In this document: positions 1 through 35,574 of the stretch, in pieces
Position numbering within the stretch: the first letter of the stretch is position 1
Layout: each line of letters starts with the position of its first letter
Virus record (IMG/VR): IMGVR_UViG_3300045912_000157
Location: 1 to 35,574 of that record
Strand: one strand, 5' to 3'
Source: a virus
Length of the DNA: 35,574 bases
The notes under the pieces: model-generated
The model's database searches: none
Told to the model about the DNA's origin: nothing
The model's input: the letters and a program-made list of their open reading frames with translations, nothing else
Position numbers and translations under genes: made by a program

Positions 1-127
1 CCAGCTCTTCCGTTGGACACTGTTCCAGTGTCAGATTGAAGAACTCCGATAGCGTTTTCAGTCAGATCTTGCCCATAAGTTCCTGTCTGATGAGAGGCTC
101 CCGTTCCAGAAACAAAAGACGTAAAAA
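1..127. repeat. Terminal direct repeat, copy 1 (identical to 35448-35574); signature of a circularly closed contig
   Basis: Read directly: 1-127 (ccagctcttccgttggacac...aaaagacgtaaaaa) recurs base-for-base at 35448-35574. A minus-strand ORF is continuous across the join. Confidence 0.95.
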
Positions 128-494
128 AACTTGTTGCAGATCCGCCTACAAAGTCATCAAAAATCTGAGAAAATCGGTCTGGGTCAGTTCTTTGAATGTC
201 TTTGACTCGGACTTTGAAAAAATCTCCGGAAGAAACATTTCTCAAATATAATTCATCTGCGATTCTTAATTGCGACAATGGGATTTGTGTTGCGCCCGTG
301 ATCTCGGCCTGAATTGCCGCAACGGCGTCAGCGTCAGTATAACTCAAGCCGCTCTCGAGGTCTTTTACAACTCCGGCAGAATCTTGTCTCGTCAGACGAT
401 TGCCGTTCGATGAATCTAACCCCAAATAATGGTCACCAGCTTGTGGGTTTGGCGTTATTGGAAAAGGTCTATTGCCGACGTAAATTACTGCCAT
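1..494 (-). CDS. 5' part of a wrap-around gene (ATG at 494). The full gene is 494..1 joined to 35447..34961, 981 nt (326 codons plus stop). Fibre-cluster protein with a C-terminal jelly-roll (ConA/LamG-like) domain.
   Basis: Hand translation of the minus strand from 494 gives MAVIYVGNRPFPITPNPQAGDHYLGLDSSNGNRL...TENAIGVLQSDTGTVSNGRAG with no stop down to base 1. The last residues are the same as the start of track ORF 34961..35467 (its M is an internal GTG). Confidence 0.8.
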   Translation of the reverse strand, partial: MAVIYVGNRPFPITPNPQAGDHYLGLDSSNGNRLTRQDSAGVVKDLESGLSYTDADAVAAIQAEITGATQIPLSQLRIADELYLRNVSSGDFFKVRVKDIQRTDPDRFSQIFDDFVGGSATSFFTSFVSGTGASHQTGTYGQDLTENAIGVLQSDTGTVSNGRA

Positions 495-495
495 T

Positions 496-1014
496 TTATG
501 CTCCTACTGCAAACTGGCCGGACACTTTCAAGCCGCCTGCGATTGATACAAATTCTCTAAAATAATGCTCAAAATCCTGTGCAATGTTAAATGTTTTTCC
601 CGCAGAAATTCGAAACGGAATCACAGTTGAAGTTTCTTCCTCAACGCTTCCAAGAATAGTCATTTGACCATCGACTTGCAACTCGCTTTCAATGCGAACA
701 AAGGCCGACAAGATCATTTCTTGTCCAGACGGAATCTGTTTCTGCGTCAGAACCTCAAAATGTGAATAGTTGTCTCCTGGAATTGTTGGCAAAGTCTGCG
801 GCTGTGGAGATTCAAAAACAAAAGCCTCACCATCGACGCGAAATTCTCCGTCAACTCTGACAGAATTATTTACAAGCATCTGCTGATCAGAGTGAACAGT
901 GACCTGCTCTCCCGAATCTATTTGACGATAAGAAAAGTTGTTCGTTGCAAGCCTGTCGTTTGAACCCGCCTCGGATATTCGATCGCTTCCTAAGATTAAA
1001 GGCTTTAATTGCAC
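496..1014 (-). CDS. Hypothetical structural protein of the fibre cluster (beta-rich, repeated V-D/S-G motifs)
   Basis: 172-aa ORF. The GTG start at 1014 overlaps the upstream TAG by 1 nt (TAGTG), suggesting coupling. Repeats such as VRVDGEFRVDGEAFV, LQVDGQMTILG and LKVSGQFAVG. No family recognised. Confidence 0.55.
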   Translation of the reverse strand: MQLKPLILGSDRISEAGSNDRLATNNFSYRQIDSGEQVTVHSDQQMLVNNSVRVDGEFRVDGEAFVFESPQPQTLPTIPGDNYSHFEVLTQKQIPSGQEMILSAFVRIESELQVDGQMTILGSVEEETSTVIPFRISAGKTFNIAQDFEHYFREFVSIAGGLKVSGQFAVGA

Positions 1015-1514
1015 TAAATCCTCACAATCGCGTCGTCAATGTCGGTGTTGATAGCCGTTGCGCTGACAGCAATCCCTAAAAATTGCCACAATCCAGGACC
1101 AGTCGGTCCAGGCGTTACGGGATTGCCGTTAGTGCCTAGAAAATATCTTGCGCTTGGAGTCAACCCGCTCAAGGCGTCGTTTGCGCCCTCGAAAAATACT
1201 TCGGCCAAGTCTCCCGAATTCACTGCGGCTTTCACGAACCCGTGAGCTTGACGACCGTTGCTTCTATCAGCCAGTCTCACAGATTGAGTTCCGCCGTTGT
1301 CCCAGATGTTCACATAGTCTCCGGCTGACAAATTCTCAGTTGCTGGAGCCACAAGAAGGTCCGGACCTACGCCCGTGGGAAGAAAAGACGGGTGCAGCTT
1401 TCCATTTGGTCCCGTCGATATGATTGTGTTGGCCGTAGGCAATCCCAAGCTGATTGTGGCCGCCTGTGACTCCTCAATGTTTTCCGGTCCTATTGATAAA
1501 AACTTATTGCTCAT
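1014..1514 (-). CDS. Fibre-like protein with a C-terminal knob related to that of the neighbouring collagen-like protein
   Basis: 166 aa. The N-terminus has the fibre-typical GKLHPSFLP. The C-terminal pattern (GDYVNIW..., GFVKAAV.SGDLAEVFFEG, GLTPSARYFLG..G, LGIAVSATAINTDI) parallels GKAVFAIS..IGVARTAADAGQPIRIITDGVFE..IWVAADGTLT..EVGYYLG in the 1517-2122 product. Confidence 0.6.
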   Translation of the reverse strand: MSNKFLSIGPENIEESQAATISLGLPTANTIISTGPNGKLHPSFLPTGVGPDLLVAPATENLSAGDYVNIWDNGGTQSVRLADRSNGRQAHGFVKAAVNSGDLAEVFFEGANDALSGLTPSARYFLGTNGNPVTPGPTGPGLWQFLGIAVSATAINTDIDDAIVRI

Positions 1515-1516
1515 GC

Positions 1517-2122
1517 TTAAACTCCCAGCAACTTGATAGGTCTTTGTATTTCAATTTCGATTTTATTCTGTCCAAGATAATAACCAACTTCAAGCAAAAC
1601 CCCAGAAGTTGGTCTAGTTTGCGTCAGGGTTCCGTCGGCAGCGACCCAAATTGATTTGTTCAATTGAAACGACGCAAACATTGTGTCCTCAAAAACGCCG
1701 TCTGTGATGATTCGAATTGGTTGTCCGGCATCCGCAGCAGTGCGCGCGACTCCTATGCAGAATTGTTTGCCCAAAACAAATGCGTCTGATTTGTCGACGT
1801 GTGTCGGGGATATGGCAAACACGGCCTTCCCTGCAGAAATCTCTACGTCAGCAATTCGCTCAATTTCAATCCGAGAACCGCCCGCTCCTGGTTCTCCAGG
1901 CATCCCGCGAGGTCCGCGAGGTCCAGGTTTCCCGTCTTTGCCGTCTTTTCCCTTTGGTCCCTCAAGATCAACCCAAGGTCCCCAACTGCCGTCAGGGTTT
2001 CTAAAACGCAATTCCGTACCGCGCCATTCGTGTTCTGGTGCTGGGCCAGATGGGCCCGCGGGGCCTTGTGGGCCTTGTGGTCCGACTGGACCTTGTTTGT
2101 TGCGCGGTCCTGCAATCTGCAC
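1517..2122 (-). CDS. Collagen-like (G-X-Y repeat) fibre protein
   Basis: GTG start preceded by GAGGTAACAA. Two G-X-Y runs (GPVGPQGPQGPAGPSGPA and GPKGKDGKDGKPGPRGPRGMPGEPGAG) flank WRGTELRFRNPDGSWGPWVDLEGPKG, a motif typical of phage collagen-like fibres. A globular C-terminal domain follows. Confidence 0.85.
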   Translation of the reverse strand: MQIAGPRNKQGPVGPQGPQGPAGPSGPAPEHEWRGTELRFRNPDGSWGPWVDLEGPKGKDGKDGKPGPRGPRGMPGEPGAGGSRIEIERIADVEISAGKAVFAISPTHVDKSDAFVLGKQFCIGVARTAADAGQPIRIITDGVFEDTMFASFQLNKSIWVAADGTLTQTRPTSGVLLEVGYYLGQNKIEIEIQRPIKLLGV

Positions 2123-2125
2123 TTG

Positions 2126-4336
2126 TTACCTCGATGCTGTGAACGCCAAAGTACATCGGCAATTTATGACTTGATCCGCGCCGCCAGCTGGATCTCCAGG
2201 GCCGTCCATGTCTGTGTCCGGCGGTACTGTGAATTTTTCGTCAAGATCAATTCTTACACCGTTCATTTCTAAGTGATTTGCTTCGTTGCCAGAATTGCCG
2301 CCGTCTCTTGTTCTGTCGTCTTGCACGCTGATCCATTCTTTCTTCAATCCAGGAATCTCTAATGCTTTTGCGGCTTCAATGGTTGCGTTGTTTGAAGCCA
2401 TAGAGGTTTCTGTGCGCGCAATCATAGCGGCACGAGCGGGGGTGAGCTCTTCGAAACGCGCTCTCAATTCTTTTGCAAAATTGACGGGTTCGTCTGATCC
2501 GTCGGACGATGCGTCGCGAATGTTTTCAGAAGTCAGTTTTTTGACGACTTCGCGGACTTTCTTGCGGGTCGTGCCTTCGATGGCTGTGATTGCTTCTCCA
2601 GTTCGGCGTTTAATATAGCTATCAGCCCACTGTTCCCAGGTGCGTTCATTAGCCTTAGTTTCAACAACCAATCCGACAGATTTAGCTTCTCTAAAGACTC
2701 GCGATCCAAAGTCCTGAACGGTGAATTTAATGTGTCGGGCAATTGTTTTCGATATATCCGCCATTCCCGCGTCAATGGCTTTCTGTAAAGCATACTCAAG
2801 TAGCTTGGGGTCTTCTTTTCCTTCGGCTGCTTTTTCGAGGTCGCGCGCGAGTTCTTCAAAATCCTGCTCCAGACTGCGAGCAAAAGGTTTCTCCAGTCTT
2901 TGTCTTAGAGCGTTTGCTCTCTTCCACGCTGTTCGTTTTTCTTTGTCATTGAGGAGGTTGAAGTTTTTAAACTCCTTCACCTCCCCGTCATCTCCAATTA
3001 TTTCTTCGTCGCTGGTTTTTTCTTCGTTGCTTTTTTTGACGTTTTTTTCTTCGCCATTGTCGTCTCCTTCCTCCGCCTCGCTGTTTGTTTGTTGAGGCGT
3101 GGAATCATTCAACGACATTTCTTCTGGTCTGGCAATTAAAGAATTGCCAATTAAATAAACATCCCAACCTTCTTGTTCTTCAAATCCAGCCATCACGCGC
3201 TTTTCATTTTGAGTGACAAAATTCAAGTTGTTGATTGAAGCATACTTGGCTTGTCGTTTTTCGGTGAGAGCTTCGATGTCGTCGCGGTCGTATTTTAATG
3301 TGTATTGTTGGCCGAACCATTGACGGATATATTTCGTAAATTCATATTCGAACAAATCCATCAGCGGCATTATTGTGTCAATGTAAAAGGCATCCTTGGC
3401 TTCTTTATAATTTGCATAGGTCGATTGCCCAAAGCCCAACAGCTGCGCCGGAACTCCAAATGCGTTGCAAATGTCCGAAGCTGTGACTTTTTTGCCTTCG
3501 AGCCATTCCATGTCCTTGGGACTCAAGCCGATTTGCTCCCACGACATTCCGCCCTCAAGAAGCATAGGCCGCGCGACGTTTTTTGGACCGCTATATCTTT
3601 CTTCCAGACTTCTTTGCAAAATCGCGCGCTGTTCTGAAGTCAACATACCGCCAGGGTTTGCGTCCGTTGATTCAACTTTCAACACGCCCGACGGCTGCGC
3701 CATGTTCTGAAGCAAAGCCAAATTCCATCGGTTGGCGGCGTTAGCCTGATCGACATTCAAAATGACGGACTGAATCGGACTCATTCCGTACCAAATATCA
3801 AGTGGGTTGAACATCTTTACGTGATGAATTTTCGAACGTCCCGTGACAGGATCAACGTCCCATTTTTTTTCTACTTGCGCGGTTTTGAAAACATATTGTC
3901 CGACTCCGCCAAAAGCGTTTGGCACAATTTTGAACAAATCAGGTCGCAACGACCAAAGCTCCCGAGGCGGCGATGTTGGAGTTGGCCCTGCGCCTTCAAT
4001 GTATGTATTCCCCGAAATCATGTAATACCCAACGACGCTTTCGAAAAAAGACGCCCAACCCTGCATTGGGTTTGGTTGTGAAAGAAGTTGATTCACTGGA
4101 CCTGAAGTCACTTCGCGATCGTTTTGATAAACTTCCCACTTTATTCCGGCTGCGGCTGTAGCAATCATTCGTACGCATCGATAAACCGTGACGTTTTTTT
4201 GATAGCCTTCTTTTGAGTAGCCCAAATAATTTTCTGGCGTTGTGACGGGTTGCCCGAGGCGTTCCATAGACATTGCGATGCGACCTTGGCTCGCTTTTGA
4301 GCCGAAAATATATTTGATTCTATCGATAAAGTTCAT
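2126..4336 (-). CDS. Portal protein (HK97-type) fused to a C-terminal MuF / SPP1 gp7-like head-morphogenesis domain
   Basis: 736 aa. The N-terminal ~400 aa is portal-like (YRCVRMIA..., GMSPIQSVILNVDQANAANRWNLALLQNMAQPSGVLKV). An acidic linker follows (SEAEEGDDNGEEKNVKKSNEEKTSDEE). The C-terminus has MuF hallmarks (ARTETSMASNNATIEA..., W.SVQDDRTR, INCRCTL). The gene sits directly downstream of TerL. Confidence 0.88.
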   Translation of the reverse strand: MNFIDRIKYIFGSKASQGRIAMSMERLGQPVTTPENYLGYSKEGYQKNVTVYRCVRMIATAAAGIKWEVYQNDREVTSGPVNQLLSQPNPMQGWASFFESVVGYYMISGNTYIEGAGPTPTSPPRELWSLRPDLFKIVPNAFGGVGQYVFKTAQVEKKWDVDPVTGRSKIHHVKMFNPLDIWYGMSPIQSVILNVDQANAANRWNLALLQNMAQPSGVLKVESTDANPGGMLTSEQRAILQRSLEERYSGPKNVARPMLLEGGMSWEQIGLSPKDMEWLEGKKVTASDICNAFGVPAQLLGFGQSTYANYKEAKDAFYIDTIMPLMDLFEYEFTKYIRQWFGQQYTLKYDRDDIEALTEKRQAKYASINNLNFVTQNEKRVMAGFEEQEGWDVYLIGNSLIARPEEMSLNDSTPQQTNSEAEEGDDNGEEKNVKKSNEEKTSDEEIIGDDGEVKEFKNFNLLNDKEKRTAWKRANALRQRLEKPFARSLEQDFEELARDLEKAAEGKEDPKLLEYALQKAIDAGMADISKTIARHIKFTVQDFGSRVFREAKSVGLVVETKANERTWEQWADSYIKRRTGEAITAIEGTTRKKVREVVKKLTSENIRDASSDGSDEPVNFAKELRARFEELTPARAAMIARTETSMASNNATIEAAKALEIPGLKKEWISVQDDRTRDGGNSGNEANHLEMNGVRIDLDEKFTVPPDTDMDGPGDPAGGADQVINCRCTLAFTASR

Positions 4337-5685
4337 AGAAAGGTTATCCTCGGTTGGTATTGATTGAAGTTTTTAAAATAGTCGGCCATCTGTGAAGTCG
4401 TGTCAACTTGGTCGTCGTGTTCTGATGCCGGAAATTGCTCATGCTCTGTTATGAAATCACTCAACCAAGACGCTTGTCGAGGCAAAAAACACTTTCCAGC
4501 CCTCAACATTGGCGTGGCCTCGATTGCCCGCAAAACTTTATCTTTTGTTCCTGGCTCGTAGGCTTTGATTGGAATTGTTGTGTTTCGTCTGGCGTATTGA
4601 ATCATTGAACTGCCGGACGATTTGTCTTCAATCTGGACTTCGTTAGGTTTCCACTTGTTATATTGTTGTATTATTGCTTGCTCCAAATCGGGTGCCTCAA
4701 GTTTTCTCCGAAAAAGGTCCAGCAAATAGTAGCCGTTGTGAGTTTTGCCCCAAGTTGCGCAAACGGAATAGTCGTTAGATAAGCCTGGTTTTTGAGCCGT
4801 GTCCCAGAATTGAACCTTCCATTGACAAACGGGGGCAACGTCGTAGAACCCCCACCATTCGCGTTTGATAATTTCGCCGCCGGCCTTCGTTGGTCTTTGT
4901 TGATATAATGCTTGCCAATGTTGATCGGCCATTCCGTTTTTAATCGCCATCAGCGCGTTTTCGTCGTAACGGTCTCTGCATAACGCCTGCCCGTATATTC
5001 TTCCCAAAGGGTCATTTTCTTCGGCGAGCGCGGGCAAACTGATGAGTTCCCAGTCGTCTGAGTGATCGTTGATCAAATATCCAGCAAGATCGTCATGATG
5101 CCAGCGCGTTTGAATCAAAATGATTGTCGCGTTTGGTTCCTGACGCGTGTAGAACGTGGTGTCAAACCAATCGCGCACCGTTTGTCTGTAATTAGCTGAA
5201 TTCGCGTCCACCCAGTTTTTGTAAGGGTCGTCGATCATCAGCAAGTGACCGCCTCGCCCCGTGATTGGACCTCCAATACCCGCCGTTATCATTTCACCGC
5301 CGTCTTTCAAACGAAATCTGTTTGCTGCTGACGAGTCTGCGCTCAACGCGCTCAAAGCGTGTTCGTTGTATTCAAAATGATTGCGCACCCAACGGCCAAA
5401 ACCCGTCGCAAGGTCGTCTCCGTACGAAGTCAAAATCACGTTTCGATCATCGAATGTGTCCAAATACCAGGCCGGAATCCATTTTGAAAGAAATTCAGAT
5501 TTTCCGTGGCGTGGCGGAATCGTTATTATAAATCGCCCGCCGCCGTTCAAAAGGGAGTCGTAGATTTTGTCCTCAATGTATTCTATGTGACGGAATATCT
5601 TGAATTTTTCGCCCGAGCAGTAGTGCGCGTAAGTGGACGGATATATGCGCCAGAATTCATTCGTCGTCTGATTCTTTTTCGTCAT
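4333..5685 (-). CDS. terL: Terminase large subunit
   Basis: 450 aa. Walker A-like PPRHGKSEF, Walker B-like GGHLLMIDDPY, then IQTRWHHDDL and a C-terminal nuclease-type region (FWDTA..., SEHDDQVD). ATGA overlap with the portal gene. Confidence 0.92.
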   Translation of the reverse strand: MTKKNQTTNEFWRIYPSTYAHYCSGEKFKIFRHIEYIEDKIYDSLLNGGGRFIITIPPRHGKSEFLSKWIPAWYLDTFDDRNVILTSYGDDLATGFGRWVRNHFEYNEHALSALSADSSAANRFRLKDGGEMITAGIGGPITGRGGHLLMIDDPYKNWVDANSANYRQTVRDWFDTTFYTRQEPNATIILIQTRWHHDDLAGYLINDHSDDWELISLPALAEENDPLGRIYGQALCRDRYDENALMAIKNGMADQHWQALYQQRPTKAGGEIIKREWWGFYDVAPVCQWKVQFWDTAQKPGLSNDYSVCATWGKTHNGYYLLDLFRRKLEAPDLEQAIIQQYNKWKPNEVQIEDKSSGSSMIQYARRNTTIPIKAYEPGTKDKVLRAIEATPMLRAGKCFLPRQASWLSDFITEHEQFPASEHDDQVDTTSQMADYFKNFNQYQPRITFL

Positions 5686-6184
5686 TATTCGAGCTCAACT
5701 TGCGCGCGAGTTTTTTCGCAGCTTCGGCCAATTCGGGATCGGCCATCAATTCCCGCAATTTCTTCCCAAGACGTTCGGGGTTCGCCGAGGCCTCGTCAAT
5801 GACGATCTTGTCCCGATATAACTTCGGATATCGGTTTTTCATTTTAAAGATCGTGTAAGATTGTCCGAAAGACGCGGGTTCGTAGTGTTTTATTTCGCGC
5901 GTTTCTCCGGTTTTTGGATCAGTTATGCGTTCAACCTTCGCTATTCGAGTGAGCTGTCCCGAGCTTCCCGTGAGAGCCAATTGCTCGTCAAATTTGAGCA
6001 ATTTTGAATATCCGATTCTTTTGGCTTCCAGAAATTCAGGATATTCGCGTGTCCAAGCAGAAAGAGTTTCAAAACAAACGTCGCACTCGGCGGCAAATGA
6101 CCAGAAGGAATTGCCCTTGCTCATCCAATCGACAAGTTGCTGACAATACTCGGGTTTATACTTTGTGGGTCGTCCTGCGGGCAT
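5657..6184 (-). CDS. terS: Terminase small subunit
   Basis: 175 aa starting MPAGRPTKYKPEYCQQLVDWMSKGNSFWSFAAECDVCFETLSAWTREYPEFLEAKR, the typical small-terminase HTH N-terminus. SD GAGGTGA lies 8 nt upstream. Immediately precedes TerL. Confidence 0.8.
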   Translation of the reverse strand: MPAGRPTKYKPEYCQQLVDWMSKGNSFWSFAAECDVCFETLSAWTREYPEFLEAKRIGYSKLLKFDEQLALTGSSGQLTRIAKVERITDPKTGETREIKHYEPASFGQSYTIFKMKNRYPKLYRDKIVIDEASANPERLGKKLRELMADPELAEAAKKLARKLSSNNDEKESDDE

Positions 6185-6315
6185 ATAGCATTCACCTCTT
6201 ATTCAATGCACCACACAAGTGGGACGGCGAGCAAGTTAAAACGTGAAGCGCGGGCCAGTTTCTTGAATTGTGGGATTTTTCGCAAGTTCGGGGTGAGTCG
6301 TTTTGTTGACGTTTT

Positions 6316-6350
6316 AAAAATAAAAACCCCGCTGAATTTCTTCAACGGGG
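6316..6350 (-). terminator. Intrinsic terminator ending the early operon
   Basis: The minus strand reads CCCCGUUGAA-GAAA-UUCAGCGGGG (10-bp stem including one G-U pair, GNRA loop) followed by UUUUUAUUUUU. It lies ~60 nt downstream of the RecT-like stop. Confidence 0.75.
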
Positions 6351-6410
6351 CTGCGCTTATGAAACCGAGCGTGGAACCTTGGGGAACGTGTGACTGTGAT
6401 TCAGCGCACT

Positions 6411-7124
6411 TTAATTATCGGCGGGCTCGCGCAAAAGTTGATTGATTTTATCGGCTCCGGACACAATTTCTACGCCTTGGCGCGTCACGTCACGGGCTTC
6501 ATCAGACGTTGGTGTGTAATTGAAGTCATACTCCGCGATCGGAGCTCCCCCAATAGCGTCTGGAAACGCGATTTTAAGAGCCTGGCTGCGCGCCCTTCGC
6601 ATCAGCATGATCTTTGGGTACGTTTGCCAGGGGGACTTCTTGTCGAGCAATCCTGCGCGTTTGGCTTCGTCTAACGTGAACGTCGCCTCAACCATTGGCA
6701 ACGCATTGCGTTTAAGCCTGCAGACCCCAGCCCAAGGTTCTGCCGTAAGATTTTTATTTTCCAAACAAATTTTGTTGTAATCTTTGTCGATCACGAATTC
6801 CTCTATGTGCTCCAATTGACGAGTTTGATATGCCAATTTCAGCGGCAACTCCCCCCAGATGCTCGGTTGCCCGTTTACGACGGCAATGTTCCTCAAGCCT
6901 GACAGCGGTTCCAATCCCAACTCGCGCGCAAACTGCATTCCGACCAGGACTTTTTCGGCGCTGTCGAACGCTTTGGGCACCAACCCGCTTTTATGAAAAA
7001 TTTGTGCAATTCTATATTGACCCTCAATGTTGTTTGCTGCAAACTTTCCCTCGTCGTTTACCTCGACCGGAGATGCGGCTTTTCTCGCTGTGGGCTGCGT
7101 CTCTGTATTTTCAACTTCACTCAT
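6411..7124 (-). CDS. recT: RecT-family single-strand annealing protein
   Basis: 237 aa. RecT-like blocks: FARELGLEPLSGLRNIAVVNGQPSIWG, TLDEAKRAGLL.KKSPWQTYPKIMLMRRARSQALKIAFPDAIGG. Confidence 0.8.
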   Translation of the reverse strand: MSEVENTETQPTARKAASPVEVNDEGKFAANNIEGQYRIAQIFHKSGLVPKAFDSAEKVLVGMQFARELGLEPLSGLRNIAVVNGQPSIWGELPLKLAYQTRQLEHIEEFVIDKDYNKICLENKNLTAEPWAGVCRLKRNALPMVEATFTLDEAKRAGLLDKKSPWQTYPKIMLMRRARSQALKIAFPDAIGGAPIAEYDFNYTPTSDEARDVTRQGVEIVSGADKINQLLREPADN

Positions 7125-7336
7125 ATTCTCTCCTTTTTTGTTTCTATTTGTGGTTGTTTGTCTTCAGAAATCTTAATCATTTGATCCGCCATTGCGTAGG
7201 CATCGACAATAACGCTCAGATCAGGCTTTCTTCCTTGTGCCAAAAGCCCTTGAGCCAATCGCGACGCAATCTCGTCACGTCTCGACAGAGTTTTGCCGAC
7301 TTTCGCTAAGTCCGCATTCTCGATCATCATTTTCAT
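7121..7336 (-). CDS. Hypothetical small early protein
   Basis: 71 aa. Strong SD (GAGGAGG, 7 nt, ATG). ATGA-type junction with the RecT gene. Confidence 0.55.
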   Translation of the reverse strand: MKMMIENADLAKVGKTLSRRDEIASRLAQGLLAQGRKPDLSVIVDAYAMADQMIKISEDKQPQIETKKERI

Positions 7337-7667
7337 TCAAGTCCTCCTCGACTTTGCATTTGATGCAGCATCTTTTCTTCACGTCAGCAAAATTTCGCCA
7401 CAAATGATTGCAAGTAAACTCTCCCTTGTCGAACATAATATACATTTGCAGTTCGTGAATAAGTTGCTCCTGATATTTGCGAGGGAAAACTTTCGCTAAT
7501 TCGTGAACTTTCTGCATTGGCATACGCCGCAGAACCTCAAAATACATCGATCGCCGCGCGATTGATTCTTTAAATTCTGCGTAAGTAATCCAAGGATCAA
7601 GAAGGTCTTTGGTCTCTGAGAAAACTGAGCGTCCGACTGTTCTCAAGTGTGAAAGATTCGCGTCCAT
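7275..7667 (-). CDS. Hypothetical early protein with a C-terminal Cys/His cluster
   Basis: 130 aa. SD GGAG lies 7 nt before the ATG at 7667. Contains FTCNHLW...KKRCCIKCK. Overlaps both neighbours (71 and 62 nt). Confidence 0.5.
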   Translation of the reverse strand: MDANLSHLRTVGRSVFSETKDLLDPWITYAEFKESIARRSMYFEVLRRMPMQKVHELAKVFPRKYQEQLIHELQMYIMFDKGEFTCNHLWRNFADVKKRCCIKCKVEEDLNENDDRECGLSESRQNSVET

Positions 7668-7890
7668 TTACTTTCTCCATTACGTCGCGCATGAATTTCA
7701 CCTGCGCATTTAATTCGTCAATTCTATTTCTTAGATGCATGATCTCAAGGTTTTTTTCTTCCAGCTTCTTCCCATAACGTTGCGTTATTTCTTCGTGCTG
7801 CAAGCTCTCTTCAATGCGTTTTGCAATGTTATTGTGTCCCATGTCGTAAAGAAATTTCACGACTAGATTTGTTTTTTCTCCTGCTTTCAT
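7597..7890 (-). CDS. Hypothetical coiled-coil early protein
   Basis: 97 aa with heptad-like KKLEEKNLEIMHLRNRIDELNAQVKFMRDVMEK. Confidence 0.5.
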   Translation of the reverse strand: MKAGEKTNLVVKFLYDMGHNNIAKRIEESLQHEEITQRYGKKLEEKNLEIMHLRNRIDELNAQVKFMRDVMEKVNGRESFTLENSRTLSFLRDQRPS

Positions 7891-7973
7891 TTTGCCCCTC
7901 TATTTGTAAAAATCTTTTTAATTATTTGTTGTTTGGTATTGGACCGATCTGTTTGTCGTATTGTTCCTTAAAT

Positions 7974-8960
7974 TCAACCATAACTTTGAACCAAAAATCC
8001 AAATTCAGGCTTCGCGTGTTTTATCTCAATACCGGTTTTCTTTTGATAAATTGATTTGATTCTATCTCGGGCTACTGAAACTGCAATTCTGGAAACATCG
8101 ACACCCAGCCACTTTCTTTCAAGTTTCTCGGCAACAGCAACCGTTGTGCCGCCACCGGAGAAGAAATCAGCAACGAGATCTCCTGGCTTTGAAAGCGCAT
8201 TGATGATCTTAGAAAGCAGTTCCTCTGGTTTCTGGGTTGGATAACCAATTCGTTCTTTGCTAATATTTAGAACAGCTTTAACTTCCCAAGTATCATCAGG
8301 AAGAATATCTGCATAATATCTTCCTTGTTCATCCACTTGAGGGCTGAAGAATGGCTTCTCATAATAAATACGTTCCTTAATGCAATTATAAAAATATTTT
8401 TTTGGATCTTTACTGTACCAATATAAGTTGTCATGCTTATGGCCAAATCTTCTTTTACTAGCTCCGCCAGTTCGATAAGACCAAATAATCTCATTCTGAA
8501 AATTATCTGGACCGAACATTTTGTCTAACTCAATCTTTACATAATGACAGGCGTGTTTGTCCAAGTGAACAACTAAATTTCCAGTTTGTTTGAGAAGCCG
8601 TTTCATTTCCCAAAGTCTTGCATTCATCCAGGCGAGGTAAGTAGGCAAGCCTCCATCCCAAATGTCACTAAATGTGCGAACCTCGTCGTCGTCACCGAAA
8701 ATACAATTATAGTTGCGACCAGAGAAGAAGGGGGGATCTATATAGATTAAATCAATAGACTCCGAAGGCAGTGATCGCATCACTGAAAGATTATCACCCC
8801 AAATCAGTCTATTTTCGATTTTACTAACAGTACCATCCCAATTGAACTCTTCTGTAGTAATAAAAGGGCGCTCTTCCGTCTTAAATGTTTCTCTAAAATC
8901 TTTACCGTCCCAGCCGATTGGCTTGTGAAAATCTGACAAAAATAAGTCGTCACACCTCAC
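7974..8960 (-). CDS. Orphan DNA methyltransferase (N6-adenine/N4-cytosine, beta-class order: DPPF motif before the AdoMet motif)
   Basis: Motif IV IDLIYIDPPFFSG lies upstream of motif I LVADFFSGGGTTVAVAEKLERKWLGVDVS. No restriction partner is nearby. I place the start at GTG 8960 (GTGA overlap with the upstream mini-ORF). The track start, TTG 9008, is the alternative. Confidence 0.85.
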   Translation of the reverse strand: MRCDDLFLSDFHKPIGWDGKDFRETFKTEERPFITTEEFNWDGTVSKIENRLIWGDNLSVMRSLPSESIDLIYIDPPFFSGRNYNCIFGDDDEVRTFSDIWDGGLPTYLAWMNARLWEMKRLLKQTGNLVVHLDKHACHYVKIELDKMFGPDNFQNEIIWSYRTGGASKRRFGHKHDNLYWYSKDPKKYFYNCIKERIYYEKPFFSPQVDEQGRYYADILPDDTWEVKAVLNISKERIGYPTQKPEELLSKIINALSKPGDLVADFFSGGGTTVAVAEKLERKWLGVDVSRIAVSVARDRIKSIYQKKTGIEIKHAKPEFGFLVQSYG

Positions 8961-9070
8961 TTCACCCCCCAAAGTTTTAAAAAGATAACCAAGTCCCACG
9001 CCAAACAAACTGCAAGAATAATATTAAGTAAGAGTGAGAGTGAGACAACGATCCACATCTTGTCTTTCAT
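8957..9070 (-). CDS. 37-aa single-pass membrane peptide (below the ORF-track cutoff)
   Basis: Hand translation: MKDKMWIVVSLSLLLNIILAVCLAWDLVIFLKLWGVK. SD AGGTG lies 4-5 nt upstream. Its TGA overlaps the GTG of the methyltransferase. Confidence 0.45.
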   Translation of the reverse strand: MKDKMWIVVSLSLLLNIILAVCLAWDLVIFLKLWGVK

Positions 9071-9131
9071 TTCACACCTGACCTGCTTCTACTCCCGCAA
9101 CCATCTCTTCCAATTTTAAAATTGTTGATAC

Positions 9132-9461
9132 TTAATACTCACAAGCGCGCATGATCGTGAGAACCCGATTTGGTTTTACTTCAAGCGGGTCAACTCCGTA
9201 TTCAAAATTTTCATCCAAATAGTCTATTTTCCAAAAATAATCTACGCCGTCCAGAGTCACACGCCCAAAATCTTTTTCGCCATGCGGATCGTTTTCTTCT
9301 GTCCACAAATTAAATCCTCGCACCTCGGTTATCAACCGCTCCCGAGTTTCGTCGTCTAAGGCCGCAACCATATCGCTAAACACAACTCGATTTCGCGATG
9401 AACTTATTAATGTCATTCGAAAAATGTTGTTCTCCGCTGCTACTGTTTCGATCGTTCTCAT
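9132..9461 (-). CDS. DUF3768-family protein
   Basis: DPHGEKDFGRVTLDGVDYFWKIDYLDENFEYGVDPLEVKPNRVLTIMRACEY matches the DUF3768 signature as I remember it (DP.GE.DFG...KIDYYD...RVLTIML..EY). Start moved to ATG 9461 (ATGA overlap with the upstream ORF). Confidence 0.7.
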   Translation of the reverse strand: MRTIETVAAENNIFRMTLISSSRNRVVFSDMVAALDDETRERLITEVRGFNLWTEENDPHGEKDFGRVTLDGVDYFWKIDYLDENFEYGVDPLEVKPNRVLTIMRACEY

Positions 9462-9679
9462 TTTAATTCCTCCACCTCGACCGTGCATCTCACACGATAC
9501 TTTTTGTTATTCAATTCCACGTCTTTGCTTGAGTTCATAAACAAAGCAGGTCGCGATGAACTTCCTCGAAAGAAAAACACACGAGCAAATTTTGCGTTGA
9601 TTTGTTTCCCTTCAGGCAAAGCTAAGGACACTTCGGCTCGAAGAAACACGTTCTCGGTTGAATCAGTTCGCGACAACAT
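9458..9679 (-). CDS. Hypothetical early protein
   Basis: 73 aa. Translationally coupled (ATGA) to the DUF3768 gene. Confidence 0.5.
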   Translation of the reverse strand: MLSRTDSTENVFLRAEVSLALPEGKQINAKFARVFFFRGSSSRPALFMNSSKDVELNNKKYRVRCTVEVEELK

Positions 9680-9851
9680 TTTTCGCCTCTAGTTTCAACA
9701 GCCATTTTTTCTTCCAAACTTTTTCACCGCCATCATCGAGCTTAATCCAGTAAGTTCCGAACCCTGGTCGCAATACAGTCGCCGTCCGTCCGATCAATTC
9801 GGAATTGCGAGGACCCTTCACAATCGCAACCCTGTCTCCTGGTTTCAACAT
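9663..9851 (-). CDS. Hypothetical small protein, KOW/SH3-like
   Basis: 62 aa. MLKPGDRVAIVKGPRNSELIGRTATVL resembles a KOW-type motif. Confidence 0.5.
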   Translation of the reverse strand: MLKPGDRVAIVKGPRNSELIGRTATVLRPGFGTYWIKLDDGGEKVWKKKWLLKLEAKNVVAN

Positions 9852-9869
9852 TTTCCCCTCCGTTTGTGT

Positions 9870-10814
9870 TTATGTTTCTGGATATTCTTCTTCTATTTTC
9901 TTGAAAAACCAGTCGTCAATTTCAAGATGCATCGCTCTGCCGTTGTCGTATGACGGCCAGTTGTTTGAACGCTTGCAGTTCATGAATTCTTTTATCAAAC
10001 CACGATACCAACGCTGACCAAGTTCAAGTTGCCCGCTGTCGGCCATGATAACAGTCACATGATACGGCGGCGAACTCTCAACAAAGGCCCAACCAAAATA
10101 AGGCTCCTTCCCCGTGATTTGCTTTACACCATCCACGTAAACAGCGGCTTGAAGAAGCAATTTGTTTTTCTTCACGGTGCTGTAACAAGCGCGAGGCGAC
10201 GCGTCCGCAGTTGTTTTGATGTCCATGATGACCGAATCGCCGTCGATCAAATTTGGATGAAAAAAATCCATGACCATGTTGAAATAAATTTCTTCGTCAA
10301 ATTTCCAAGTCGCTTTTATTTCCTTTTGTCCTTCGGTGAAAAATTTTGCCAACAAATCGTGATTCAAAACTTCTTGCGTCATTCGTTGGCATTTCTTCCA
10401 AAGCTCTGCGCTAATGAGTTTCTTGCCTTGCTGATTCATCTCGGCAACGTACATTTCCCAAATGCGCGCGTTCGGATCTAAAGCATTGAGCTGATCGATT
10501 AAGTTTTGTTTTTTTCCGCTCACGGGTTTTTCGCCGCAAGCCTTGATTGCGTCCTTCAATTGATCAACGGTGCAAATGAAATTTTCCTTCGGCTCCATCA
10601 CGACGTATTCGTCTTCGAACTTGTCGGCCTCAAGAATTGCCTTGTGATAAATTTTGCCCATTTCCATAGCCGGAGTTGGCTCGATTTCTTTCAAAATGTA
10701 CTGTGATTTGTAAGTCTTTGGAGATTCGGCAAATGCAGCCAATCTTGATGCTGACAAAACTGTGACTTCTGGCTTGATTGTTTCAAGCTCCTCTCGCTGT
10801 ATGAATGTGAACAT
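9870..10814 (-). CDS. PD-(D/E)XK exonuclease (RecE C-terminal/DUF3799-like), the likely partner of the RecT-like protein
   Basis: 314 aa. SVIMDIKTTADAS...LQAAVYVDG fits the D...(D/E)xK...QxxxY core of RecE/RecB-type phage exonucleases. Confidence 0.7.
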   Translation of the reverse strand: MFTFIQREELETIKPEVTVLSASRLAAFAESPKTYKSQYILKEIEPTPAMEMGKIYHKAILEADKFEDEYVVMEPKENFICTVDQLKDAIKACGEKPVSGKKQNLIDQLNALDPNARIWEMYVAEMNQQGKKLISAELWKKCQRMTQEVLNHDLLAKFFTEGQKEIKATWKFDEEIYFNMVMDFFHPNLIDGDSVIMDIKTTADASPRACYSTVKKNKLLLQAAVYVDGVKQITGKEPYFGWAFVESSPPYHVTVIMADSGQLELGQRWYRGLIKEFMNCKRSNNWPSYDNGRAMHLEIDDWFFKKIEEEYPET

Positions 10815-10816
10815 GA

Positions 10817-11467
10817 TTAAATTCCCTTCGTTCCTATGGTTGCAATCAATTCGCGAATTTTGTTTTGTCCGTCAGAATTGTGAGCCAGTTGTTTTTTCTG
10901 TTCGTGATTCAAAAGAAATTCGTATTTTGGATTGTGCTCAATTTCGGGGCAATACTTCGCCGCTGCTTCCAAGGTTATTTTGTTTTCCTGAACGGCTTTT
11001 ATGATTGCGTCTTCGCGCCCAGATTTATTGAATCCGAAACTCGGCGTCCATTTGACTGGCTCTTGCGCTTGCCTTTTTTCAGCGACTATTCGTTCATAAT
11101 TTTCTTTGTACGTGAACCAAGCCGTTTGCGTGTCTCCGTTTCGCACATGAGGCCACGCATAAGACCAAGCCTCACGCATTTCGTCCGTCCAAACGAAACT
11201 ATCGTCTTCGCTTTTTCCAATCAAAGCCCAAGACGTTTGCGCCGAAGGACGACCGTCGTCGATCAAAGCAATCAACTGCGCCGGAGTTGGCATTCGATTG
11301 CCGTTTGAAACATTCATGCGATATTTTTTCCAAGCCGCTTCAAGATCCGACAACTCCCATTGGCCTATGTCTTGAAGATAAATTTCTGCTCGAGCTGCAG
11401 ATAAGTTGGCCTCGTGATAAGCAGCCATGAGACCAATGAGTTTCAGTTTTTCATTTCGTTGTTTCAA
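10817..11467 (-). CDS. Hypothetical replication-module protein
   Basis: 216 aa, immediately downstream of the initiator-like gene. The N-terminal region (AAYHEANLSAARAEIYLQDIGQWELSDLEAAWKKY...MPTPAQLI) is reminiscent of helicase-loader-type phage proteins, but the match is weak. Confidence 0.45.
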   Translation of the reverse strand: MKQRNEKLKLIGLMAAYHEANLSAARAEIYLQDIGQWELSDLEAAWKKYRMNVSNGNRMPTPAQLIALIDDGRPSAQTSWALIGKSEDDSFVWTDEMREAWSYAWPHVRNGDTQTAWFTYKENYERIVAEKRQAQEPVKWTPSFGFNKSGREDAIIKAVQENKITLEAAAKYCPEIEHNPKYEFLLNHEQKKQLAHNSDGQNKIRELIATIGTKGI

Positions 11468-11468
11468 T

Positions 11469-12239
11469 TCACACCTCTCGCTGTGTCAGGGCTTCGATCG
11501 TTTCCTGAATTGAGTTCTGTTTTTCGAATTGTTTTACCTTGGACGCCGTAATTGTCACGCCTCTTTTCCATTGCGAATGAAGACTTTCTGCGTCTTTTAA
11601 GCACAGTCCGATAGCGTGAGAGTTTTTTAAATAAAACCCGTCGTTGTGCGTCAAATAAAATTTCACAACTTCAACAGCTTCGGCTCCTAACCGTTTGCCC
11701 AATTGTGACACTTGAGCGTTTATGCGACCATTTCTCACAGGCTCGACGCCGTAGCGCAGCGTATAGGCGTCAAAATAGCTTTGCCAGATTTTGCGATTGA
11801 GATTTTTTTCTTCTGACTGATGTTCAAAAGAAGAAACAGGCTTTTGTGCAGACGAAACATTTTGGGGTGCTGTTAAATTCTTTTCTTTTCTTTTCTTTTC
11901 TATTTCTTTCTTTTCTATTCTATTTATAAAGGATTCAGTTTTTTCTATTGTAAGTAGTTGAAATGATTGGAGCCGATTGAGATAATTGCGCAACGATTGC
12001 GCGCCAATTCGCATATATTTTGGTAGCATTTGCGCGCTGATTTCAAACTCATTTGAAACTATATCCGCGCAGATTGATAAGCAATAAAGATATAATTGAA
12101 ACTCAATTGGCTTTAATTTTGAAATTTTTTCATCGTTAAAAATGCGTTTAGAAACCATAAAATGGGTATGACCTTTTTTAGATTTCGAATTGTGCAAAAA
12201 GAATTTGTCGATTTTTACATGATACACTTGTTTAGACAT
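11469..12239 (-). CDS. Replication-initiator (lambda O-like) candidate: N-terminal winged-helix domain, Lys/Glu linker, C-terminal domain
   Basis: 256 aa and the first gene of the early operon. The C-terminal block IWQSYFDAYTLRYGVEPVRNGRINAQVSQLGKRLGAEAVEVVKFYLTHND.FYLKNSHAIGLCLKDAESLHSQWKRG recalls prophage O-like proteins of proteobacteria. Ori-like repeats lie inside the gene. Confidence 0.5.
   Translation of the reverse strand: MSKQVYHVKIDKFFLHNSKSKKGHTHFMVSKRIFNDEKISKLKPIEFQLYLYCLSICADIVSNEFEISAQMLPKYMRIGAQSLRNYLNRLQSFQLLTIEKTESFINRIEKKEIEKKRKEKNLTAPQNVSSAQKPVSSFEHQSEEKNLNRKIWQSYFDAYTLRYGVEPVRNGRINAQVSQLGKRLGAEAVEVVKFYLTHNDGFYLKNSHAIGLCLKDAESLHSQWKRGVTITASKVKQFEKQNSIQETIEALTQREV
11878..12012. 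repeat. Ori-like region inside the initiator gene: phased (G/A)ATTG(C/G) repeats plus a ~50-nt homopyrimidine/AT-rich tract with (CTTTT)x4
   Basis: ATTG/ATTC cores start at 11966, 11976, 11985, 11996 and 12007 (10-11 bp spacing), and TTGCGCAA is a palindrome. The tract 11878-11927 reads ttcttttcttttcttttcttttctatttctttcttttctattctatttat. Confidence 0.35.
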
Positions 12240-12348
12240 GAATCTTCCCCCAAAAAATTCAACTTTTCCGTTGCAAAAACTCTGAATTTCGGAGATAAAT
12301 CACGAAGTTCGTTGGTCGTTGCAACGGGCCGGTCGAAAGACCGAACAG

Positions 12349-12376
12349 AGCCGGTTCACGCCGGCTTTTGTTTTAT
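12349..12376 (+). terminator. Plus-strand intrinsic-terminator-like hairpin in the early leader region (possible antisense/small RNA 3' end)
   Basis: AGCCGG-ttcacg-CCGGCT followed by TTTGTTTTAT on the plus strand. On the minus strand no U-tract follows the hairpin. Confidence 0.4.
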
Positions 12377-12541
12377 AAAAAACATCCCTTAAAAAAGAAA
12401 CAAAATAATTCGGTCTAGATCAAATAAATTGTAAAAACTTCATAAGCGTTTGAAATCATTATATATTATGTAGTTTCCACAATCATTGAAAAATGCGATT
12501 TTATAATTTATTCTTGAAGAAACTCAGCTGAGGCAGTTTTG

Positions 12542-12561
12542 GCCCCCCTTAACTGGGGGGC
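12542..12561 (-). terminator. GC-rich hairpin just downstream of the accessory operon (possible terminator or RNA-stabilising 3' hairpin)
   Basis: GCCCCCC-ttaact-GGGGGGC, 11 nt after the stop at 12573. It lacks a U-tract on the minus strand; a T-rich run follows on the plus strand. Confidence 0.35.
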
Positions 12562-12572
12562 TTGTGGTATTT

Positions 12573-13433
12573 TCATTTTTTCCATTTTTCATCAATCAAC
12601 TTGGGAACAGCATACTTCCAAGTGATGCTATGATGCAATCTGCTATTTATCCAGCCCATCAGACCAATTTTACAGCAGCTTGGTTCTGCGATGACGCTAT
12701 AAAATGATTTCACATAAGTGCCATACAATTTGTAAGCGTCTGTATTTCCGCCTGAATTGCTTTGCGTCAAGAGCTGAACTATTGCAACATCTGTGATTTG
12801 AAAAAATAATTTCCCTATTTTTCCTTGTGACAAATATGTATTTACGTCATCGTTCATTCTTCCAATAAATACAATATCGTCTTTTGAATTTTGGTTTACT
12901 TTGAAAACAAATGTGTTCATTGCCTTTCTTTTATAAGTATTATTAAATACCGATGGAGCTCCACCAATAAAGTCACCAGCTTGAGCAAAGGCAATCGTAC
13001 AAACTTTTGTTTCATTTAAGCAATCTATTATTGAATCAAGAACAGTATCTAATTTTTTGATTATAATAGCTCTCAATATATTTCCATCAATTTTTCTGTA
13101 TGAGAATTGTGTATAGTCATCTTCGTATTCAAAAAAATAATCCAGACCGAGCGATCTTGCGATGTCATAACAGGCGTTTCTTGCGTAAACTATTACTTTA
13201 TTGCCCGCAAAATTATCCATTTTGTCAAATTTACCCTCATATTGTTTTTTGCTGAAAACAATAACTTCATCTCCATAATTCTGTTTATATTTATCTAAAG
13301 TTTTATCTTCATCGTCGCATATAATGAAAATTCTTCCAGTGTAACCTTGTCGGCGCAATGTTCTATATGTAATTACTCTGTCGGGTCTTCCGTGTGATAA
13401 AATAAAAACGGCATAATTATGTTTTTGTTGCAT
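12573..13433 (-). CDS. GT-A-like (DxD) transferase candidate, function unknown
   Basis: 286 aa. The N-terminal strand and loop AVFILSHGRPDRV, then IFIICDDEDK and FFEYEDDYTQF acidic motifs, are laid out as in GT-A nucleotide-sugar transferases. Overlaps the upstream gene by 17 nt. AT-rich. Confidence 0.45.
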   Translation of the reverse strand: MQQKHNYAVFILSHGRPDRVITYRTLRRQGYTGRIFIICDDEDKTLDKYKQNYGDEVIVFSKKQYEGKFDKMDNFAGNKVIVYARNACYDIARSLGLDYFFEYEDDYTQFSYRKIDGNILRAIIIKKLDTVLDSIIDCLNETKVCTIAFAQAGDFIGGAPSVFNNTYKRKAMNTFVFKVNQNSKDDIVFIGRMNDDVNTYLSQGKIGKLFFQITDVAIVQLLTQSNSGGNTDAYKLYGTYVKSFYSVIAEPSCCKIGLMGWINSRLHHSITWKYAVPKLIDEKWKK

Positions 13434-13830
13434 TTTTTTTCCTAAATTTTGCTTCGGTTTTTATTTTTGAACTACTATAGTCGTGATTTCTGTCGAGATA
13501 AAAAATTTCTTTATTTAATTTCTCGATTTCTTCTTTCATTTCCCATTTATGACCTTTGTGATCAGATCCAAGAAAATAAATATCATAATGAAGAGACAAA
13601 AACATATTTCGATCTCGATCTATGTTTTCGTATGGTATTACTTCATCAACCCATTTCACGGCTTTTAGTTGAATAAATCTTTCAAATATTGATTGCTGAG
13701 GATTTTTGTAAAGTGGCTTGCAATGAAGTCCGACAATAAGAAAATCGCAATTCTTCTTGGCTTGCTCTAATGATAGAATATGACCACTGTGCAAAATATC
13801 TGCGACCATCGGGAAAAAGCCTATTTTCAT
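13417..13830 (-). CDS. Cytidylyltransferase-like nucleotidyltransferase (TagD / glycerol-3-phosphate cytidylyltransferase-like)
   Basis: 137 aa. HxGH motif in VADILHSGHILSLEQAKKNCDFLIVGL, then WVDEVIPY and SSSKIK, colinear with TagD as I recall it (FDLLHWGHIKLLERAK...YVDEVIP...STTKIK). Confidence 0.8.
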   Translation of the reverse strand: MKIGFFPMVADILHSGHILSLEQAKKNCDFLIVGLHCKPLYKNPQQSIFERFIQLKAVKWVDEVIPYENIDRDRNMFLSLHYDIYFLGSDHKGHKWEMKEEIEKLNKEIFYLDRNHDYSSSKIKTEAKFRKKNATKT

Positions 13831-14738
13831 AAAGTATCCTCATCGTTTGTGTATGTATCGTTGTTTAAATAACTTTCGTTTAGTTGTTTTGAAAGTTTAA
13901 CAAAACCATTTTGAACAGCTTTATTAAAGTCGATAATTACCAATGCTGATTTTTCAAATAGTTCTTGAGTATTTTTATCAGAATGAGCGTAGTAATTTGC
14001 TATGTTTTCATAATTGAACACTATGTGTCTACTTGCTGCCATAAACAAAAATTGCTTTTCTTGTTCACTTAATGAACTTTGTTTTATCTGCTCACATAAC
14101 TCATTGTATTTAGTTAAATCTATTAAATCAGCAATGATCGGCTTATCTCCAGTTGGTTCGTAAATCGGAGCGGCGATTTTATTGCTGTAAAAATTTTTCT
14201 GTTCTTCGGTTAATGGCACTACTTGTTCTTCGTCATAATAGTCTGATTTTTCTCTCAAATGAGAATTAACCATGATTTTTTCGGGTATTTCAAATTTGAG
14301 ATTGTCGAAATTTACAAACGGAAGACATATTTGCTCATTTAAAAAATCAAAACTTATGTTTTGAATTCCCCGAATGAACTCTTCAGCACCGATCTGATCG
14401 AACGTTCCGTATTGAGAGGCCGCAGCCAAAACTTTTCTTTTAGCATGATCGATATTGTCAGCTTCTATGAAAACTACCGGAACCTGCGGAATTGAATATC
14501 CTTCTTCTTTCATTTTTTTTAGAGTCGAATATCTTTGATGACCGTCGATGATATAAATTTTTGCGTCTTCTGGGTTTTCCCAAACAAAAATCGAAAATGA
14601 AAACCCGTCTGCCAAAATCTCATTTTTGAGTTTTTGATAGTTTTCGTTTTGTAAAACTTTCAAGTCGCCTTGTAATGGAGTCATTAAGTCGATTGAAAGC
14701 GTATCTTTTGTTTTGACTGCAATTTTAATCGTTTCCAT
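13827..14738 (-). CDS. ParB/Srx N-terminal-fold protein with an uncharacterised C-terminal domain
   Basis: 303 aa. KIYIIDGHQRYSTL is the ParB-like nuclease-domain DGxxR motif. The C-terminal region has PIYEPTGDKP...FLFMAASRHIVFNYENIANYYAH...SALVIIDFNKAV. No methylase domain is fused. ATGA overlap with the cytidylyltransferase gene. Confidence 0.75.
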   Translation of the reverse strand: METIKIAVKTKDTLSIDLMTPLQGDLKVLQNENYQKLKNEILADGFSFSIFVWENPEDAKIYIIDGHQRYSTLKKMKEEGYSIPQVPVVFIEADNIDHAKRKVLAAASQYGTFDQIGAEEFIRGIQNISFDFLNEQICLPFVNFDNLKFEIPEKIMVNSHLREKSDYYDEEQVVPLTEEQKNFYSNKIAAPIYEPTGDKPIIADLIDLTKYNELCEQIKQSSLSEQEKQFLFMAASRHIVFNYENIANYYAHSDKNTQELFEKSALVIIDFNKAVQNGFVKLSKQLNESYLNNDTYTNDEDTL

Positions 14739-14830
14739 TTTGTATTCCTTTCAAAATCAAATCGAATTAACTTAATAATGGCAATATCAATTTGAAACAT
14801 CGACGGTTGAATTGATTTTTTTCATTGTGT

Positions 14831-14860
14831 TTGTCATAAAATTATCATAATATATATAAC
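14831..14860 (+). promoter_or_regulatory. Candidate sigma70-type promoter for the plus-strand small-gene operon
   Basis: TTGTCA (14831-14836), 18 nt, TATAAC (14855-14860); TATATA at 16-nt spacing is an alternative. A small palindrome ATTAT-C-ATAAT (14841-14851) lies in the spacer, and an inverted repeat ATCAATT-17 nt-AATTGAT (14786-14816) lies just upstream. Confidence 0.35.
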
Positions 14861-14969
14861 CGAGGTGAACGATAAGAACACATACGCAGAAAAGATTGAG
14901 CATTTAAAAAAATGAAATGTCAATGTTGGTTTTGCTTTCACAATCAATCGGATTGAAAGAGAGGAAAAA

Positions 14970-15314
14970 ATGAAAAAAGATTACAGCGAGATTTTTTATG
15001 TAAGAGGAAGCGGCGACAACTCGGTCGGGATAGACGGTTGGAAGGCCAAAGTGGAAATCACGTTCGACGAATTGCCTTTGGAAAAAGAAGAGTTCATAGA
15101 CTCTTTCAAAAGGTATTTGTCGTCTCTTTATGACGATGGTTTCAGAATTGAAATTGAAACTCGAACAGAACGCGACGAACGCGAACGAAAAGAAGATGAA
15201 CAGTGGGAAGCCGAACGCGCCGCCGCCTTGCAATACGAGCCAGAAATCTTATGTTTGAGGGACGTTTTTAATTCAATTTTTGGGGTGCAAGATGAAAGAA
15301 AAAAAGACTGTTGA
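14970..15314 (+). CDS. Hypothetical acidic protein (first gene of the plus-strand operon)
   Basis: 114 aa with an SD (GAGAGGAAAAAATG). My count is 30 D+E versus 19 K+R. Contains the run TRTERDERERKEDEQWEAERAAALQYE. Confidence 0.6.
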   Translation: MKKDYSEIFYVRGSGDNSVGIDGWKAKVEITFDELPLEKEEFIDSFKRYLSSLYDDGFRIEIETRTERDERERKEDEQWEAERAAALQYEPEILCLRDVFNSIFGVQDERKKDC

Positions 15315-15558
15315 AATCGAAATAGATCGAGGACACATTGCTGGCGTCGCAGTTGTAGAGGCCAGCGTTTATTTCAAAACCGACACGACTTTTGTTCCTT
15401 ACATGGAAGGTTCGGTTCCAATGAAGACCACGTATGTATCTGCAATTCGCATTGACGATGTGAAATTTTATGACGAGGACAATAAAATCACGGAGAATTT
15501 TCAACTGACTCCGGACGAAATCGCGTTAGCCACATTTGAAGTGGAGAAAAGAGTATGA
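15292..15558 (+). CDS. Hypothetical small protein
   Basis: 88 aa from ATG 15292 (MKEKKTVEIEIDRGH...). The track start 15280 is a TTG. Its end overlaps the next start (ATGA). Confidence 0.55.
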   Translation: MKEKKTVEIEIDRGHIAGVAVVEASVYFKTDTTFVPYMEGSVPMKTTYVSAIRIDDVKFYDEDNKITENFQLTPDEIALATFEVEKRV

Positions 15559-15776
15559 AGAAGAAAGAAAAATCGCTGTCAGATTACTTGCCCAAAAAAC
15601 AATCAGGAATTTTAGTTCAAGCTAAGATTCCGCAGTCTTTACATCATGAGGTCAAAGAATTGCTCAAGCAAAAGGAATTGACAATACAAGAATTGATTGT
15701 GGCGGCTTTTCAGAAATTCATGGACGAAAATCAAAAAGACCTCCACGCGCTTTCGGCAAATCGTTTAAAAGAATAA
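15555..15776 (+). CDS. Ribbon-helix-helix (Arc/MetJ/CopG-type) DNA-binding protein
   Basis: 73 aa. GILVQAKIP (beta strand) - QSLHHEVKELLKQKE (helix) - LTIQELIVAAFQKFMDE (helix) is the classic RHH layout. Last gene of the small operon. Confidence 0.65.
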   Translation: MKKKEKSLSDYLPKKQSGILVQAKIPQSLHHEVKELLKQKELTIQELIVAAFQKFMDENQKDLHALSANRLKE

Positions 15777-16149
15777 AAACCTTGTCTTGAATTGTTGGTG
15801 CCGCAACCCATCGAGCAAAGAGACTTCGAAGATGATCCGGTCCGTCTGTTACGCAAGCGAAGCACCCTTGTTTGATTTTGCGCAATAAAAACTCGCGCTG
15901 GTGTCGATTCGCCTTGGCATTGATCGCAGAACGGCTTCCAGGAGCCTTCAATTCAATCCATACAGAAGTTGGGCCGTAGTTCCCAATCAAGTCCGGAAGC
16001 GACTCCGACGCTTGTCTGCGCAGATATCTTTTCGCCATAGGATTCCAGACAGCCGACGTGTCCACGACAGACAAGTCCATTCCGACTTGTCGCCCCCAAG
16101 CCAAGACCAAAGGCTCAGTGATTGTCTTTTCGGGACCAGATTTTCTCAT
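15718..16149 (-). CDS. VRR-NUC (PD-(D/E)XK) nuclease
   Basis: SLPDLIGNYGPTSVWIELKAPGS...HQREFLLRKIKQGCFACV fits the VRR-NUC pattern PD...ExK...Q. Start placed at ATG 16149 (AAGGAGA upstream); track start 16254. The 3' end overlaps the RHH gene convergently by 59 nt. Confidence 0.72.
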   Translation of the reverse strand: MRKSGPEKTITEPLVLAWGRQVGMDLSVVDTSAVWNPMAKRYLRRQASESLPDLIGNYGPTSVWIELKAPGSRSAINAKANRHQREFLLRKIKQGCFACVTDGPDHLRSLFARWVAAPTIQDKVFILLNDLPKARGGLFDFRP

Positions 16150-16184
16150 TGCGCAGCGAGTCTCCTTCTGTTTTAATATATCCC

Positions 16185-16484
16185 ATGAAGGAATCGCAGC
16201 GTGAACATATTTTTGCAAAAATACGCTCGCAAAGATGCCTTGTTTGTTCTTCAAAAAACGTAGATGTCGCTCACGTTCGCACCCGTGGAGCTGGCGGTCC
16301 CGACGAGGAATTCAACCTTATGCCTTTATGCCGTGAGCACCATACTGAACAACACAAAATCGGAATCATCACTTTCATGCGCCGCTATCCGTCCGTGGCC
16401 GCTTATTTATCCACAGCTGGATGGACCATCGAAAACGGAAAACTCTGGAACGACAAATTGGGCCACGAAGCCCTACCAGGATAA
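16185..16484 (+). CDS. HNH endonuclease
   Basis: CLVCSSKNVDVAHVRTRGAGGPDEEFNLMPLCREHHTEQHKIG is an HNH/zinc-hook motif. The start is uncertain (ATG 16185 without a clear SD, or TTG 16122). Confidence 0.78.
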   Translation: MKESQREHIFAKIRSQRCLVCSSKNVDVAHVRTRGAGGPDEEFNLMPLCREHHTEQHKIGIITFMRRYPSVAAYLSTAGWTIENGKLWNDKLGHEALPG

Positions 16485-16488
16485 TTGA

Positions 16489-17055
16489 TTGGACGCGCTC
16501 AGTTTGATTGAAAAAGCCATTGGAGCCGGAAGCCTGGCGTTTGTGGCTTGGATTGCCAATCGCTGGATTCAAGCCGTAGAAGCGCGTTTTGAAAGCAATT
16601 TCACAACGATTGAAAATCGCATTGCCTCGACCGAAGAAAAAATCAACGCTCTTCAAAACAAATATCAAGACGTTCTTGACATAGTATTAACAAAATTCAC
16701 GAATTGGGAAGATCGAATTTCAGGACTTTTGGCAAAAGCCCAGACTTTGGACAAAGATCAAATGCTCATTGAAATTCAAAACTTCAAGATTCAAAATCGC
16801 AACGATTTGGAAGTTATGAAGCTCGAGATTTCGCGCGTAAAAAACTTAGTTCGAACAGCGGGCTTTGAATCCGAGTTTATTCAGAAAATTCGCGAAATAG
16901 AGGCACAACTTTCGGCTCGAATAAAAGGCAACGAAGAAAGATTGAACTTGTGCGTGAAAATGATAAGCCATCTCAATGAAAAATCAAAAACACACGATTT
17001 TCAGCTTCAAAATTTAATCGCAATCAATAAGGCAAAAGGAAACCCAAAAGTTTAA
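16489..17055 (+). CDS. Membrane-anchored coiled-coil protein, function unknown
   Basis: 188 aa. TTG start with AGGA 8 nt upstream. N-terminal hydrophobic segment AIGAGSLAFVAWIANRWI, then long heptad-like sequence. The 3' end overlaps the endolysin gene convergently by 32 nt. Confidence 0.5.
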   Translation: MDALSLIEKAIGAGSLAFVAWIANRWIQAVEARFESNFTTIENRIASTEEKINALQNKYQDVLDIVLTKFTNWEDRISGLLAKAQTLDKDQMLIEIQNFKIQNRNDLEVMKLEISRVKNLVRTAGFESEFIQKIREIEAQLSARIKGNEERLNLCVKMISHLNEKSKTHDFQLQNLIAINKAKGNPKV

Positions 17056-17536
17056 AATTGGGCGACGACACCAATGTGCGGTTCTTCACAAACACGCCGT
17101 CACCTTCGCGAACAATTCCAGCTCCTGGTCCAGTGTTGCCTTCGATAGTTTGAAAACCGCCGCTTGAAATAGCGACCACAATGCCCGCGTGTCCCGAACG
17201 AGTATTGCCCATCTGCCAAATTGCGATTGATCCCACGACTGGTCTGTCAACTCTGCACGACAACGGGCTTTTTTCCCAAACCGTCAAACAGTGTTCCGAA
17301 ATAAAAAGATTGTGTCTGCCTTTTGCGCCAAAGACATTGACCGCAATGCGATCCGCTTGTTGCAAGCAATACATGACGAAACACATACACCAAGATTCGC
17401 GTTGAGCTTTCTGATCGACTGCGCGTTGAAACATCTCCACAATTTCCCCAGAGTTGTCCCCGTTTCGCTCTTTAATTCCAATCCATCTTCGAGCTTCTTC
17501 TGTGAGCAGGGTCATTCTTGTATTTCTGTCGATCAT
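17024..17536 (-). CDS. Endolysin candidate: CHAP / NlpC-P60-superfamily cysteine amidase-peptidase
   Basis: 170 aa. Cys motif RESWCMCFVMYCL, His motif SGHAGIVVAI, and downstream TIEGNTG, as in CHAP/TIGR02594-type phage cell-wall hydrolases. Last gene of the late operon. Confidence 0.7.
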   Translation of the reverse strand: MIDRNTRMTLLTEEARRWIGIKERNGDNSGEIVEMFQRAVDQKAQRESWCMCFVMYCLQQADRIAVNVFGAKGRHNLFISEHCLTVWEKSPLSCRVDRPVVGSIAIWQMGNTRSGHAGIVVAISSGGFQTIEGNTGPGAGIVREGDGVFVKNRTLVSSPNFKLLGFLLPY

Positions 17537-17538
17537 GT

Positions 17539-18303
17539 TTATTCCTTAAAAAGAGAAACTATAACAACGCCCTGGCCTCCGCTGTTTAAGCCGCGCCCGC
17601 CTCCGCCAAAGCCTGGCGGCCCGTCAAATCCTCCACCCTTTCCAAGGGAAGCTCCCCCGCCGCCCGATGCGTTGTTTCCAAAATTGACTCCTCCGGTTCC
17701 GCCACCAGCGAAAATATTTCCAGTCCCGTTTTGAAATGCGCCATTTTGACTTCCCCAACCGCCCATTCCGCCTTGAATAACGAGAGGATAAGTATTTGAT
17801 ACCGAATTGAAGGCCGGAGTATTAATTGGAGAACTGGGAAAAGGTTTCGACTCAGCTCTGCCTCCAGGACAATTAACTAAAAACGATCCAGATTGAATTG
17901 TTGTTGTACCGCCAAATCCGGAAGAAGCAGGTCCGACTTGTCCTGCTCCTACAGTAAAATTAAAAACTTGCCCTGGCGTAACCGGAAGTCCAAACAGATA
18001 AACTGGAGCACCGTAACCGCCTCCGCCTCCAGATCCATTTGATCCACCAGAACGAGCCGGACCGCCCGCTCCGCCCCCACCGCAAGCTACAATTTCGATC
18101 CATCCCACGTTTGGAGGAACAACCCAAGTCGTGTTTGAAGTGAATTGAATCTGTTTTATATTTTTTTGATCTAATAAGCCTACTTTATCAAGCAACCAAT
18201 TTATGCTCGCCCCAATTCTTGTCAAAGTCGATTCCGCAACAGCCGCACGAAATTGTGTTTCTTGAAGCTGTATTCTGTTCTCTTCGCTTGGAATATCTGC
18301 CAT
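17539..18303 (-). CDS. Glycine-rich-domain tail/receptor-binding candidate (paralogue of 21564-22307)
   Basis: 254 aa. IQFTSNTTWVVPPNVGWIEIVACGGGGAGGPARSGGSNGSGGGGGYGAPVY..VTPGQVFNFTVGAGQ, then further G-rich blocks, ending GQGVVIVSL. Confidence 0.65.
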   Translation of the reverse strand: MADIPSEENRIQLQETQFRAAVAESTLTRIGASINWLLDKVGLLDQKNIKQIQFTSNTTWVVPPNVGWIEIVACGGGGAGGPARSGGSNGSGGGGGYGAPVYLFGLPVTPGQVFNFTVGAGQVGPASSGFGGTTTIQSGSFLVNCPGGRAESKPFPSSPINTPAFNSVSNTYPLVIQGGMGGWGSQNGAFQNGTGNIFAGGGTGGVNFGNNASGGGGASLGKGGGFDGPPGFGGGGRGLNSGGQGVVIVSLFKE

Positions 18304-18311
18304 GTAATCTC

Positions 18312-20792
18312 CTAAATGTATCTGTACGATTGCCCGCCGTCAGCAAACGACAGCAATTTTGCTTCGTGAGTGTTATTGATATTAAAACCCGTTGGTTCAG
18401 AAATAGTCACTAAATTTAAAGTCGTGTCAACGGCAGTAACTTCAGCTTCTGCGCTGTGGTCTGAATAGTCCTCATTGTTTATTCGAATCAATGATCCGAC
18501 CAAAAATTTTCCAATGTCCGCTGCGGCAACTTGAAATTCTGTTTGTGAAGTGCTTGAAATTATTGGAACAGTGGCTGATAAGAACGCGTGAAGAAGTTTG
18601 ATGGTTTTTCGAACATCGGGATCGGAGTCTGTTGGATAAAAAGCCAAGTCTATGATGTCATTTTCGCTTGGCACAATCGGCAAAGCCGGACTCACAAGAA
18701 GAGCCTTGGGGTCTGTAGAAAACGCCGTTATGCGCGTTTCGTAAGCATAAGACCAATTCGGCGAATGCACTAAGATAGTTTCTCCAACGTAGTCCTGCCA
18801 TTTTGAAGCTTCATTGGCAAACTCCCCAGTTGCAAAAGAGCGCTTAAGCGGCAGACGCGTGGTCGTTGCTCCCGTTGTGATTTGTGAACTTGGAGAAACA
18901 GTTGCATATCTGTCTCCGGCGGCGAACGACGTGTTGACCAGATCGAGTTGCACCCGTCCAGTGCGAAAGTTCTTGTTCGCATTAAGCACTTCCATGAACT
19001 TCAATCCACCGGAACGGCTGCCCGCGGCGGTGTCCGTGAGTTTCAATGAACCGTAGTCAACTAAAACAACGTCCCCAATTTCAAGCGGGAATCCGCTTTC
19101 GAATTGCATTTCAACGCCGTTGATATATTCCGCGCCAAATTGATAACGCTGCAAAAGCCGATTGGCGTCGTTTTGGATTTGAGACGCGCTAAGACCAGTC
19201 AGAAGTCCCTTGCTGCTGACGTTTAACACCTTGTCTCCCACTGGAATTCTGTTTTTTGATTGGGTCGACGAAAAGGTTTGAATGCTTTTGTATTCATTAT
19301 CCACAGGGTTATAATCGTAGGAGTATTTGATTGTGTTGTGAAAGTTTGTTGCAAGCGATCTTTTCACTCGCAATTTGTCGGCATTCAACACGTTTGACTT
19401 ATCGATTTGAGTGATTGATTGATCCGCAATAGGTCCGACGGAATAAGTGACAGACGCTCTGCCTTGTCGGGGAATCGCAAAACAAGCCATAGGCGCGTAA
19501 CACTCGACATCCAAGAATTCTTTCACATTTTGAAGTTCAAAGCCGTCTCTTATGTCGAAAATTCTTCCGGTTAAAAAAAAGTCTCTCAAAGTTTCATGTT
19601 GCGCAACGTCCACCTCAGCCGGACTCATTTTCAATCCAATCGGAAACGAGTCGTATTTTGAGCGGAAAGACGCCGTCCCTGGCGTGTCGAGCTCGTCAAC
19701 AAGTGATACACCATCAACTGTCAAAAAACTCCCGTCGTCCGTGACCTCAATTGAGGTAATTTTTTTCAAAGAAATGTTGTTGGCGGGATTGATTGCTCCT
19801 GTAGTAGAAACGAAATCACCAACCGTCAGCCCATATAATTTTTCTAGGTTTATTCGCTCGAAAAAAATCGCTCCAGGTCGAGGTTGAAAAGCCGAAAGTC
19901 TATTGAAGTGCTTTACTTGAACATCAGAAACAAACGGCCCGCTCCAACCGGACAACATGAGTTTTAAAGCCAATGTCATTCCATTGCCCTGTAGACGAAC
20001 GCCGCGCTTGACCTCGGTCCCTGCGTTATGAGCCGCTTGAATCGAGTTGAACATGGCGCGCGTCACGCCCGTCAGCGTATTGCCACTGATTCCAGTATAG
20101 GCAAAGATTTCGTCGTCGATTCGAAAAATTCCTGAACAGTTCGGGTCTATGTTGCCTTCTGGATCGGCAGCAGACAAAATAAATTCAGACGCGTCCTGAA
20201 CGTCAACCGTAGGCACAGGTCCAAACGCAGGAATCGGCGTTATTAAATTTGTGACAGATTCAATAAGAATTGCGCGACGCTTTTTGTCTTCAACTGCGGA
20301 CAACATGAAATTTACAAAACCAGCACCCGCGTCTATGTCGTTCACAATTCCTCGAAAAACAATACTGTAATCCTCAGGGAAAGCCGTGTCTTCAAAACCA
20401 ATCCAAACTTCGCACTCCGTTCCAATCACGTCGTCAATTTCAAATCCAGGCGAGATTAAACGGCTGATTTCCTCATTCTTGTCTATCAAAGACACGACCA
20501 TTGAAGTGACCGTCGTGCCTTCTTTTCTGTCCGGAGCCAGTTTTTGAGATAACGCAGTAGTCGTTGAGCCTCCTCCGTTAAAAGAAATGTAAGGGCTTTG
20601 TTCTTGGATTGCCCGAACTCCGCCAATAACCCAGTCGTTTCCAATCTCAAGGCCTGGATCTCCAATCCGTATGAGCTCAGAAATAGTCGCAGAACCAAAA
20701 AGTTTATCAAATTTAGTCAACTTGAAAACGATGTTGGGTTGAACCGATATTTTTCTGCTTGCGGCTTTTGCGTTTTCTGTGAGTTTTATCAT
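18312..20792 (-). CDS. Large tail/baseplate (hub or host-specificity) protein
   Basis: 826 aa, the largest non-tape-measure gene in the tail region. ATGA-coupled to the upstream lipoprotein ORF. No family recognised by eye. Confidence 0.55.
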   Translation of the reverse strand: MIKLTENAKAASRKISVQPNIVFKLTKFDKLFGSATISELIRIGDPGLEIGNDWVIGGVRAIQEQSPYISFNGGGSTTTALSQKLAPDRKEGTTVTSMVVSLIDKNEEISRLISPGFEIDDVIGTECEVWIGFEDTAFPEDYSIVFRGIVNDIDAGAGFVNFMLSAVEDKKRRAILIESVTNLITPIPAFGPVPTVDVQDASEFILSAADPEGNIDPNCSGIFRIDDEIFAYTGISGNTLTGVTRAMFNSIQAAHNAGTEVKRGVRLQGNGMTLALKLMLSGWSGPFVSDVQVKHFNRLSAFQPRPGAIFFERINLEKLYGLTVGDFVSTTGAINPANNISLKKITSIEVTDDGSFLTVDGVSLVDELDTPGTASFRSKYDSFPIGLKMSPAEVDVAQHETLRDFFLTGRIFDIRDGFELQNVKEFLDVECYAPMACFAIPRQGRASVTYSVGPIADQSITQIDKSNVLNADKLRVKRSLATNFHNTIKYSYDYNPVDNEYKSIQTFSSTQSKNRIPVGDKVLNVSSKGLLTGLSASQIQNDANRLLQRYQFGAEYINGVEMQFESGFPLEIGDVVLVDYGSLKLTDTAAGSRSGGLKFMEVLNANKNFRTGRVQLDLVNTSFAAGDRYATVSPSSQITTGATTTRLPLKRSFATGEFANEASKWQDYVGETILVHSPNWSYAYETRITAFSTDPKALLVSPALPIVPSENDIIDLAFYPTDSDPDVRKTIKLLHAFLSATVPIISSTSQTEFQVAAADIGKFLVGSLIRINNEDYSDHSAEAEVTAVDTTLNLVTISEPTGFNINNTHEAKLLSFADGGQSYRYI

Positions 20793-21052
20793 TCGGAAAA
20801 TGACTCCTCGACGATCAAATTATATTCCTCGCGGTCTATGCACATAAAATTTTGCACCGCAGGACTTCTCAATGGCAAGGCAATTTCTGTTTCGTCGTTT
20901 ATGACCCTGTAAAGAACCAAATCTTCCGGATCAATCAGCCAAATTCTTTTTGGACTTCTTGCGGGGACGCTTGTACAAGCCGTCATAAGAAGGCAAATCA
21001 GTGTTAGTGCCGCCGTGATTTCTTTCGATTTTGCGTTGGTCACGTTCCTCAA
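20789..21052 (-). CDS. Small lipoprotein: o-spanin candidate, or alternatively an Llp/Cor-type superinfection-exclusion lipoprotein
   Basis: Signal-peptide-like N-terminus RNVTNAKSKEITAALTLICLLMTAC (lipobox-like MTAC, an imperfect -3 residue). Non-ATG start (TTG 21052 or GTG 21043). Its 5' end is embedded out of frame in the preceding ORF, and its stop overlaps the ATG of the 826-aa gene. Confidence 0.45.
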   Translation of the reverse strand: MRNVTNAKSKEITAALTLICLLMTACTSVPARSPKRIWLIDPEDLVLYRVINDETEIALPLRSPAVQNFMCIDREEYNLIVEESFSE

Positions 21053-21152
21053 GCCCTTCCTTGGCGTCTTCTTTGATTCTATTCTTCCTCATAAAAGTGA
21101 CCAACGCCGCAATCATCTGCAGAGCCATCACCAGAGCTTCAAGAATCTTCAT
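20931..21152 (-). CDS. i-spanin-like candidate (N-terminal hydrophobic segment plus charged helix)
   Basis: 73 aa from ATG 21152 (ATGA overlap with the upstream gene): MKILEALVMALQMIAALVTFMRKNRIKEDAKEGLEERDQRKIE... Overlaps the lipoprotein ORF by 122 nt, as in overlapped Rz/Rz1 pairs. Short for an i-spanin. Confidence 0.38.
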   Translation of the reverse strand: MKILEALVMALQMIAALVTFMRKNRIKEDAKEGLEERDQRKIERNHGGTNTDLPSYDGLYKRPRKKSKKNLAD

Positions 21153-21385
21153 TTTTTGCGCAGTTCTTCGAGAGCTTTTTCCATTTCTTTCGTTCTTGGG
21201 TTTATTCCAATAGTTGGCAACCAAGACAAAACTCTCAAAAATTTATCCAAAAGCGCATTCAGTTTTTCGTCGTCAGAGTGACTTGGCGTAATTCTGACAA
21301 TGACAGTCGCAAGAATCGCCACAGTCATTCCAATCAAAGCCACAATTTGAATTACATCTGGAATCTTTTGCAGAAATTCTTGCAT
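21149..21385 (-). CDS. Holin-like single-TM membrane protein
   Basis: 78 aa. TM segment VIQIVALIGMTVAILATVIVRI followed by TPSHSDDEKL, resembling small phage membrane proteins often annotated as holins. SD AGGAG 6 nt upstream. Confidence 0.42.
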   Translation of the reverse strand: MQEFLQKIPDVIQIVALIGMTVAILATVIVRITPSHSDDEKLNALLDKFLRVLSWLPTIGINPRTKEMEKALEELRKK

Positions 21386-21388
21386 TTT

Positions 21389-21562
21389 CTACTCCTGGTC
21401 GGGGTGTCTAAAGGTCTGACCATCATAAATCCACTTGAGACCTACAATGTCGTCATCATTTAAGATCAATTTTTCATGTTCTGGATAATTTACATTCGCA
21501 AACTCTAAGTCTGCTATAATTATATTTTCAACAATTTGATTTCTAATTAAAGCAATTTTCAT
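21389..21562 (-). CDS. 57-aa hypothetical protein (below the ORF-track cutoff)
   Basis: Hand translation: MKIALIRNQIVENIIIADLEFANVNYPEHEKLILNDDDIVGLKWIYDGQTFRHPDQE. SD AGGAG 6 nt upstream. It exactly fills the gap between flanking genes, and the IVENIIIAD-type N-terminus is common in small phage proteins. Confidence 0.5.
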   Translation of the reverse strand: MKIALIRNQIVENIIIADLEFANVNYPEHEKLILNDDDIVGLKWIYDGQTFRHPDQE

Positions 21563-21563
21563 T

Positions 21564-22307
21564 TTAAGCTCCTATGTAATTGTGAACAATAACTATGCCT
21601 GGAACTCCAGCTCCTCCTGGCATAAATCCTGACGTTCTGGCGGCTCCTGATCCGCCGGCACCATATCCTGTTCCATCAACTCCAGGAGAAGATCCATTCA
21701 CAGCAGTCAACGATCCTCCAGTGCCAAAAAATGATGAACCTCCCATCCCTGGCACGCACAAAAGGGAAGCAGGACCGCCTCCATTTCCTCCGGGCGATCC
21801 ATCTCTTCCATATATTATAACTTCGGACGATGAAAACGATCCCCCGATTGCTCCAAACGTTGAATTAGACGCAGCAGAAGCGCCTCCGTCGGCATTACCA
21901 AAAGATCCAAAAGACGAATCTCCCCCTACAGTTACCGCAACAGATGAAGGCAAAGAAGAGGCTGGAATATAAATTCTTACATAGCCGCCGCCTCCTCCTC
22001 CGCCGCCGCCGCCAGATGTGTTTAGATTTGATCCATTGCCTCCACCGCCTTGAATTTCAACTTCAACCCAAAGCAAGTTTGCTGGTTTTGTCCAAGTGCC
22101 AGATGATGTGAATGTATTTATGGTTTTTGCTACAGCTCCGCCGCCACCGCCTCCAATGTCACCGTCGATAATTGCCTGACGAAGCGTTTTGTTGATTGAA
22201 TTTGCAGCAACATACACTTGATCGTCGCCTGGCAAAGACGAAATTGGCGCGCCAGCATTTGTTAAATCTGTCTCCGTTTTTATATCTTGGCGTTGAATTT
22301 TGCTCAT
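21564..22307 (-). CDS. Glycine-rich-domain tail/receptor-binding candidate (paralogue of 17539-18303)
   Basis: 247 aa. INTFTSSGTWTKPANLLWVEVEIQGGGGNGSNLNTSGGGGGGGGGGYVRIYIP..SVAVTVGG, then G/S-rich blocks, ending GVPGIVIVHNY. Confidence 0.65.
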   Translation of the reverse strand: MSKIQRQDIKTETDLTNAGAPISSLPGDDQVYVAANSINKTLRQAIIDGDIGGGGGGAVAKTINTFTSSGTWTKPANLLWVEVEIQGGGGNGSNLNTSGGGGGGGGGGYVRIYIPASSLPSSVAVTVGGDSSFGSFGNADGGASAASNSTFGAIGGSFSSSEVIIYGRDGSPGGNGGGPASLLCVPGMGGSSFFGTGGSLTAVNGSSPGVDGTGYGAGGSGAARTSGFMPGGAGVPGIVIVHNYIGA

Positions 22308-22565
22308 TTATTCACCTCTGAATCTGATATACGAAACGCGAACCGTTTGTCCTAGTTGTGGTGCTGCAGAAAAAGTTATGTCAGAGCCTGAGATCGTGTA
22401 GTCGACCCCAGGCGTCTGTTTTAAACCGTCGATATAAACGTCCACAGCGTCATTCTCAAGTGGTGTTTCCGCAAGAGAAAATTGAGTATTTGATCCGTCA
22501 ATGGTGCCCGAGGGCGTTTCATCTACCCAAAATCTTTTCAACCACAGCGCATTTAATCTCGACAC
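22308..22565 (-). CDS. Stand-alone ~75-aa beta-sandwich module protein (the same module recurs in the fibres)
   Basis: 85 aa. ETPSGTIDGSNTQFSLAETPLENDAVDVYIDGLKQTPGVDYTISGSDITFSAAPQLGQTVRVSYI aligns with ETPAGAINGSNTTFGPLSFAPATNESVIVYVDGVALRPNEFSLVGLNVVLTTPPVLGQTVDVFYL in the 556-aa protein. Confidence 0.6.
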   Translation of the reverse strand: MSRLNALWLKRFWVDETPSGTIDGSNTQFSLAETPLENDAVDVYIDGLKQTPGVDYTISGSDITFSAAPQLGQTVRVSYIRFRGE

Positions 22566-22576
22566 GGCATCATCTC

Positions 22577-23359
22577 CTAGTAACTATATTGAACTTGAAC
22601 AACATCGCCAGCCACAAGAGGCGAGTTTCCGCCAGGCAACAAGTCATTCACAAAATCAATGCGAGTCTTGCCGCCTTGACCGCCAGTGTAGTTGACAGTG
22701 TAGTCATAAGAAGCACCCTCAAAAAGAACTGGAGCACCTCTGACCATGAAATTCACGCTTCCAACCTGCGCAACTTCTGCCAAATCAATGTATTGGTTTG
22801 TGATATCTTGAGCCGTTAGCACAAAAGTCTGCTTAGCCATTGCTGTGATAGTGATTCCAGAAGGAGACTTCTCCCAAACTGTGCCGTTGTAAATCACCAA
22901 ATCTCCAGCCAAGAAACTGATTGATCCAGATCCTAAATCCTGAGTCCCTGCGGCTGAAACTCTGTATAGATCCCCAGCGTTTCCGGTTCCGTCTGCGAGA
23001 GTCGGAGTGTTCGCGGCGGCGTTCCAGCTTCCTTTGTATTCCATGGCCGAGTTTGGCAACTGAGACGCTGGAATTTTTCCGTTTGAATCAAGAGACGCCA
23101 CGCCGTCTGCTACGCCTATTTCGGATGAGTCAATTTTGCTGTTCAGTTGCGTTTGAATTGGGCTTGTAACTCCAGCCAAACGCTGAAAGGTGGCATTGTC
23201 GACAGAACCGTCAGCTATTTTGTTGGCGTCAACTCCGCCGAATACTTTCGAATTCGTGACCGCCCCGTCCGCAATCTTAATTTCTGAAACCGCTCCGTCG
23301 GCAATCTTCGGATTCACTACTGAATCATTTTGAAGAAATTTACTTATAATTTGCGCCAT
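22577..23359 (-). CDS. Tail fibre protein
   Basis: 260 aa. N-terminal KIADGAV-type repeats (KIADGAVSEIKIADGAVTNSKV..ANKIADGSV), GVASLDSNGKIPASQLP, and YKGSWNAAANTPTLADGTGNAGDLYRVSAAG...GDLVIYNGTVWEK, all common fibre motifs. Confidence 0.75.
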   Translation of the reverse strand: MAQIISKFLQNDSVVNPKIADGAVSEIKIADGAVTNSKVFGGVDANKIADGSVDNATFQRLAGVTSPIQTQLNSKIDSSEIGVADGVASLDSNGKIPASQLPNSAMEYKGSWNAAANTPTLADGTGNAGDLYRVSAAGTQDLGSGSISFLAGDLVIYNGTVWEKSPSGITITAMAKQTFVLTAQDITNQYIDLAEVAQVGSVNFMVRGAPVLFEGASYDYTVNYTGGQGGKTRIDFVNDLLPGGNSPLVAGDVVQVQYSY

Positions 23360-23384
23360 GCGTTTCCCTCCTCAGAGAAATTGG

Positions 23385-25055
23385 TTAGTAGACATAACTG
23401 ATTCTGAGTTTGTCTCCAACCGCAAGCAACCCATCAAATCCTAAACCGGTCCAAGATATTGTTGAACCGCTCGCGTTGAAATCATCCCCATAAAAACCAA
23501 TCGTGCCTCCTGCTACATCGACACAAATTTCTGTCGGAGCAACTGGACTATGGGCCAATGTTAGAGATTTCGCTGCAATTTCTCCAGCCGTCAAAGTCCT
23601 GTATTCTACTTTGAAAACGCCTGTAGGAATTGGAGGCGGAGCCAGAACCCCACCAGTCAAATAAAAAACATCGACAGTTTGTCCCAAAACGGGAGGAGTT
23701 GTAAGCACCACATTGAGTCCAACCAAAGAAAATTCATTCGGTCTTAGCGCAACTCCGTCGACATAAACAATCACAGATTCATTGGTCGCTGGAGCAAAAG
23801 ACAAAGGTCCAAAAGTTGTATTTGATCCATTGATCGCGCCCGCCGGAGTTTCATAATGTCCAACAGTCGTTTCCCCGCTGCCTCCACCGCCAGCAATGAC
23901 TTGCCAACGATTTAAAGCATTGTCTCGGCGAACCATCATGGCCGCTTGATCGTCTAACTCAAAATCCTCCCCGCCAGGAATAATAAATCCCAACGCTCCT
24001 GCGTCGTGAATAACATTCACAGGCCCGCCAGTTTTGTTCACAATAATCTGAATCTTGTCAGAATCAGACCCCGCAGCCTGTATTCCCACGAGATCAACAA
24101 TGTTTGATCCCGTAAACTCATATACCAACGCATCGACAGCCAACAGAGTTGCGCTGGCTACATCCGTCGTCGTGTCCACGAATGTCTGTCCCTGAAATTT
24201 GCCCAGCGTTCGCAAACCGTTTTCAAATGTTTTAAAGCCTGCAAATGATTGAGCAATAGTGTTCACCAATCCTCGAATTGATGTCGTTGCGTCGGGAACG
24301 TCAGCCGACACATTCAAAGATCCAAAATCCGGAGACGCAGGAATAGTCGGTCTGTTTTGTTGATCGAAAACTTCCAAATAAAAAGCATCAAAATCCTGTG
24401 TTGTATCGAAAGTGTGAGCGTTTTCCGTGCCATCGAAAGTGAAAAAAAACAAAGTCCAAACGCCCGCAGATTCGGTCAATCGCCCGTAGATCCGCAAGCC
24501 CTGATCGTTTTCTAAAGGAGTTCCGTTGTCTGGATTAAAAAGTTGAACTCGGTTTGAAGGAGGGTCTGTTATGACGCCGACTGTGGTTGTGTCTCCGCCA
24601 GGACTTTTTCCCGCAAAACTTGTTGAAACATCCATTGAGCTTGCTGCTGGCGCCGTCTCCGAAAAACCTTGCCAAACGGCTGAAAATCGGTTGAATTCCG
24701 TCAAATTTGCTGCGCTGATGGGAGGACCCTGCCCGTCAACTCCCGAGTGATTGTGACCAGATACTCCATCAAACAACGCAACCAAAGCCTGTACGCGCTC
24801 GCGCACAGAGTCGTTCGGCGCTCCAACAATGTCAGACGCCCAAGTGATTAAATAATTGAACACCTGATTGGTTGGAATTCCTAACGCCGAAGCCAAGGCA
24901 TTGATATTTTTTTGCACGTTTATGACATTTGCGCCCGATTCCGCTAAAGCGTTTTCTAAGTCAACGCGTCCAAGCGTATTCGTGTCTGTGGTGCGCGACA
25001 TAAGACGCGAGTTAAACGTGGTTTGGTTGGCGAGCTGTCCGTTTTGTACTGCCAT
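23385..25055 (-). CDS. Tail fibre / receptor-binding protein
   Basis: 556 aa. The N-terminal region has the fibre-type GHNHSGVDGQGPPISAANL motif. Two C-terminal beta-sandwich modules (about 23655-23864 and 23388-23618). Confidence 0.68.
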   Translation of the reverse strand: MAVQNGQLANQTTFNSRLMSRTTDTNTLGRVDLENALAESGANVINVQKNINALASALGIPTNQVFNYLITWASDIVGAPNDSVRERVQALVALFDGVSGHNHSGVDGQGPPISAANLTEFNRFSAVWQGFSETAPAASSMDVSTSFAGKSPGGDTTTVGVITDPPSNRVQLFNPDNGTPLENDQGLRIYGRLTESAGVWTLFFFTFDGTENAHTFDTTQDFDAFYLEVFDQQNRPTIPASPDFGSLNVSADVPDATTSIRGLVNTIAQSFAGFKTFENGLRTLGKFQGQTFVDTTTDVASATLLAVDALVYEFTGSNIVDLVGIQAAGSDSDKIQIIVNKTGGPVNVIHDAGALGFIIPGGEDFELDDQAAMMVRRDNALNRWQVIAGGGGSGETTVGHYETPAGAINGSNTTFGPLSFAPATNESVIVYVDGVALRPNEFSLVGLNVVLTTPPVLGQTVDVFYLTGGVLAPPPIPTGVFKVEYRTLTAGEIAAKSLTLAHSPVAPTEICVDVAGGTIGFYGDDFNASGSTISWTGLGFDGLLAVGDKLRISYVY

Positions 25056-25834
25056 TATTCAATCACCTTTCTGAAAGTCAAAAGGCCTGTTTCGTAGAAA
25101 TCATTTGCGCCCTTCATGTTTTGAATTTTATATCGAACTCCGTTCCTATCAACAGATGTTGAATCCAACAAAAGCTCAAAGTAATTCTCACGATCATCAA
25201 CGTCAGGCATGAACTCAATTTTTGCCTTCGTGACTATGTAGTTCATAAAATTTCTGAGGTCTTGACGACCTGTTGGGTTCTCAAAAAAAGGAGTCATTTT
25301 TAAATTTGTGCGGTCTGTAGCTCCGCGAATGACACACTCCATTCGTTGTCCGTCACCAAATTCCAAAGTCTGAACGACGCCGTTGGCCGAGACATTCACG
25401 CTAGCGGACTCTTTCACAAGGTTGTCCTCTAAAGCTAAATAATTATCAAAAGTAAGTTGTGGACGATATTCGAAGCCCGCGGCCGAATCTCCGGCGTACG
25501 AATTTCCCCCAGTTTTGTCGGTCAACGTACTGAATCCAGCCAAGTCCCAAATTGCAACGGCTTGTTGGCTTCCCGTCGCACAAAGCAACTCAAAATTGTT
25601 TGGCGCACTGATTGTCAGAACGCGAGTTTGCCTGTTCACAGCAACCGTGTATTGTTGAGTTCCGGCCAAAGTCATTCGTTCTTCTATTTCTTTGGCAAAA
25701 CCAGTCAAAGTGTAGTCGTTTATTCTTAAAAAAGCTGTTTTCTCGGGACCGCCTTCAGAAAAGTTGATCGCATAGTTTTCGCGAGTGATGTTGAATCCGT
25801 AGTAAAAAACTGACAGCGTGTTTATGCGGCTCAT
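25055..25834 (-). CDS. Distal tail protein candidate (by position)
   Basis: 259 aa, immediately downstream of the tape measure and overlapping it (ATGA-type junction). No motif recognised, so the call rests on synteny alone. Confidence 0.4.
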   Translation of the reverse strand: MSRINTLSVFYYGFNITRENYAINFSEGGPEKTAFLRINDYTLTGFAKEIEERMTLAGTQQYTVAVNRQTRVLTISAPNNFELLCATGSQQAVAIWDLAGFSTLTDKTGGNSYAGDSAAGFEYRPQLTFDNYLALEDNLVKESASVNVSANGVVQTLEFGDGQRMECVIRGATDRTNLKMTPFFENPTGRQDLRNFMNYIVTKAKIEFMPDVDDRENYFELLLDSTSVDRNGVRYKIQNMKGANDFYETGLLTFRKVIE

Positions 25835-27909
25835 GCGTTCCTCAATCTTAATCCCATACCGCGATCGAAAGCCTCATTGATTGCATCAATAATTTCTGCA
25901 CCCGCTTCGGCTTTGTTTGACCAAACAGGCCCGCTAAAATTTAAGTGAAAAGTGATCTGCTGCTGCGGTTGTTGTTGTTGTGTTTTCAGAAATTCGGTCA
26001 AATCTTCGTTTGTTTTCGCCGGAACTACGCGCTCCCCAGGAGCCAAAACGGCAGGAAAATTGTCTTGTGTGCCAACTCCTGGAACCGAATCCATACCTCT
26101 TTGCAAACCTATGCCAGCAATTTTGCTCACGTTTGCGAAAGCCTGCGCTCCAATTCCGGCGGCGGCGGCAATGTTTGCGGGATAAGGCACTCGAGCCAAA
26201 GCGTTTTGAATCGCCAAGTATGCGTCTATTGTGGCTTGTGTTATTGCTCCGGCTTTGCCTATAGCCGCCAGTTCTTTGGTTTTGGCGTTCTGCAAAGACG
26301 CCAATCCGCCAAAAAACGTAGAATATCCCTGAAGTCGTGCTTTATTTATGGCTTCTTCTTGTTTCGCAAGATCGCTTTGAAGTTTCATTCTCGCAAGAGC
26401 TTGTTCTTGATCCAATTGCTGACGCGCCAAAGCCAGTTCTGCGGCATCTAAATTTGATTTTTCTAACATTGCGCGCTGCTGTTCGAAAAAGTCTAGCTGC
26501 GATTGCAGTTTTGCCGACTTGTATGTCTCGAAATTAATCAAGTCGTTTTCGTAGGCGAGTTGAAGAGCTTCTTGCTGCATTTTATAGCCGTCAGTGACTG
26601 AAACGGCTTGATCGAAAAGCTGTTTTGCAAACGCTTCGGCTTGCGCGGCTCTTGCTTGTTCAGCCGCCGACAAAGCCTTTACGGCCGAAGTTTGATTTTC
26701 AATCGATGCTGTAGTCTCAACGGTTGCGCCTTGAATGCCGTACATTGCGCCTTGAGCAGTTCCAAGCAAATCCGTAAACATATCGCTCAGATTGCCGAGC
26801 ATTGACGGACCAGAAACGGCTTTGTTCAAGTCTTCCCATTGATTTTTTGTGTGCTCAAAGACGTTTGAGTTATCAAGAGATCCGTCAAGAACGTCGACGA
26901 CAAATCTTAAAGAATCGGCCAAAGCGTTTATCGGCAGAAGCAAAGTTCTAAGCCCCGCTTCCATTACTCGCACAAACGTGTCAGCAGCTTCTGTGGCTAA
27001 CACCAATCCTTTCAGCGTCATTATAATTCCCGACCCAAGAGAATCGCGCATTGAGTTTCCGGCTTTGGTTGCGTTTGTTGTCAGATCAAATAAAATTTTT
27101 GACAAATCTTTCACCACGGCTATGACGACATTGTTTTTGACAACTACGTCGCCGAGTGATTGAAACAGATTGCCGAAATTTGTTCTCAGAGATTTAATAG
27201 CTCCAGCGAATGTGTTCATAGCTCCGGCCGAAGCTCCTCCGAATCTTTCATTCAGAGCGTTTGTCACTATTTCTAGGTTTTTCGTCTTGTCTTTCGTAAG
27301 ATCAAGCTGAATTCCCATTCTTTGCAGACCAGCTCCGTTGCCGTTTATGGCTTTTGCGATTGCGTCGTTTGCGGTACTTAAATCCTTGCCCAAAGCTGCC
27401 GACAAATCCAAAGCCGAACTTTGAGCGCGCTTCAAACCATCAGCATCCAAACGCGTGAGCGAAGACAACATCGCCAAATTGCCAGCAATTACGGCATCAT
27501 CCACGCCCGAAAGCTGCTCCATGGTTGCGATATAATCTTCAAGATCTTTTTTTGCTTCGAGAGAAAAATTGCCCGACAACGCCAAAGAATTTGAGAGTCG
27601 GACCATGGCTTGTTCAAACTCTTGAGCTTCAGTAATGCCGCTCGAAAAATTGCCGACAAACGCTCTGATTGCTGATCCGGCAATCTCTGCGCCTTTGAGA
27701 ACAACGCCCGCCAAAGTCGCTCCGGCAAACACGTTCATGATGTTATCGAATCTGCCGACGTTTTTTGTTCCATCTTTGGAAAAATTCTCGACGGCTTTGT
27801 TCATGCCGTCCATTGCGGCTCGGGTTGTTTTTTCGGATTGTTCGAGGGTTTTTAAAAGTGTGGCGTTTTGCGCTTCGATTTTTATGACTAATTCTTCAAG
27901 TGTTGCCAT
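25831..27909 (-). CDS. Tail tape measure protein
   Basis: About 692 aa from ATG 27909. Long Ala/Leu/Gln-rich helical sequence. Follows the frameshifted chaperone pair. The C-terminal GMDSVPGVGTQDNFPAVLAPGERVVP is TMP-like. Confidence 0.85.
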   Translation of the reverse strand: MATLEELVIKIEAQNATLLKTLEQSEKTTRAAMDGMNKAVENFSKDGTKNVGRFDNIMNVFAGATLAGVVLKGAEIAGSAIRAFVGNFSSGITEAQEFEQAMVRLSNSLALSGNFSLEAKKDLEDYIATMEQLSGVDDAVIAGNLAMLSSLTRLDADGLKRAQSSALDLSAALGKDLSTANDAIAKAINGNGAGLQRMGIQLDLTKDKTKNLEIVTNALNERFGGASAGAMNTFAGAIKSLRTNFGNLFQSLGDVVVKNNVVIAVVKDLSKILFDLTTNATKAGNSMRDSLGSGIIMTLKGLVLATEAADTFVRVMEAGLRTLLLPINALADSLRFVVDVLDGSLDNSNVFEHTKNQWEDLNKAVSGPSMLGNLSDMFTDLLGTAQGAMYGIQGATVETTASIENQTSAVKALSAAEQARAAQAEAFAKQLFDQAVSVTDGYKMQQEALQLAYENDLINFETYKSAKLQSQLDFFEQQRAMLEKSNLDAAELALARQQLDQEQALARMKLQSDLAKQEEAINKARLQGYSTFFGGLASLQNAKTKELAAIGKAGAITQATIDAYLAIQNALARVPYPANIAAAAGIGAQAFANVSKIAGIGLQRGMDSVPGVGTQDNFPAVLAPGERVVPAKTNEDLTEFLKTQQQQPQQQITFHLNFSGPVWSNKAEAGAEIIDAINEAFDRGMGLRLRNA

Positions 27910-28078
27910 TCGCCCACATCTCCTCAAGAAGAACCGCGTCAGTCACAGACATTGGTTTATCTTTGCCGACGGCGTAATTATAAATCGCGTACCACTCGGC
28001 AAAAGTTAGCTGCCAAAAATCAGACGGACTCAGGTTTAGTTTAGTGACTGCCATTCCCAGAAGCAAGTGCCACGGCAT
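27896..28078 (-). CDS. Tail assembly chaperone, -1 frame extension (T-like part of a G/GT pair)
   Basis: LNLSPSDFWQLTFAEW resembles the GTA/rcc01693-type chaperone motif. The -1 frame is open from the slippery run at 28116-28124 through this ORF (KLEARRKDPGPEPMPWH...). Confidence 0.68.
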   Translation of the reverse strand: MPWHLLLGMAVTKLNLSPSDFWQLTFAEWYAIYNYAVGKDKPMSVTDAVLLEEMWANGNT

Positions 28079-28110
28079 AGGTTCAGGCCCAGGATCTTTT
28101 CGTCTAGCTT

Positions 28111-28452
28111 CTAGCTTTTTTTTTGACTTTCTGTAAGTTCAGGCTGCGACATATCTCCGGCTGTGATCTGACCAATGAACTCCAGCAAAGGTCCTGCAAC
28201 GGCCATGCCCTCTTTCATAACAAGCTCCCAAATTTTTTCGAGAGAATGTTCTTTTTTGGCCTGACAGTGATAAATCACCTTGGTCAAGTCCGTGATTGCT
28301 GGCAGTTGTTTTTTGGACAAATTGAAAGCCAACATCGGAAGACCGTAGCCAAGACTGCCTTCCAAATTTGCGCAGTTTTCAAACGTCGGACGGAGCAGAA
28401 TCTCTACCCCGCCCACCTTAACTAATTTTTCATTCTTCAAAGGATTGCTCAT
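28111..28452 (-). CDS. Tail assembly chaperone (G-like; GTA-type TAC)
   Basis: 113 aa from ATG 28452 (alternative TTG 28464). Lies between the tail tube and tape measure genes and ends 2 nt past the poly-A slippery run. Confidence 0.68.
   Translation of the reverse strand: MSNPLKNEKLVKVGGVEILLRPTFENCANLEGSLGYGLPMLAFNLSKKQLPAITDLTKVIYHCQAKKEHSLEKIWELVMKEGMAVAGPLLEFIGQITAGDMSQPELTESQKKS
28116..28124 (-). promoter_or_regulatory. Programmed -1 ribosomal frameshift slippery run (A AAA AAA within nine A)
   Basis: The minus strand reads GAA AGU CAA AAA AAA AGC UAG. Slipping -1 on A_AAA_AAA gives AAG CUA GAA GCU AGA CGA AAA GAU CCU GGG CCU GAA CCU AUG..., in frame with ORF 27896..28078. Confidence 0.65.
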
Positions 28453-28456
28453 GCCT

Positions 28457-29116
28457 TTATGCAAACGTATAAACGGTCACAGGTCCAGAACTTTCGGCAC
28501 TTACTGAATAAGTACCTTCTGCGTCATAATCACCAGACACTGAAAGCTCCGTGATCTTGAAGCAACCTTCGTAAACTCGGCCAGATTTTGCGTCAACCAA
28601 CGCCAAGCACGTTAAACGATTGGCAACAAAATCAGCAAAGAATTCTTGGAACACAAGCTCATTGGTCCAAACTCCAGAACCCGACATAGAAGCGGAACGA
28701 ATCCCAGCTCCATCGAGCATTGAAGACCACTCGTCAGAATCGACGTTCGTGATGTCGACAGCTTCAGAGCTCAATCCGAATTCTTTAGAACGCAAGCCTC
28801 CAAGATTTCTGAAAACCAAAGCCTTCAAAACAGAAGAAGTCGCGTCCATAACGATTGCCGAACCTTGCAAAGTCGCTTTTATCGTAATGGTGTTGGCGTC
28901 GATAACCTCTCGAACGATATAAAAATCGTCCGTATTAATCACAGTGTTTGTTCCGACATCAGAAAACAAGATAATGTCCCCGACTTTCGCGCCGTGACCC
29001 GTGATTTCGATATTCGCGCTCGCGTTGGTTGTTTCGATGGCTGTGAATTCTTTGCATTTTTTGAGCAATAAATCCTTCCCACCAACTTCATTCTGTGCAG
29101 TATTGCAATTTGCCAT
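28457..29116 (-). CDS. Major tail (tube) protein
   Basis: 219 aa, in the canonical position. The C-terminal half (GGLRSKEFGLSSEAVDITNVDSDEWSSMLDGAGIRSASMSGSGVW) resembles TP901-1/phi13-type tube proteins. An extra N-terminal segment of about 90 aa is present. Confidence 0.72.
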   Translation of the reverse strand: MANCNTAQNEVGGKDLLLKKCKEFTAIETTNASANIEITGHGAKVGDIILFSDVGTNTVINTDDFYIVREVIDANTITIKATLQGSAIVMDATSSVLKALVFRNLGGLRSKEFGLSSEAVDITNVDSDEWSSMLDGAGIRSASMSGSGVWTNELVFQEFFADFVANRLTCLALVDAKSGRVYEGCFKITELSVSGDYDAEGTYSVSAESSGPVTVYTFA

Positions 29117-29118
29117 TT

Positions 29119-29532
29119 TTAAGCCTCCCCTATCATAAGGTTAAATCTTTGAATTCCGTGCATTGTAACGTTGTCGGCATCGACGATGACTTCAACGAAA
29201 ATCTGTCTGAAGTTGATGATGTTCCACCCGTCAATACAGATGTTAACTGTATGAAGGAGACGATCAATCTCCGCCTGTATTTCCTGGACTTTCTTACGGC
29301 CTCGGTTGTCCGACTGATCCCAAACGTGAATCGTCAGTTCTGCCTCGAAGCCTCTGTGAGTGTGACTTGAACGGTCTGTGAATGTTGCGTCCCCAATGGT
29401 CACATACGGGAAAGCCTCATCCTGAGGAACATAGGCCGAATCATACACGCCCGTCACTAAGCCCATCAGAACGGGATCACTCGTCAGCTCAGTCCATAGA
29501 GTTTTCTGAAGTTCTTGAGGAGCCCAGGTCAT
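29119..29532 (-). CDS. Tail completion / DUF3168-like protein
   Basis: 137 aa from ATG 29532 (ATGA overlap). LTSDPVLMGLVTGVYDSAYVPQDEAFPYVTIGDATFTD......GFEAELTIHVWD matches the DUF3168 pattern. Confidence 0.68.
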   Translation of the reverse strand: MTWAPQELQKTLWTELTSDPVLMGLVTGVYDSAYVPQDEAFPYVTIGDATFTDRSSHTHRGFEAELTIHVWDQSDNRGRKKVQEIQAEIDRLLHTVNICIDGWNIINFRQIFVEVIVDADNVTMHGIQRFNLMIGEA

Positions 29533-29972
29533 GAAATAAGCCTTTTTATGAGGTTTTGATAAGCCGTGCGGCTGATTTCTTTTAATTTTTTTGAAGTCAA
29601 TTTCACGGCGACCGACAACCAAGGACGAGCGTCCATTTGTCGCGTTCCGAACTCAAGCCAAGCTCCGTATTTCAGATTCGTGCCGACAAGAAACGAATTT
29701 CCTTCGCCTTTTTCAACTTTGATTGACTGAACCAAGCGACCAGTGTCGGTATTGGGCGGGCTTCCAGGCGGAGCCGCATTGACAATTCGCTTCGGGTTGT
29801 ATCTTTGTCGGCGAGGCCCGTCTTTGTTTTCGTTCAATAATTTGATTGCGCCGTTTCTGATCTCCAAAGCAATTAAAGCATTCGTTTGACGGTCGAGCTC
29901 GTCGAGGTTCTTTCGAATATCAACGAATTTTTTCAGGCCGTTTTTAGAAAAAACAGATGCCGAAAACTTCAC
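29529..29972 (-). CDS. HK97 gp10-family tail-component protein
   Basis: DTGRLVQSIKVEK...NLKYGAWLEFGTRQMDARPWL is the gp10-family signature (GxLRxSI...YAxxVEFGT...PF). Confidence 0.8.
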   Translation of the reverse strand: MKFSASVFSKNGLKKFVDIRKNLDELDRQTNALIALEIRNGAIKLLNENKDGPRRQRYNPKRIVNAAPPGSPPNTDTGRLVQSIKVEKGEGNSFLVGTNLKYGAWLEFGTRQMDARPWLSVAVKLTSKKLKEISRTAYQNLIKRLIS

Positions 29973-30307
29973 GACGCCACTCCTTCACGCGCTCGAATCA
30001 AAATCCACCACTCACGCTCGTCTACATATTGTACCGAATGAATGTGAAATAATCTGTCATCATATCGGATTCTGTCTGCTGCTTTTTGAGGCAAATGATC
30101 CAAAGTATTTCTGATTATGATCTCGTGATCGTAAACGTCTTCCAATTTTTGAGCAAAAACACGCTGTGCGCCAGACTTTGGCGTGATCTTGGCCCAACAT
30201 TCTTGTACCAAATTCCATTCCAATGTCGCGCCGCCCTGACCGTCAGGCGTTTGCTGCAGTCTTTCGAGGGCAATTCTATGTCGAAGTTCCGCAATTTTAA
30301 TATCCAT
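29969..30307 (-). CDS. Head-closure / head-tail adaptor (SPP1 gp16-like)
   Basis: 112 aa from ATG 30307. LRHRIALERLQQTPDGQGGATLEWNLVQECWAKITPKSGAQRVFAQ...HEIIIRN...RIRYDDRLFHIHSV matches the adaptor family pattern. Confidence 0.78.
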   Translation of the reverse strand: MDIKIAELRHRIALERLQQTPDGQGGATLEWNLVQECWAKITPKSGAQRVFAQKLEDVYDHEIIIRNTLDHLPQKAADRIRYDDRLFHIHSVQYVDEREWWILIRAREGVAS

Positions 30308-30947
30308 TGAACCCCAGACGAGTGCGTTTGTACGGTTGGCAAAGCAACGCAACAGCCGACGGAATCGCAACCTGCTTTTCGTCTCCCCTGTGCTCATATA
30401 AATGCGCGACAAGCTCTAAGACGGCCTGTTTCAAACTGCTCGGCAAATCTGACGCCGTGCTGGCAATTCCGCAGATCATTTTGATTTCTATGCCATTTAA
30501 TTTTCTTAAAATGGTTGTCGGCCAAACACCGCCCAAAGGCAGAGCAATTCGGCCAAAAGTCCCAGAATTATCGAAAATGTAATTGCTGCTGGGAAACAAT
30601 TGTGCAACGCCGTCGTCGGCGTATGTGTTGAATTCAGTAATGGATTGAACTGGACCTATCAGAAGCTCAATTTCTCCGGTTCCGGCGTAAAGTTCCGAAA
30701 TAGGCAGCTCGCGAACTCCGTCCCACCAAATATTGCGCGCGCGCGTAGGCCATGCGTCCAGGTACTGCGCCCAAGTTTGAGAAATAAATTTCTGGTCGCA
30801 GAATTCCTCAAGCCTTTGCGTTGCTGCCTTTATCATTGTGTCGATTCGTCCGTCCTCGAGGTTTCCGTCCACTCGCAGATAATCTTTTGCTTCTGCGACT
30901 GTCACGGGAGTCTCGGCGGGCGGCACCAACAACTTTGTTGTCGCCAT
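30297..30947 (-). CDS. Head-tail connector (gp6-like)
   Basis: 216 aa from ATG 30947 (GGAGGAGCCAAAGG ATG). VTVAEAKDYLRVDGNLEDGRIDTMIKAATQRLEEF is the gp6-like connector N-terminal signature. Confidence 0.8.
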   Translation of the reverse strand: MATTKLLVPPAETPVTVAEAKDYLRVDGNLEDGRIDTMIKAATQRLEEFCDQKFISQTWAQYLDAWPTRARNIWWDGVRELPISELYAGTGEIELLIGPVQSITEFNTYADDGVAQLFPSSNYIFDNSGTFGRIALPLGGVWPTTILRKLNGIEIKMICGIASTASDLPSSLKQAVLELVAHLYEHRGDEKQVAIPSAVALLCQPYKRTRLGFNGY

Positions 30948-31107
30948 CCTTTGGCTCCTCCATAGGAACTGCCAATCCAAAATTTATGAACCTTTGCGCT
31001 TCTTGCGCCTCAAGTTCATAGCCCAGTCCAGCTCGCAAGATTTCATTGCGGCCATCAGCAAATCGGACCGGCATATTGGTCAGCATATAAATCCATTTAG
31101 TCATCAT
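30808..31107 (-). CDS. Questionable small ORF upstream of the connector gene
   Basis: Good SD (AGGTGA) and a plausible first ~55 aa. The last ~45 aa overlap the connector gene out of frame and are Arg/Ser-rich (RRDSRDSRRSKRLSASGRKPRGR), typical of an off-frame reading. Confidence 0.3.
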   Translation of the reverse strand: MMTKWIYMLTNMPVRFADGRNEILRAGLGYELEAQEAQRFINFGLAVPMEEPKDGDNKVVGAARRDSRDSRRSKRLSASGRKPRGRTNRHNDKGSNAKA

Positions 31108-31115
31108 TCACCTAC

Positions 31116-31167
31116 AAAAAAGAGGCGGGTCTCATTTCACCACAAAGGCTATCCCCCAACCCGCCTC
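31116..31167 (-). terminator. Intrinsic terminator/attenuator downstream of the capsid genes
   Basis: The minus strand reads GAGGCGGGU - 28-nt loop - ACCCGCCUC (perfect 9-bp GC-rich stem) followed by UUUUUUGU. Confidence 0.5.
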
Positions 31168-31189
31168 GACCAGATCTAAAATAGATTGG

Positions 31190-31594
31190 TTACAAAGGAG
31201 GCATTTTTTCTGGATGTTGAGACACCGCAACGACGCAACAAGGAACAGAAACTGTTCCAGAAACGTCTAATTGCAGTCGCGCATATCGTTTTCCGCCTCG
31301 ATATTCAACCAAGTGCGATGACGATTGCTCCGCAGGAGTGTCTAGCTCTTTTGCCAAAGGAGCCACGCCTTCATACACCTCAGTGACGTCAACAAAAGTA
31401 ACGTTGTCGTCTGAGTGCTGCAATTTCAATCCGATTTTGTTCGTATTGCTGAACGCAAAAGCGCCGACAGATACGATAAAACCCAGAGAATTGATATCCT
31501 GGCAGTCAACTTCAACTGTGTTTACGTCAGCCGTAACAGTTTGAGGCGCCAAAACCATTTTGTGATATTGTCTAAGTTTTTGATTCTTCCACAT
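31190..31594 (-). CDS. Head-associated protein (possible decoration/cement protein)
   Basis: 134 aa from ATG 31594, which is 2 nt after the capsid stop with GGAG upstream. Beta-rich, with LKLQHSDDNVTF and EYRGGKRYARLQL motifs. The function call rests on position only. Confidence 0.45.
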   Translation of the reverse strand: MWKNQKLRQYHKMVLAPQTVTADVNTVEVDCQDINSLGFIVSVGAFAFSNTNKIGLKLQHSDDNVTFVDVTEVYEGVAPLAKELDTPAEQSSSHLVEYRGGKRYARLQLDVSGTVSVPCCVVAVSQHPEKMPPL

Positions 31595-31595
31595 A

Positions 31596-32768
31596 TTACA
31601 CTCCAACTTTCAGAAGTTTAATTGCTTCAAAGTTTTTAACTCCGCCGCCGACTCGTTTTGTCGTATAGAACTTGACAAAAGGTTTCGCAGTGAACGGATC
31701 ACGCAAAACTCTGATTCCGATTCTGTCGACGATTTGATAAGCCTGTCTCATGTCACCAAAAGCAACCACAAGGTTTCCGCCCGCTACTGTTGGCATATCT
31801 TGGAATTCAACAATTTCATATCCAAGCACAGAACCAGCAGTTTGTCCGTCGAGACCTGGAGCCCACAAATATCTGCCGTCTAAGTCTTTTAAAAGACGAA
31901 CGGTTTTGATTGCGTCTCGGCTCATGAAGTGACGAGCGTTTGGTTTGTAAGCTGTTTTCAATGAGTACATGAGCTCGATCAAAGAATCGCCAGTGATTGT
32001 CGTTGGAGATCCAGACATAATTTGTTGAATTTGACCAAAGCCAGTTCCGGCAGCGTATTTCAAGAATCCTTTTGGTTTCTTCTCGCCATCGCCATCCACG
32101 AAAGCCGCATTTTCAATTCGCGCAACAATATCTGCTACTTTTTCAGACAACCACGCTTCCATGTTGACGGCTGCGTCGTCCAAAAGACGTTGCGTTGCTT
32201 TTGGTTCTGCGTAGATTTCGTGAACAGGAATTTCGATCATGTTCAATTTAGGCGTTGCAGTCTCTGGACGAGGCTCAACTTCGCCAACCCATCCCGCTCC
32301 AGCTTCGTCAAGGTCTTGGAGAATTTCCAAAGAACTTGTGCTGATAACTTGCACAGAAGCATATTGTCTCATTGGAGATGTTTCGAAAACTTTTGTGACG
32401 ATCTCAGACGACATTTGCGGAGTGACCAACAAACCTCCATCTTCGCCAGAATCAGAAGACAAAGCTTTCAGTTCGCGCTCGCCTTCGCCTTTTCTCAAAT
32501 AGTCGCTCATCAATTTCGCAGCTTTGATCTCGGCCTCGGTGCGTTTTTCGTGTTTTTGATCCGCGCCTGGCGTGCGAGCCATTGCTGTTTTGATTGCCGC
32601 GAGTTCTTCAGATTTTTTCTGAACTTCTTCGTTCAATTTGTCGACTTTTTCTTGAAGGTCCGCCGGAGCATATCCTTTGCTTTCAATAGATTTCAAACGC
32701 GCGTCATTCGCCGCTTTGAATTCTGCAAAAGCTGACTGCATATCAGTCACTACTTTATTCAATTCCAT
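31596..32768 (-). CDS. Major capsid protein, HK97 family
   Basis: 390 aa. Coiled-coil delta-domain-like N-terminus (MELNKVVTDMQSAFAEFKAANDARLKSIESKG...). The body has the HK97-type layout (LLVTPQMSSEI..., RYLWAPGLDGQTAGSVLGYEIVEFQDMP..., FTAKPFVKFYTTKRVGGGV). Follows the protease gene. Confidence 0.92.
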   Translation of the reverse strand: MELNKVVTDMQSAFAEFKAANDARLKSIESKGYAPADLQEKVDKLNEEVQKKSEELAAIKTAMARTPGADQKHEKRTEAEIKAAKLMSDYLRKGEGERELKALSSDSGEDGGLLVTPQMSSEIVTKVFETSPMRQYASVQVISTSSLEILQDLDEAGAGWVGEVEPRPETATPKLNMIEIPVHEIYAEPKATQRLLDDAAVNMEAWLSEKVADIVARIENAAFVDGDGEKKPKGFLKYAAGTGFGQIQQIMSGSPTTITGDSLIELMYSLKTAYKPNARHFMSRDAIKTVRLLKDLDGRYLWAPGLDGQTAGSVLGYEIVEFQDMPTVAGGNLVVAFGDMRQAYQIVDRIGIRVLRDPFTAKPFVKFYTTKRVGGGVKNFEAIKLLKVGV

Positions 32769-32795
32769 TTTACCAACTCCTTGGTGTGTTATTGT

Positions 32796-33446
32796 TTAGG
32801 CTCTAATCGTTTCTATCAATTTCCGAAGTGATTGCTCTAACAGCGGATCGTTTTCGGGGGCGGCTTCGTCATGAAGTGCCATCTCGATTTGAAGATCAGT
32901 AAACCCTTGTTGTTTTAATTGTTTAAAATGTTCTTTCAGCCAGGCTTGTTTGAGCTCGTCTGGCTGCGCTTTTGCCGAAGTAATCATGGCCTCCGTGTTC
33001 ATCGGAAACGTCACAATCGAATATTCGAACAGTTTTAATTCTTTCAAGCGTCTGATGACTGGCTTTTCGCGATCAGGTTCGGCCTTTACGACCATGTAAC
33101 CGATCGACAGCCCCATTTTCGCTCCCAACTCCTGCGCCGTCTTCGCTAGGCTGTATTTCTCCCGTGCCGTTTGCACATTCAAGTCGAGTTTTCCCTCGAC
33201 GTAGAGACCTTTTTCGTCTTCTTCTGCCCTTAGGTTCCAACCAATCTGCTTCGATGGGTCGTGATCCGCCAAGATCGGCCACAAGCCCTTCGACTCCTTG
33301 ATGGACTTCTTGAACGCGCCCTTGTCCACAACGTCCATTCCCAGATCGACGTTTCCGAACGTGGACGCGAATCCACGAATCATTCCGTTGCTGTCTGCGT
33401 CTTTGATCTCTAGCTCGAATGATTTGACTTCTACTTTTGGCGTCAT
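32796..33446 (-). CDS. Prohead protease, HK97 family (S78/U35)
   Basis: IRGFASTFGNVDLGMDVVDKGAFKKSI...WPILADHD...GLSIGYMV...EYSIVTFPMN matches the HK97 prohead-protease pattern. Confidence 0.9.
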   Translation of the reverse strand: MTPKVEVKSFELEIKDADSNGMIRGFASTFGNVDLGMDVVDKGAFKKSIKESKGLWPILADHDPSKQIGWNLRAEEDEKGLYVEGKLDLNVQTAREKYSLAKTAQELGAKMGLSIGYMVVKAEPDREKPVIRRLKELKLFEYSIVTFPMNTEAMITSAKAQPDELKQAWLKEHFKQLKQQGFTDLQIEMALHDEAAPENDPLLEQSLRKLIETIRA

Positions 33447-33742
33447 GCGATGACCTTCCTGTCATTTTGCAACCTTACGTTTAGACCTTTTTCAAACAAA
33501 ACGTGGTGAACGTCGTCACCAAATCGAATTTCTGCCATGAAATTTTGCTTTTCGCCTTCTTTTAAACCCTGAATTTCAAAATCTTCCAGGTCAAGCGCAA
33601 TTTTTCCCTCGTTGGCGTCTATGATTCGCACGTTAGATTTCTCCAGAACGTGTCCGTTTTCGTATGGAATTTGAATTTTGATCGAATCCGCGCCTTGAAG
33701 ACACAGAGGAGCTCCAAATTGATTCACAATTCTTAATTTCAT
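33443..33742 (-). CDS. Hypothetical small beta-rich protein
   Basis: 99 aa. ATGA-type overlaps with both neighbours. Sequence such as KIALDLEDFEIQGLKEGEKQNFMAEIRFGD suggests an Ig-like sandwich. Confidence 0.5.
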   Translation of the reverse strand: MKLRIVNQFGAPLCLQGADSIKIQIPYENGHVLEKSNVRIIDANEGKIALDLEDFEIQGLKEGEKQNFMAEIRFGDDVHHVLFEKGLNVRLQNDRKVIA

Positions 33743-34077
33743 TTCACGACTCCAACAATATACTCGGATATAGTTTGAACTGACTTGACCATTCCAGTAA
33801 CATATTTTTCAGCCGGCTGGACCTTTGGAAGAGGAAAAATTTGTTCGGCTGTGTCCGCGTATTGATCTGAATCTATAATTTTATAGCTTGCAATCAACGC
33901 TTTGTCGGGCATTTCTTCGTCCGTGTTGAGATAAAGCCCATCGCCTGCGGAATAAAGATGCACGGACTTGTAAAGCTGACCGCTGAAATCGTACAGATCG
34001 CAACGCACTTTTGCGCCAGGATTGGAGTCCCAGAGCTTCAAAGCCAAAGAAATTTTGTCGCCAACAACGCATTTCAC
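33739..34077 (-). CDS. Hypothetical small beta-rich protein
   Basis: 112 aa, coupled to its neighbours. No family recognised. Confidence 0.5.
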   Translation of the reverse strand: MKCVVGDKISLALKLWDSNPGAKVRCDLYDFSGQLYKSVHLYSAGDGLYLNTDEEMPDKALIASYKIIDSDQYADTAEQIFPLPKVQPAEKYVTGMVKSVQTISEYIVGVVK

Positions 34078-34604
34078 AAGACACCCGCAATTTTTCTAGC
34101 CTCTTGCACGACCTCTTTGAGATCAATCGTGTCATAGTGTTCATTGAAAAACACGAGCCAGCCTTTGGTCAAAACAAGAGCAATAAACTCAGAACATACC
34201 ATGCCCTTTTTATGATTGAGAATGATGCGCCCAATATGCCTAGACCATTTGCTGAAGGTGTTCTGGATTTGTATTAAAATCAACTGCGCAAAGCTGTAAT
34301 GAGAGTTGTTTTCAACAAGATTATCGGCGAACATTTGAACCTCGTGCTGTGGAATCTGGGGCGGAATCAATCTATAACACCGGACCAATTTATATTGACT
34401 CAAGAAACTGTCATAGCTCAGTCTGCGCGCGCGCGGAAACACGGCCTCATAAACAGTTCTTTGACCCGTGTTTTCGTCCTCAATCATTAATGCAACGTGA
34501 CTGAAATCAATCTTCTGAAAAGCCATGATCAGCCTCGCCAGAGGATTGAACTTTCTGTTTGCTGTGCATTCTATGATCCAAAATTTTAAGGCCATCCGAG
34601 CCAT
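34074..34604 (-). CDS. Permuted papain-fold (YiiX/YaeF, peptidase C92-like) hydrolase candidate
   Basis: His-before-Cys order: IDFSHVALMIED..TVYEAV ... KKGMVCSEFIALV, as in permuted NlpC/P60 (C92) proteins. Start ambiguous: ATG 34604/34595, or ATG 34526 with the better SD (GAGG). Confidence 0.5.
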   Translation of the reverse strand: MARMALKFWIIECTANRKFNPLARLIMAFQKIDFSHVALMIEDENTGQRTVYEAVFPRARRLSYDSFLSQYKLVRCYRLIPPQIPQHEVQMFADNLVENNSHYSFAQLILIQIQNTFSKWSRHIGRIILNHKKGMVCSEFIALVLTKGWLVFFNEHYDTIDLKEVVQEARKIAGVL

Positions 34605-34957
34605 GCTTTCATTTGAGCAACAACCCAATTGAGTCTTTCTTGTGACAGCCAATGCTCCGGAGATGTCATCGGGTCTGCCTCGCCGTAAATTGCCGAAAGT
34701 GTTGCTGTTTCAATATCTCCGGCGTAAATCATGTTGATAATATCGACTCTCTTCTCAATACCACCAAGAGCCTCGGGAAAAGTGACTTTCCAATCTCTTA
34801 GCCTATGGTGAAGATGTATTGCTTGATACCATTGAATAGACTCTGAGATGTTTTTTTGCTTAAAGGCGAGCATAAGCCTTGCGCCAAAGTCTTTTCTTGC
34901 CTCGTTGTCAGCCAAATAGGACGAATTCGAAAGATAATCTTCGTAATCCAAACTCAT
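34586..34957 (-). CDS. Hypothetical protein
   Basis: 123 aa, immediately downstream of the jelly-roll protein gene. No family recognised. Confidence 0.5.
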   Translation of the reverse strand: MSLDYEDYLSNSSYLADNEARKDFGARLMLAFKQKNISESIQWYQAIHLHHRLRDWKVTFPEALGGIEKRVDIINMIYAGDIETATLSAIYGEADPMTSPEHWLSQERLNWVVAQMKAWLGWP

Positions 34958-34960
34958 TCA

Positions 34961-35574
34961 TTACCTTCCAGAAGTTCTTTCAATCACAAATTTCATCCAG
35001 TCGGTGTCCATGTTTCTTTGCGTTGCGCCGACTGTTTTTTCAATTTTAAATCCTGCGCCAAAGGGGTTTCCGCCGCCTGGTAAGTTTGGAGCGTTGATCG
35101 TGGCTACCAAAACGTCGTCAATATGGAACAATGCTTGTTGTCCGTTTTCAGACAACTCAACTCTATAAATGTGATAATCTAAATCAGGGCTGAATCCCGT
35201 GTCCACGGCTTGAATTTCTGTGCCCGCCACGCGCGAAACAGCTAAAAATCGACCGCCGTTTTGTAGATCGGTATATCTAAAATACATACCGTTTGTGCCT
35301 TCGCCGGTGACAGAAAACGAGTCAGTCAATCCGCATCTAAAAACAAAAGTCTCAGTCAAAGTTGAAAGCTGCTCGAGTGCGTGTCTTGCCTCATACACGA
35401 ATCTCGCTGCTCCAGCTCGTCCAATTAAGCCAGACACTGTTCCAAGACCAGCTCTTCCGTTGGACACTGTTCCAGTGTCAGATTGAAGAACTCCGATAGC
35501 GTTTTCAGTCAGATCTTGCCCATAAGTTCCTGTCTGATGAGAGGCTCCCGTTCCAGAAACAAAAGACGTAAAAA
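34961..35574 (-). CDS. 3' part of the wrap-around gene (see 1-494): C-terminal jelly-roll / ConA-LamG-like domain
   Basis: The frame stays open beyond the track's GTG at 35467 to the window edge, and 35448-35574 duplicates 1-127. The C-terminal pattern FVFRCGLTDSF..GMYFRY...FLAVSRVAGTEIQAVDTGF..DYHIYRVELSENGQQALFHIDDVLVATI...FKIEKTVGATQRNMDTDWMKFV is typical of a lectin/glucanase-type jelly roll. Confidence 0.7.
   Translation of the reverse strand, partial: FTSFVSGTGASHQTGTYGQDLTENAIGVLQSDTGTVSNGRAGLGTVSGLIGRAGAARFVYEARHALEQLSTLTETFVFRCGLTDSFSVTGEGTNGMYFRYTDLQNGGRFLAVSRVAGTEIQAVDTGFSPDLDYHIYRVELSENGQQALFHIDDVLVATINAPNLPGGGNPFGAGFKIEKTVGATQRNMDTDWMKFVIERTSGR
35448..35574. repeat. Terminal direct repeat, copy 2 (identical to 1-127)
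   Basis: See 1-127. Confidence 0.95.

Follow-up and report, generated by a model that had tools for sequence, protein, structure and literature searches.

Decorating DNA with sugars is one of the main ways in which phages escape restriction and CRISPR, and sugar-decorated DNA is in turn attacked by type IV restriction enzymes and by glycosylase-based defences. To our knowledge, every DNA-sugar route that is understood installs a 5-hydroxymethyl group first. The beta-glucosyl-HMC-alpha-glucosyltransferase of phages T2 and T6, a GT-A enzyme of the TAGT (TET-associated glycosyltransferase, PF20691) family of phage and kinetoplastid DNA-base glycosyltransferases, puts a second glucose on glucosyl-5hmC (PMC13216743, PMC13390438), and the 5mYOX-associated GT-A enzymes from metaviromes, which share this family and fold and resemble the base-J glucosyltransferase, glycosylate 5hmC (bioRxiv 10.1101/2023.12.21.572611). 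These enzymes obtain their 5hmC or glucosyl-5hmC from a dCMP hydroxymethylase, or from a C5-methylase plus a TET, encoded in the same genome. On contig 53, a cytidylyltransferase is essential, together with a bifunctional HAD/APH phosphatase-kinase and a GT-B DNA glycosyltransferase, for heptosyl-5hmC, and here too a C5-methylase and a TET are needed (bioRxiv 10.1101/2023.12.21.572611). ParB homologues with a nucleotide-binding and a C-terminal domain, and without a DNA-binding domain, activate phage DNA dioxygenases on dsDNA; in the 5mYOX176/ParB176 system (PNAS 2026) the ParB adjoins the DNA-modifying enzyme as its cognate-specific partner, and the genes often lie near glycosyltransferases and the terminase (PMC13229309). 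ParB-methyltransferase fusions (phrog_498; PMC12704722) couple a ParB/Srx module to an enzyme that methylates a canonical base. In animals, GREB1, a 1,949-aa cytoplasmic protein, carries a TAGT-related domain that O-GlcNAcylates ER-alpha (PMC7968844). Two recent surveys found most phage GT-A/TAGT genes to be 'solitary' and left them unexplained (288/753 TAGT-encoding phage genomes; ~65% of ~25,000 GT contigs).

The window, which is the whole stretch of 35,574 nucleotides analysed here, is a complete genome of 35.4 kb that carries a TAGT gene in a compact trio, with the following features:

12541..12562, no strand: GC-rich hairpin marking the cassette's 3' edge, 11 nt past the stop codon of TAGT
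12573..13433, minus strand: TAGT-family GT-A glycosyltransferase gene, 286 aa
13417..13830, minus strand: cytidylyltransferase-like nucleotidyltransferase gene, 137 aa
13827..14738, minus strand: ParB/Srx-like gene, 303 aa
14739..14969, no strand: AT-rich divergent intergenic region, 231 bp, 28% G+C

The initial annotation had described three overlapping minus-strand reading frames at 12573-14738, and this agrees both with the ORF coordinates, which give overlaps of 4 nt (13827-13830) and 17 nt (13417-13433), and with an independent gene caller, which called all three genes in each of four further assemblies of this phage. The peptides that it quoted (ADILHSGHILSLEQAKK, VDEVIPY, SSSKIK and IIDGHQR) all occur in the translations of the trio, and the 231-bp divergent spacer and the GC hairpin that it reported are present. 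The trio heads a leftward transcription unit, while the rightward unit consists of small regulator-like genes, one of them weakly Arc-like. Shuffled sequence gives promoter-like matches at least as often as 14739-14969, and we place the promoters by gene layout. The hairpin has 8 pairs, 7 of which are G-C; its T-tract is on the + strand side only, with the trio strand reading AAAACTGCC after the hairpin, and a canonical intrinsic terminator of the trio operon is therefore unsupported.

The trio has a G+C content of 32.6%, compared to 45.7% in the remaining genome, and lies ~7 sd below equal-sized segments elsewhere in the genome (mean 0.458, sd 0.019, minimum 0.398). GC3 is 0.26-0.29 in the trio genes versus 0.41-0.52 in the terminase, portal and capsid genes. 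The AT-richness noted before is thus real, and the low-GC block is wider than the trio, extending over ~11469-14969 and taking in a DnaD-like gene (0.372) and both intergenic regions. This composition, together with the different genomic position of the cassette in relatives, supports the suggestion that it was acquired as a unit. No near-identical relative of the region turned up by megablast among 50,697 phage records, and defence-system libraries, Rfam and tRNA scans gave no matches.

The 286-aa protein is a clear TAGT member. It matches PF20691 over profile positions 1-202 of 205 with 114.3 bits (cut-off 27.5, E 9.5e-33), and phrog_842 of PHROGs with 6.6e-61, so that what had been annotated as an unclassified GT-A protein now has a solid family assignment. 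The catalytic signature is intact (R16, D40-D41-x-D43, D104-D105-D106, N194-D195-D196, K242 and H267-H268), and R16, D104-D106 and N194-D196 vary little or not at all across 11 divergent members, one of them from a T4-like phage whose TAGT carries the same invariant residues. The AlphaFold model (pTM 0.70, confident for residues 1-150) retrieved the GT-A enzymes ColGalT1, GalS1, K4CP, SpsA, Fringe and SunS in Foldseek with probability ~1.0 and E of 1e-5 to 1e-3, and the GT-A/DxD reading of this protein thus withstood a structural comparison. The activity itself we infer from the family, the fold and the R/DxD/ED signature. With the T2/T6 and metaviromic enzymes it shares the invariant R, DxD, N-E/D-D, K and HH elements, and like them it is phage-encoded, soluble and basic (pI 9.0). 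We also considered a zinc site in the C-terminus (C253, C254 ... H267, H268); however, the Cys pair is unconserved in divergent members and only the HH is kept.

The 137-aa protein is a generic cytidylyl/adenylyltransferase by sequence, which presumably makes a nucleotide-activated donor. It matches PF01467 (48.4 bits, cut-off 21, E 1.4e-12) and passes the generic model TIGR00125 (47.1 bits, cut-off 27.7). The nearest solved structure is TagD (1COZ, 1.1e-12, full-length alignment), with HSGH and R..SSSKIK of the phage protein aligned to HWGH and RTEGISTTKIK of TagD. However, it reaches only 58.7 bits with the glycerol-3-phosphate cytidylyltransferase model (TagD, TIGR01518), whose equivalog cut-off is 165.4, and the heptose-1-phosphate adenylyltransferase model (HldE/RfaE domain II, TIGR02199) fares no better (49.9 bits, equivalog cut-off 181.5). 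Thus the cytidylyltransferase-like HxGH fold behind the earlier 'TagD-like' description holds, but the TagD label does not. Orthologues with 66-88% identity lie between the partner and TAGT genes in ~70 IMG/VR loci. Among non-redundant viral loci, a nucleotidyltransferase, with or without a fused phosphatase, occupies this position in ~55/138 (~40%), indicating that it is an optional insert; in relatives it is mostly fused to a histidine phosphatase. The neighbourhood of the Vibrio phage copy was uninformative about the donor pathway.

Two distinct parts make up the 303-aa protein. A divergent ParB/Srx domain of the nucleotide-binding type, with DGHQR as its motif, probably occupies residues ~30-130 and is followed by an acidic linker. 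This domain matches phrog_498 (8e-9) and phrog_1033 (2.9e-7), aligns to ParB-methylase fusions by tblastn (38% identity, 8e-12), and is tied to the ParB_N-type domains of relatives by a local jackhmmer search. Pfam ParB_N is unmatched, the GmrSD_N match (3.8e-4, 21 bits) is under its cut-off of 33.2, and the domain is modelled at low confidence. The ParB/Srx fold assigned previously can be kept as probable, in a divergent form, and the domain is most similar to the ParB/Srx module of the ParB-methyltransferase fusions. Residues ~184-296 form an acidic, helical and previously unnamed C-terminal domain, which we call the TAGT-partner domain. Its motif Y184..P191-I-Y193-E-P195..P200 includes an invariant, probably exposed Y-x-x-K-I-x-x-P-I-Y-E-P peptide before the folded core, which is helical with AASRH and ALVIIDF and was modelled as five helices with pLDDT 86-98 over residues ~190-260. 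The domain matches phrog_620 (8e-13) and has 131 word-indexed relatives, or 1,410 clusters at 50% identity in an exhaustive search; no PDB structure matched it in Foldseek at an E below 0.6, and a PDB sequence search gave nothing. In most family members it is fused to ParB/Srx domains, and it is also widespread on its own, as a protein of ~130 aa. The 303-aa protein has a net charge of -18 (pI 4.7) and no HTH, ParB dimerisation or other DNA-binding domain that we could detect, and there is no ParA-like gene among the annotated ORFs of the genome, which argues against a canonical partition ParB (ParABS).

The partner domain and the TAGT appear to form an obligate two-protein core. In 138/138 non-redundant viral loci the TAGT gene is next on the same strand after the partner domain, and annotated phages show the two genes overlapping or directly adjoining. 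The two proteins differ in charge in a complementary way, the partner having a median pI of 4.74 and the TAGT one of 8.96. All three families occur in the same order in ~55/138 of these loci, so that the proposed association of the trio survived a neighbourhood search. Direct neighbours are frequently DNA methylases. In annotated phages the pair mostly sits directly upstream of the terminase, beside packaging and structural genes, and a ParB-methylase fusion takes a similar pre-terminase position in Porphyromonas phages; the cassette of the window, in contrast, is in the early/replication region. The hosts include Proteobacteria, Firmicutes, Actinobacteria, Bacteroidota and Haloarchaea, with one archaeal virus among the loci. 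The pair (ynaK and its neighbour) is prophage-borne in 1,580/5,426 complete E. coli genomes (29%), and phages with isolate records, c5 and the ~190-kb Vibrio phages among them, carry it as well. The pair keeps 39-47% identity between phages whose hosts are Gram-negative, Gram-positive, actinobacterial or archaeal, and this universal host range argues for a universal substrate such as DNA.

These features match those of the 5mYOX-activating ParBs, which have the same domain architecture without a DNA-binding domain and lie next to their client, as the partner does in all 138 loci. The likeness is one of architecture; the client here is a glycosyltransferase and not a dioxygenase, and 5mYOX is absent from the genome. 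The earlier idea that the ParB-like protein chooses the target is not favoured by the evidence: the protein is strongly acidic, no HTH was detected in it, its conserved part is a TAGT-specific partner domain, and in the published precedent ParB activates a DNA-modifying enzyme rather than selecting its site (PMC13229309). Relative to the ParB-methyltransferase fusions, a ParB/Srx module is again coupled to a group-transfer enzyme, but here the enzyme is a separate polypeptide, there is a dedicated partner domain, and the group is predicted to be of glycosyl type. The T4-like TAGT that we examined has no partner-domain gene upstream, whereas for the window-type TAGT the partner is obligatory. 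The combination of a cytidylyltransferase with a phage DNA glycosyltransferase is not unprecedented, since contig 53 shows it experimentally. As there, a cytidylyltransferase-fold enzyme would be dedicated to the donor for a transferase of a DNA-modifying family, with a phosphatase in most relatives; unlike contig 53, the cassette uses a GT-A/TAGT enzyme, has no kinase and no acceptor-making enzyme, and the phosphatase of relatives is of the histidine-phosphatase family.

All ORFs of useful size were scanned with Pfam and/or PHROGs, including a 326-aa gene across the genome junction that we reconstructed. The complete genome yielded neither a TET/JBP nor a hydroxymethylase or C5-methylase, and no candidate ORF contains the HxD/E...H...R facial triad, with the caveat that Pfam misses 5-17% of phage 5mYOX contigs (PMC13229309). 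The statement in the initial annotation that there is no hydroxymethylase thus holds for the complete genome and extends to TET and C5-methylase. Likewise, neither the 51 recurrent neighbour clusters of the 138 loci nor the annotation of phage c5 includes an enzyme that makes a 5-hydroxymethyl-pyrimidine. As the genome makes no such base, classical 5hmC or 5hmU from an enzyme of the phage is excluded as the acceptor. It had been said that any DNA modification here would not be one of the described routes; the parts are in fact described ones, while their combination without a source of hydroxymethyl base is not.

We put at about even the chance that the trio glycosylates DNA, as a mobile and self-contained cassette that supplies its own donor and brings a ParB-type activator. 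In this mechanism the cytidylyltransferase-like enzyme would, judging from its family and precedent, condense an NTP with a sugar-1-phosphate or other phospho-alcohol to give a dedicated NDP-activated donor. In most relatives a fused histidine phosphatase would prepare the phosphate ester, and the window phage presumably uses a host phosphatase. The TAGT, as a metal-dependent DxD enzyme, would move the activated group to an acceptor, most probably the phage's own DNA. By analogy with the ParB-activated thymine dioxygenases, the ParB-like protein may bind the TAGT through its C-terminal domain and license its action on dsDNA, with the ParB/Srx nucleotide-binding-type module as the presumed switch. 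Because the cassette appears to head an early leftward operon just before the replication genes, new DNA could be decorated as it is synthesised and so be protected from host nucleases. The family and fold of the TAGT, its obligate ParB-linked partner and its DNA-acting relatives point to the phage's own DNA as the target. The usual place of the pair before the terminase, the frequent DNA methylase neighbours, the donor-supply precedent of contig 53 and the lack of membrane segments in the three proteins also speak for DNA. Against DNA glycosylation, no enzyme that could create the hydroxyl on which all characterised TAGT/JGT enzymes act was found in the genome, the TAGT-like GREB1 acts on protein (PMC7968844), and the ParB-like protein is very acidic, with no detected DNA-binding domain and weak evidence for its N-domain. 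An unlikely variant is that the pair attaches a special, phage-activated sugar directly to a canonical base or other DNA nucleophile with no hydroxymethylated precursor, the acidic ParB-linked partner opening or presenting the duplex. If true, this would be a new chemistry of DNA modification, shared by thousands of phages and by ynaK-type prophages that ~29% of sequenced E. coli carry.

In the main rival reading the sugar goes to a protein, which could be the partner, a protein of the host or one of the virion or packaging machinery; we regard this as improbable, if to be reckoned with. The ParB-like protein would in that case serve as substrate or adaptor, not as a DNA-directed activator, and the invariant Tyr of the PIYEP motif could be the site, as glycogenin glucosylates its own tyrosine. 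The invariant, probably exposed peptide of the partner fits this, as does its acidity, which makes it unlikely to bind DNA itself, and so do the usual position of the pair beside packaging and structural genes, the failure to find a hydroxymethyl-base source and the precedent of GREB1, which has a homologous GT domain (PMC7968844). GREB1 has no ParB partner. Against a protein target, all characterised phage TAGT-family enzymes act on DNA, and the partner is typically fused to ParB/Srx, a module of DNA transactions and DNA-modifying enzymes (PMC13229309, PMC12704722). Furthermore, the window cassette lies away from structural genes, and there is no candidate acceptor protein conserved across E. 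coli, Lactobacillus and Haloarcula hosts. If protein does prove to be the target, the pair would represent a widespread phage glycosylation system related to GREB1.

A TAGT without a cognate hydroxymethylase would also be explained if its substrate were foreign, namely the 5hmC, 5hmU or glucosyl-hmC of competing phages (superinfection exclusion) or a base modification supplied by the host. This idea has been raised before (bioRxiv 10.1101/2023.12.21.572611), the T2/T6 TAGT works on an already modified base (PMC13216743), and E. coli prophages carry the pair very often. We nevertheless think it distinctly improbable: none of the PADLOC defence models matched, isolate phages also carry the pair, a sugar on invader DNA is more likely to protect than to harm, and a pre-terminase or early-operon position fits self-modification. 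Decoration of an envelope glycan (lysogenic conversion or superinfection exclusion), which was among the targets proposed originally, seems to us highly improbable. In such a scheme the TagD-like enzyme would provide CDP-glycerol or another activated unit for the GT-A enzyme to attach to teichoic acid, LPS or capsule, in the manner of prophage TarP. TagD is the nearest solved structure to the nucleotidyltransferase, and published structure searches put phage GT-A DNA transferases near TarP (bioRxiv 10.1101/2023.12.21.572611), but the TagD equivalog cut-off is missed widely, the same pair spans hosts with unrelated envelopes, and its obligate partner is ParB-linked. Moreover, the three proteins contain no membrane segment (maximum 19-aa Kyte-Doolittle mean 1.3), and no flippase or Gtr-type partner was found in the genome.

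For DNA glycosylation by the cassette, ParB-type activation would extend from dioxygenases to glycosyltransferases, and a new acceptor chemistry would be implied. The orphan TAGT class gains a signature: an obligate partner domain, unnamed until now and mostly borne by a ParB/Srx protein, to which donor-making enzymes may be added. The Lactobacillus phages c5 and phi jlb1 and the E. coli ynaK prophages provide cultivable test cases; the NCBI pipeline labels the TAGT of the E. coli prophages 'GREB1-related protein'. A scan of cellular genomes returned only six distant MAG matches from five phyla, and the terminase is 34-39% identical to those of phages of many unrelated hosts.

The candidate modification cassette comprises three genes:

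12573-13433, minus strand: TAGT (TET-associated glycosyltransferase) gene, 286 aa
13417-13830, minus strand: nucleotidyltransferase gene, 137 aa
13827-14738, minus strand: ParB/Srx-like plus partner-domain gene, 303 aa

These minus-strand open reading frames are as the initial annotation described them, and an independent gene caller returned the identical trio on four further assemblies of this phage, obtained in separate sequencing runs. The coordinates reproduce the start/stop overlaps (4 nt and 17 nt), the cited peptide strings all occur in the three proteins, and the divergent spacer upstream measures 231 bp (14739-14969) up to the first rightward gene; from this spacer the trio heads a leftward unit that continues into the replication genes. 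The AT-richness first noted by hand count is strong, with a G+C of 0.326 versus 0.457 for the rest of the genome, where equal-sized windows have a standard deviation of 0.019 and a minimum of 0.398. GC3 is 0.26-0.29 in the trio versus 0.41-0.52 in the terminase, portal and capsid genes, and the low-GC block extends beyond the trio, from about 11469 to 14969. The claimed GC hairpin exists (12541-12562, 7 G-C pairs). Because its T-tract lies on the + strand side, we rejected it as a canonical intrinsic terminator of the trio. It is one of two hairpins, with 12347-12368, in the intergenic 333 bp that separate TAGT from the DnaD-like gene (12240-12572); both have T-tracts on the + strand, yet both flanking genes are on the - strand, and an Rfam search of the region gave 0 family matches.

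The two ends of the window (1-127 and 35448-35574) are identical direct repeats of 127 bp; the window is therefore a complete genome, circular or terminally redundant, with 35,447 bp of unique sequence. The phage is of siphovirus type and encodes small and large terminase, portal, protease, major capsid, connectors, major tail protein, tape measure and tail fibres, together with a CHAP endolysin, a RecT-like protein, a PDDEXK exonuclease, a DnaD-like loader and an N6/N4 DNA methylase. No close relatives were found among 50,697 deposited phage genomes. A 326-aa gene adjoining the tail-fibre genes (34961-35447 joined to 1-494, minus strand) had been missed in the ORF listing because it spans the genome junction; it matches nothing in Pfam or PHROGs and lacks a dioxygenase-type metal triad.

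By profile, the 286-aa protein is unambiguously a member of Pfam TAGT (PF20691; 114.3 bits versus a cut-off of 27.5), and it also matches phrog_842 'beta-glucosyl-HMC-alpha-glucosyltransferase' (6.6e-61). The GT-A assignment, for which modelling had been named beforehand as the test, held up, since the AlphaFold model (pTM 0.70; N-terminal 150 residues confident) matches GT-A glycosyltransferases with a probability of about 1.0. Residues R16, D104-D105-D106, N194-D195-D196, K242 and H267-H268 are invariant or nearly so in 11 divergent members, one of them the TAGT of a T4-like phage, and correspond to the R...DDD...ED(Y/F) motifs of phage GT-A DNA glycosyltransferases and the trypanosome base-J glucosyltransferase (bioRxiv 10.1101/2023.12.21.572611). 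Residues 227-282 are highly conserved yet of low confidence in the model, as would be expected if their folding required a partner or substrate. The 137-aa protein scores above the cut-offs of PF01467 and TIGR00125, as a cytidylyltransferase-fold nucleotidyltransferase. Of its earlier label, 'TagD-like cytidylyltransferase', the fold stands and the HSGH and R..SSSKIK motifs do align with TagD, but the protein falls far below the equivalog cut-offs of TagD and of HldE domain II.

Residues ~30-130 of the 303-aa protein resemble ParB/Srx-fold domains, foremost the ones that phages carry in fusion with DNA methylases (phrog_498, 8e-9; 38% identity to ParB-methylases of Porphyromonas phages); Pfam ParB_N is not matched, so the ParB call is retained only as probable superfamily membership. 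Residues ~184-296 form a domain named in no library, which we call the partner domain. A conserved peptide, Y-x-x-K-I-x-x-P-I-Y-E-P-x-x-x-K-P, opens this domain and leads into five helices with AASRH, YYAHS and ALVIIDF. The domain was modelled with pLDDT 86-98 over residues ~190-260, and no relative of it was detected in the PDB. At 50% identity the family resolves into 1,410 clusters. In nearly all of the 150 best hits the domain stands at the C-terminus. It occurs in two forms: alone, as a protein of ~130-190 aa, or preceded by an N-terminal extension of ~130-250 aa, which in the loci examined is a ParB-type domain.

Across the relatives, it is this C-terminal domain and not the ParB domain that constantly accompanies TAGT. 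The partner-domain gene overlaps or abuts the TAGT start in phages of E. coli, Salmonella, Lactobacillus, Vibrio, Nocardia, Porphyromonas and the archaeon Haloarcula, and in most annotated phages bearing the pair it lies directly upstream of the terminase genes. A scan of IMG/VR for the partner domain matched at least 600 stretches. When all fetched loci were passed through a local pipeline, the TAGT gene came next on the same strand in 138/138 non-redundant partner-domain ORFs. The architectures were as follows; half of the loci were picked for closeness to the window's TAGT, and the proportions are thus not population estimates:

ParB + partner, then TAGT: 60 non-redundant loci
partner alone, then TAGT: 17 non-redundant loci
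ParB + partner, then His-phosphatase::nucleotidyltransferase, then TAGT: 47 non-redundant loci, plus 2 variants
ParB + partner, then nucleotidyltransferase, then TAGT: 6 non-redundant loci including the window, plus 1 variant

The proposed check on co-occurrence of the three families thus shows that ParB + partner, nucleotidyltransferase (free or His-phosphatase-fused) and TAGT recur in this order among the 138 loci. Over all fetched loci, the partner domain is acidic throughout (median pI 4.74, n=171) and TAGT basic throughout (median pI 8.96, n=176), and these opposite charges, with the overlapping reading frames, point to a stoichiometric protein complex of the two. In E. coli the partner gene is ynaK, whose neighbour NCBI labels 'GREB1-related protein' (e.g. 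NZ_CP038791.1 3052607-3054323, prophage); of 5,426 complete E. coli genomes, 1,580 carry this pair, and we found no functional study of it in the literature. In Salmonella phage SPF_0923 the pair lies beside trkG. One fetched relative (among L105-L179) has the architecture 'CTD > TAGT > TAGT > TAGT > TAGT', in which the partner domain precedes four consecutive ORFs matching the TAGT profile, explicable either as tandem transferases or as a frameshifted gene. In contrast to the paired enzymes, the TAGT of the T4-like Aeromonas phage 65 (locus L180, 2680-3876) has no partner-domain gene upstream and carries an extra N-terminal extension of ~110 aa that is absent from partner-linked TAGTs.

The nucleotidyltransferase is optional. 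It is absent from all isolate phages with the pair except large Vibrio phages, which have a 36%-identical copy far from TAGT, and it occurs in about 70 metagenomic relatives at 66-88% identity. Most of these carry it with a fused N-terminal histidine-phosphatase domain (PF00300, 4.5e-38), which the window gene lacks and whose best, though sub-threshold, match is alpha-ribazole phosphatase. In other loci the third gene encodes a methylase of N6/N4 or Dam type, or else a radical SAM/SPASM enzyme. Examples from IMG/VR relatives are:

L041, 7049-8014: His-phosphatase::nucleotidyltransferase fusion
L059, 7031-8014: His-phosphatase::nucleotidyltransferase fusion
L090, 11219-12187: radical SAM/SPASM enzyme directly after partner + TAGT
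L091, 7915-8883: radical SAM/SPASM enzyme directly after partner + TAGT

Because the adjacent third genes differ between loci, the core pair appears to recruit varied third enzymes; the optional nucleotidyltransferase and its alternatives indicate that partner + TAGT is the core, which the accessory third gene would tune. A published precedent for an accessory cytidylyltransferase beside a phage glycosyltransferase is contig 53, where cytidylyltransferase, phosphatase/kinase and DNA glycosyltransferase are all needed for heptose on 5hmC (bioRxiv 10.1101/2023.12.21.572611). In 105 of 115 related loci the cassette has a lower G+C than its flanks (mean 5.6 points), and in relatives with terminase, portal and capsid like this phage's (L059) it lies before the terminase and not in the early region. 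Composition and changed position together support horizontal movement of the cassette as a unit, in line with the earlier suggestion that it was acquired as one.

The best-supported reading is that the trio could be a DNA-glycosylation cassette, in which our confidence stays near one half because the acceptor-making enzyme is missing, the main counter-argument. All characterised TAGT/JGT enzymes glycosylate the hydroxyl of 5hmC/5hmU, or a sugar already there (PMC13216743, PMC13390438). Across all ORFs of relevant size and the 326-aa junction gene, Pfam and/or PHROGs revealed no TET/JBP dioxygenase, thymidylate-synthase-type hydroxymethylase or C5-methylase, which extends the initial remark that there is no hydroxymethylase to the complete genome, and an HxD/E...H...R arrangement is absent from every unannotated ORF. 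The Pfam TET_JBP model misses 5-17% of phage contigs with 5mYOX, a TET/JBP-type dioxygenase (PMC13229309), and for this reason exclusion of a very divergent 5mYOX from the genome falls short of absolute. In Lactobacillus phage c5 (31.8 kb) the pair forms the first two genes after cos, and the annotation contains none of the same three enzyme types. Among 51 recurrent neighbour clusters (170-400 aa), no dioxygenase or thymidylate-synthase family was present among 25 listed of the 30 Pfam families matched.

If the trio does glycosylate DNA, the nucleotidyltransferase would produce an NDP-activated donor, TAGT would move the activated group onto DNA, and the ParB-linked partner would bind TAGT and license it on duplex DNA. 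The closest analogy for the partner is with phage thymine dioxygenases, which are activated specifically on dsDNA by cognate ParB homologues that combine a nucleotide-binding domain with a C-terminal one and lack a DNA-binding domain (PMC13229309). The initial annotation had the ParB-like protein choosing the target, which we do not favour, given the strong acidity of the 303-aa protein and the failure to detect a DNA-binding domain in it. The main rival is that TAGT glycosylates protein: GREB1, which is related to TAGT, has a protein as its substrate (PMC7968844), and the invariant PIYEP tyrosine of the partner could even be the acceptor. Pointing instead to DNA are the known chemistry of the TAGT family, fusion of the partner to a ParB/Srx domain, the occurrence of a ParB-methylase fusion at a comparable place ahead of the terminase in related Porphyromonas phages, the frequent DNA-methylase neighbours, a host range spanning bacterial phyla and archaea, and the lack of any membrane feature in the trio proteins. 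We rate it less likely that the trio acts on hydroxymethylated DNA of rival phages, and less likely still that it converts an envelope glycan.

The TAGT family, cytidylyltransferase-supplied donors and ParB activators of DNA-modifying enzymes are already described, and earlier work has tallied solitary TAGTs and orphan GT contigs without explaining them (PMC13216743; bioRxiv 10.1101/2023.12.21.572611). In the searchable literature we found no description of an obligate TAGT-partner domain, of its modular ParB fusion or of the recurrent His-phosphatase/nucleotidyltransferase insert. That the cassette conceals DNA modification chemistry independent of hydroxymethyl-pyrimidines seems to us unlikely, though the chance is a real one.

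Elsewhere in the genome, a second, milder AT-rich island at ~7000-9500 (G+C 0.39-0.41) contains a gene for a DUF3768 protein (9132-9488) and one for an N6/N4 DNA methyltransferase (7974-9008, GC3 0.345), perhaps a further DNA-modification gene of acquired origin. The gene for the 826-aa tail protein has on either side a gene for one of two glycine-rich paralogues (PF21722; 17539-18303 and 21564-22307) that resemble tail-fibre-assembly proteins.
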